A stretch of 62,909 nucleotides of DNA, counting the filler, from Basidiobolus ranarum (lineage: Eukaryota): the NCBI GenBank assembly GCA_040143965.1. It is 49 parts of 49 records of this genome, joined end to end, with 100 filler letters (N's around TTAATTAATTAA, not from the genome) between each part and the next. Parts side by side here need not be neighbours in the genome. Positions count along the whole stretch, not along the records: positions 18,058 to 19,245 come from JASJQH010006078.1; 48 more parts are not named here. One strand, given 5' to 3'. The notes beneath the pieces are model-generated. The model ran no database searches and was not told where the DNA came from. It was given only the letters and a program-made list of their open reading frames with translations. Shown piece by piece: positions 1 through 62,909 of the stretch. The translations under genes were made by a program, and so were the position numbers. Numbering within the stretch: the stretch's first letter is position 1; each line of letters starts with the position of its first letter.

Positions 1-152
1 CAATTAATTGCATGCTCTCCATCTAGTCTAAATGCTCATTCCTCATTAATCCAAAAGCAACTACTGGCTTTCCTATCACCACCCTAAAGGCTATATTTGA
101 GAAAAACTGTGGCTCATATACTCCAATACCTACCAGAAAGCAGCTAGTCAGT

Positions 153-895
153 TTGTTTTGGTACTACAAAAACTATTGTCCAATCAGATTTCAGTGCACT
201 ATTAATGGTAGCAAAAGTTGGAGAAGCTTCCATACCAGGCTTCATTTAAGTGAAAATTATCTAGCTTCAGTGATGAATGAAGTTGAAGATGCCTGGGACA
301 AAAGATTTAAAAACTCCAATTTCCTTCCATTTCCTGGAGTATTTCCCAATAGAGTTCATGTCAGAAGTATTCTTGACACATTTCCAGTCAGCATTAACAG
401 GCCAAAAGCAACCAAAAGCTATTCTATTCTGGCAAGTACAAAGCCCACTGTGTAAAGTTCCAGGCTTTGACAGATTTGGAAGGAAACATCATTTGGTTTA
501 GTGGGCCACATCCAGGGAGACACCATGACAAAAGGCTTTGGGTTGAGAGGCATGCACCATTTGTAAGATATGAGAAGACTATGGCTGATTTGGCATATGT
601 TGGGGAAGAATGCAGAAGGCCAGGATGTGTCACTGCTAACAAGAGGCCCAGAGGAGGGATACTCACAGAGAGGCAAAAGCTTTATAATGACATTTTTTCC
701 CATTTTAGAGCAAGAGTAGAACATAGCTTTGGTTTCCTAAAGAGATATAGCATTGTAGCAGAAAAGTATAGAGGAAAAACATTTTGTGGGCCCCAATTAA
801 AGTTAGGCAAAGTAGTCAAAATCTTCTTTAATTCTCAATACATCCATACTCAAAGATATCCATTGAGAGCTCTAGACTTAAGACACTATGAGTAA
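153..895 (+). pseudogene. PIF/Harbinger (IS5-like, DDE_Tnp_4) transposase, frameshifted near 400-430
   Basis: Joining two frames gives ILDTFPVSINRPK / YSGKYKAHCVKFQ..TDLEGNIIWFSGPHPGRHHD / ADLAYVG / YN..FSHFRARVEHSFGFLKRY, the D-D-E motifs of this family. Confidence 0.88.
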
Positions 896-997
896 AGCTT
901 TCATTATCTTTTGAATGTGGAATAATGTCTAAAAGTACTTTTCTTAAACATACCACATAAGTAAAATAAACTGTTTCCAAAATGGTAAATAACATCG

Positions 998-1081
998 TGC
1001 CGGATAGTGCCCAATCATGCCAATTTGTGCAGGCACACTTTTTAGCTGGCCTGATCTGGCTCAATAAAATGGATCAAGTCT
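998..1081 (+). mobile_element. Right end (TIR and subterminal region) of the Harbinger-type element
   Basis: 84 bp nearly identical to the reverse complement of 60264-60347; similarity stops at ...GGATCAAGTCT. Confidence 0.8.
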
Positions 1082-1191
1082 TATGTATATAATATATATT
1101 CCAATATTCAGCTTTGTGATTTTTGTCTAAGTACTGTTCTCTAACTTAAATGGGATAGCTGCAATAGTTCCTTGTATAAAGATGGAGCTAC

Positions 1192-1291
1192 NNNNNNNNN
1201 NNNNNNNNNNNNNNNNNNNNNNNNNNNNNNNNNNNTTAATTAATTAANNNNNNNNNNNNNNNNNNNNNNNNNNNNNNNNNNNNNNNNNNNN
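1192..1291. other. Artificial contig linker N44-TTAATTAATTAA-N44 (first of 48, one every ~1.28-1.29 kb; last at 61629-61728)
   Basis: Identical 100-nt spacer with stop codons in all six frames; intervening contigs shrink monotonically from 1191 to 1181 bp. Confidence 0.99.
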
Positions 1292-2290
1292 AGGAAGCGG
1301 GGTAATGGTTAACATCGTCTCTTAAGACACCACCAGTGACGAAGCTAATGGCCATGTATAGGGTTGAGTTCTCAAGTGGATTTGTATCTCATGAGTACCG
1401 AGAATGCTAGTTTTCTTTGGTCACAGAAAATAGAGTTAGTGATATAGGGTTTGAATTGCCCTTCGATGGTACTAGCTATGCTTTTCAGCCACAGTGTTTG
1501 TGCTGCTGGTATAGCAGAGTATGATAAGGATGAAATTATGACTAACAAGCAATAGAAGAGCCAGTCATGAGAGCATCTTTTTTTGTCCACTGAGGCAATA
1601 TTGTAGGCGTTATCAATTCTATTCTTGAATCTAAGGCTGGTTGTTCTAGAATTCTGCAGTAGCTTAGCAGATCATTGGACGCTGCTAACCATTAGAACTG
1701 ACTTACCCCGGGCTCTCCCGATTGAACTAAAGGTGAGGTAAGTTACATGTGAGGTTGTATTTCATATCCATACTAGTGACCAAATAAATTACAAACTGCG
1801 CAACCTAGTTATCCATACAAAATCAATTTAGCAACGGTGCATCGCAGAAGTCATGAGTTACTGCTACCCAGATAAAAACATTGCAAAGGTTCACCAATTT
1901 GGGGAGATAAATTAATGATGCCGCGTTTAACCGAGTAAGTAAACTCGTGAGTTCGGTACATACAAATGCACTTGATAGTAAGCCCTGTATGAGGATATTT
2001 TTTGGTTACACCCGAACAAGTGAGATGTGATTCTCATTAACAAACGATGAACTGAGATATCACAAATAGGCGGAAACCTTTAGGATAATTGAGAAAAAGA
2101 AATAGCCTAGTGAAAGGCGTCAATTTTAAATACTCATAAAAGTATATAAGAGACCGCAACATTCAAATTGGAAATATCAAAATCTCTTCTCCGCTACTCA
2201 GGAGTCTATATCAGAATATAGAGCGTTTCTTCTCAACATATTCCAGTTGGCTTTACGAAATAACAGCGCAGTTCCGATATCACTCCAAAG

Positions 2291-2482
2291 ATGAATAGCG
2301 GCGATCAGGATTCCAACCAAGATGAGAAATCGAAGTACTTTAATGGTGAAGGTATCGACGAATTAACAATTGTTGAGAAAGGTGAGAGAGGAACAGGAGG
2401 ACAATGGGGAGGCCACAGTATGGTAAATGTCGAAACAGCCGAGCAAGAGTTCAAAGATCTTGGTCGTACCCTTACTCGAGAA
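2291..2482 (+). CDS. N-terminus of a probable ABCG/PDR-type ABC transporter (truncated by contig end)
   Basis: ATG start; VNVETAEQEFKDLGRTLTRE resembles the N-terminal motif of fungal full-size ABCG transporters; TATATAA about 145 nt upstream; CpG retained. Confidence 0.6.
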
Positions 2483-3576
2483 NNNNNNNNNNNNNNNNNN
2501 NNNNNNNNNNNNNNNNNNNNNNNNNNTTAATTAATTAANNNNNNNNNNNNNNNNNNNNNNNNNNNNNNNNNNNNNNNNNNNNATTCTTGAGGCGAACCTT
2601 TGCTGACGGTTTCATTCATAAGCGTCCCTATATTACTATTGGCTACATTGTTAATATCAAGTATGGTACTAAGAAAAGCCAATGGATACTTCAGCTTTAG
2701 TATAATTTAACTGATTTTTAACCGCGCCATCTATGTACTAATTAAAAGAATTATAGACATACAAGGAAAACTGCCACTTTCTTCGAGTAGAACTGGTAGT
2801 TGGTAGAAATGGTACTGATTGAAGGAATGTTCCGATATCTACGCAATCTAGATTGCTCCGAAAAGGGTTAACTGCAGTTGGCAGGTTAACAAGATATATC
2901 AAATACATACACCAGCGTAACTAGGAGGCTAAAGGTGATTGTGTGTTCTCAATGGAACTTATAGTTGCCTGTGATGGGCCGAGTGAGATTTTCTAATGAC
3001 AATAGTAGTCAAGTGGTATTGCTGAATGACAAAAGTCACTGCAGCCACCTGACTCTCATGACTACTAAGCCATGGTTTTGTACTTCAAATAGTAAAGCAT
3101 ATACATTCATCATGTACATCGTGAAAAACATCAGCCAAGACAAAAATCCACAGACTGTACCAACAAAAATCTAGGAATTTTACAGAAAACCAAACAATTT
3201 GCCAGCTTTGGTGGATTCGAAATACCTGTTATTTCCAATTTTGTATACGTGCACAAGATGTAGTTCTCTTCATGATTCTTGACCCAACTTACTCGACTGG
3301 TCTTTGGATATGACGTAATCTGATCTTGACGTGTTACAAATAGTTGCTTTCTCGGTGATATTTACAGTGACATTTCATTAAATAATCTCATCCCGCACTC
3401 CTGCTCATTCAGTGTGCACTATTACCATAACTTGAGGTGGAAAAAGAGACAGAAACATTGCTACCAGCCTTTTCCGCCTTTAGGTGGGATGAAAATCACC
3501 ATATGGTGTGGACTCTATTTAGCTTAAATACTGATCTAAACAAAGTGACAATCTAGACATTAATCTTTTAAGATAC

Positions 3577-3668
3577 TGTGACAATACTGGATCATATCCA
3601 TACTTAACTTGATGACCAATATAATCAAGTTCAGAGGATGTAAATATAGTGTTAAGGGTTAGGGGGGG
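3577..3668 (+). repeat. Dispersed LTR-like repeat starting TGTGACAA
   Basis: Matches the reverse complement of about 32035-32115. Confidence 0.6.
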
Positions 3669-3873
3669 AGACAGTCACCAACAGGTGAAATCTTTATTTC
3701 AAACAAAACAAAGAAGCCATAACTACTTTTGTAGTTTCTTAACTAATGTATGGAGATCAGGAGTATTGGTATGNNNNNNNNNNNNNNNNNNNNNNNNNNN
3801 NNNNNNNNNNNNNNNNNTTAATTAATTAANNNNNNNNNNNNNNNNNNNNNNNNNNNNNNNNNNNNNNNNNNNN

Positions 3874-5063
3874 TTTTCCCAATTGATTCAAACTTGGATC
3901 CTATCTCAAATGGCTGATTCATTTTGAACTTTCCACTATATAGATGATGAAGTAGTATCGGAATGTTGTTGAGTAGTAAGTGCATAGTGACTAATGGGAA
4001 GCTTTGCCTCAAGCTGATCTTCTTTAGCTAATTGATCTTAGGCTTAAAGCTAATACTAACTTTGATGTTAGACTATTTGGTGAATTGATATCAGTGATCA
4101 TGGTGAAATCAGACTGGCCTCTTTACAGTAGAATCATGGAGTTTAGTTTTGTATTTGGATTGTATTAATGTATATGTCTGATTGAGTAGACTCCATTGAT
4201 TTGACAAAGTCTACAGCAAGATAGTGCATTGTGCCCACAAAAACCTCCAAGTTTACTGAAGGCAGGAGTGTCACCAATACATACAATGATAATAGCTTTA
4301 ATAAATATTCATCCATGTGAGCCCCCTTAGATAACTATTCAAATTCCGCCATCAAAGGCTACAAGAAGCTATCTATAAGCACTAGTAATTTAGGTCCAGA
4401 TATGATGGATAGTATCAAAATATTATGACTGTTATACCATTCAGAAGGAGGAAGATTTATGATAATAAGAATTATTGGCCAGCAAGCCTTTCCAATGATA
4501 TATTTTTTATTGACAAACCATCCAGAGCCAATGCTAATGCATGATGATACATGTTCTCAAAGAAACCTTGACTTTTCAGATTCTGGTGGTGATATCCATC
4601 AAATATATTGATAATACCATCTGCTCTATGGTGAGTACTGTGGTATTGGATCTATGATCTATATTTGGGTGATTTCATCACAACTTTAAGATGGGGAATC
4701 AATGGTATGTAAGCCAAATGTGAACAATATATACTTGATTTAGTGAATACCAATTGTGTGCAAACAGTGCATGACTTCAGGTTCTTCAGATCACCAGTGA
4801 AAGCCAAAGAGCCATTTGGACATGAAGGTAGTTTAATTATTGAAGGATTATAAGTCATACAATTGACAAGTGTTTTCTACTTCTACCAGGTCTGTGGTAA
4901 GCAACAGTTGCCAATCAACTGTGGTAAAAGTGTAAGAAAACCAATAAACACCTGGTTGCTAAGATTTTATTGAACTCTCCACTCCTCAACAGTCAAAGCT
5001 GCTCCCTTTAATGTAAGTATTATGAGTGGACTAATGCTTGCCAATAACAAACAGTCCATAACA
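3874..5063 (-). mobile_element. Decayed CACTA/EnSpm-like (Transposase_21/Tnp2-type) transposase
   Basis: CPNG.LAFT..C..C, YIPLIPHL, WPIILI.INLPP, GDTPA, GHNA..C.LC.ING and FPL.TMHLL remnants with stops and frameshifts. Confidence 0.82.
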
Positions 5064-5163
5064 NNNNNNNNNNNNNNNNNNNNNNNNNNNNNNNNNNNNN
5101 NNNNNNNTTAATTAATTAANNNNNNNNNNNNNNNNNNNNNNNNNNNNNNNNNNNNNNNNNNNN

Positions 5164-6353
5164 AAGTATTGCAAGAAACCAGCCCATTTAATCAAAGATT
5201 GCAGAAAAAGGATTTTTGCCAAAATGCTTAAATTAGAATGAGCAAATGAAGTAAGTACTGATAGAGATCATCTAGTTGTGTCTGCCCTATTGGTAACCAC
5301 TAAAGAAGACTCAGAAAAGTGGTAAATTGATTCAGATGCTTCCCAGCATATATCAAACAGGAATGGTTGATATTTCCAGCTTAAAACCAATCCAAACAAG
5401 GAAAGTTTACTTAGATGATGACTATGGACCTGTTCTCTTTGATAGTGCCATATTGTGCTGTATATATCATATTGGATAAAGTATTCCAAAATTTATACGG
5501 CACAATTTGGCACTATCCATCACCCTCTGGCATGATCAACTTCAATCACATCTACTCTAATACATTGATCCAAGGTCCAATAAATCCTGGCACAATGGAA
5601 CAAGTCTTACGCACCAGATGCAGCTGGTAAGGGCACATTTGTACTCAATTCAGACCAAAATTCAGTTACACTATCTGCACAGTTAGGTGATGTACTCTAT
5701 GTACCATATATAGCCAAGAATCTACTCTCAGTAAGTCAAGCAGCAACTCAAGGACCAAATTTTATGTTCAGAAAGACTGGATGGACTATCACATATCAGA
5801 ATAATACCAAATTAGCTACTGGGATCATAACTTAGAGCTTATTCAAGCTAAAAATCAACAAATTCTACTCTGAGCATGGAAACTTGGCCAAAACTGGTGA
5901 AATAAGCTGTCAAATGTGGCATGCAAGATTAGGACACATTGGGGAGCAAAAACTGACCCAAATGATTTAAACCTAGCTTGTTTCAGGCTTGGAAATTAGA
6001 AATGTCACTAAATTAGATCTGTGTGAAGGTTACATATATGGAAAACATAACCAATAGCCGTTTTCAAGCTCTGGAGAGATCAAATCCACTCAGAATTTTG
6101 TCCAGATTCATTTTGACCTATGTGGGCCCATGAAAGCATCTCACTAGATGGAAAAAAAGTACTTTATGACCTTTATTATTGTTAAACAAGATATACTTGG
6201 GTACTCTTTCTCAAATCAAAATCTGAAGTGTTAGCTGCATTTAAGCACTGCAAAGCAATGGTAGAGAAAGAACCAGCACAAAAAATAAGGGGACCAAGGA
6301 GTGGTGATGTTGGACTTTACTGCCCTAAAGACTTTGCTAGTTTTTGCTCTAAA
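5164..6353 (+). mobile_element. Ty1/copia gag zinc knuckle-protease-integrase remnant
   Basis: IDSDASQH, WHARLGH, C.G....K and IHFDLCGPM motifs with many stops. Confidence 0.88.
5426..5607. mobile_element. 182-bp Harbinger-related MITE inserted in a copia protease region
   Basis: Ends GGACCTGTTC...GAACAAGTCT; flanked by TAT/TAC; internal 24-bp inverted repeat (5441-5464 vs about 5494-5518); removing it restores DDYAPDAAG. Confidence 0.8.
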
Positions 6354-6453
6354 NNNNNNNNNNNNNNNNNNNNNNNNNNNNNNNNNNNNNNNNNNNNTTA
6401 ATTAATTAANNNNNNNNNNNNNNNNNNNNNNNNNNNNNNNNNNNNNNNNNNNN

Positions 6454-7643
6454 TCTTGGGGTCTTCACTCGAGCACAAGTATAACAGGTGGAAGCATAAG
6501 TCTTGACAAATGCAAACATTTTGGGCCACCAATAATCCCTGAATGCCAACATTTATGATTTGGCAAAACCAAAGTGTCCTGCTAGTGGTGAGTCATGTCT
6601 TTGCTGCATGATTTTGAGTCTGGAAGTGTGGTCTGGAATGTAACGGTGCTTCTTATAGAATAAGAGATTATTGATGATGGAGAAATGGCGGTACATGTTC
6701 AAGCTTGAGAGTTCTTTGGGTGCTTACTGGGCTTTCTTGATTGATATTACCAATGGGTCTTCTGATTGAAATTTGTGGAAGTCTTCATGGAATGTGCTTG
6801 AACTAGGCAGAGAGAGGGCAGTTGCACTAATTTGAAGTTAGTGGGGCTTCAGTAAGGAAGTATTTTGTGGGCCAAAGGCCTCATCCCCTTCTTTAGGCTG
6901 ATATTCTGCTCTGCATGATAAGGCATCAGGTTTTTGTTCCTGGCTACCTGGTCAATATGTAATCACAAAATCAAAACTGGCAAGAAATAATGACCATCTT
7001 GCTTGACAACATTTGAGAACTTTGGTTTTACTAAAATACAGAAGATTCTTGTGATCAAAATAAACTGAGATTTTGTGATTTGCTCCATCCAAGTATTGTG
7101 GCCATTGTTCAAATGCAGCAATAATTGCTAATAGTTCCTTGTCATAGATGCCATAGTTGATTTCTGTGGCAGAGAACTTTCTTGAGTAAAAGGCAATAGG
7201 GTGCAGTAAGTTGTCATCATCAAACTGTGATAGTCCTGCACCTAGAGCAAAGTTGGATGCATCAGTTTCAACAATAAATGGCTTGTCTAGCTTGGGATGT
7301 GCCAGGATTTGTGCTGAGGTAAAAGCTCTCTTTAAAGTTACAAATGCTTGTTGGCAAGATGTGTACCAGTCAAGTGGGAGTTCTTTCTTTGTGAGGATTG
7401 TTAATGGAGCAGATATTTTGTAGTAGTTCTTGACAAACCATTGGTAAAAGTTTCCAAATCCAAGGAAAGATTGGACATCCTTCACATTCTTGGGAGTATC
7501 CCTAACAAAAAAGAGTTCTTTCTTTGTGAGGCTTGTTAATGGAGCAGATATTTTGGAGTAGTTCTTGACAAACCATTGGTAAAAGTTTCCAAATCCAAGG
7601 AAAGATTGGACATCCTTCACATTCTTGGGAGTATCCCAAACAA
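6454..7643 (-). mobile_element. Ty3/gypsy (Tf1/chromovirus-like) RT connection, RNase H and integrase zinc-finger remnant
   Basis: VQSFLGFGNFY, VETDASNFALGA.LSQ, NYGIYDKELLAI, DHKNL, QARW, HDSPLAGHFG. Confidence 0.93.
7378..7643. repeat. 135-bp in-frame tandem duplication within gypsy pol
   Basis: GAGTTCTTTCTTTGTGAGG starts at 7378 and 7513; the peptide KDVQSFLGFGNFYQWFVKNY occurs twice. Confidence 0.92.
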
Positions 7644-7743
7644 NNNNNNNNNNNNNNNNNNNNNNNNNNNNNNNNNNNNNNNNNNNNTTAATTAATTAAN
7701 NNNNNNNNNNNNNNNNNNNNNNNNNNNNNNNNNNNNNNNNNNN

Positions 7744-8930
7744 CTCATATTTTCAGCTCCTAGCTGACCCAAACTCCTATGCTGGATTTTCCAGTCCATC
7801 TCTTCGGCTGTGGCAATATTAACTTGTTCATATATTGGCCTAATAGAATGAAGTTTATAGAAGTTATTTTGCTTAGCTCCACAAGCTACGTAATTCCCTG
7901 TTTGATCCCTGATTATACAGCCATTTTGATCAAATTTATTGCTATATCTCTCAGATATAGCTTTACTTACTGATAACAAATTTTTTGCTATCCCAGGCAC
8001 ATATAGCACATTTTTCAGTGTCAAATACATGTCTCCAGAGACACCCCCACAATCCACTTCAATTTCTCCCACTCCCAGCGCTTCCAGTGGCCGGTCATCT
8101 CTCATATAAACCTTCTTATTTGTGTTAATTTTGAGTGTCTTAAATCAGTGTTTTTGATTAGAGAAATGCTGAGAGGCTCCAGAATTAATATACCACAACC
8201 TACAATCTTGTTCAGAGGTCACTGATAGGGCAGAAACAATTAAAACTTTATCTTTGGCTAAAACCTGATTTGCTTGTTCTGACTTCTCATTTTTGTTGAA
8301 ATTTCTTAAATTGCAATCTTTTGACTGTTGTCCTGATTCTTATTCCAAATTCTTACTTCTGAGGTGTTGATCCATTAGCTTTGCCACCACAAACTTCAAA
8401 GACAACTTGTCAGATCTTGCTTCCAAAGCTGTGACTAAGTTTGAATACTGTTCTATTAGACTACTTAGAAGACTCATAATTACATCTTCTTCATGTAAAG
8501 TTGCACCAATATTCCCCAGTGGTTTTGCTAAAGATCTCACATTTGATATGTGAGTAACCATGCTTTCAGACTTGTCCATCTTAATATTGAAGAATTTTTG
8601 TCTCAGAATGAGTCTATTAACAAGACTCTTTGCTTCGTGGCACTCTTCAAATATACTTCAAGCTTGATGAGAAGTCTTTGCAAATTGAGTATTCACATGT
8701 GGTGAATCCTTCAAACTTTGACAAATGACAGTAAAGGTCTTCTTGTCTCTTTTCTTGTAAGCTTCCAAAAAAATAGGGTCAGAAGTTACCTTTTCATCTC
8801 CAGAGAATACATCCCAAAGCTCCCTGTTTTCCAGCTTGATCAGCATCTTGAACTACCAGAAATTGTAATATTTTCCATCAAGCTTTTCAATACCTGAGTT
8901 AATAAAAGTGGTAGTTGTGATTTCTGTCAT
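7744..8930 (-). mobile_element. Ty1/copia gag (UBN2-type)-protease remnant
   Basis: IEKLDG.YYNFW, LVTALEAR, YINSGASQHF, NVLYVPGIAKNLLSVS. Confidence 0.9.
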
Positions 8931-9112
8931 GCTNNNNNNNNNNNNNNNNNNNNNNNNNNNNNNNNNNNNNNNNNNNNTTAATTAATTAANNNNNNNNNNN
9001 NNNNNNNNNNNNNNNNNNNNNNNNNNNNNNNNNCTGGACAATAAATAGTTATCTCACAAAGCTATTCACAACCACACTTTTCTAAAGTTCCTCCAAACCA
9101 CCCATATTTACC

Positions 9113-9670
9113 CAATACATTTAAGATCAAATTTTCAGTTCTTGATTCTAGAGCCATTACTAGGCTCTGAAACTTGTGTGGCAGGTTATTCGGGACTCTA
9201 ACTATGATAGCTAGATCAGTAGTAGGTACTTCAATGCATTCTATTTCATCCATCAAAATAGTGACTCTATTGATGAGTGATTTAACATCTTCTCCAGGCT
9301 TCATCTTTAGGTTAAAGAATTGTTTCTTAGAAACATCTTTTTAGCAGCAGAACTTGTTTGGTAGGTATCTTCCAAGGCTTTCCATACCTTCTTGGCAGTT
9401 TTAGCTCTTGAACATTGAATTAGCAATTTGTTTTTCACATTAAGACACATTGTGTTAATGGCACTTTGTTCTTTTTTAACTTGAAGTGAAACTTTGGTTA
9501 CAGATAGCTTTGCATTGTTTTCTTCTCCTACAACAGTGTCCCAAAGTCCTCTGTCTTGCTGCAGCATTTTCATTTTAACTTTCCTAACTTGATTATTGAT
9601 TCCATCCAATTTTTCAGAAGAGGGAAATATTCCATGAGTTTGAGAAGTAGACATTACAGAAAGTGCAAGC
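9113..9670 (-). mobile_element. Ty1/copia gag 5' region (family A)
   Basis: EKLDGIN..V.KVKMKML..RGLWD.V and LVMALESR, directly downstream of PBS and LTR. Confidence 0.88.
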
Positions 9671-9672
9671 TT

Positions 9673-9685
9673 GGGGCTCATAACC
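9673..9685 (-). promoter_or_regulatory. Primer-binding site complementary to the anticodon arm of initiator tRNA-Met (half-tRNA priming)
   Basis: Minus strand reads ...TTCAACA|GGTTATGAGCCCC; the complement GGGCTCATAACC is the fungal tRNA-iMet anticodon stem-loop. Confidence 0.85.
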
Positions 9686-10032
9686 TGTTGAAGTATTTGG
9701 GAGCCTGTTGGGAGTGGTTTGGAGAATTAGAGGAATGTGTGGGTTTCACTTATTGATTTATTATGTAGAAAGTTGACATTTTTAGTTTTGTCAAGATGTA
9801 AATAGATAACATGTAGAATATGTTAAGGAAGGTCCCAGGAATGTGTGTGCAAAGTTTGAGGCTTCTAGCACAAGTTTGAAGAATATATATATCTGAGAAC
9901 TTCTAATTTGGTAAAAATATTCAAAGTATATTTGGATTGAAAATAAAGGATAATATCTTAGTGAACTGTAAGGTAACTAAGTACTAAGCTATGTAACACT
10001 ATATAAGTGTTTAGGCAAAGCTAATTTCAACA
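9686..10032 (-). repeat. Copia LTR family A, 5' LTR (347 bp)
   Basis: TGTTGAA...TTCAACA termini; homologous to 32909-33256, 45342-45689, 47987-48333 and 52976-53321. Confidence 0.92.
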
Positions 10033-10323
10033 ATATTAATTCTGGAGCTTCCCAACATTTCACAAATGAAAATCATTGGTTTGTGTAATATGAAAAAATC
10101 CCAAATAGAAAGGTTTTTGTTGGAGGATCTTGACATAATGGGGTAGACTTTGAGTATTAGAAGCAACTTATGATAGTGTGTTTTAGTTAGTTTATTCTTA
10201 AGAGTATATGGTGACTTATATAGNNNNNNNNNNNNNNNNNNNNNNNNNNNNNNNNNNNNNNNNNNNNTTAATTAATTAANNNNNNNNNNNNNNNNNNNNN
10301 NNNNNNNNNNNNNNNNNNNNNNN

Positions 10324-11512
10324 ATGAAAATGCTGCTGCATGAAAAAGAATTTTGGGACACTGCTGTAGATGAAAACAATGCAAAACTATCTGAAACCAA
10401 AGTTTTACTCCAGGTTAAAAAAGAACAAAGTTCCTTTAACACAATTTGTCTTAATGCTAAAGATAAATTTCTAATTCAAAGCTCAAGAGCTAAAACTACC
10501 AAGAAGGTATGGAAGGCCTTGGAAGACACCTACTAAACAAGTTCTGCTGCCAACAAGATGTTTCTAAGAAGACAATTCTTTTACTTAAAGATGAAGCCAG
10601 GAGAAGACATTAAATGACTAATTAATAGAGTCACTATTTTAGTAGATGAAATGGAATGCATTGGAGTACCTACCACAGATCAAGATATCACAGTTACAGA
10701 CCTGAATAGCCTGCCACATGAGTTTCAGAGCCCAGTAATGGCTCTTGAATCAAGAACTCCAAATTTGGCCTTAAATTATGTATTTGGCAGACTTCTGGAT
10801 GAAGGTATATGCAAATCAGGACCCAACCAAAAGAATGAGGAAAATGCTTTAATAGCCTATGGGAAACCTCCTATAAAGGTCAAAAGTACTTTAAGAAGAA
10901 AAGTAACACATTTTATGATTATTGTAAAAGAACTGGCCATTTGAGCAAAGGTTGCTTTAGAAGAATTGCAAAACAAGAAAAACATACTGAATCTGGAAAT
11001 GTGGTTACAGCAGAAGATCACCTGTTCATTTCTGCTCTATCTATGACTACCAACAAGGATTCTCAGATGTAGTATATTGATTCTGGAGCCTCCCAACATT
11101 GCACAAATGCAATACATTGGTTTGTGAATTACAAAGAAATTCCAATTAGAAAGGTTTTCATGGGAGATGACCACACATTGGATGCTGTTGGAATGGGAAC
11201 AATTCAAGTCAATTTAGCTGGAGCTTCTGAAGAGAAAGAATATACACTTAAGGATGTACTACACATGCAGATATTGCCAAGAATTTAATATTTGTATGCA
11301 AGCCCACCTGAGAAGGGCTAAAATTCAATTTTGTCTGGATGCACCATCACTGATCAAAATGGGAATTATTTAGCTTTGGGAGAAAGGATCAGCCTTATAC
11401 AAACTTACATATAATCCAAGAGGTTTATGTGTAAATATCAGTAATTCCAATCAAGGAACTATTCAATTATGGCTTAAGAGGTTTGGACATATTGGATTTG
11501 ATTATTTGAGCA
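10324..11512 (+). mobile_element. Ty1/copia gag-zinc knuckle-protease remnant
   Basis: Family A gag, YCK.TGHL..C knuckle, YIDSGASQH, WLKRFGH. Confidence 0.88.
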
Positions 11513-11612
11513 NNNNNNNNNNNNNNNNNNNNNNNNNNNNNNNNNNNNNNNNNNNNTTAATTAATTAANNNNNNNNNNNNNNNNNNNNNNNNNNNNNNNN
11601 NNNNNNNNNNNN

Positions 11613-12331
11613 TGGATCAATATGGCCCAAAATATGTCATTTGAAAGCCCTGAGTTCCCTTATGAATCTATGGTAGGTAGTGTGATCTATGATATAACTG
11701 GAACCTGGCCAGATATCTCCTTTGCAGTGGGAGTAGTCAGCCAACATGTGCAAGAACTAGGATCAGAGCATTATGCAGCAGTTAAGTAGATTTTCAGTTA
11801 GTTGAAGGGGACAATTGATCTAAGACTAAGATACACATATTCTTATGTGAGTAAGGATCTAATTGGGTTTAGTGATACGGATTGGGGATGTGATATTGAG
11901 GACAGAAGATCTATCACTAGATTCACCTTCTCTACAGTGAAGCAGCCATATCTAGGAATAGCAAGAAACAACCCACCATAGCACTTTCAACAACTGAAGC
12001 AGAGTACATGGCAGCATCACATACAACAAAGGAGGCCATGTGGCTAAGAAAACTGCTCAAAGACTTGAGCATTTTTCAAAGTTTGCCCATCATAATTTTC
12101 AAGGATACTCAAAGTTGTATTTCTTTAGCTAAAAATCCCAAATTTCATGTTAGAAGTAAGCACATTGACATTCAACATCACTTTGTTAGGGAAGCTATTG
12201 AGAATAAGAACATCCAACTACAGTACTGTCCAACTGAGGACATGCTTGCTGACATCCTTACCAAACAATTACCCAAGCCAAAATTTGAAGAATCAAGATT
12301 TAAGTTAGGATCAAGATATATGACTATTTAG
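11613..12331 (+). mobile_element. Ty1/copia RT C-terminus and RNase H remnant
   Basis: GTWPDI, SD.DWG, ALSTTEAEYMA, RSKHIDIQHHFVRE, MLADILTK.L. Confidence 0.93.
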
Positions 12332-12342
12332 TTGAAAGGGAG

Positions 12343-12717
12343 TGTTGAAGTTTATTGTCTTAACATATTTGTGATCCCTATCTTTATACACTTAACTAGT
12401 TCATATATCACATATAAGTTAGTTAACATTACTTAGTCAAATATCACTTAGCTGAAAATTGGAACATACATTACATATATATGTGAATAGTTTGAGAATT
12501 AGCAATTCCATATTGGAAATTTCAAACTTGTCAAAATTGCCCCAAAGATTGCTCATTTTACTCCCACAGATGTTCTGAACACAACCTCAATGTAGTTTTC
12601 TGTATTTGCACCAAAAATTATAAATGCTTTATTTCTGGACAATACATAGTTATCTCAAAAGCCATTCACAACTCCACTTTCCTAAAGTTCCTCCAAAAAG
12701 CCCATATTTTCACAATA
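12343..12717 (+). repeat. Copia LTR family B, 3' LTR (~375 bp) preceded by polypurine tract GAAAGGGAG
   Basis: PPT|TGTTGAAG directly after the pol stop; homologues at 15008-15379, 28358-28647, 29376-29543, 39626-39824, 19133-19245(-). Confidence 0.9.
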
Positions 12718-12901
12718 GCCTGAAGTAGATACTAAAGTCTGCATTACTCTTTTGGAATTTGAGTGTTTCCAAAAAAGCATCTATATTGCTATTCCAAGCT
12801 CNNNNNNNNNNNNNNNNNNNNNNNNNNNNNNNNNNNNNNNNNNNNTTAATTAATTAANNNNNNNNNNNNNNNNNNNNNNNNNNNNNNNNNNNNNNNNNNN
12901 N

Positions 12902-13960
12902 CTTTTTGAATGGTGAGCTTGCTGAGGAGATCTATATGGACCAGCCAGATGGATTTGTGGACCCAGAAAACCCTAAAAAAGTTTGCAGACTCTGGAAAAC
13001 ACTCTATGGCTTAAAGCAATCTCCAAGAGCTTGGAATAGCAAGATAGACACTTTTTTGGAAACACTCAAATTCCAAAAGAGTAATGCTGACTATAGTATC
13101 AACTTTAAATGCCAGATGAGACAAACCCAGTTTTATTAGCCTTATATGTAGATGATCTTGTTATAGCAAACAATGACTTGAAGACTTTGGAGAACACCAA
13201 ATCCAGCTTATCTGCTGAATTCAAAATGACTGATCTTGGTGAACTGACATACTATCTTGGAATCCAAATTAAGATAGATAGAACTACCAAAACAATAACT
13301 TTAAACCAGTCTAAGTATATCTTAGATATACTAAAGAAGTTTAAAATGGAAGAATGCTATCCAGTATCTACCCCAATGGAGACAAATCTTAACTTGACCA
13401 AAAATGGCTCTAATCAGATGTCCTTGGATTCAAATGAAAGCCAGAAATTTCCTTATCAATCTATGGTTGGTAGTTTGATGTATACTATGGTTGGAACACA
13501 GCCAGATATTGCATATTCTGTGGGAGTTATGTGCCAATATCTTCAAAATTGTGGATCTGATTAAATCATAGCAGTTAAGTGAATTTTCAGATATTTGAAA
13601 GGTACTGTGGATCTATGCTTAAAATACACCTATTCTGGGTCAAACTTTGATCTGATTGGATATTCAGATGCAAATTGGCAAAGAGATATTGAAAACAGGA
13701 GATCTACAATAGGATACTTATTTCTTTGCTGTAATGGAGCTATTTCTTGCAATTCAAAGAAACAATCTACTGTAGCACTTTCAAAAACAGAAGCTGAATA
13801 CATCGCTGCCTGTGAAGCAACAAAAGAAGCAATATGGTTAAGAAAACTCTGAACAGATTTGGGTTATTCTCAAAATTCATCAACTACAATATTTCAAGAT
13901 AATCAAAGTTGTATCAAATTAGCTAAAAATCCCACATTTCATAATAGAAGCAAAATAGTT
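12902..13960 (+). mobile_element. Ty1/copia reverse transcriptase-RNase H remnant
   Basis: [28 protein letters not shown]; frameshift and stops. Confidence 0.95.
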
Positions 13961-14190
13961 GCAAATGATTAGCTGAAAACTCAGGAACTATGGATCAACA
14001 CATGTGCAAAAAACATAACTCAAAACTTACACAATTACCACTTGAATGCTTATTTGTCACCTTTAAAATCCCTAGTCTCTTTGATATAATNNNNNNNNNN
14101 NNNNNNNNNNNNNNNNNNNNNNNNNNNNNNNNNNTTAATTAATTAANNNNNNNNNNNNNNNNNNNNNNNNNNNNNNNNNNNNNNNNNNNN

Positions 14191-14842
14191 CACAGAATAT
14201 GCAATATCTGGCCATGTTCCAACCATAATATACATCAAACTACCAACCATAGATTGATAAGGAAATTTCTGGCTTTCATTTGAATCCAAGAACATCTGAT
14301 TTGAGCCATTTTTGGTTAAGTTAAGATTTGTCTCCATTGGGGTAGATATTGGATTACATTCTTCCATTTTAAACTTCTTTAGTATATCTAGGATATACTT
14401 AGACTGGTTTAAAGTTATTGTTTTGGTAGTTCTATCTATCTTAATTTGGATTCCAAGATAGTACATCAGTTCACCAAGATCAGTCATTTTGAATTTGGCA
14501 GATAGGCTGGATTTGGTGTTCTCCAAAGTCTTCAAGTCATTGGTTGCTATAATAAGATCATGTTCATATAAGACTAATGAAACTGGGTTTGTCTTATCTG
14601 GCCTGAAGTAGATACTATAGTCAGCATTACTCTTTTGGAATTTGAGTGTTTCTAAAAAAGTGTCTATCTTGCTATTCCAAGCTCTTGGAGATTGTTTTAA
14701 GCCATAGAGTGTTTTCTGGAGTCTGCAAACTTTTTTAGGGTTTTCTGGGTCCACAAATCCATCTGGCTGGTCCATATAGATCTCCTCAGCAAGCTCACCA
14801 TTCAAAAAGGCAGCTTTAACATCCATTTGATGTACAATAAAC
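14191..14842 (-). mobile_element. Ty1/copia reverse transcriptase remnant
   Basis: [23 protein letters not shown]; catalytic YVDD mutated to YEHD. Confidence 0.95.
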
Positions 14843-15007
14843 TGTCACAATAAGGAACTGGACAAGGACTGGAATCAATGACAAGAGGCTAGAAGGCAGG
14901 AGAGTACTTGGGTGTAGACCACAAGACATAACAAGACAAGACTGGCCAAGGAAGATACTTTGGCAAGAATCTTTATTGATAACTGGTGTTGATAAGACTG
15001 AGGTCTG
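14843..15007 (-). repeat. Gypsy LTR (R/U5 part) nested in copia RT, itself interrupted by LTR family B
   Basis: TGTCACAATAAGGAACTGG... matches 16479-16668, 38641-38817 and 54039 onward. Confidence 0.85.
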
Positions 15008-15379
15008 TGTTGAAGTTTATTGTCTTTATCATATTTATTATCTCTATCTTTATACACCTAACTATTTCATATATCACATATAAGTTAGTTAACATTACTT
15101 AGTCAAATATCACTCAGCTGAAAATTGGAACATATATTATATATATATGTGAATAATGTGAGAATTAGCAATTCCATATTGGAAATTTCAAACTCGTCCA
15201 AATTGCCCCAAAAATAGCTCATTTTACTCCCACAGATGTTTTGAACACAACCCCAGTGTTAGTTTTCCGTATTTCCACCAAAAAGTATAAATGCTTTATT
15301 TCTGGACAATAAACAATTATCTAACAAAGCTATTCACAACTCCACTTTTCTAAAGTTCCTCCAAACAGCCCATATTTTC
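15008..15379 (+). repeat. Copia LTR family B
   Basis: TGTTGAAGTTTATTG start; homologous to 12343-12717. Confidence 0.9.
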
Positions 15380-15479
15380 NNNNNNNNNNNNNNNNNNNNN
15401 NNNNNNNNNNNNNNNNNNNNNNNTTAATTAATTAANNNNNNNNNNNNNNNNNNNNNNNNNNNNNNNNNNNNNNNNNNNN

Positions 15480-16465
15480 CAGTTGTCACATTTGACTGCC
15501 TGATGGATAGCATCAGTCAAGGTCACTGGGTCAGCCATAATGAGTAAAAGATTGTTCATATTTTTTTGGAGTTCATATTGGAATTGGTTAATTAGGGTAT
15601 ATTCTCCCTAACTGAGATCACAGGCATGAAGGCAGTATTCTGCAGCATAAGTTGATGCAGGCTTTGACCTTTATTTAAGTGCACAGAGCTTGGTGGATGA
15701 AGTTGTTTCCTTATCTGCATTTCTGAATGGAGTTCCTAGTTAGGTAAGAAAGGCAAGGAAGTTTGAAAGATGGGGAGATTGACTTTCCATCAAAGGAGCA
15801 AACCAAGATAGAGCTGTTCCTGATAATAGTGCTCCCACTAGGCCTACTTTGGTTTGGTCAGAGAGGTGGTGGTAAGGGAGTAACTGGATGATGTGTTTTA
15901 CTTGGTTCATAAAACCACAATAGTTTTGGCAAGTTCCATCAAGCTTATTTGGTAAGGAGGTCTAGGGTTCAGGACTTGGATTTGGTGGATACTTGGGTGG
16001 AGCTGGATTCTGTACTTGAGCAAGAGAAGCACAAAGTTCTTGATTTTCTTGCTGAAGCTGAATAAGAACTGGCATCATATCTTTCATTGTAGGAGCTGGT
16101 GTAGCCAAAATACTTACTATATTGTGAGGGGGAAGTTTTAAAACCACTAGCTTTTCTAGGAATGAAAGTCACAATGTAATGTCCAACTTTCTGTTGACGA
16201 AATGATTGGTGCCTTGACAAAAGAATATACTGTATCAATGCCCTTTGATCTTGATCAAGTACTAAACCTTATTTGATCAAAGACAACTATAAACTCAACC
16301 AGTAGTGTCTTGACAAGGATGCACTGAGAGCAATTATTTAAAGGTGGAAGGTACCTTTGCCTTAGCAGGGACACTTGGGAAATATGGGAAATAAGAGGGA
16401 AGCCAACCATGGTGGTTTCAAAGTTGGAGGACATGGATGGAGAGAAGCCTATGGCAAGTGTAAGT
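15480..16465 (-). mobile_element. Ty3/gypsy leader and gag (Tf1/sushi-like) remnant
   Basis: Coiled coil LIQLQQENQEL, LPNKLDGT, LLSGTALSWFAPLME, LK*.SKPASTYAAEY. Confidence 0.85.
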
Positions 16466-16478
16466 AGTCTGATCAAAC

Positions 16479-16668
16479 TGTCACAATAAGGAACTGGACA
16501 AGGACTGGAAACAATGACAAGAGGCTAGAAGGCAAGAGAGTACTAGTGTGCAGACCACTAGAAAAGACAAGAATGGACAGGAAACATACTTTGGCAAGAA
16601 TCTTTCTTGATAACTGGCATTGATCAGACTTAGGTCTGGTCCACAAACATATTAAGCTTAAATAGATA
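16479..16668 (-). repeat. Gypsy 5' LTR (partial) with adjacent self-priming type PBS at 16466-16476
   Basis: LTR ends TGTGACA on the minus strand; an 11-nt perfect complement of the PBS lies at 16620-16630. Confidence 0.85.
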
Positions 16669-16768
16669 NNNNNNNNNNNNNNNNNNNNNNNNNNNNNNNN
16701 NNNNNNNNNNNNTTAATTAATTAANNNNNNNNNNNNNNNNNNNNNNNNNNNNNNNNNNNNNNNNNNNN

Positions 16769-17957
16769 CTATCTCCCTGCTCCCCACTTGTAGAAAGGTT
16801 CTTGCTCATTATATAGTAGCTAGTTTGTTTATAGTCAGATTAGTTAGCTCTCAGATTGGCCATTCAAAACATGTGTTTCTTGCTCTAATTGATGGAAATA
16901 TCAACTAGGTCACTTTTACCAATTTTCACTCCTTTATCAAAACCTCTGCAAATCATCTCAAACTTTATCCATGCTTAACAGGCATGTTTGACATGATCTA
17001 AGCACATGCAATATTCCTACTTCATAGGAAACTATCAGTAGGACATATTCAATTCAATGAAACTTAAGCATCTTATTCATAAAACCAAATCTTTTCCACA
17101 ACACTTCCAAGTCCCCTAAACACTTTTATCAGGTTGTGATTCCCAAGCTAGCTGTTAAAGGAATGTCTACCAGTACCATTACCAACATTCTTGCATCAAC
17201 AGAGAAGTTTGATGGTGATGACTTTCATCATAGGAAGTTCAAGATGCAAATGGTGTCAGAAGACAATTACCTTGGGGATTTGTTACAGGAGAAGAAACAC
17301 AGCTAAAGTGACCACCAGAAGCTATCCTGGCCTTTCACAAAAAGCAGGGGAAAGCACTCCCTACACTTTGTCTATATCTGAAAAACTCTCAATGGAGGCA
17401 CATTAAATTAGCCAAAAATATCAAAGATGCTTGGGAAACACTTGAGGGACTATATGAGACTAAATGTCTGGCTACTAGGCTATATCTTAGGTGAAATTCA
17501 ATCTCTATTCAGATGAATTCCAAAGATTCTATGCTTAATCATATAAATTGGGTAAAATATGGCAGATCAGCTCAGACTTAATCATCACACTACTTGGGAG
17601 CCTGCCAGATGCATTTGCAAGTCTCATAATTGCCCTTGAGTCAAGATCCACGCCGTTAATAATGGAGTATCTTGGTGCTAGGCTTTTGAATGAGGAAATA
17701 AGGAAATCTAATTTTACCAAAATAATGCAGAGCAAGCATTTTTTTCAGTTGTAAAACATTTAACAGGTTTTGATTATGGTGCCCCTGATAGGAATTCAAT
17801 CATCTGCAAGTATTGCAAGAAAGCAGGCCATATAATTGGAGATTGCAGAAAACAGATTTTAGCCAAAAAGCTGAAATTGAAACAAACAAATCAAGTAAGC
17901 GCTGATGGGGATCATCTAAATATGTTTGCCCTATCAGTTGCCAGTATAGAAGACTCA
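16769..17957 (+). mobile_element. Ty1/copia family C: 5' LTR, degenerate PBS (GGTTGTGATTCCC near 17132) and gag remnant
   Basis: LTR homologous to 44348 onward and 35116-35466(-); TEKFDGDDF..KFKMQMV, LIIALESR, CKYCKKAGH...DC. Confidence 0.85.
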
Positions 17958-18057
17958 NNNNNNNNNNNNNNNNNNNNNNNNNNNNNNNNNNNNNNNNNNN
18001 NTTAATTAATTAANNNNNNNNNNNNNNNNNNNNNNNNNNNNNNNNNNNNNNNNNNNN

Positions 18058-18500
18058 TCTTCCTGTAAAGTTGCACCAATATTTTCCAGTTATTTTGCCA
18101 AAGATCTCACATTTGCAATATGAGTAACAAGGCTTTCAGACTTTTCCATCTTTACACTGAAGAATATTTGTCTGAGAAAGAGTCTATTAGCAAGACTCTT
18201 TGCTTCATAACACTCTTCCAATATAGTCCAAGCTTGATGGGAAGTCATTGCATATTGAATATTCACAAGTTGTGAATCTTTCAAACTTTGACAAATGACA
18301 TTAAAGGCCTTCTTGTCTCTTTTCTTGTAAGCTCCCAATAAAGAAAGGTCAGAAGGATCCTTTTCATCTCCAGAGACTACATCCCAAAGCTCCCTGTCTT
18401 CCAGCATGATTTGCATCTTGAACTTCCAGAAACTGTAATTTTCTCCATCAAGCATTTCAACACTTGAGTTGATAAAAGGGGTAGTAGTGGTTTCTGTCAT
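18058..18500 (-). mobile_element. Ty1/copia gag N-terminus
   Basis: VEMLDGENYSFWKFKMQIMLEDRELWDVV; close paralogue of 8340-8930; degenerate PBS at 18520-18532. Confidence 0.92.
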
Positions 18501-18558
18501 GCTGTAAAGGTTAGAACATGGGGCTCATCACTAGTTGAAATTATTTAGGGAGAAATAT

Positions 18559-18631
18559 TGGTCTGGCCAGGATTTGAACCTGGGACCTCCTTCACTCTAG
18601 CAAGGTGCTCTAACCACTGAACTACCAGTCC
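18559..18631 (-). tRNA. tRNA-like cloverleaf (73 nt, anticodon AGA, short variable loop); likely pseudo or element-borne
   Basis: GGACTGG TA GTTC AGTGGTTA GAGC A CCTTG CTAGAGT GAAGG AGGTC CCAGG TTCAAAT CCTGG CCAGACC A: acceptor 6/7, D 4/4, anticodon 4/5, T 5/5 pairs; intact A and B boxes. Confidence 0.8.
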
Positions 18632-18795
18632 TTGTATGCTATGCCTATATTGCTAGGGAACATTAACCTAGTCTGTCATTGTATGGTACTTTGGTATTTC
18701 AGCTATACAAGCAACTGATTGGCCTTAGACTTTGTGTTCAGATGCAGTCACCATACTCCATACTTTCCTCTCTGGGAATTACTGCTATACCACAA

Positions 18796-19132
18796 CCCTA
18801 ACAAAAATAAAACCGATTTGATCTGGATCAAATCCACCCTTTGAAATAGCAAAACCATTGGAGAACCGTCACAATATTGTTGGCTTGCATTCTGCCAGGG
18901 ATTTTGATGATGGGACAGCGGTTTCATGATGGTATCTTAGCAATATTCATACATGTTAAAATATTGATCCTCAAATTTGGCATGCGTGGTTCAATATCCA
19001 GCAATTTTTGCAAATATAAAATTTTCAAATGGCAAATTACTGGGTTTACTGCTGTAGGAATTTAATTAATGTGCATGCCTTTATTTAGATATTTTAGGCT
19101 TTGTATTCCAGCCATAATGAGAATCAAAAAAT
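18796..19132 (+). mobile_element. DNA-transposon terminal region starting CCCTAACAAAAATAAAA
   Basis: Same terminus near 49959 and, degraded and inverted, at about 23660-23738; 18990-19130 also matches about 49610-49750. Confidence 0.65.
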
Positions 19133-19345
19133 ATTGGGAATATATGGGCTGTTTGGAGGAACTTTAGAAAAGTGGAGTTGTGAATAGCTTTGTGAGATAA
19201 CTGTTTATTGTCCAGAAATAAAGCATTTATACTTTTGGTGGAAATNNNNNNNNNNNNNNNNNNNNNNNNNNNNNNNNNNNNNNNNNNNNTTAATTAATTA
19301 ANNNNNNNNNNNNNNNNNNNNNNNNNNNNNNNNNNNNNNNNNNNN

Positions 19346-20533
19346 CTACTTATGTGATGACTTTGCACCAGATTCAGCTGGTAAGAGAACAGTTGTATGC
19401 ACTTTTCACCAAAATTCAACTACCCAGCTGCAAAATTGGATCAAGTATGTTATGGACCAAACATATCCATGAAACTCCTCTCAGTTAGCCTAGCAACAAC
19501 TCAAGGACAAAATTGTGTTCTGCAAGGCTGGATGTACTATCATAGATCTGAAAAATAACAAATTAGCTGCTGGGATCAAAAGTCAAAACTTACACAAGCT
19601 GGAAATCAACAAATGGCATTCTGAGCATGCAAATGTGGCCAAAACCTGTGAAATAAGCTATCAAATGTGGCACAGATGATCAGGCCACATTGGGGAGTAA
19701 AACCTGACCCAAATGTTCCTAAACCAGCTTATTTGAGGCTTATAAGTTGCAAATATGACTAAATTGGTTCTGTGTGAAGATTTTACATATTGAAAAAATC
19801 ACAGAGAGCCATTTTCAAACCCTGGAGAGATCAAATTCACACAGAATTTTTGCCCTGATTCCTTCTGACCTATTTAGGCTCATGAAAAATATCTCACTGG
19901 GTTGTAAAAGGCTCTCTATCACCTTTATTGATGACAAAACAAGATATACTTGGGTATTCTTTCTCAAATCAAAGTCTGAAGTCTTAACTACATTAAACCA
20001 CAACTAGACAAAGGTGAATTAAGTCATTTACATGGAATCCAAATCAAGAGAGATAAACTCAGTCAAAAAGTCATGCCAAATTGATCTGGATACATTCTAA
20101 ATATCCAAAAATGCTTCACATGGACAATAGCATGCCTGTATTGACACCAATGGGTCCCAATATGAAATTAATCAAAATTTCATTCAAATGGCCCAAAATG
20201 ACTCACATCAAAGCCAGGATTTCCCTTATCATGGTGCGTAGTTTCATGTTTGCAATGGATGGAACACATCCAGACAATGCTGTGACAGTGGGAGCTGTCA
20301 ACCAATATCTCAAAAATCCATTATTGGAGCTCAAAACTCCAATAAAACAAATATTCTGGTATTTGAGAGGAATGGTAGATCTAGTTCTGAAATACTCTGC
20401 CACTCCTGATGCACAAATTTTTGAAAGCTACAGTGATACTGATGGCAGAAGAAGCCTTAATGATTGACAATCAACAACTGGGTACACTTTTCTCTATGAT
20501 AATGGAGCCATAACTTGGAATAGTAAGAAGCAA
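19346..20533 (+). mobile_element. Internally deleted Ty1/copia protease-integrase/RT remnant
   Basis: TFIDDKTRYTWVFFLKSKSEV joined near 20005 to RT-end motifs GTHPD and YSDTD. Confidence 0.85.
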
Positions 20534-20633
20534 NNNNNNNNNNNNNNNNNNNNNNNNNNNNNNNNNNNNNNNNNNNNTTAATTAATTAANNNNNNNNNNN
20601 NNNNNNNNNNNNNNNNNNNNNNNNNNNNNNNNN

Positions 20634-21821
20634 CACATCTCAGAATTAAGAATTTGGAAAAGGAATCTGAGGAAGTGGCTCTTTTTGGAGCTGGAAAACT
20701 TAGCTTTGGCAAGTACAAAGGTTACAAAAGAAGGAAACCAGGTTTATACTATGGTTGTAACAAATCAGGATACCAGGTAAAAGTTTACAAATCAAAAAAA
20801 AGTTGGTATTTGTGCCTAGGATAGCAAAATATTTGTTATCAATGAGTAAAGCTATGTCTGAGGGATATAGCTTTAATCTTGATCAAAATAGCTGCACAAT
20901 CAGGGATCAAAAAGGGAATTACGTAGCTTCTGGAGCTAAGCAAAATAACTTGTATGAACTTCAATTTATTAGCCTAATGTTTGAACAAGATAATACTGCC
21001 ACAGCTGAAGAGATAGGTTGGAAAATCTGGCATAGGAGATTGGGTCATCTAGGAGCTGAAAATATAAGAAAAAATTTCATCAAAAACAAGATGGTTTTGA
21101 GACTAAATTTTGTAATTCCACCGGATCTGAAGCTATGTGAAGGTTGCCTATATTGTAGGCAACACAGAGAGCTGTTTGTGGGCTCTGGAATAAGCAAAAT
21201 TGATCAACAATTGGGCCTGATACACCCAGATATGTGTGGCCCAATACAAACAAAATCCTTAGGCAAAAAAAGGTATTTTATGCCCTTTATTGATGAAAAG
21301 ACAAAGTATACTTGGGTGTACTTTCTGGCCAGTAAGGATGAAGCCCTTGATACCTTCAAGAAGTTCAAAGCAATGTTGGCAACTTAAACAGGTCTAAAGA
21401 CTAGGATTATCCGTACTGAAAATGGAGCGGAATATACTTCAAAACTCTTTTCAAACTTCTGCTCAGCACATGGGATAAAACAGCGGACTACAGTGCCATA
21501 TTCTCCCCAGTAGAATGAAGTAGTGGAATGTGCAAACAGATCCATAATGGAAAAGGCAAGATTAATGCTTCATGATCAAGATTTATCAAAACAGTTCTGG
21601 GCTGAATTGGTTGCAACTGCAGTATATACTTGGAATAGATGTCCTTCTAGGTCTCTATTGGCTATGACACCTTATCAAGTTTGTTTTGGAAGTTAACCTG
21701 ATGTGGCTAATATCAGAGTTTTTGGAAGTACCACATATGCAATGATTCCGGACCAGAAGAGATCAAAATTAGATTAAAAAAGCTAGAAATGTCTTTTTTT
21801 GGGATATTGTGATGGAACAAA
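20634..21821 (+). mobile_element. Ty1/copia pre-integrase and integrase remnant
   Basis: WHRRLGH, CEGC, IHPDMCGP, RTENGAEY, PYSPQ, FLGYC. Confidence 0.93.
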
Positions 21822-23209
21822 NNNNNNNNNNNNNNNNNNNNNNNNNNNNNNNNNNNNNNNNNNNNTTAATTAATTAANNNNNNNNNNNNNNNNNNNNNNN
21901 NNNNNNNNNNNNNNNNNNNNNTTAGTTGATCAATTAACTATTCTACTCGATACGTTTTATATATATATGTGTTTTGACATTTCGAACATCCATATCAGGT
22001 CAGTGCTCATTCTTGGTATTTTCGTCTTATTGGCCAAGCACAGGTGGTGCAAATTCTACCCTAATCATATGATATTGTGCGCAGGTTTTTTTGAACCACT
22101 GGACTCGGAACTTACCTTTACAGATATATGTGTAAGGTTTCAAATGGAATTCACTGAGAATTTATGGGCGTCATATAATTTTCTTGGATTCTAGGTCATT
22201 ATATATTTGTATTAATTTTAAAGTAAGACCTAAATCTTCCCACAGGTGCCCCTAGTTTTGAAATTCCCAGGATGACGATACCTGTAGCGGATTTTGTGAT
22301 GGATTTCGTGTTAAATTTGAAATTCAGAAAACCAACTACTCCCTTTAGACTGGTCTTTAGGCAGTGGTAATTATGTTTGGTTTTTCATTCCTAGCTTTAG
22401 AAAGCGAAAGCAATTCGCTCAGTTGAAAGCAAGCAAGGAACAGAATTTCGATGGTCCGCAATAATACTCAGATTACAAGTTACATCATAAGCAAAGCTTA
22501 ATGATTAGATGGTGTAACACTGAAGTGATATACTTATTACCAAACAATCTAGTTCAGTTTCCAAAGAACAAAATGGACTTTGAGCCATGGTTTTGGCGGC
22601 AATTGCGAATGAGAAATTTTTTGGAATTACAGACTCTCCAGGGTTTGACTACATTATACCAGAACAGTAATTATTTGTATTGATTCACTATACTAGAACA
22701 GGAATATATATATTGCTGTGCTATACTAGAATAGCGAGTATGAGGCAACAGTGCTGGGCCGGAGAGATCGTAATCCTATTCGGACTCTCTGATATCCAGG
22801 TCCGAAAGAGGTCCGATGCGCTTCTGAAATGCTGTTAGATAAATACCGTAAATATGATTTCAATGACTCAATGGAAGTGCTAAAAAATGGAACACATTGG
22901 AATTTCATTACTATTACCATATCAAATTAGAGACGATGTTCTGGAATAAAAACTTTGCCGATAGGGACCAGTTCGATTTGTGAGAAAGTTGTAGAGGCCA
23001 TGTTGTTATTGGTTGACCATTACAATAGTACGAATATCAAAAATTACCTACTCAAAATTATAAATACCATGTAAATCCGCACCATCTATAACATTCATTG
23101 ATCTCCTATNNNNNNNNNNNNNNNNNNNNNNNNNNNNNNNNNNNNNNNNNNNNTTAATTAATTAANNNNNNNNNNNNNNNNNNNNNNNNNNNNNNNNNNN
23201 NNNNNNNNN

Positions 23210-23660
23210 TACTTGATGGATATCACTACCAGAATCTGAAAAGTCAAGGTTTCTTTGAGAACACATATGATGATGCATTTACATTGGCTCTGGATGGTTT
23301 CTTACTAAAGAAATATATTGTTGAAAAGGCTTGTAGGCCAATTATTTTAATTAACTTCAATCTTCCTCCTTCTGGATGGTATAAAAGTCCTAATATTTTG
23401 ATACTCACAACCATATCTGGACTTAAATCACCAGTGCTTATAGATAGCTTCTTGGGGCCTTTGATGGTGGAATTTGAATGGTTATCTGATGAGGTTCCAA
23501 TGGGTGATTATTTTATTAACTTGCATCATTGTATATAATGGTGACACTCCTGCCATCACTATGCATAGAGGTTTTGGCAGGCACAATGCACTCTCTTGAT
23601 GTAGATTTTGACAAATCAATGGAGTTAACTCTTCCAGGCATATGCATTACTACTATTCTA
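23210..23660 (+). mobile_element. CACTA/EnSpm-like transposase remnant
   Basis: LALDGF, PIILINFNLPP, IDSFLGPL, GDTPA. Confidence 0.8.
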
Positions 23661-23789
23661 ATGTGATGGTTATCTAATGATTTTATGATCCATAAGGGTT
23701 AATCCAATCCAGATTAAATTAATTTTATTTTTGTTATGTCATGTCATTTGATATCAAGCAAAAAGTAGAATTGGTGACTCAAAATATCT

Positions 23790-24396
23790 TCTGCCCACAT
23801 GGGCTCCCTTAAACTATCATTGCTGAACAAGGCTCTTTGCTTCCTAATTCTATAAAAGTCTTCTCCAAACCTGGGTATCTCTGCCAATCTTTCCACTGCC
23901 TTCCATACCCAATCTGATGGTTGGACAGAAAGAGTAAACCAAGAGTTGGAACAATATTTGCAAGGTGCTACTAACTATAATCAAGATAATTGGACACAAC
24001 TCTTGCCTCTTGCCAAGTTTGCTTACAATCATTCTTTTTGTACCATAGCAAAACAAACCCCTTTCTTTGCAAATTATCAATTCCATCCTTGTTTTGGAAC
24101 ACACCCACCATCAATTCAACCTTGACCTACTGCCACATATTATGCCACTCTCCTTCAGGAAATCCATAAACAATTATTATCCAAGTAGAAGCATGCTCAA
24201 TCCTAATACAAGAATGTTGTTGTTAAAGAAAGAAAGCCAAACCCAGATCTCAAGCCAAGATCTTATGTATGGCTAATCTGTAAAGATATCAAGACCACTA
24301 GACCTTGTGATAAGCTTCATTGTGAAAGACTAGGGCCTTTTTAGAATATTATGCAAATCAACTCAGCAGCCTTTTGCCTTGAACTCCCAAACCAGT
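23790..24396 (+). mobile_element. Ty3/gypsy integrase C-terminal remnant
   Basis: STAFHTQSDGWTERVNQ.LEQYL, KFAYN, IKTTRPCDKL...LGPF. Confidence 0.88.
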
Positions 24397-24496
24397 NNNN
24401 NNNNNNNNNNNNNNNNNNNNNNNNNNNNNNNNNNNNNNNNTTAATTAATTAANNNNNNNNNNNNNNNNNNNNNNNNNNNNNNNNNNNNNNNNNNNN

Positions 24497-24574
24497 CCAA
24501 ATGTAAGGAGTGAACTTGATGTTCTTAGAATCGCAAGTAGCTACATCCGAGTTGAAATTTTTCTTGTCAGCCAT
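24497..24574 (-). CDS. N-terminus of a host gene, possibly a second sugar porter (MADKKNFNSDVATCDSKNIKFTPYIW...)
   Basis: AAAAATGG context, TATATAA about 65 nt upstream, open to contig end; lies 1 kb downstream of a sugar-porter C-terminus on the same strand. Confidence 0.5.
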
Positions 24575-25580
24575 TTTTGAAATGGGTTATCTTTGACTAA
24601 TAGATTTAATACTGAGTTGTAGAAGAATACCGATGGTTCTTATATACTTTCAACTGAAACCCTTAAGCCAGAACCCACGACTCTAGATTCTTACATCAGC
24701 CACGACATGACTCTTAAGTGTTATCGGGGAAATCTTTGTGGAAGGACACTGTAAAATAAATTAGTATAATTGAGATCATATACAAAGATATAAGTCTGTA
24801 TACGTTTCTTATTATAGGTGTAAATAGATATCCATACTCTCAGAATCTGTTTCAAGACTGACAAATCTGATGGAGTTGATTTTTTTAAATATTAGATTGA
24901 TTTGTATAATTGTCATCTAATATGAAAATATTATAACGTGTATAGCAAATACTCCTTACGAGTTGTTTCCCATAAAAATTTACCACTCCATATATTCTAA
25001 TAATCCCCTAAAAGGTCAGTAGTAAATCTAGATTCAAGAAATTTATCATATTGTCAAAGCTCATATTTAATTAAGGATAAATAAGGTTATCGAATATTGT
25101 CTAGTCCAAGGCCAAAGCAAACTTTTAGACGTCTCCGACTTATACTACCATATTTGTATATTTGTATTCAACAAGTTCTCGATAATTTCTCATCTGAGCA
25201 TTTGAATCAATTCGAGAAAATTCAAGTTGATCGATTAATTGTTGTACATCTCTAATATTTGATGAATTGATCAATCCACTATCTAGATGCACTTGAAATC
25301 AGATTTACGTTTTTGGACGATCTGTAGAACATCATTCCTTTTTTTACAAAAACCGAGGGAAATGCGAAGTTAGCCAACCGATATAGCTTGAACAAATCGC
25401 ATTTAGGGGTTATCTAAATCAAACCATAATTTGAAACAAAGAAATGATATGAAATGATCAAACATTTACTATTGTTGTGTTACGCCATTTTATTAAAATC
25501 AAGGTCAACATACGTACTGAACTATTTACAGAAAAAAACACATCGGTAGGAACATATCAAACTATAACATTCCATGTTAC

Positions 25581-25682
25581 TTATTTAGCAACTTCGTTAG
25601 GGTTACGTCCTTTGGTCTCTGGGACAAGGAAGAAAGTGAATGCAACACCAACAGCACAGATGATAGCGAATGGAAGGAAGGA
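25581..25682 (-). CDS. C-terminus of an MFS sugar porter (GLUT-like)
   Basis: SFLPFAIICAVGVAFTFFLVPETKGRNPNEVAK*: last TM helix plus the PETKG signature. Confidence 0.88.
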   Translation of the reverse strand, partial: SFLPFAIICAVGVAFTFFLVPETKGRNPNEVAK

Positions 25683-26448
25683 GNNNNNNNNNNNNNNNNN
25701 NNNNNNNNNNNNNNNNNNNNNNNNNNNTTAATTAATTAANNNNNNNNNNNNNNNNNNNNNNNNNNNNNNNNNNNNNNNNNNNNTAACATATTCTACACGT
25801 TAGTTTGCTTACATCTTGACAAAACTATAAATGTCAACTTTCTACTCAATATATCAATAAGTGAAAACCACCAATTCCTCTAATTCTCCAAACCGCTTCC
25901 AACAGGCTCCCAAATACTTTAACAGATCACAGGTAGTAATTGCTAGTTGAAAACCAGGATGATTTTTATTTGATAACATATGGCTCCTATTTATACTTTT
26001 CTGATGGTAGAAATGATTACAAATGAGGATTTCCGGAAAGTTCCAGAGAATTCTGTTGGTGGGAATCTGGGGTTATGATATCACCATAAATCATAAGATT
26101 AGTAATCTATGGAATGTTCTGGAAGGTTATAGAATAATCCGGAAAGTCATGGAATCTTCCAACAAAATCAAGCTTTGATTGGTCAAAACTCAATCAGTCA
26201 TCAACTATTCTAAGAATCATATAGAATGTTCTGGAAGCTAGTAGAATTTTCAAGAAAATAATAGGACTGATGTGGGTTAATACTTTTGAATCTCAAATAA
26301 TAGAGGATAATACTTATGGTGTGATATAATTAGCTAGAAAATATGGCTAATCCAAATATCGATAGAAAGATAGAAATTGTGCAAAAGTAATGATACAAGT
26401 TTGAAGTGGAAATAAGCCAACCTGCCAGTGAGTAGCAATGCTACCCCA

Positions 26449-26960
26449 TTACAATGTGTTTTTAGACAAACCTTGACTTTTTAGATTTGGATAGAGATGT
26501 GCATTAAGTATATTGGTAATACCATCAGCTTGATGATGAGTACTTTGGTATTGGATGACTGATTTATATTTGGGTGATTTCATCAAAATTGTAAGATGGG
26601 GAATCAACAATATGTAAGCCAAATATGAACATTGTTTATCTAATTCAGTAATTGCCAATTGTATGCAAACAGTACATGAGTTCAGGTTTTTCAGATCACT
26701 GGTGAAAGCCAAACAGCCATTTGGACATAAACATAGTTTAATTTTTGAAGGATTATATGTCCTACAATTGACAAGTGTTTTCCACTTGTACCTGGTCTGT
26801 GGCAAGCAACAGTTGCCAATCAACCATGGTAAAAGTGTAAGAAAACCAACAAACACCTGGTTACTAAGATTGGATTGAACTCTTAACTCCTCAATAATAA
26901 AAGCTGCTTCCTTTACTCTAAGTGTTATGAGTGGACTAATGCTTGCAAATAACAAAGAGT
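26449..26960 (-). mobile_element. CACTA/EnSpm-like transposase N-terminal remnant
   Basis: LCPNGCLAFT...CTVC, YILLIPHL; homologous to 4600-5050 and 38220-38540. Confidence 0.82.
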
Positions 26961-27070
26961 ATTTATTGGGNNNNNNNNNNNNNNNNNNNNNNNNNNNNNN
27001 NNNNNNNNNNNNNNTTAATTAATTAANNNNNNNNNNNNNNNNNNNNNNNNNNNNNNNNNNNNNNNNNNNN

Positions 27071-28257
27071 ATTAGACATTACTCAACAACATCAATATGC
27101 TCTACCAGAAAACTAATGGTGGAAAAATTGCTAAATATCAGAAGTTTTGAATAGCACTGACACTTGGCAAATAGCTGACTCATGTTACTATTCACAATAA
27201 GAATAAGATCTTGAATTTTGGCAAATTTCCATAAAGAATTCAGCCAATATATACCTAACTTGCAGTCAACAAATGTCCTGCCACAAGTAGATGTGTCATT
27301 GCATGAATGGGTTACCCCATGGCTAAAACAATAATACTGTGTATCTCCATCTATCTCACCAAGAAGTCTGTCTTGCAGCTTTCCTAAAAATACCATCAGG
27401 TTATTACACAAACAAATTAGTCCAGATTATAGAGGTACTTACTTTGTGTCCATGGATTGAGCATTGTGGCTGTCATTGTGCTTAAACAATGCAAAAACCT
27501 GTGAGCACATTGAAAAGAGCCCTTTGTTAGAAGGTTAATAACTCTGGAGTCTGCTTAACCCATTGCATTACATCCATCACTGATTTTGCTCATACATTGT
27601 CAACTGGATTAGCATATGGTAATACTGACAATTTCACACGGAGCATCATTTCACTACAGGTGCGCTCCATTGGGAACTCCCAGAATATATGGCAAGGGCC
27701 TATAATCTCTAAGCATTGTGAACAATGCAGCAGGGAATGTATTGAATACTGGCATAGATTCAGTCTATCTTCTTTAAACCTGTAATAAAGTTTTTTGTCT
27801 CCAATCACAAAAATCTTTGCACAGTCACTATATCTGCCTGAGATCTGCCAATGTGAGTTGATGCCATAAGAATATATTAACAATATCAACAAACAACTCC
27901 CATTATTGCTAATACTTATCAGACAGAAATCTTTTCAAAATTCCTCTTGAATATATACAAATTGAATACTTGCAGTCTTTGCATTTGAATAAACACCTAG
28001 ATGAGTGGATGTTGATGGGAGTCCTGGTAGAATATGATGGTATCTTAATGTTTTCAAGCATTTTCCCAATCAAATCAAACTTTGATCCTATCTCAAATGG
28101 CTCAATCATATTGAATTTTTCACTATATAGCTGAGTAAGTAGTATTGGAATGTTGTTAAATAGTAAGTGCATGGTGCCTAATGGGAAGCTCTGGCTCCAG
28201 CTGATCCCCTTTAGCAATATAATCTTAGGCTTACAGCTAATACCAAGTTTGATGTTA
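27071..28257 (-). mobile_element. CACTA/EnSpm-like transposase C-terminal remnant
   Basis: FPLGTMHLLFNNI, IHSLLH...IIGP..FWEFPMERTC, LPYAN. Confidence 0.85.
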
Positions 28258-28357
28258 NNNNNNNNNNNNNNNNNNNNNNNNNNNNNNNNNNNNNNNNNNN
28301 NTTAATTAATTAANNNNNNNNNNNNNNNNNNNNNNNNNNNNNNNNNNNNNNNNNNNN

Positions 28358-28647
28358 ACTTAGTCAAATATCACTTAACTGAAAATTAGAACATATATTA
28401 TATGTTTGTGTGAACAATGTGTGAATTATCAAGTCCATATTGGAAATTTCAAACTTGTCCAAATTGCCACAAAGATAGCTCATTTTACTCCCACAGAAGT
28501 TCTGAACACAACCCCAGTGTTAGTTTTCTGTATTTCCACCAAAATGTATAAAAGCTTTATTTCTGGACCATAAATAATTATCTCACAAAGCTATTCACAA
28601 CTCCACTTTTCTAAAGTTCCTCCAAACAGCCCATATTTTCCCAATAC
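28358..28647 (+). repeat. Copia LTR family B (3' part); another copy starts near 29376
   Basis: Homology to 12343-12717. Confidence 0.85.
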
Positions 28648-29643
28648 TGTTGCAAGTGTTCCTTTTACTTATATTATTTGGAATACCTGAGTTACAAAGA
28701 CATTATATTTTATACAACCTTTTAAATTTTAGCACCTTTGTGCTGCACAGGCTATATAGCCCAAAAGCTTATTTTAATGACTATTTTGTTGTTTTGAATG
28801 TAAATAAACAAATATGGAGCTTAGTGCTAGTGTTATGTCAAAGTTTGTGAAGCATGTGTAGAAAGCATTTTATCAACACTTTGAATATTTCTAGATTTGT
28901 CATATAATTATATTATCTCCAATATTCAGTTTCTTCTCTATTTAACTTTGTATTATTCACAAAGTTCTTACAAATATTACAAATCCATACTACTAATCAA
29001 GTTTCCTCTTTACTCTCAATAGTGTATAAGGATATTCTCAATAAGTTATTTGTGGAATATCAAGCTAAAAAATAGCTAGTTTACTCATGGCTAAATTAAA
29101 ATACTTAAAACCTTGAGAGTCTGTAGGAGAACATCTTCACTTTAGTTTCCCAGAGACTTGCAATTTAATAAAAATTAACAAATATTAAATATCTGAGATA
29201 TTTCTCATAATTCATAAAAATTATAGAAGCTAGAATATGCTGTCATACAATGCTGGAAACAGTGTCTCTTCCTCAGATGTGTCAAAGTTCAGAGATCTGA
29301 CCTTTGGAAAATTTGGGCAAGCCCAATTCTTCCCATATACTAGTGACTTATGCATTTTATGACAGAAGGGTGTACTGTTAAAATTTATTGTCTTTATCAT
29401 ATTTGTTATCTCTATCTTTATACACCTAACTTTTTCATATATCACATATAAGTTAGTTAACATTACTTAGTCAAATATCACTTAGCTGAAAATCGGAACA
29501 TATATTATATATATATGTGAATAATGTGAGAATTAGCAATTCCNNNNNNNNNNNNNNNNNNNNNNNNNNNNNNNNNNNNNNNNNNNNTTAATTAATTAAN
29601 NNNNNNNNNNNNNNNNNNNNNNNNNNNNNNNNNNNNNNNNNNN

Positions 29644-30829
29644 ATCAGCCTAAAGAAGGGGATGAGACCTTTGGCCAACAAAATACTTGCTTACTGAAGC
29701 CCCACCAACTTCAAATTAGTGCAACTGCACTCTCTATTCCTAGTGCAAGCCCATTCCATGAAGACCTCCACAAACTCCAATCCAAAGATGCATTGGTAAT
29801 ATCAATCAAGAATGCCCAGGAAACACCCAAAGACCTCTCAAGCTTGTACCTGTACCGCCATTTCTCCATCATCAATGATCTCTTGTTTTATAAGAAGCAC
29901 CTTTACATTCCAGACCACACTTCTACACTCAAAATCATGCAGGAAAGACATGACTCACCACTGGCAGCACACCTTGGTGTTGCCAAATCATATATATTGG
30001 CATCCAGGGATTATTGGTGGCCCAATATGTTTGCATTTGTCAAGACTTATGTTTCCACCTGTGATACTTGTGCTGGAGTGAAGAATCCAGGGCATCAGCC
30101 CTATGGCCTCCTGCAGCCACTTCTGATTCCTGATCAGCAGTGGAAATCCATATCCCTGGATTTCATAACTGATCTGCCCATGTCTGCCAAATATGATTCA
30201 ATTCTGGTAATTGTTGACTGTCTAACAAAGATGGCCCATTTTGTCCCCTGCAACAAGTCAAGTGATGCAAAACAAACAGCAGAATTGGTAACTAATAACA
30301 TATTCCGCCTACATACACTCCCTGAAACTTTCATCTCTAGCCAAGGACTTCAGCTTGCTTCCAAATTCTAAAAAAAGTCTCCTCCAAACCATGGGTATCT
30401 CTGCCAATCTCTCCACTGCCTTCCATCCCCAATCTGATGGCTAAACAGAAAGAGTCAATCAAGTGTTGGAGCAATACTTGATATGCACTATCAACTATGA
30501 TCAAGATAATTGGACACAACTTATGCCTCTTGCTGAGTTTGCTTACAACAACTCTTATCATACCTCAACAAAGCAAACTCCTTTCTTTGCAAATTATAGA
30601 TTCCATCCTTGTTTCACAATTCACCCACTATCCAATCCTCCTTGTCCTGCTGCCTCAGACCATGTCACTTTCCTTAAGGACATCCATAAACAATTAATAT
30701 CCAAGTATGTACATGCTGAATCCCAATACAAGAACTTTGCTGATAAGAAAAGAAAACCAAGCCCAGATCTCAAGCCAGGAGATTATGTTTGGCTACTCTG
30801 GAAAAATATCAAGACCACTAGACCTTGTG
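29644..30829 (+). mobile_element. Ty3/gypsy integrase remnant
   Basis: HDSPLAAHLG, YWWPNM, CDTC, WKSISLDFITDLP, TAFHPQSDG, AEFAYNN. Confidence 0.95.
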
Positions 30830-30929
30830 NNNNNNNNNNNNNNNNNNNNNNNNNNNNNNNNNNNNNNNNNNNNTTAATTAATTAANNNNNNNNNNNNNNN
30901 NNNNNNNNNNNNNNNNNNNNNNNNNNNNN

Positions 30930-31550
30930 GGATTTATTTGCTTCACTTTCGACGAAAACTGCCAGGTAAAATCTTGTATAACTCTGCCCACCATATTAGT
31001 ACTCAACTTATAACATTTTATTATGTCTTTATTCCAGTGTTCCACAAAACACAACTGTAAGATGCTTACTTTGGTATTATTTACTGTGTGATGTGATTGC
31101 TCAATACTTTCAATTTAGGAAAACTCTACAGCTAAAAAGCCACAAATTCCGACCGCAACAGAATTCATCCCTCCAGCAGCCCGGATTCCAAACTTGACAC
31201 CAGCAGTCAAGGCAAGCGCGCCAGAGAATACTAAAATCCACACACGTTCGGTAGAACTAAACGCTGAAGCCCTTGTACCCTTGGAGAGTGTAGTAGCAGC
31301 TGAACCATCGACATCGGATGCTATGTCTGATCCCATACAAAACAAGAGACCTAACTCTGAATCTACCGCTACTGCACCATCTCCTAAACGACGTCAATTT
31401 GGCGTAATTACCAAGGAGGAGTATGAAGCTAAAAACAAGAAATTAGAAGAAACTAAAGAATTAGAGACCGAAGACGAAGTAGCTTGGGAGCCTCCTGAAG
31501 GCCAAACGGGCGATGGCAAGACTTCATTGAATGCTAAATTTGGTTATTGA
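30930..31550 (+). CDS. SLC4A1AP: 3' end of a kanadaptin-like gene; predicted exons 30930-30965, 31038-31056, 31119-31550
   Basis: C-terminal WEPPEGQTGDGKTSLNAKFGY* matches the conserved kanadaptin tail; two GT-AG introns keep the frame. Confidence 0.8.
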
Positions 31551-31770
31551 CAAAATCCCCTTTCTTTATGATAAATAGAAGTGAACTTTCCAAATTTATT
31601 AATACTGAAGCTATATTGCATGATTTTCATGTTTTGATAATTACGATATACATTATATTGGTAAAGAATAGTAATTGATGGCAAATGTTTACACTAATTA
31701 AGAGGAAAAAGTAAGCGTTCAATGAATCTGATATGTTAAGTTAAGTATATGCCCATAATAATGGCAATAT

Positions 31771-32004
31771 TTAGATCGTAAAGGTAAATTTGAGGGTGTC
31801 AGGCTTCTCCTCCAGCTCAGCTTCCGACTCTGTTTTAGCTAACTTCTTATTCTGCCAGACTAGATACAGTCGCAAGATAAGGGCTGATACACTCACTAAC
31901 AAAAGCATAGATAAATTAATCATATGACTTCGAAAGTAACGTGGAGCTTCATCAGCCTGATAAAGTTGCCCAGCAAGGATTCCTATTGCAAAACACCCCG
32001 TTAG
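31771..32004 (-). CDS. C-terminus of an MFS allantoate-permease (Dal5/ACS-type) transporter
   Basis: GQLYQADEAPRY..hydrophobic helix..LRLYLVWQNKK...FTFTI pattern typical of this family. Confidence 0.72.
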   Translation of the reverse strand, partial: LTGCFAIGILAGQLYQADEAPRYFRSHMINLSMLLLVSVSALILRLYLVWQNKKLAKTESEAELEEKPDTLKFTFTI

Positions 32005-32215
32005 CTGAGTACCTTCCTTTCTGCTTACCACCTTTGCCCCTTAACACTATATTTACATCCTCTGAGCTTGATTACATTGGTCATCAGGTTAAGTATGGAT
32101 ATGATCCAGTATTGTNNNNNNNNNNNNNNNNNNNNNNNNNNNNNNNNNNNNNNNNNNNNTTAATTAATTAANNNNNNNNNNNNNNNNNNNNNNNNNNNNN
32201 NNNNNNNNNNNNNNN

Positions 32216-33400
32216 CAGATCAATTGTCCCCTTCAAGTATCTGCAAATCCACTTAACTACTGCATATTGCTCAGATCGTGGGTTTTGCAATGTTGGCTGC
32301 CTACTCTCACTGCAAAAGAGATATCGGGCCGGGTTCCAGTCATAGCATATATCAAACTACCTACCATAGATTGATAATGAAACTCAGGGCTTTCAAATGA
32401 CATATTCCAAGCCATATTTGGCCAGTTTCCATCATTTTGGATGGGATTTTTGACTAGTTTCACACCTGGATCCATGGGAGTTGCAACTGGCGTACAATTA
32501 TTCATCCTGTAATGTTTGAGAATGTCTGAGATGTATTTAGATTGATTCAGAGTGATAGATTTGCACAATATATCTATATGGATCTGCAGGCCTAAAAAAT
32601 ACATAAGTTCATCTAAACTGGTCATCTTGAATTGGACTGATAGATCTCTTTTAGTAATCCTGAGAGCTTCATCATTATTGGTAGCTATAATCAGATCATC
32701 TACATATATGGCAAGTATCACCTTACTGGCCTTATCTGTCTTAAAGTAGATCCCAAAATCCACCATACTCTTTTGGAAATCAAGTGATTCCAAGTATATA
32801 TCTATCTTAGTGTACTTGGCCCTGGGTGTTTGTTTAAGTCCATAAAGTAATTTTTGTAGCTTACACACATCCTCAGGATGCTCAGTATCCATAAAGCCAT
32901 CTGGTTGATGTTGAAATTAGCATTGCCTAAGCACCTATATAGTCATATATAACTTAGTAATTAGTTATCTTATAACTCACCAAGTTAGTATCAATTACTC
33001 TCAATTGGAATTTATTTTGAATATTTTTACCAGCTTAGAAGTTCTCAGATATAAAGAATTTTCAAACTTGTGCTAGAAGCCCCAAACTTTGCACACATGT
33101 TTCTGGGACCTTCCTTAACATATTCTATACATTAGTTTGTTTACATCTTGACAAAACTATAAATGTCAACTTTCTATTCAATAAATCATTAAGTGAAAAC
33201 CACCAATTCCTCTAGTTCTCTAAACCACTTCCAACAGGCTCCCAAATACTTTAACAGTTGATCCATGAATATATCCTCTTCCAAGTCCCCATTCAAAAAA
33301 GCAGTATTAACATCCATTTGATGGATTTTTAAGCTGTGTTTTGCTGCTACTGCTAGTATGGTTCTGATGGAGTTAAACTTTGCTACAGGAGCAAAAGTTT
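32216..33400 (-). mobile_element. Ty1/copia RT remnant split by a solo LTR
   Basis: TFAPVAKFNSIR, HQMDVNTAFLNG, IFMDQ|PDGF, LYGLKQ, IYVDDL, GTRPD. Confidence 0.95.
32909..33256 (+). repeat. Solo LTR family A (348 bp) with perfect 5-bp TSD GTTGA
   Basis: GTTGA|TGTTGAAATT...TTTAACA|GTTGA. Confidence 0.95.
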
Positions 33401-33500
33401 NNNNNNNNNNNNNNNNNNNNNNNNNNNNNNNNNNNNNNNNNNNNTTAATTAATTAANNNNNNNNNNNNNNNNNNNNNNNNNNNNNNNNNNNNNNNNNNNN

Positions 33501-34320
33501 ATATGCTACATCTGGGCATGGTCCATCCATTGTATATATCCACCAAGCAACAACACTTTGCTAAGAAAATCTTGGGTTTATTTGAATAGAAGAACATCTG
33601 ATTTAAGCCATTTTTGGTCAGGTGAAAATCTGTATCTGCTAGGATAGATACTGGATTACATTCTTCCATTTTAAGCTTCTTGAGTATACCTAGGATATAC
33701 TCAGAGTGGATTAAAGGCATTGCTTTGGTAGTTCTACCTATCTTAATCTAGACTCCAAGATAGTATGTCAGCTGACCAAGATCATTCCTTATGACTTTTA
33801 CAGATAAGCAGAATTTGGTCTCACCAAAGTCTTCAAGTCATTAGTTGCTGCAATAAGATCAGCTATATGTAAGTCCAACTAGGTTTGTTTTATGTGGCCT
33901 GAAGTAAATACTATAGCAACATTACTCTTTTATAATTTTGGTTTTTGGAAAACAGCATCTATCTTGCTGTTCCAAGCTATTGAAGTTTGTTTTAATGCAT
34001 AGACTGTTTTCTGGAATTTACAAACTTTTTTAGGGTTCTTGGGGCCACAGATGTGTCTGGTTGGTCTTTGCAGATCTACTCAGCAAGCTCACCATTCAAA
34101 AAAGTAGTTCTAGATCCATTTGATATATAATAAACTAACATTAAGCCAAAATAGAAGCAATCAATCTAATTAAATTAAAGTTCGATACAGGAGCCAAAGT
34201 TGCTGTAAGATCTATTTGAGGTATCTAGAAATAGTCTTTGGCTAACAGTCTAGCCTTGTGCCTTTTTACATTGCCATCAGAGTTGTATTTCACTTTAGGC
34301 CCAAATTTGGGACTGATTGC
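33501..34320 (-). mobile_element. Older Ty1/copia RT remnant
   Basis: HKARLLAK, TLAPVS, YQMDL..FLNG; homologous to 14191-14842. Confidence 0.88.
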
Positions 34321-34785
34321 TATAGTAATCAAGGCTATTTCCTTCCCAAATTGATATGTTGGCTTGCCCTAACAGAAGTTTGAGGATTGTTATTGTAGGA
34401 AAAACATGACTGTGTTAATAATTTTACACAATTACAACTTGAATGCTAATTCATCACCTATGAAATTTCAAGTCTCTTTCATACATTCTCCTGAATATTT
34501 TTATTGAGTTCTTCATACCAATGGTTTTGCTCATACCCAACACAAGTTTGTATCAATATTTCCAGCAAAGCCCACCATTGTTTTATGTTGCTGAATCAAC
34601 ATTCTTCCAGCTATCTGGCAGATACCCTGCAATATTATGCCACTCTGTATTACGTTCTTCCCAGATATCTGCATGGTCAACACCANNNNNNNNNNNNNNN
34701 NNNNNNNNNNNNNNNNNNNNNNNNNNNNNTTAATTAATTAANNNNNNNNNNNNNNNNNNNNNNNNNNNNNNNNNNNNNNNNNNNN

Positions 34786-35612
34786 TGCTGTGTATAGTCT
34801 CTCAAATTTTTCCCTAGCAGGGTAGAAATTTTGGCTGAGTGTATGTGCCTCTATTGAGAGTCTCTGTGATTTAAGCAAAGTGTAGAGCATGTATTCATCT
34901 GTTACTTCTCAAAGGCAAGGATAGTTTCTGGTGGTCCAATTGGCTATGTTTCTTTTCCTGTTGCAAATTCCCAAAGGTCTTTGTTTTTTAGCACCATATG
35001 CATCTTGAACTTTCACAGATGAAAGTCTTCCTCATCAAACTTTTCTGTGGATGCAAATTTATTAGAGATAGTAATTGTAGACATTCCTTTTACAGCTAGC
35101 TTGGGGCTTGTAACTAGATAAAAGTATTTAGGGGATTTGGAAGTATTTTTGACAAGATTTGGATTAGTGCATTAGACACTTCAGTTTTATCCAATTAGAT
35201 ATGTCCTATTATAGTTTACTATGAAATAGGACTATTGAATGTGCTTGGATGATAACAAACATTTTTTTTAAGCATGGGTGAAAATTTGGGATGATTTGGA
35301 GAGGTTTTGAGAAAATAGAGAAAATTGGTAAAAGTGATCTAATTGATATTTCAATCAATTAGTGCAATAAGCACACGTTTTAGAATAACAGAATAGAGTG
35401 CTAGATAATCGGAATATGAATAAACCAGCTACTAAATAATGGGTTGCCATTTACCTAATTTCAACAGAAAATTTGTAAAAGTGATCTCATTGATAGAAAT
35501 ATGAATTAGAGCAATAAATGCACATTTTGAAAGGCAGAATTGAGTGCTAAGTAATCAGAATATGAATAAGCAAACTACTCAATATTGAGTTGCTATTGAC
35601 CAAGTTTCAATA
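34786..35612 (-). mobile_element. Copia family C gag start, PBS (~35103-35115), 5' LTR (to 35466) and adjacent older LTR fragment (35467-35612)
   Basis: TEKFDEEDFHL.KFKM; GGGGCTTGTAAC; ~146-bp diverged tandem ending TTTCAACA / TTTCAATA. Confidence 0.8.
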
Positions 35613-36070
35613 GGATATGTTGTGTTGAAGGAAAAAATGGATAAAAAGTGTTGAACTTAACTCAACCAAAGAAATAGTTAAGTGCAGAATCTTAGAACTG
35701 TTTAAGCAGGATATATCAGCAGAGCAGATCAAACTAATATATGTCTTGGGAATATCATTGGGTTGCTATGTTACGGTAGAGAGTAGGTTTGCTAGTCAGC
35801 TAGGCTTGGTGTTCTGTAGGTGCTAGTGGATAATAGGCTTGAATAGAAATTACAGGGGAATATTGAATTTGTTGAGAAACACTGAGAAGTGTTGAGATCC
35901 TATATTTTTTGAGACACACACTAAATCAAAAGGTTCAGTTAGCTTTATTTATACTTTTTGATAGCAAAGTNNNNNNNNNNNNNNNNNNNNNNNNNNNNNN
36001 NNNNNNNNNNNNNNTTAATTAATTAANNNNNNNNNNNNNNNNNNNNNNNNNNNNNNNNNNNNNNNNNNNN

Positions 36071-37255
36071 GGACCATTAGTTGTTATTGGTCTTGATATA
36101 TTCACTCAACTTGGCTTCAATATAGGAGGACTACCAGTCTCTTATCCTGGATTCACCAAATCTCTACCGCCTGATTCTGATCACAAACCAGAAGTAATCT
36201 CAGAAACTCCTGAACAAGAAGAATTATCACCTTCCTTCCAAGCATATGCCAACTCTGTCAAAGTAGCCATTCAACCTGCTATTGAGAGAAACCAGAAAAT
36301 CCCAAAGAAGAGCTTTTGCACTATACCAGAGTCTCTTGTTACCTTAGAAACACCACCTGGAGAAACAACTTGGAGAAGACAATATCCAATTCCACATACG
36401 CTACAACCTTTAGTTGATGAAGTAGTACAGAAATGGGCTGATAATGGCATTATCACTCAAGCACCTGTCAACACTACCTTCAACAGCCCTTTGACTTTAG
36501 CACCAAAGAAGGATTCAGAAGGAAATCTTACGCTAAAAAGACCCTGTTTAGATCCAAGACCTCTAAACAAACTACTACAGGATGATAAATTTCCTATCCC
36601 TAGGATCAATGACATCTTTTCCTCACTCTCAGGAGCACAAGTATTTTCTAAATTAGACTTAAAAGATGCTTATCACCGATTTCAGATTCACCCAGATCAC
36701 CAACACAAGACAGCTTTCACATGGAGAAACATGCAATGGATGTTTCAAGGAGCACCCTTTGGACTCAAGACTTTGACCAGCAAGTTTCAAAGAGTTATGA
36801 CTATCATTCTCAAAGATGCTAGCTATGCCTTAGTGTTTGTTGATGATGTTATCATTTTCTCAACTGATAGAGCTGATCATGCAACCCATGTTACTGATAT
36901 TATCAACCGTCTTACTTCTGCTGGACTTATCCTGAATGCTGAAAAATGCAGCTTTGCTCGCCTTAAAATCAACTTACTTGGTTTTATTGTTACTCCTACA
37001 GGCCACCAATTAGATCCTTTCAAGTTAGTCAACATTAAGGATTGGCCTAAGCCCACCACCGCTAAACAACTTCAACACTACCTTGGAGTCTTCAACTATT
37101 TCAGGGAACATATGCCACTTTTCTCAACTCTAAGTGCACCACTTGATTCCTTACGGCATAACCCAAATCTACCCTCAGTTTGGACCAAAGTACATGATCA
37201 AGCCTTTGATTCACTGTGCACCATGCTTCCCCAAGCTCCTACTCTATCTTATCCT
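36071..37255 (+). CDS. Uninterrupted Ty3/gypsy pol segment (protease end, RT, connection) of a distinct family
   Basis: Frame open across the contig: VVIGLD, RRQYPIP, CLDPRPLN, SKLDLKDAYH, APFGL, FVDD, LGVFNYFR. Confidence 0.93.
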
Positions 37256-37355
37256 NNNNNNNNNNNNNNNNNNNNNNNNNNNNNNNNNNNNNNNNNNNNT
37301 TAATTAATTAANNNNNNNNNNNNNNNNNNNNNNNNNNNNNNNNNNNNNNNNNNNN

Positions 37356-37584
37356 CTTCACTTGCACTATTGCTGGAAAGGAACACATCTGGTAAATTGA
37401 TTAATGCTTCATCATTACTTAAGTTAGTTTCTGGCATGTTAATGCCTTCCAAAGTGGATAGTGGATTGCTAGACTGCTCATCAATTAAGTCCTCTGTTCC
37501 TGCTGATTTTTTTCCTTTTGTGCCAGCAGGCTTTGGCTTGGAAGTCAATTTTGACTTAGATTTTGAATGCTTTTTGAATGGCAT
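37356..37584 (-). mobile_element. Accessory ORF (MPFKKHSKSKSK...) of the CACTA-like family, copy 1
   Basis: Near-identical ORF starts at about 42153 and 57258; head-to-head with the transposase in this contig. Confidence 0.7.
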
Positions 37585-37849
37585 TGAAATTTTTGGATAG
37601 TAAACTTGGTGTAATGAAATTGCTTAGAAACAGCTTATAATAAACCAAAATTGCCATCCATTACTGGAAACATCTTGTAAATCCCCTGCTGACTCATCTG
37701 TGACACCATCTTAGATTCAGCTGATGATATTGATGGGCTATACCTAAAATACCACCCTTATGTGGGAGGTGTTCTTTTCTCTACAATATCCTTGCCATGC
37801 CACAACACAAACATTTCAAGAAGCCCTGCTATTATTGTCCCAAATTCAT

Positions 37850-38540
37850 GTGCTATGAATACCAGATGCTTCATAGAAAGAATAATCACAAGCATGGTAA
37901 CTGTACAAAGCCATCAGCTGCACAAAGCTTGGTGTATAACAACAGTAATAAGTGAACTAAATTGACTTTAGTTTTGCCCATTGAGTCCACTGACTGTAGT
38001 TTGCCTCAAAGTTTTGGTAACACTGCCAAAAGTCAAGATATCATGGAGTTACCACAGTTATATGACCAGGATGATGTAGGTCAAAATGCAACTTTGGTCA
38101 AACCAGCAAGTCCAGACAACTTTGAGGACTTGCTGCAAGATGTTGACCTTGGTTATTCCAACACCAATGGTAGTATGTCAGAAGTTGAAGAAGAAGACAA
38201 TGGTTTTGTTATGGACTCTTTGTTATTGGCAAACATTAGTCCACTCATAACACTTACTGCAAAAGAAAGCAGCTTTGATTATTGAGGAGTGGAGAGTTCA
38301 TTCCAATCTTAGTAACTAGGTGTTAATTGGTTTTCTTCCACTTTTTTCACATTTAATTGCAACTGTAGATTGCCACAGACCTGGTACAAGTGGAAAACAC
38401 TTGTCAAATGTATGACTTATAGTCCTTCAGTAATTAAACTACCTTCATGTCCCAATGGTTGTTTAGCTTTCACTGGTGATCTGAAAAACCTGAAGTCATG
38501 TACTGTTTGCACACAATTGGAAATCACTAAATCAGGTAAA
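37850..38540 (+). mobile_element. CACTA/EnSpm-like transposase 5' region
   Basis: Acidic linker, LLANISPLITL, CPNGCLAFTGDL...CTVC. Confidence 0.78.
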
Positions 38541-38640
38541 NNNNNNNNNNNNNNNNNNNNNNNNNNNNNNNNNNNNNNNNNNNNTTAATTAATTAANNNN
38601 NNNNNNNNNNNNNNNNNNNNNNNNNNNNNNNNNNNNNNNN

Positions 38641-38817
38641 CCCATGTATTTCTTGATCAGACCTCAGTCTGATCTATGCCAGTTATCAATAAAGATTCTT
38701 GCCAAAGTATTTTCCTTGTCCAGTCTTGTCTTGTCTTGTGGTCTACACCCAAGTACTCTCCTGCCTTCTAGCCTCTTGTTGTTGTTCCCAGTCCTTGTCC
38801 AGTTCCTTATTGTGACA
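38641..38817 (+). repeat. Gypsy LTR 3' part ending TGTGACA
   Basis: Reverse complement of the 16479 family; contains GATCAGAC-CTCA-GTCTGATC and AATAAA. Confidence 0.85.
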
Positions 38818-39925
38818 ACATCAGACTGAATCTTGAGTTGAATGTTCTTCTTCTGAAGCCACTTTCTGCATACTTGAACAGTATTTTTCCCTTGATACTC
38901 TTGAAAATACTCCTCAAGCACTTTTACTATTTTCATAGATCTTTATAGTGTGACAATACTGAGGGTGCTTTGCAGTGTTTGAGTGGCTTTTTGTTTGCCT
39001 TTAAATATGGCATAAATTCAACAGTTTGAAAAGTATCAGTCATTATTAGAGAGCTGTATGTCTTATTTGCTGGTGTTTTGACTTGTTGAAAGATGCTAGG
39101 TGTTTGATAAACTTCTGAATTGAGCACACTTCCAACTGTTGCACTTGGTTGAATGGTCCAATTAAGCCTTTTTGACATATATCTGCTGATAAATCTACTC
39201 TGAAAGTACAGATCTTTGCAATAGTGTGAAGAATTTGGTAAGAGGGACAGTAGAGCCTAAACTCACTGGCTCTTTTGCTTTTCCCTTTGGCTTACTAACT
39301 TCAAGCTCTTTGTGTAGCTCTTTAGCTGCTTTTCTTTCTTTTCCAAGTCTACAATAGCTGAGATTTCAGAGATGTTACATGAATAGCCCTATACTAGCCT
39401 AATTGCCAATTGCTTGCAAAAACCCAAGATAAACCGCAGGAAATAAGTCAAAAACCTTCAGAGTATTGCCTGATTTTTGGATTTTTCACAAATGGCCCAA
39501 ATTGAGGTGATTTTGGGCAAAATTCTATATAGTTTCCAAAATGTTAAATCATTCATTATCAGACCAGGCAACAGCATCTCTGACATTCAGAGTCTTCTGG
39601 TTAACTGGTCTTTGTATGTTCTTTCTGTTGAAGTTTATTGTCTTTATGTTGTTTTTTATCTCTATCTTTATACACCAAACTATTTCATATATCACATATA
39701 AGTTAGTTAATATTACTTAGTCAAATATCACTTAGCTGAAAATTGGAACATATATTATATATATGTGTGAATAATGTGAGAATTAGCAATTCTGTATTGG
39801 AAATTTCAAACTTGTCCAAATTGCNNNNNNNNNNNNNNNNNNNNNNNNNNNNNNNNNNNNNNNNNNNNTTAATTAATTAANNNNNNNNNNNNNNNNNNNN
39901 NNNNNNNNNNNNNNNNNNNNNNNNT

Positions 39926-40066
39926 GGTGTCTATGCCTCCATGCCCGCTGTCTTGGGAGCTAATGGAGTTGAGCAAATCATGGATATTAAGCTCAATGCT
40001 GCTGAAGAGAAGAAGATGGATATGGCCATTACTGCTATGAAGTCAGTCATTGCCGAGTGCAACTAA
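39926..40066 (+). CDS. C-terminus of an L-lactate/malate dehydrogenase
   Basis: GVYASMPAVLGANGVEQIMDIKLNAAEEKKM...* fits the Ldh C-terminal S.P.VLG.NGVE....L...E pattern; strong codon bias. Confidence 0.85.
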   Translation, partial: GVYASMPAVLGANGVEQIMDIKLNAAEEKKMDMAITAMKSVIAECN

Positions 40067-41208
40067 ACACCTTGTCAAGGATCATGATTGTAATGCTGAT
40101 CACTTGAATTATACATATATATATATCTTTACGAGGATAATTTCGTACATATAAAAATACCCAACGCGCAGAAGTTATAATTATTTAAAATACATTAATG
40201 CTTATGGATTTAATAAAAAATATTTAGCCTACACAGTTCAGAGTTTTTACTTTTACATTAAGATTACTAGGTTTTTGTTTTATTGGAGGGATTCCAACTC
40301 ATACCTTGGTAAGCTACATCCGTTATTCAGCTTAAAAGACCTTGATCATGAATATCTCTAACCCTGAGCATGGTTATATATATACTTTAACTAGATGAGA
40401 TGATGCAAAATGACCAAGCGGATTAGTTTGCACCAGGATATATTACTCAGTAGAACGGTAAAGATTTCAAAGTTTTTCTTGACACCAGCATTACTTATCT
40501 ATCACAAATTCTCAACTCGAAATGAGCTTGGTTGCAAGGTATCAGCAAGATTCTCTGGAATCGATGTGTTTCTTTTGATAGACCCGTCAATTATAGAACT
40601 ATGTGTAACAGTAGTACATAGGGTTAGAAATGTTCAGCTCTCTACGAGAATGGAGATTACAAGTTTTTCTTGACATCCATTATTTAGGAACTGGTTGCAG
40701 TGATAGTTCTGAACATAGTAGGCATATGTAAATATAAAACGGAATTCTGGCCACGTTCGACTAAAACCGGTAACTGTTAATAAAAAATATAGATTTTCCA
40801 ACAGTTTTATTCTTCCTAAATATTTCTCTAGATCTGGATTCACATGAAAAAAACCGCAATTTTGATACCAGTCTTAATCTCTGGCACTCATTAAAAGTAT
40901 ATAATTCAATGAGCATACACTGTCATCTTATGTAAGGCTCCTGCTGCTTTGTAAAGTTGACTCTCCACTCTCTTGTGCAAGGAAAAAAAGGTACACAGTT
41001 GGAGGTACATATTATTCAAGGCGAACGAAAGTGAAATGACATGGTAATGATCAGAAATGTCAAAAAGTATGTTGTTAGTGAATCTCTCAATATTTCTATC
41101 CCTGGAAANNNNNNNNNNNNNNNNNNNNNNNNNNNNNNNNNNNNNNNNNNNNTTAATTAATTAANNNNNNNNNNNNNNNNNNNNNNNNNNNNNNNNNNNN
41201 NNNNNNNN

Positions 41209-42392
41209 TGCCATTTGCTTGCAAAAACCCAGGATAAGCCACATGAAATAAGTCAAGAACCTTCAGAGTAACGCCTGGTTTTTGGTTTTTCCACAATTGA
41301 CTCAAATCCAGGTGATTTCAGGCAAGATTCCACACAGTTTCCAAAATGTTAAACCACTCATCATCAGAGCAGTTGATGGCAGCACTGACATTCAGATTCT
41401 TTTGGTTTGCCGGTTTTCCTATGAGATTTCTACTCCCATGTGCCCAGGCAATTTTAGGTTTTTATGTAGGCTTAATGGTCCAACACATATTCTGCTTTGC
41501 TAGATTGTCATGGTGACATTCATATGTATAGTGTGGGATTGATTGAAATCCTGTATGAGAATGGATGGAGGGAGCAGCAAGCTGCTGTAGCTCAAGTACA
41601 GGATTTGGAAGGTCTTGTATCATTGTTGAGTAAATCTCTAACTGTTGACTAGCTGCTTCCAAACACTGCATTAATTGCTCTATTGTGGTGTTATTGCTTG
41701 GCATGGCATGTATAGCAACTTCATAGTTTTTACTTATGATTGCATACAAATCATTACAGTTGTCTGCCAGTGATTCCCTTGTTGTAATAATTCCATCCCA
41801 ATTTTCAAGAGAGGGTTGTTCAATAGTGGGCTAAGTAGCCATTTTGGAAGTTGATGGTCTTGATGGTTTTTGGTTGAACTTTGCTCAACTATTGATTTAC
41901 TACGTAATTGGGGGATTACAATCTTGTAACTTGCACTATTGCTGGAAAGGAACAAATCTGGTAAATGGATTAATGCTTCGTCATTACTTGAGTTAGTTTC
42001 CCACATGTTAATGCCTTCCAAAGTGGATAGTGGATTGCTAGACTGCTCATCAATTAAGTCCTATGTTCTTGCTGGTTTTTTTCCTCTTGTGCCAGCAGGC
42101 TTTGGCTTGAAAGCTGATTTTGACTTAGATTTTGAATGCTTTTTGAATGGCATTGACATTTTCACAAGGTAAACTTGGAGTCATGAAATGGCTTAGAAAC
42201 AGCTTATAACAAGCCCCAATTGCCATCCATTACCAGAAATATCTTGTAAATCCTCTGATGACTCATCTGTGATACCATCTTAGAATCAGCTGATGATATT
42301 GATGGGCTATACCTAAAATACCACCCTTACATGGGAGGTGTTCTTTTTTCCACAATATCCTTCTCATGCTGCAACACAAATGTTTAAAGAAG
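41209..42392 (-). mobile_element. CACTA-like accessory ORF copy 2 (decayed) and shared upstream region
   Basis: Colinear with 56603-57500 and 37356-37830. Confidence 0.75.
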
Positions 42393-42591
42393 NNNNNNNN
42401 NNNNNNNNNNNNNNNNNNNNNNNNNNNNNNNNNNNNTTAATTAATTAANNNNNNNNNNNNNNNNNNNNNNNNNNNNNNNNNNNNNNNNNNNNCATACTAG
42501 CATTATACAATATAATATATACATATATGATTTAGAGATGTTTTTATTTTACATAGCTTTGAAATAGTACATTAAAAGACTGTTGATCACT

Positions 42592-42882
42592 CTAATTGGA
42601 GTTGGCATCCATGCGAGCATCTCCCTTGGTGGCTCCAACCTTGCCTTCAGCTTGCATCTGTTCGTTACCAATGGCTGAACCAACAGTGTCCTTGACATTG
42701 CCCTTCAGTTTCTCACCAGCACCTTGGGCGTATCCTTGGGCCTGGGCAGCCTTGTATTCGGCATCAGCTTGAGCTTGCTTGGCTGCTCCTTCAGCCTGCA
42801 TTTGTTCATTACCGAGGACACTTCCAGCGGTTTCTTGGACGTAACCAGTAGCATATTTGACGTTAGCGTTGACTTTATCCAT
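42592..42882 (-). CDS. csbD: CsbD-like / LEA-type small stress protein (96 aa), copy 1
   Basis: Two CsbD-type units G.V.ET.G...GNEQMQAEG; CAACATG start context. Confidence 0.88.
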   Translation of the reverse strand: MDKVNANVKYATGYVQETAGSVLGNEQMQAEGAAKQAQADAEYKAAQAQGYAQGAGEKLKGNVKDTVGSAIGNEQMQAEGKVGATKGDARMDANSN

Positions 42883-43285
42883 GTTGGTTGATTGTGGTCG
42901 GGTGAAGATTATTTTTATATACAGGTAAGAACTGCTCCTGCTTTTATATTGTCTTGGTCAATACTGATGACGGAGTTTCAAGATGACGAAGTTCTTTCTA
43001 ACTATAAACTAACAAATTCCTATTTTCATTTATGGTTTTTCGCTGACGTTACTAACTTATGGTCGTATAACTACTTTGGGATGAATACATAATTATGACA
43101 TCAGAAACACAAGCTTATAATATGGAGAATTCAATGACAGTGACTTCAAATTTATTATCCAATATTTGGAATTATTGGCGTAATGAAACTGCTACAAATT
43201 CACTGATTGATCTCAGTATAAATTGAAGTGGATTTGGTATCCAGTTAATCAAAATATTTCCCACTCATACTACAATCAAATCAAC

Positions 43286-43576
43286 ATGGATAAAGTCAAC
43301 GCTAACGTCAAATATGCTACTGGTTACGTCCAAGAAACCGCTGGAAGTGTTCTCGGAAATGAGCAAATGCAGGCTGAAGGAGCAGCCAAACAAGCTCAAG
43401 CTGATGCCGAATACAAGGCTGCCCAGGCCCAAGGATATGCTCAAGGTGCTGGCGAGAAACTGAAGGGTAATGTCAAGGACACTGTTGGCTCAGCTATTGG
43501 TAACGAACAGATGCAAGCTGAAGGCAAGGTAGGAGCCACCAAAGGAGACGCTCGCATGAATGCTAACTCCAATTAG
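43286..43576 (+). CDS. csbD: CsbD-like / LEA-type small stress protein (96 aa), copy 2
   Basis: 95/96 aa identical to copy 1; the true start is the ATG at 43286 by alignment, not the TTG at 43223. Confidence 0.88.
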   Translation: MDKVNANVKYATGYVQETAGSVLGNEQMQAEGAAKQAQADAEYKAAQAQGYAQGAGEKLKGNVKDTVGSAIGNEQMQAEGKVGATKGDARMNANSN

Positions 43577-43775
43577 AGTGATCAACAGTCTTTTAATGTA
43601 CTATTTCAAAGCTATGTAAAATAAAAACATCTCTAAATCATATATGTATATATTATATTGTATAATGCTAGTATGNNNNNNNNNNNNNNNNNNNNNNNNN
43701 NNNNNNNNNNNNNNNNNNNTTAATTAATTAANNNNNNNNNNNNNNNNNNNNNNNNNNNNNNNNNNNNNNNNNNNN

Positions 43776-44690
43776 ATATAGATTTTTTCAAACTTGTGCT
43801 AGAAGCCCCAAATTTTGCACACATGTTCCTGGGACCTTCCTTAACATATTCTACATGTTAGTTTGTTTACATCTTGACAAAACTATAAATGTCAACTTTC
43901 TACTCAATAAATTAATAAGTGAAAACCACCAATTCCTCTAATTCTCCAAACCACTTCCAAAAGGCTCCCAAATACTCTAACAAGAAGATCATAACTAGGT
44001 ATACTTTTTCTATGGTTAAGGAGCCATAACTTGAATAGTAAGAAGCAACCAACCATAGAACTTTCTACTACAGAAGCAAAGTGTATAGCTGCCTCTGCTA
44101 CTACACAAGAAGCAATGTGGTTAAGGAAGTTATTCACAGGCTTAGGTTACATGCAAAAAAGTGCTGTTACTTTATTTGAAGATAGTCTAAGTTGCATTTC
44201 ACTAGCTAAATATAATTGAACTTGTCTATTGCCTTACCGAAGAAATGATTGCTGACACCTCAATCAAATCTTGAGCTAAAGCACAATTGGCATTGTTAAT
44301 ATATAAGCAGGATTTAAGCAAAATAAAAAGTAAGTATTTAACAGGAATGTTGAAATTAGGAATATAGCAACCAATTATTTAGTGGTTAGTTTACTTATAC
44401 TCTGATTATTTATCACTCAATCCTGCCATTCAATAACATGTGCTTATTACTCTAATTGATAGAAATATCAACCAGATCACTATCAGCAATTTTGACTAAT
44501 TTCTCAAAACTTCTCCAAATCACCTCAAATTTTTGCCCATGCGTAACAGGCATGTTTGTTAGGAACTAAGCACATCCAATAGTAAACTATAAATAAGACA
44601 TATGCAATTTAATAAAACCTAAGTGTCTAATTCACAAATCCAAATCTTGTCCAAAACACTTCCAAATCCCCTAAAAACATTTATCAAGCC
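43776..44690 (+). mobile_element. LTR family A end nested in a copia RNase H remnant, followed by a family C 3' LTR from ~44348
   Basis: SKKQPTIELSTTEAKC; TGTTGAAATTAGG LTR start. Confidence 0.8.
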
Positions 44691-45058
44691 CAACCCAGTA
44701 ATCAGCTGGAAGAAGAATATTACCACATTTAAGCAAGTTTATCCTTCTAGTCCATGCTTGCCAACTTGCTAGGTATTCAACTCTTCACCAGCTCAAATCC
44801 TCAAAATATCTATGAACCCAATATCTGCAGACAATGATGCTGAAGAGTTGAAGCCTGCAAAATGTATAGTTCCTAAACTCACACCCAAATACTTAGCCTT
44901 TACATATATCTTTGACAAGAAAAATCTGATACGCTCCTAACTCACTGCCCTAAAGTTTNNNNNNNNNNNNNNNNNNNNNNNNNNNNNNNNNNNNNNNNNN
45001 NNTTAATTAATTAANNNNNNNNNNNNNNNNNNNNNNNNNNNNNNNNNNNNNNNNNNNN

Positions 45059-45689
45059 TCTTCCAAGGCTTTCCATACCTGCTTGGCAGTTTTAGCTCTT
45101 GAACATTGAATTTGCAATTTGTCTTTAACAATAGGACAAATTATGTTAAAGGCACTTTATTCTTTTTTAACCTGGAGTAAAACTTCAGTTTCAAATAGCT
45201 TTGCATTGTCTTCTTCTCCTACAACAGTGTCTCAAAAACCAAACTTGGTAATTGATTCCATTCAATTTTTCACAAGAGGGAAAAGTTCCATAAATTTGAG
45301 AAGTAGACATTACAGAGAGTGCAAGCTGGGGGCTAATAACCTTTTAAAGTATTTGGGAGCCTGTTGGAAGTGGTTTGGAGAATCAGAGAAATTGGTGGTT
45401 TTTGCTTGCTGATTTATTGAGTAGAGAGTTGACTTTTATAGTTTTAAAAAGATGTAGGCAAACCAATATGTAGAATGTATTGAGAAAGGTCCCAGAAACA
45501 TGTGTGCAAAGTTTGGGGCTTCTAGCACAAGCTTAAAGAATCTGAATATCTGAGAACTTCTAAGTTGGTAAAAATATTCAAAGTAAATTCCATTTGAGAA
45601 TAATGGGTAATATCTTAGTGAAATACAAGATAACTAAGTACTAAACTATACCTGACTATATAGGTGTTTATGCAATGTATGTTTCAACA
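45059..45689 (-). mobile_element. Copia family A gag start, PBS (45329-45341) and 5' LTR (45342-45689)
   Basis: Colinear with 9370-10032; PBS GGTTATTAGCCCC. Confidence 0.88.
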
Positions 45690-45742
45690 AATATTAGTAA
45701 TCTCCTTTTGGGAAGAAGGCTCTAATTCACTTGCTGCTGCCA

Positions 45743-46056
45743 TGTTGGAGGATCTTGACATAATGGGGGTAGACTTTGCATATTAGAGGCAACTTATGAT
45801 AGTATTTTTGGATACTTTATTCTTAATAGAATATGTTGACTTATAAAGTAGAGAAGTAAATCAATTGTTTGAGATATTCAGGAGTTTGTGTAATACGATA
45901 TAATTGAAAAGTGGGGGTAATAGGACATACTTGTTATATAGATATAGAGATATTCATATTTAGAATGTAGGGGCTATAGATATATTGCTTTCTGTTTCTA
46001 ATAAATGTGTCATAACTCAAGTTAACTAAGATGTTGAATAATATTAATTATCTACC
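45743..46056 (+). repeat. LTR family D (TGTTGGAGGATC...)
   Basis: 5' part matches about 10117-10223; 3' part matches about 54360-54558, which ends TATCCAACA. Confidence 0.7.
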
Positions 46057-47986
46057 ACTTTCTTAGTGCCTGTACAGTAGAGTTACCAATTCAAAATCAG
46101 AAGTGTTACTTGCAATAGTAATTACAGATATTGCAATATATGAGTAGGCATAGATTTATGAAAGTGATGCCACCAGTCATGCAGATCACTCTTCAGTGTG
46201 AAATGGATTTTATCAAACTAGGTCTATTCATTGCCACTCAANNNNNNNNNNNNNNNNNNNNNNNNNNNNNNNNNNNNNNNNNNNNTTAATTAATTAANNN
46301 NNNNNNNNNNNNNNNNNNNNNNNNNNNNNNNNNNNNNNNNNAAGTTAGCAAATCTATAAAGATAATTAATATTCAAAGATGAGGTTCTTTCCCAAAGTAT
46401 ACCTGCAGTAGTTAATCTACAAATGTTGTGAATTCATTGACAAATTTGTTAATGGTGACAGTCAGTAAATCAGCACTTATAATACCCTCATGAAAGGATC
46501 AAATGAATATCAACTATAAGTGCAAGAGTAAGAAAGTCCATGTTTAAGAAGTTTCCCACCTTAATAACAAAGGAATTGACCAAGGCTAGAAGAGAAACAA
46601 ATGATATATTGGTAGCAAAAATCAACAATCTTTGTCTTCACTCTAGGGAATTTGGGTAGCAAATCCTGAAGAAATGATAGAATGAGGCTTACTGCAAGGC
46701 ACAGTTGTCAAAAATGATGTAATTAAAAAATGGGTCAACATTGCTGAATATCCACTCAAACTATGAATGTAGAGCAAGTATCAGTATTTTATGCCATACC
46801 TCTAGCTGGAAAGAAGGAAGCTTGGTTAAATATTCAGCTTAAAGGCTGGGATGGGTTCTCTCAAAGAGTTCTCTAGAAATGAAAACAATTACATCTTAGT
46901 ATCTGGTGCCCATTACACACTCTTGAGCCATCACTACATTTCTTCATTCTAGCAGTACCTGTGCACAGAACTAAGTAGATTGATCTTTATATATACATCT
47001 CATGTCACATAACCATCTATTCTTAGTATATCATTGCTATCACTATTGAACTCTGAAGCAATGGCAATGATCTTGATTGTAACTTACAATGCTTATTATA
47101 CTTTGCATGTGTTTTGTTACTTCTGTCCTTCCTCACTTTTATAGGTCACTTTGTGTTGATATTTACTCAAGGTTCTATAATACAAGTGTAAATATTTTAC
47201 CTATGTATGTATTATACACAATTCAATGGTACCGAATATGTCAGCTCATGCTGGAAACTATTAGCAAAAGCAATGACATTCTGTATAAATCCTGGATCAT
47301 ACGCTTGTAGCAAGAGGTCATCAGTTGGTCAAATGTTGTTGTATCATAATCGTAAGTTTAATGATTGTATAAAGTTGGTGTAAAGGTTAACACACAAATA
47401 AACCAAAATGAAAGTTGGTTAGTATGTTGATTAATACGCACTAGCAAACAAAAATCTGACCGAAGCAATCCATTTGTTGCCACCAAGTTGCAAGTTACTA
47501 TGCCCATTCTCAGCAAGCCTGATANNNNNNNNNNNNNNNNNNNNNNNNNNNNNNNNNNNNNNNNNNNNTTAATTAATTAANNNNNNNNNNNNNNNNNNNN
47601 NNNNNNNNNNNNNNNNNNNNNNNNCAAGAGGTGTAAGCGCTTATACCATCATACAATATTACAAATTAGTGATGACCTTTATTGTGAGTAATTTGTTATT
47701 AACATTGGCACTGATGATCCTGTCTGCGTGAATAATGTGAACTACATTACTTTACTCATAGTTTTGAATGGTAACACAGTTGGAATTCCAACTTTTGATG
47801 TACTAAATGTATACCAACAAATGAATATATATTCTATTAAATTACACTATTATTGAGAAGGGCAGCATAGGTAAAACCTATTTACCATCACGAAAATATG
47901 ATATATCAAAATAGAAAAAATCATCAATCTATACAGATAGTTAATTCTGAGAGACTGACATGCCACAGATCCTTGACAACTGTTAG

Positions 47987-48333
47987 TGTTGAAATCAGCG
48001 CAGCCTAAACACCTATATAGTTATAAATAGCTTAGTATTTAGTTACTCCATGTTGAATTAATATATCGCCCACTACTCTCAATTGAAATCTACTTGTAAT
48101 ATTTTTACTAACTAAAAGTTCTCAGATATATAGATTTTTTCAAACCTGTCTAAGAAACCCAAACTTTGCGCACATGCTTCTGGGACCACTTGTAGAATAT
48201 TCTACACATTTGCTTACTTGCCTCTTGGCCAAACTATAAATGTCAACTCCCTATCTAATAAATCAAAATGGAAAGCCCACGATTTTTCTAGTTCTCCCAA
48301 CTGCCTCAATCAAACTTCCAAAATGCTTCAACA
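47987..48333 (+). repeat. Older solo LTR family A, TSD GTTAG/GTCAG
   Basis: TGTTGAAATC...TTCAACA with a 4/5 matching TSD. Confidence 0.88.
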
Positions 48334-49063
48334 GTCAGCGGGTAAATCCATGCTGTAGATCTGTGCTGCCAGTTTGATCAAGGGTGATACTGTGCAAACA
48401 AGATATATAATTGTTCTTCACAAATTGCCGCTGATGTCCATGTGTTGTGCATAGTTAAGATAGCTTGTTGCTGGCAAAATTCAACAAATGGCAAATTTAA
48501 AAACCCCCTCCGGTAGCTACAAACAATCCACTCTAATACCTTTACACACTGAGACTATAATACATGTTCTATTCTTACTTTACTAAAGGAGTAGATGTTG
48601 TTGTTGGACAACATATTAAGTGTTGCGATTTGCATTGCCTAAGCATCAATAGAGTCATATCTAGCTTATTGTTCAGTTATCTTGTATTTCTTCAAGATAT
48701 TACCCATTATTCTCTATCAGAATTTATTCTGAATACTTATACAAACTTAGAAGTTGTCAGATATATAGGTTCTTCAAACTTGTGCAAGAAGCCCCAAACT
48801 TTGCACANNNNNNNNNNNNNNNNNNNNNNNNNNNNNNNNNNNNNNNNNNNNTTAATTAATTAANNNNNNNNNNNNNNNNNNNNNNNNNNNNNNNNNNNNN
48901 NNNNNNNAGTTGAGTTGCAATAGGAATCTTTATTATCTTACTATGATACAGGGTAGAATATCTAGTTAAGGAAAGGATAAAGAATATGGTGTAGTTTTGG
49001 ATGGTGCTAAGGCTAGAAGCTTTTTCAATAGGGGGAAGGGTTGCTTATATAAAGAAACAGCTT

Positions 49064-49144
49064 AGAATAAATGCTATGAATTGGTGGCTGAGAATAAATG
49101 CAATGAATTGGTGGCTGAGAATAAATGCTATGAGTGGGTGGCTT
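49064..49144 (+). repeat. 3 x 27-bp tandem repeat
   Basis: AGAATAAATGC(T/A)ATGA(A/G)T(T/G)GGTGGCT(G/T), just after TATATAAA. Confidence 0.9.
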
Positions 49145-50190
49145 AGCATTGAAGTGCTAATAAGATTACTAATAAAGCAGCTGTGGCTTTGAAACTTAGA
49201 ACACATCAGCATCAAGTACTGTCGCAGCTCTGTGCAAAATTTGAAGAGAATCCATTAGCTGGTTCAAAAGTTAGCACTAATTTTGTGAGCATCCTGAGAT
49301 CCTGAATTCCTGTGTTCTGAATATATGCTAGTGTGGATTTTTGTGTTGGCAATTTTGAGATGATTGTAGCTCCAGCAATATTTGATCAAATCTTATGATT
49401 CTTGCATGGTTGTAAAGCTCTAATTCCAGAAATTCTGATTGCAGCTGGAATTGTTGTAATAAAGTAGGTATTGATGTGACTATGAGTGATTGAATATTGT
49501 TGTTCTTTTTCTTGATCTGTAAAATATTAAAAGATAGCAATAGATAATATTCTTCCTGCTTATTATGTGCAAGATATGATTGGAATATTTCCAACACTAC
49601 AGCGTTATTCAATATCCAGCAATTTTTGCAAAAATATAATTTTTGAATGGCAAATTACTGGGTTTACTGCTATAGGAATTTGAATTAATACGCATGCCTT
49701 TATTTAGATATTGTAGGCTTTGTATTCCAGCCATAATGAGAATCAAAAAATGCAAGAATCTAGTTATGTTTAGTCTCTACATATGCACATATTTGACTGA
49801 TTAGACATAATCCACCAATTACATAGTAAGTAAATAGTTGAGCAAGGTTCAACCAAAACACTGTCAAGATAATCAACTTCAAAAATGGCTACTTTGCCCA
49901 CTATTCAACACCCTCCATAGAAAATATGGATAGAATTATTACAAGAAGGGAATTGCAGGCCCTAACAAAAATAAAATTGCTTTGATCCGGATTGGATCCA
50001 CTCTCCAAAATAGCAAAACTGTCAGAGAACCGTCACAATATTGTTGGCTTGCATTCTGCCAGGGATTTTGATGGTGTGATGGCGGTTTCTNNNNNNNNNN
50101 NNNNNNNNNNNNNNNNNNNNNNNNNNNNNNNNNNTTAATTAATTAANNNNNNNNNNNNNNNNNNNNNNNNNNNNNNNNNNNNNNNNNNNN

Positions 50191-51373
50191 ATATGCACAT
50201 ACTTGACTGATTAGACATAACTCCAAAACATCAATATGCTTTGCCCGCAAATTAATGATGGAAAAATTGCTAATCATCTGAAACTTTGAATAGCACTGAC
50301 ACTTGGCAATGAGCTGACTCTTGTTACCATTCACAATGAGAATAAACTCTTGGATTTTGGCAAATTTCCGTAAAGAATTCAGCCAATATATCCTCAACTT
50401 GCAGTCAATGCATGTCCTGCCACAAGTAGATGTGTCATTGCTGGAATGGATTACCCCATGGCTAAAACAATATTACTGCATGTCTAGATCTATCTCACTA
50501 AGAAGTCTGTCTTGCAGCTTTCCTAAAAACACTGTTGGATTATCACACAAGCAAATTAGTCCAAGTATAGAAGTACTTAATCTGTGTCCATGGAATGGGC
50601 TTTGGTGCTGTTATTGTGCTCAAACAATGCAACAACTTGGGAGCACATTGATAAGAGCCCTTTGTTGGCAGGTTCATATACCTAACCCTGCTTTACCCAT
50701 TGCATCACATCCATCACTGATTTTGCTGATACATTGTTAATCAGATTAGCATCCAGTAATACTGAAAATTTCACACAGAGCATCATTTCACAGCAGATGC
50801 ACTCCATGCGGAACTCCCAGAATGTACAACAAGGGCCTATAATCTCTAAGCATGGTGATAGATGTAGCATAGAATGTTTTGAACACAGGCCTAGATTCAA
50901 TCTATCATCTTTAAATCTGTAATAAAGTTTTTCATATTCAATTACAAGATTCCACTTGAATATACACAAATCCAATACTTCCAGTCTTTGCATTTGAATA
51001 AATGCCTAGATGAGTAGATATTGATGGGAGTCCCGGTAAAATATGATGGTTTCTTGATGTTATCAAGCATTTTCCCAATTGATTCAAACTTTGATCCTGT
51101 GTTTTATGGTTCATTCATATTGAATTTTCCACTATATAGCTGAGTAAGTAGTATTGAAAGTTGTTGAATAATAAGTGCATAGTGCCTAATGTGAAGCTCT
51201 GGCTACCATTCAGAAGGAGGAAGATTTAAGTTAATTAAAATTATTGGCCAGCAAGCCTTTCCAATGGTATATTTGTTTAGTGAGAAACCATCCAGAGCCA
51301 ATGCAAAGGCATGATCATATTTGTTTGCAAAGAAACCTTGACTTTTCAGATTCTGGTAGTGATATCCATCAAG
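50191..51373 (-). mobile_element. CACTA/EnSpm-like transposase remnant with internal deletion
   Basis: Colinear with 27080-28200; joined near 51205 to the LALDGF region. Confidence 0.85.
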
Positions 51374-51473
51374 NNNNNNNNNNNNNNNNNNNNNNNNNNN
51401 NNNNNNNNNNNNNNNNNTTAATTAATTAANNNNNNNNNNNNNNNNNNNNNNNNNNNNNNNNNNNNNNNNNNNN

Positions 51474-52656
51474 AATTTGTGAGGATTGTATATATGGAAA
51501 ACAAGCCAGGCAACCGTTCAAGAGCTCTGGTTTAATCAAATCTGTCAAAAAATTGGATCTAATTCATTCAGATTTGTGTGGACCAATGCAAAATTTATCT
51601 TTAGGTGGAAAAAGATATTTAATTACATTTATTGATGATTATAAAAGATACACTTGGGTCTACTTTATGGAAAGAAAAGAAGAAGCTCTCTCTATCTTTA
51701 GAGACTTTAAAACACTTGTGGAGACTGAGACTCAAACTAAAATCAAGAAAAACATACTGATAATGGTGGAGAATATACTTCAACAATATTTAAGTACTTT
51801 TGCAAAGTTCATGGAATTAAGCAAGAAACTACTGCTCCCTATTCACCTCAACAAAATGGAGTTGCTGAAAGAGCTAACAAGCCTATAATAGAGATGGCAA
51901 GATCTATGATAAATGCACAAAATTTATCTCATAACTTTTGGGCGGAATTTGTTGCTACAGCTGTATATCTGAAGAATAGGAGTTTTACTAGTAGTCTGTC
52001 TAACTCTTGACCATATCAAGCTTGGTTTGAAGTTAAACCTGATATAAAACATTTGAGGATCTTTGGATGCATTGCTTGTGTCAAAATTACAACCAAAAAT
52101 TGGTCTAAATTTGATCCAAAAAGTAAGAAATTCATATTTCTGGGTTATTGTACTCAAACTAGGGCCTACAGACTCTATGATACTGAAATTTCCAAGTTAA
52201 TCAAGTTCAGGGATGTGTGTTTAATGAAAATGAAAAATTTCACCCAAAATGACCTCAGATGATGACAAAAATCAATTTTCTCCTGATCCAATCATTCAAA
52301 TTGATTCAAACCAAAACAATGAAGAAAATAGCATTCCTGTGGACCCTTCAACCAAGATTTTGCCTACTGAAGTGCCCAATACAATGCCAGAAGTTGTATT
52401 ACCTTTATCCCAAAGCAGTAGATCAAATTGGATCAAATCGGATCAGAAGTAACCCTGATTACTATATCAATGAGTCCCAAAATTGGGCCTATGCCTGCAC
52501 AGCTCAAATACATGAACCCCAGACTGTAAAAGAGGCCCTGAATGGCCCTCACACAAAATTTTGGAGATCTGCAATGGCTGATGAGTACCAGGCTTTGATT
52601 GATAATCAAACTTGGATTTTAACCAACTTACCTGATGACAGAAAATCAATTGGCTG
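51474..52656 (+). mobile_element. Ty1/copia integrase to RT start remnant
   Basis: [47 protein letters not shown]. Confidence 0.95.
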
Positions 52657-52756
52657 NNNNNNNNNNNNNNNNNNNNNNNNNNNNNNNNNNNNNNNNNNNN
52701 TTAATTAATTAANNNNNNNNNNNNNNNNNNNNNNNNNNNNNNNNNNNNNNNNNNNN

Positions 52757-53321
52757 AATTAGCTAAAAATCCGATGTTTTGTAATAGAAGCAAACATACA
52801 GATATTAAGCATCACTTCATGAGAGAGACTGTAGAGAATAAGTTTATTGACCTAACTTATTGTTCTACAGAAAACATGATTACTGATATATCAACCAAAC
52901 CATTAGCTATACAGAAATTTGAGAAATTTAGACCTTTATTAGGATTTGTTTATATGACTATTTGTTGAGGAAGAGTGTTGAAATTAGCTTTGCCCAAACA
53001 CCTATATAGTCATATATAGCTTGATACTTAGTTATCTTAAAATTCACCAAGATATTATCCACTATTCACAATTGGAATTTAGTTGGAATATTTTTACTGA
53101 CTGAGAAGTTCTCAGATATGTAGATTTTTCAAAGTTGTGCTAGAAGCCCCAATCTTTGCATACATGTTCCTGGGACCTTCCTTAACACATTCTACATGTT
53201 AGTTTGTCTACATCTTGCTAAAACTATAAATGTCAATTTTCTACTCAATAATCAATAAGTGAAAACCACCAATTCATCTGATTCTCCAAATCACTTCCAA
53301 CAGGCTCCCAAACACTGTCAC
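52757..53321 (+). mobile_element. Copia RNase H end, PPT (GAGGAAGAG) and family A 3' LTR (from 52976)
   Basis: RSKHTDIKHHF, TDISTKPL; PPT|TGTTGAAATT. Confidence 0.9.
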
Positions 53322-53324
53322 CGT

Positions 53325-53938
53325 ATGAGCTTGAGAGACCTTTGGGTGTATCCTGGGCTTTCTAGATTGATATAACCAATGGGTCATTAGATTGAAGTTT
53401 GTGGATGTCTACATGGAATATAATTGAACTAAGCAGAGAAAGAGCTGGTGAACTAATTTGAAGTTGGTGGGTCTTCGGTGAGGATGTATCTTGTGGGCCA
53501 AAGGATTCATCCCCTTCTTTAGGCTGATATTCTGCTCTATGTGATCAGGCATTAAGTTCTCCTTGCTGGCTTCCTGGTCAACAAGTAAGCACAAAATCAA
53601 AACTGGCAAGAAATAATGGTCATCTTGCTTGATGGCAGTTGAGAACTTTGCTTGTACTAAAATACTGAAGATTCTTATGTTCACAATAGATGGTGATTGT
53701 GTGTTTTACTCCATCCAAGTATTGTTTCCATTGTTCAAATGCAGCAATAATTGCTAACAGTTCCTTGTCATAGATGTCATAGTTGATTTCTGCTGCAGAG
53801 AATTTTCTTGAATAAAAGGCAACAGGGTGCAGTAAGTTTTTATCCCCATACGGTGCTAGTACTGCTCCTAGAGGAAAGTCAGATGCATTGGTTTCAACAA
53901 AAAATGGCTTGTCTAGCTTGGGGCATGCCAGGATTGGT
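53325..53938 (-). mobile_element. Ty3/gypsy RNase H remnant
   Basis: Colinear with 6705-7310; NYDIYDKELLAIIAAFEQW. Confidence 0.9.
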
Positions 53939-54038
53939 NNNNNNNNNNNNNNNNNNNNNNNNNNNNNNNNNNNNNNNNNNNNTTAATTAATTAANNNNNN
54001 NNNNNNNNNNNNNNNNNNNNNNNNNNNNNNNNNNNNNN

Positions 54039-54345
54039 AACAGGACTGGTAACAATGACAAGAGGGTAGAAGGCAGGAGAGTACTTGGGTGTAGACCACA
54101 AGACAAGACTGGACAAGGAAGATAATTTGGCAAGAATCTTTATTGATAACTGGCATTGATCAGACTGAGGTTGGATCAAGGAATACATGGGCTTATATAA
54201 ATATTGCAAGGTGAAACATAATATACTGAATAGGGAATATACTGTGGCAAGTTCAAGAGTTGGGGTGTTGGGGACTTCAAGGACCAATACAAAGAGGGAT
54301 GATGTAAGGATGATGTAAGGATGATCAGGTGGCCTTCCATGGAAG
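54039..54345 (-). repeat. Gypsy LTR fragment with TATA box (54193-54203) and putative self-primer (54156-54166)
   Basis: Homologous to 16500-16668. Confidence 0.8.
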
Positions 54346-54626
54346 GTAAAAAAAAGTAAATTAATTGTTTGAAATATTCAAGAGTTTATGTAGTCAGATA
54401 TGATAGATAAGTGGGGGCAATAAGACATACCTGTTGTATAGATATAGAGATATTCCTATTTAGAATATAGGGGCTATAGATACATTGCTTCCTGCTTCTG
54501 ATATATCTATCATTACTAAAGTTAATTATGATGTTGAATAAAGATTAATTATCCAACAGTTTCTGATATAAATACTTTCACTAGCACAGAAAGTAGTGCT
54601 TCTTTTTCTGTCCTCTGATGATATTG

Positions 54627-55220
54627 TTAACCATAGACTACCATCTCGTCTATTGTCAGCTTGCAATCAGGCTCTTCTTTAATATGGTCTTCCAAGTAGG
54701 ATGTCAAAGGATGGTCTATCTGATACATTAAAGAAGGGTGATGATACTTTGACTTGTCCAATATCCAATTATACTGCATGACAGACTCCCCGCATCTTCT
54801 CAGAATCACCATTTGCAGTTTTCATAGTCTAAGAGACCCCAGTTGAAGGAAGGTTAAGGCTTTTGAACACAGACCCCTTGATAGCATTAATTTCTGAGCC
54901 AGTATCAAAGATACATTCCACTACTTGACCTTCTATGGTTGCTTTGTAAGATCCACTAGCTATGGAGTAGTATGCCTTTTCTACTGCTAATCTTAGCTGC
55001 TCAGATGTAAAGGATTTGTCTAAATTCTGAGCAATGTGATATTCCTTTGGACAATGCACCAAGTTGTTGTTAACTTCTTTCTTAACAGGCTTGAAGAGTG
55101 CTGGCTGAGTTTGCTGTAGATGTTCCACTGCTGAAAACATTTGTTGGTTGTTGATTTGAGGAAATGGTGACTTTAAGAACTTATCAATGACCTTTTGTGC
55201 AGTGGCAGAGTCAGCAACAG
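54627..55220 (-). mobile_element. Gypsy-type gag end and aspartic protease remnant
   Basis: VECIFDTGSEINAI active-site motif. Confidence 0.8.
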
Positions 55221-56602
55221 NNNNNNNNNNNNNNNNNNNNNNNNNNNNNNNNNNNNNNNNNNNNTTAATTAATTAANNNNNNNNNNNNNNNNNNNNNNNN
55301 NNNNNNNNNNNNNNNNNNNNCGAACAAGTACCGTTTATTGTGTTAAAGGGGTCGACAGCTGCTCTTTGCTCTAAAAGTTAGACAACGCTTATGAACATAA
55401 ATAAAGCAACTAGTTGCAGTAGATGGTGCTAAACCTATCAATTAAACCATTATTTTTGTCAATTTGAGGAGTATAGTTCACTTCCTGGAAACCAACCTTT
55501 TTCTATTTTAATGTTGGTTTGTTCAGAGTGAAGGTCAATTGTGGTGGTGCGTGGCCAAGGGAGATTGGTGGCTATTTGAAAACCTAAGTGGTGCAAGTAT
55601 ATAAAAAATGAGGAAGAAGCATTCGACACACCAACATTATAGTCCTCTCATATAGTGTTAAAATGGAGCCTTTCCAACTTTGGTTGACTCTCCTTTCTGT
55701 ATATTAAGTCTCTAAGCTCCAGTGGAGTCAACTCCGAGGGAGGACATCGTTTCATAGGCGATTGAGTTTTAATTCATCTTAAAATATATAATGCTTATAT
55801 TTATACTTGATTACTTGACGAATGATCTTGATCCCAATATATTTGGAAAGTTTTCTACCTATTAGTAAATGCAATGATACTCTCAAAATATATTGTGTAT
55901 GGTTTACGCTTGGACAAAATAGTAGCGTTACAGATGGTATTTTGATAGTTGTTGCTATAATGAAAAGATGAAGCTTATCTGAACTCATTTTCTTGCAAGT
56001 AGGAAAGTTTGATAGTTTCCTGCTTTATACTGCTAAGCTTTTTTCTATTGTTCGTGTTAGTACTACTACTAGGCCCAAAGACTAACTCCAGGTTTGTTAA
56101 GGATGTACCTATAATATGGATTTTCGTCATTAATCTTTGAACTTGAGAAAAGAACCAACTTTTTTGGTTGGCTATACAGCTCTCTTGTTGAGGAGTTTGC
56201 AAATGATATAAGGTAAGCTAGACAAAAGAAAGAATCGTTCAGGCTAAGAAGCTGCGAGACAAATCCAAATAAATAATCAAATCTGATGCTTTTACAATTT
56301 GAATATAGCCATCTGTTGGTTCCCATACTAGGAAGAAGACAAATTCAAAATATCCAACGCTTGTATAGTTATCTGATTTTAGAGGCTAATCCTTTGTTGC
56401 AGGTAATGTCAGGAGATATTAATGTATAATGGGAATATTTGAAAGTAACAACAGGTATTGTTGTTGGCCTCTCTGTCTATTAGAGTTTGTACTTTATACT
56501 CCNNNNNNNNNNNNNNNNNNNNNNNNNNNNNNNNNNNNNNNNNNNNTTAATTAATTAANNNNNNNNNNNNNNNNNNNNNNNNNNNNNNNNNNNNNNNNNN
56601 NN

Positions 56603-57784
56603 GCTAGATTGTCATGGTGACATTCATATGTATGGTGTGGGATTGACTGAAATCCCATATGAGAATGGATGGAGGGAGCAGCATGTTGCTGTAGCTCAAG
56701 TACAGCATTCTGAGGGTCTTGTATCATTGTTGAGTGACTCTGTAACTGTTGACTAGTTGCTTTGAAATGCTACATTGATTGCAATATTGTGGTGTTATTG
56801 CTTGTCAAGGCCTGTATAGCAACTTCATAGTTTTTACTTATGATTGCATACAAATCATTACAGTGTTCTGCCTGCAATTACCTTATTGCAATAATTCTAT
56901 CCAAATTTTCTATGGAGGGTTGGGCAATAGTGGGCAAAGTAGCCATTTTGGAAGTTGATAGTCTTGATGGTGTTTTGGTTGAACTTTGCTCAACTATTGA
57001 TTTACTATATAAGTGGGGGATTATAATCTCTTCACTTGCACTATTGCTGGAAAGGAACACAGCTGGTAAATTGATTAATGCTTCATCATAACTTGAGTTA
57101 GTTTCTGGCATGTTAATGCCTTCCAAAGTGGATAGTGGATTGCTAGACTGCTCTTCAATTAAGTCCTCTGTTCTTGCTGGTTTTTTTCCTTTTGTGCCAG
57201 CAGACTTTGGCTTGGAAGCCAATTTTGACTTAGATTTTGAATGCTTTTTGAATGGCATTGAAGTTTTCAGATGGTAAACTTGGTATAATGAAATTGCTTT
57301 GAAACAGCATATAATAAACCAAAATTGCCATCCATTACCAGATATAGCTTGTAAATCCCCTGATGACTCATCTGTGACACCATCTCAGAATCAGCTGTTG
57401 ATATTGATGGGCTATACCTAAAATACCACCCTTACGTGAGAGGTGTTCTTTTTCTCTAATATCCTACTCATGCTGCAACACAAATGTTTAAAGAAGCCCT
57501 GCTATTATTGTCACAAATTCTTGTGCAATGAAAGCCAGAGGCTTCATAGAAAAAGTAATCACAAGCATGGTCACTGGGCATAGCCACCAGCTGCACAAAA
57601 CCTGGTGTATAGCAGCAGTAATAAGTGCACTAAATCAACTTTAGTTTTGCCTATTAAGTCCACTGACTGTAGTTTGCCTCAAAAGTTTTGGTAACATTGC
57701 CAAAAGTCAAGATACCGTGGTGTTACCACAGTTATATGACCAGAATGATGTAGGGCAAAATGCAACTTTGGTCAAACCAGTAAG
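56603..57784. mobile_element. CACTA-like central region: accessory ORF copy 3 (start 57258, minus) and transposase 5' end (plus)
   Basis: Colinear with 37356-38110 and 41498-42392. Confidence 0.78.
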
Positions 57785-57884
57785 NNNNNNNNNNNNNNNN
57801 NNNNNNNNNNNNNNNNNNNNNNNNNNNNTTAATTAATTAANNNNNNNNNNNNNNNNNNNNNNNNNNNNNNNNNNNNNNNNNNNN

Positions 57885-57971
57885 GACCATACTTTCACTG
57901 TTGAACATCTTACCAACTCCTTCTTGGATGTTACCAGCGGCGTTCTTGGCGGCAGCAGAGATTTTAGACAT
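57885..57971 (-). CDS. N-terminus of a CsbD-like protein (MSKISAAAKNAAGNIQEGVGKMFNSESMV...)
   Basis: K...G.IQE.VG......M pattern as in the 42.6/43.3 kb genes; same ATCAACATG context; missed by the ORF track. Confidence 0.72.
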
Positions 57972-58885
57972 GTTGATATTAGATTGATATGATTTGGAGG
58001 CAGTTGATTATAATAATAATGGTGATTACTGACTGCATTTTTATACTTGTTCAATTCGGAATGAATTTATGTCATCAATGAATATTTCGCAGATCAGGTC
58101 AGGCGGATAACGTTTTGATTTCGTCATTGGAATTATCTCATCATAACGGAATTTAACTAAGGATATCTATCTAAATATGGCTTCACCTTGTGTCTAATGC
58201 GAATGTGTGTATTTCACTCCTACCTGATTGAGTATCGTTATGTATGCATAAAGTAATCGATTGATTAACATCTTAGCTAATCTTGCGGCTGGTAGAACCT
58301 TCAACACATATTGACTTTTAAAAAACGCGAAGTTCTGATTTTAACATTAGCTTCTTCCTCTTACTTTAGGAAGTTGTCAATAAGTTACCAGTACTTATAC
58401 TGCTATCATTACTTAAAAATTACTAGGTATCGCTGTGGTTTTAATACTGGCATCACATCGTTAAAGTTACAACCGACTATATATGTATTTGAGCAAATCT
58501 CGTACTTTCGTTATTCTGTTTGGATCATAAATATTAAACTAGTCTATCGATCGAAATACTAATAATGAGCGGTGGATATTTTATGCATTCAAATTCGACA
58601 GAAGTTTGATACTTTAACAAATTGAAACATAATACGAAAACTAAAATAAGCCCAATACAAAACTATTCTAGTGATATCTATAGCAAATCGCTATTAGTGT
58701 TGCCGTAGATTTTACTATGATATTAAAATCGTCGTTGCAAATAGAGGAATATAATGCATGCACTGCGAACGTAGTCAAATGAGTTATTTTGAAGCAATAT
58801 TTATTTTACTATTTAACAAAAAAAATGCAATTGGTGTACATGAGAAGAATTTAACTGACAATAAGTTGTTTGGATAAGTAAATAT

Positions 58886-59065
58886 CTACAATACTCTGTT
58901 GTTATAAGCTGCATTCTGTTGTGCATCACCATGTACTCGTTGTGAAGCTCCATTAAGCTCCATGGATGGATTGCCAGTGGCATAGCCTACATTTTGTTTC
59001 ACCGCACCAGTAGCAGCATTAGTAGTTCCTGCGACAGCTCCTGGTTGATTCTTAGCCACATGTTC
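58886..59065 (-). CDS. C-terminus of a CsbD-like protein
   Basis: ...ATGAVKQNVGYATGNPSMELNGASQRVHGDAQQNAAYNNRVL*. Confidence 0.75.
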   Translation of the reverse strand, partial: EHVAKNQPGAVAGTTNAATGAVKQNVGYATGNPSMELNGASQRVHGDAQQNAAYNNRVL

Positions 59066-59549
59066 TNNNNNNNNNNNNNNNNNNNNNNNNNNNNNNNNNN
59101 NNNNNNNNNNTTAATTAATTAANNNNNNNNNNNNNNNNNNNNNNNNNNNNNNNNNNNNNNNNNNNNGAGATATTGATACAAACTTGTGTTGTGTAAGAGC
59201 TAAACTGTTGGTATGAAGAACTCTACAAAAATATTCAGGAAAATTTATTGAAGAGACTAGGTATTTCAAAGGTGACAAATTAGAGTTCAAGTGGAAATTG
59301 TGTAAATTTGAGTTATGTTTTTTGCACATGTATTGATCCAGAGTTCTCTGAGATTGTAGCCAATCATGTGCAACTATTTTGCAACATCTTGAAATCTTGC
59401 TCCTGAAACTGAAAAATTGATTAAAATCAAATCTAACTTGACATTTTTTTGATAGTAAGTAAACAGACAATCCCAAATGGATTAAAATTGTGATGGTTTT
59501 CCTACAATAACAATCCTCAAATTTTTATTAGGGATTACCAATCTGAGTG

Positions 59550-60263
59550 CTAAATTGAATGTTCTTCTTTTGAAGCCACTTTCTGCATACTTGCACTGCA
59601 TTTTTCCCATAATACTTTTGAAATTACTCCTCAAGCACTTTGACTATTTTCATATGTCTTTATTGGGTGACACTACTGAGGATGCTTTGTGGTGTTTGTG
59701 TGGCTTTTTGCTTGCCTTTAACTTTGGGGCTAATTTCAACACTTTGAAAAGCACTAGTTGAGGTTGGAGAGCTGTGAGTTTTATTTACTGGTGTTTTGGC
59801 TTGTTCAGAGGTGCCAGGTGATGGATAGACTTCCAAATTTTGCACTCTTCCAACTGGTGTACCTGGTTCCATGGTGAAGTTAAGCTTCTTTGCAAATATA
59901 TCTGAATCTGGCAATGCAGATCTTTGTAATGGTGTTAAGTATTTGGTAAGTAGGAGAGTAGAGCCTAAACTAACTGGCTCCTTTGCTTTTGGTTATCCCA
60001 TGAGATTTCTATTTTCATGTGGCCAAGCAATTTCAGGTCATTTTGTAAGCTTAATGGTCTAATGCATATTCTGCTCTGCTAGATTGGCACAGTGATGTTA
60101 ATGTGTATGTTATGGAATTGATTGAAATCCCATATGAGAATGGACAGAGGGAGCAGCATGTTGCTGTAGCTCACATACAGCATTCTGAAGGTCTTGTATC
60201 ATTGTTGAGTGACTCTCTGACTGTTGACTAGTTGCTTCCAAATGCTGCATTAATTGCAATATT
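59550..60263 (-). mobile_element. Distal part of the CACTA-like accessory ORF (decayed)
   Basis: Matches 38830-39290 and 56603-56790. Confidence 0.7.
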
Positions 60264-60347
60264 AGACTTGTTCCATTTTATTGAGCCAGATCAGGCCAGC
60301 TAAAAAGTGTGCCAGCACAAATTGGCATGATTGGGCACTATCCGGCA
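60264..60347 (-). mobile_element. Harbinger-type element terminus inserted into the CACTA-like repeat
   Basis: ATT|AGACTTGTTCCATTTT...; reverse complement of 998-1081. Confidence 0.82.
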
Positions 60348-60934
60348 NNNNNNNNNNNNNNNNNNNNNNNNNNNNNNNNNNNNNNNNNNNNTTAATTAAT
60401 TAANNNNNNNNNNNNNNNNNNNNNNNNNNNNNNNNNNNNNNNNNNNNACCTTTGCGAATACTTATGAAAGTTGTGATTCCCGTACAAAAGATCAACTGAG
60501 TCTTTTAGAGCAGATCGAGCGCGACAAGATAAAGAAGTACCTGTGAAACTTTCATTCTCGTACGACATACACACAAGTTAGTAGTGTTGTCTGCTAATGC
60601 AGCTGTAGATATGCAACGATATCGCTATATGTACACTTTAAAGATTCAGTAATATAGAGTGAAGTTAGAATCAGTTTGCGTATCACATTTAGATTAGTTG
60701 GTCGAACGGTGACATCTCGATAATCCTTGATTCAAAACTAATATGATTGATTTTATTAAAAAGGGGGATGCAAATCACTCGATTCAAGATAAAAAAGTAT
60801 ATCTGAAAGGATTCTCAGCATCTTAATGACACTGATTTCATCTTAAAAGCTTATTTTCCTGCAACTTGATAATGCCCAATGCCATTAACTGATATTAGCA
60901 CATGTACTGGGGAAATGTGGGCTTTCAGGAGGAT

Positions 60935-61628
60935 GGTTTATGAAATGGTGCTGGGATTAACTTGCGGGATGTTTATTTCTTTGACCAGAAATGAAGTGTT
61001 TGTACTTTTTGGTGAAAATACAAAAGGTAGGCTATGAGGTTAAGTTTATTAAAGCACCCGTGGGAGTAAAATGAACCATAAAGGGGTCATATTAAACCAC
61101 CTTGAAATGTTAGGTATGACATTGCTGATTCTTAGATGATGCAAAAATATACCAAATGAATGTTCTGGTTTTCAGCTAAGTGCTATTTGATCAAACAATT
61201 ATAACCAACTTTGATGTGATACCAAGAATAGTTAGGTGTATACAGATAGTGATTACAAATATAGCAAAGGCAATAAACTTCAATAACATGCCAATCTACA
61301 ATGGAGCAACATTGAAATTAACATGATCTAAGCATCTATATAATCTTATGTAGCTTAGTATTTGGTTCTTCTATATTCTACAAAGATATAACTTACTATT
61401 CTAGAGAAGAATTTACTTACCAGTTTGTGTTGAAATTAGCATTGCCTAAACACCTATATAGTCATATATAGCTTAGTACTTAGTTATCTTATATTGAACT
61501 AAGATATTATCCATTATTCTTGATTGGAATTCACTCAGAATATTGACACCAACTTACAAGTTCTCAGATATATAGATTCTTTTAACTTGTGCTAGAAGCC
61601 TCAAATTTTGCTCACATGTTACTGGGAC
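60935..61628. repeat. LTR pile-up: old family B (minus, to ~61285), old family A start (~61310), younger family A (61428 onward)
   Basis: Homology to the LTRs defined above. Confidence 0.75.
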
Positions 61629-62168
61629 NNNNNNNNNNNNNNNNNNNNNNNNNNNNNNNNNNNNNNNNNNNNTTAATTAATTAANNNNNNNNNNNNNNNN
61701 NNNNNNNNNNNNNNNNNNNNNNNNNNNNATGAAACCAGTGTAAATTAAATACTAGTATCTTTTTAGAAATTAGAGATAATACAATTAAGCCAAATATGTA
61801 CTACCATCCCGAAACCCGGGAAGCTACCACCTCGAGGAGTAACTCTTGATCGACATTATGCATTTCATCGTACAAATCGAAGTTGTAAAGTATACGTCGA
61901 CATACATTGTAAGTGATAAACGATTGGTTCAGATATTACGTTAATTATGGACTAATTCCACCGTCACTCTAAAGGCCAAATAGTGATAGTCAAATATGTT
62001 TAGGTCGAAAGAAAATATAGTATCATTTTGAATTTGAATCAGAGTTTCCGGATATTACAATTCTATTTACATTATTATAGAAAGTACCTTTTAAAGCACT
62101 ATATTGATCTCTCTTGATCATGATTTTCTATGAAAAATGGTGGAACAATAATTACCTCTATACCCGAT

Positions 62169-62786
62169 TCATAGCTTAGATCCCTGCAATGTGTGAAGAC
62201 GGCTTTGGGCTATGGCAATGATATACTCCAGAGAAATACGCATCTCTTGATCACGTTGACCATGAGCCAAGCGCTCCTCCATGATAGGAACTATTTCTGC
62301 GCGAGTACGGCCATCAACAAAGAGCACAAAGCGAAATCCATGTTTTTGCTCATATGCTTTGTTCAGCTCTCCTAAGCGTCGTCAAGTCATGATGAGGGTA
62401 TGTTGCTCAATGGGTACTTGACTGCTCAGATCACCACGGGTTTGTTCATCTTTTGACGTATAGGGTAGCGTAGTTACTGGTGTGCCTAGACAAGGAGCTG
62501 CATCGATCACTTGTAACATTTCATGTACTGTCAGTGGCAACCCACCATTCACTTTGCTAGATGGAGCGAAAGTTTCTTGATGACTAATCTTTCCATCGCC
62601 GATAGGAAAGGTAATATACTCTGCTGTAGATATGAGGACTTTGCATGAAGAATAAGGCCGAAGAATCCACAAGCGCTCTGCCAGTGGCGGGCAGTCTCCG
62701 AACAATATGTCGATTGGCACAAGGAACTGCCCATAAGTTATATTGCTTAGTTCGCTTATCTATGGTAGTGTGAGTGTACTCGATAT
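62169..62786 (-). pseudogene. uraD: OHCU decarboxylase pseudogene
   Basis: One frame: LP*ISEL..ILFGDCPPLA..RPYSS..IDAAPCLG..SKDEQ..*..LNKAYEQKHGFRFVLFVDGRTRAEIVPIMEERL..IAQSRL; stops at 62760-62762 and 62382-62384; ATA at the expected start. Confidence 0.8.
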
Positions 62787-62909
62787 GATAGCCAATCTTA
62801 AGATACGGATATCGCAGGTTAATAATAAGCCTTAGGCTTACATAAGGCAGTTTTAAACCAAGATTCACATGCGAGTTCAGTGTCAAATACAAAGAAAAAT
62901 AGGGGAAGA

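Follow-up and report, generated by a model that had tools for sequence, protein, structure and literature searches.

The window analysed here is a 62.9-kb stretch (62,909 nt) of Basidiobolus ranarum DNA that consists of 49 separate contigs of 1181–1191 bp each, arranged in order of decreasing size and joined by identical 100-nt linkers (N44 + TTAATTAATTAA + N44). A periodic palindromic 'repeat' seen along the window corresponds to this linker and is an artefact of the joining. All ORFs of at least 130 aa with a Pfam match are derived from transposable elements, so that the window amounts to a sampling of repeat contigs without a genomic placement; the Pfam matches comprise copia gag, reverse transcriptase (RT) and integrase, gypsy RT, RNase H and integrase, and a Harbinger-type DDE transposase, and GC content in the window is 30–38%. 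The locus described below lies on a contig of 1188 bp (18058–19245) bounded by linkers at 17958–18057 and 19246–19345. This contig is the sole stretch physically joined to the tRNA-like module that it holds, and its neighbours in the window are unlinked to it.

The contig carries the 5′ part of a copia gag gene on the minus strand (18058–18500), beginning with an ATG at 18500 and running for 443 nt (147 codons) to the contig end, with one TAA at 18092. Matches to Retrotran_gag_2 (E 8e-25) and DUF4219 (E 1.3e-9) confirm the gag start that the first-pass annotation had placed at this ATG, with the tRNA in sense orientation to it. A paralogous copy of the same family is present on another contig (7744–8933, minus strand), where it encodes gag and protease interrupted by four in-frame stops, and the two genes are 87% identical at the nucleotide level (18058–18500 versus 8488–8933). 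The contig of the paralogue stops 3 nt upstream of its gag ATG and shows no LTR. In viral contigs, seven stretches fitted the gag pattern and none was confirmed. The nearest match to this gag is 46% identical, and its atlas neighbours are copia gag clusters labelled Streptophyta.

Upstream of gag, and in sense orientation to the copia element, lies a tRNA-like module of 73 nt (18559–18631, minus strand) that forms a class-I cloverleaf with the anticodon AGA. ARAGORN called it as Ser(aga) and Rfam matched it to RF00005 over model positions 1–71 (53.9 bits versus a gathering score of 29, E 8.4e-9), so that the tRNA fold proposed at 18631–18559 is real. It is the sole tRNA identified in the window by either ARAGORN or Rfam; lowering the ARAGORN thresholds to 85% gave five additional weak calls in the window, none of them within an LTR copy. 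Sequences at the A-box (TAGTTCAGTGG, 18624–18614) and B-box (GGTTCAAATCC, 18580–18570) positions are as previously annotated, and the motifs TAGTT...TGG and GGTTC are both present, with the box-A motif TRGCY of the Helenus elements discussed below off by one base. The module encodes no CCA. Alignment to the covariance model revealed non-canonical pairs at 3:70 and 31:39 and a short variable region, and the loss of 2 of 21 pairs fits the age of the copy, whose gag is 87% identical to the paralogue. Thermodynamic (MFE) folding by itself gave nothing notable (z = −0.04), and the case for the fold is made by the covariance score and not by the folding energy. Serine tRNAs belong to class II and carry a long variable arm. 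Isotype and anticodon therefore disagree in this module, as a serine anticodon (AGA) sits on a body with a short variable arm, and its description as a non-canonical serine tRNA is upheld by both the ARAGORN anticodon and the covariance alignment.

The flanks of the module bear none of the usual marks of a retroposed or independently transcribed tRNA sequence that had been reported as missing, namely a poly-A tail, an oligo-T terminator or target site duplications (TSDs). Reading the sequence downstream of the tRNA revealed no A-tail or A-run, and the first run of four or more T's lies 81 nt downstream (18477–18474). No direct repeats above chance were found around the module, shared words of at least 6 nt occurring in 80% of shuffles; the longest flanking word (8 nt) is found upstream of the tRNA and at the gag start, so that the LTR end and primer binding site (PBS) described below would lie between its two occurrences. 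Three conventional identities for the module were rejected. Against a tRNA-derived SINE, ATATTT is all that lies between the tRNA and the conserved LTR-end block, no above-chance TSD accompanies the module and the window contains no other copy. A functional nuclear tRNA gene is contradicted by AGA on a short arm, the broken pairs 3:70 and 31:39, and the distance of 81 nt to the first T4. A bacterial or organellar tRNA was ruled out, as the tRNA pattern had no match in 185,579 prokaryote genomes; the same scan also returned no matches in viral contigs and metagenome contigs.

All features listed by the first-pass annotation were found on the minus strand at the positions it gave. They follow one another as a stretch of 164 nt, the 73-nt tRNA fold, a 6-nt trailer with T3, a 20-nt LTR terminus, the PBS and gag. 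The 26 nt after the tRNA (18533–18558) are composed of ATATTT, as the T3-containing trailer, and a conserved 20-nt block that ends in TTTCAACT (18540–18533) and constitutes the LTR terminus. Directly after the LTR is a degenerate PBS (AGTGATGAGCCCC, 18520–18532, minus strand), the complement of which can be read as the CAT anticodon stem-loop of initiator tRNA-Met (tRNA-iMet), and the gag ATG lies 32 nt after the LTR. The earlier reading of the 26 nt as an LTR 3′ end is borne out by comparison, as the block is common to two other copia families of the window. Positions 18519–18550 matched 35102–35133 (blastn, 81% identity, E 0.007) and 9672–9703 (82%, E 0.049), in both cases collinear with gag, and a MAFFT alignment supports an LTR-end/PBS block common to three copia families of the window. 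In one of these families (famA), the LTR is 347 nt long, extending from TGTTGAAATTAGC at 10032 to ...TTCAACA at 9686 with the form TGTTG...CAACA, and its limits are exactly fixed by at least eight copies in the window with different flanks. The famA 5′ LTR is directly followed by an intact PBS, GGTTATGAGCCCC, at 9685–9673 (a variant occurs at 45341–45328), whose complement forms a G-rich stem, a CTCATAA loop and CC, giving an anticodon loop with CAT borne by a G:C-rich stem. We take this combination to be the mark of initiator tRNA-Met, and it identifies the type of PBS.

The same arrangement was found beyond the window. A metagenome scan with the gag alignment recovered 14 loci at 26–50% identity, and when their upstream sequences were read by eye, ...CAACA and a PBS of the same type were present just upstream of gag in 12 (the exceptions being L007 and L008). 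As this layout is shared with famA and the metagenome relatives, 18552–18520 (CTCCCTAAATAATTTCAACTAGTGATGAGCCCC) can be read as the LTR 3′ terminus and a degenerate half-tRNA-iMet PBS, which bears out the half-tRNA PBS of the first-pass annotation. No tRNA was found at any of the 14 related gag loci, or in the other LTR families of the window even at 85% ARAGORN thresholds. Comparison with the sister family famC gave z = 4.1 over the last 110 nt of the LTR, falling to 0.7 once the last 26 nt were removed; similarity to famC is thus confined to those 26 nt, and 6 nt lie between the end of the tRNA and the LTR's conserved terminal block. A SINE body or tail would not fit into this gap, and the argument previously made against a SINE insertion holds on this ground.

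Sister LTRs showed some resemblance to the tRNA by eye, before shuffle tests were applied. Decayed versions of the tRNA in these LTRs (famA, R1 and famC) were rejected by the shuffle tests, which gave z values of −1.0 to 1.2 without the last 26 nt. Use of the LTR tRNA as the element's own primer was likewise rejected, the longest exact complement with the PBS region being 7 nt, located in the leader and at chance level.

The candidate 5′ LTR as a whole spans ~263 nt (18533–18796, minus strand), starting with (G)TTGTGGTATAG and ending with TTTCAACT; its 3′ end is anchored by the comparisons above, while we infer that its 5′ end lies at 18796. The sequence GTTGTGGTATAG occupies 18796–18785 and is followed by 164 nt up to the tRNA, in line with the ~165 nt previously estimated. 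This U3-like part (18632–18795, minus strand) has no copy elsewhere in the window, blastn and nhmmer finding nothing significant in the rest of the window and the famA LTR profile giving no match either. At the 5′ edge, the sequence GTTGTGGTATAGC after 18796 loosely resembles the famA LTR start TGTTGAAATTAGC, and the termini read (G)GTTG...CAACT versus TGTTG...CAACA in the sister family, so that both depart from TG...CA, a difference compatible with decay, with a single LTR visible. Searches for further copies of 18504–18795 among the 48 other contigs (blastn with word sizes of 9 and 7, and nhmmer) found none beyond the 32-nt LTR-end/PBS block. The number of tRNA-bearing LTR copies in the window is therefore one, and the contig ends inside gag.

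Two repeats outside the copia element occupy the remainder of the contig. An unclassified repeat ('BA', 18796–19132, plus strand) abuts the LTR start, is unrelated to the LTR and stops at 18796. Two of its blocks match the contig at 48908–50090 (85% and 93% identity) with identical outer boundaries, and the copy on that contig stops at the same base as the BA edge at 18796. This edge had been annotated as the end of a DNA transposon; the repeat boundary is confirmed by the shared copy, but the DNA-transposon label is not, since no terminal inverted repeats were found for BA (inverted-repeat matches at 9 of 40 terminal positions). Next to BA lies the 3′ end of an LTR from a different copia family (R1, 19132–19245, minus strand), with four further copies in the window (9034–9117, 12604–12717, 15271–15379 and 28532–28646). 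The three copies with a visible flank end in ..AATA and have differing flanks, and that at 15271–15379 reaches the contig end. R1 matches the famA LTR profile weakly (positions 244–328, E 0.11).

LTRs that carry tRNA-derived sequence are already known from Helenus (TRIMp3), a group of TRIMs (terminal-repeat retrotransposons in miniature), as described by Kojima (2024, Biology 13:119; PMC10886601). Helenus forms dispersed multi-copy families, in which each element has two LTRs that both hold the tRNA-like sequence, together with a polypurine tract and TSDs of 4–6 bp (PMC10886601). Helenus has been reported from rust fungi, some Agaricomycetes, six animal phyla and Selaginella, with LTRs of 120–323 bp in non-coding elements of 311–1263 bp (PMC10886601). 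Anticodon and isotype usually disagree in these elements, and Ser-AGA calls are given for several fungal families (PMC10886601). Fungal Helenus elements are described as having 5-bp TSDs, mostly a tRNA-iMet anticodon-loop PBS and a PBS region in common with Copia, as being mobilised by copia and, in one family, as sharing 198 bp of 5′ internal sequence with a Copia; self-pairing of the LTR tRNA with the PBS was, as here, negative (PMC10886601). According to the argument of the same source, autonomous partners have to rely on Pol II and would not be expected to have the tRNA-bearing LTR in common with Helenus; its screen kept only elements of <1000 bp, and it adds that 'not a few' of the LTRs in Repbase look like part of a tRNA (PMC10886601).

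The present locus resembles Helenus, as described there, in having a tRNA with A and B boxes inside the LTR and in sense orientation, a mismatch between anticodon and isotype, a PBS abutting the LTR and a link to Copia, and its LTR of ~263 nt falls within the Helenus range of 120–323 nt. It differs in its interior, at least 443 nt of gag following the LTR (gag and protease in the paralogue) where Helenus has a short non-coding interior, the two being compared here by description only. Helenus/TRIMp3 is the closest known kind, and the present element, judged from one decayed copy on a short contig, would count as a coding variant of it and not as a member. The idea of a tRNA-bearing LTR is thus already known, which lowers the novelty of the locus (PMC10886601); what is unusual here is the joining of such an LTR to a gag-coding copia body. 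Searches of the open-access literature turned up no description of a coding LTR retrotransposon whose LTR carries a tRNA.

Other known systems share individual features with the locus. The first-pass annotation compared it with Cassandra alone, in which 5S rRNA is carried in the LTRs of plant TRIMs, and a 5S fragment likewise occurs in nemertean TRIMs of the Ajax type (PMC10886601). The likeness to both holds insofar as a small Pol III-transcribed RNA gene module sits inside an LTR, but Cassandra is not the sole precedent, as tRNA-bearing LTRs are known from Helenus (PMC10886601). Cassandra also differs in carrying 5S rather than tRNA sequence and in its conserved Pol III terminators, a defined R of 18 bp and its lack of coding capacity; Rfam gave no match to 5S rRNA in the window even at E values up to 5. 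Cassandra and Ajax are proposed to have originated by retro-copying of a small RNA into an LTR, with replication then copying it to both LTRs (PMC10886601). A tRNA-iMet anticodon-loop PBS is described for Ty5, Drosophila copia, Copia-28_PHord, fungal Copia and Helenus (PMC10886601, section 3.6). Ty5 of yeast, Drosophila copia and Copia-28_PHord, which are primed by initiator tRNA-Met truncated at its 3′ end, resemble the present element in that this anticodon stem-loop PBS comes right after ...CAACA, with gag a few tens of nt further on, but they are not reported to have a tRNA-like module in their LTRs. Finally, tRNA-derived SINEs (SINE2) have in common with the module a tRNA-like head, an internal Pol III promoter and a non-canonical anticodon/isotype combination, but differ in that here there is no body, tail, TSD or further copy in the window, and an LTR terminus and PBS follow the tRNA.

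The copia copy that bears the tRNA is dead, as shown by the stop in gag, the two broken tRNA pairs, and the degenerate PBS and LTR terminus. We tentatively favour the reading that its tRNA module was a heritable component of the 5′ LTR, that is, that a Helenus-type (TRIMp3-type) LTR was joined to a gag-coding body of the Ty1/copia type, and would put this at a little short of an even chance. As far as the sequence in view can indicate, what speaks against heritability is that there is one copy, with no second LTR, polypurine tract (PPT) or TSD in view, and that the tRNA region appears unrelated to other LTRs (z ≤ 1.2). The single copy could also reflect a private secondary insertion, in which a tRNA retro-copy (the cDNA of a pre-tRNA, or a truncated SINE head) entered an LTR that was already integrated, was not transmitted and has no function. 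Such an event would agree with the lack of a tRNA in the other window LTRs and at all 14 related loci, with the lack of relationship between the tRNA segment and other LTR families, and with the ATATTT right after the discriminator, which resembles a pre-tRNA trailer with the remnant of a U-tail. However, it would be expected to leave traces that are missing here (a TSD above chance, an A-rich tail or a SINE body), the 57 kb of repeat contigs hold no other tRNA-like repeat that could have served as its source, and the sense orientation and position beside U5 fit the Helenus layout; we consider a private insertion unlikely.

Both remaining explanations are given a low probability. The tRNA contig belongs to a set of 49 unplaced repeat contigs of ~1.19 kb, copia pieces are oddly juxtaposed, in opposite orientations, on several of the neighbouring contigs, and the LTR-end/PBS block is common to several families here, so a short-read mis-join at this block could have attached a copia gag to a tRNA-bearing repeat such as a Helenus-like TRIM; Helenus and Copia are themselves reported to share the PBS and 5′ internal region (PMC10886601). 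The shared block is, however, only ~80% identical between these families and therefore too divergent for a k-mer join between them, and a chimera presupposes a TRIM, not seen here, whose leader is nearly identical; that TRIM would then be this copia's own Helenus relative. We consider a chimera improbable. The complete cloverleaf, A and B boxes and good covariance score, the lack of an encoded CCA and the 164 nt of upstream sequence unique in the window would also suit an ordinary nuclear tRNA gene or pseudogene situated beside a copia whose 5′ LTR had shrunk by deletion to its last 20–26 nt. This arrangement is the least credible of those considered, being very improbable given that AGA on a short-variable-arm body is an isotype mismatch of the kind seen in TE-derived tRNA-like sequences, that two pairs are mismatched and no terminator of T4 or longer occurs for 81 nt, that the deletion would have had to stop, by coincidence, 6 nt past the tRNA, and that the 5′ edge at 18796 looks like the beginning of an LTR.

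If the tRNA was indeed a heritable part of the LTR, it may have entered when a tRNA-derived RNA (a pre-tRNA or a minimal tRNA retro-copy rather than a full SINE) was copied into the R/U5 region of an ancestral LTR, after which ordinary LTR replication would have carried the module along. Alternatively, template switching could have occurred between the co-packaged RNAs of a Helenus-like TRIM and its copia partner, a plausible route because TRIM and partner share the LTR end, PBS and leader. In a short TRIM, the module could define R by serving as an internal promoter for Pol III. The gag-bearing form would differ in its transcription, as Pol III would be expected to stop at the first T-runs and to yield at most a ~160-nt RNA of tRNA, U5, PBS and leader. 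T-runs in gag number 1 versus 2.6 expected on the tRNA contig and 4 versus 5.1 expected in the paralogue, including a T7, and as they are not depleted, the gag family shows no sign of adaptation to Pol III. The suggestion that the tRNA acts as a Pol III promoter for full-length gag-pol RNA was accordingly not sustained, since transcription by Pol III through these T-runs could not yield the full-length RNA; that RNA would have to be initiated by Pol II in the 164-nt U3-like part. The tRNA could then either ride along passively in R/U5 or be a TFIIIC/Pol III site that plays no part in replication, and in the coding element it was most likely a passenger.

A heritable tRNA would make this element a link between autonomous copia and the tRNA-bearing miniature Helenus elements that copia mobilise. 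The birth of Pol III-driven TRIMs could then be explained by capture of a tRNA in a coding element followed by internal deletion, where the route proposed so far is insertion of a SINE into an existing TRIM. Such LTRs would also be a further source of false tRNA gene calls in repeat-rich genomes. A more far-reaching proposal, that a gag-pol-coding copia lineage carried the tRNA in both LTRs and was the progenitor (by internal deletion) or recombinant partner of Helenus-type Pol III TRIMs, is possible but somewhat doubtful. Were such a lineage to exist, it would go against the view that tRNA-bearing LTRs are never shared by autonomous partners, and would imply that a genomic RNA made by Pol II can tolerate, or use, an R/U5 of tRNA shape immediately beside a half-tRNA primer site. 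By comparison, a private insertion or mis-join would reduce the locus to ordinary repeat debris.

The RT sequences of the window give some indication of the wider affinities of its elements. For copia RT, the best match was 82% identical, the named matches of highest identity (48–49%) were from oomycetes and plant matches were mostly 32–47% identical, while the nearest named relatives of the gypsy RT were from the Mucoromycota, at ~50% identity.

The window (1-62909) comprises 49 contigs, each of 1181-1191 bp and sorted from longest to shortest, which are separated by 100-nt linkers (1192-1291, 2483-2582 and so on to 61629-61728) made up of 44 N, TTAATTAATTAA and a further 44 N. It is a pseudo-molecule built from unplaced contigs, and the neighbouring position of contigs within it carries no meaning.

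Within the window, a copia LTR family of 347 nt (TGTTG...CAACA) was abundant, with copies at 9686-10032 (minus strand), 32909-33257, 52976-53316 and 47984-48334; shorter, partial stretches of it lie at 43776-43982, 61428-61628, 25784-25925 and 48621-48807. Copies representing 5' LTRs are followed by an intact primer-binding site (PBS) whose sequence is the complement of the anticodon stem-loop of initiator tRNA. Several members of the family look like solo LTRs. Another copia LTR family was represented by five copies of its 3' end (19132-19245, 9034-9117, 12604-12717, 15271-15379 and 28532-28646), one of which splits a copia gag and one of which adjoins a reverse transcriptase (RT) fragment. 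Its terminus reads ..AATA instead of the usual ..CA in all four copies with visible flank; the copy at 15271-15379 reaches the end of its contig.

The contig carrying the tRNA-like module also holds an unclassified repeat of ~337 nt (18796-19132), adjoining the candidate LTR, which on the plus strand starts with CCCTAAC, ends with A6 and has no terminal inverted repeats. The two halves of this repeat recur in contig 48908-50090 (at 49602-49751 and 49960-50089), in reversed order relative to 18796-19132 and with 208 nt between them, as if there were two tandem copies or the ~337-nt unit lay within a longer repeat.

Among the 14 metagenome loci related to the copia gag lineage (L001-L014), two versions of the half-tRNA-iMet PBS were present: ..TTATGGGCCC.., found in the majority, and ..TTATGAGCCC.., found in L002 and the same as in the window. 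The version presumably follows the initiator tRNA of each host. In the copia family closest to that of the tRNA-bearing element, an LTR contains a tandem duplication of 146 nt with 78% matches (35319-35610).

Contigs 12902-14090 and 14191-15379 have ~620 nt of copia RT sequence in common as inverted copies that are 95-98% identical, with arms of 412 and 204 nt, and may be duplicate or haplotype contigs placed in opposite orientations. Contig 36071-37255 (plus strand) is a single open frame of 395 codons from end to end encoding a gypsy-type RT (Pfam RVT_1), whose nearest named relatives are from Mucoromycota fungi at ~50% identity; this gypsy element may be young.
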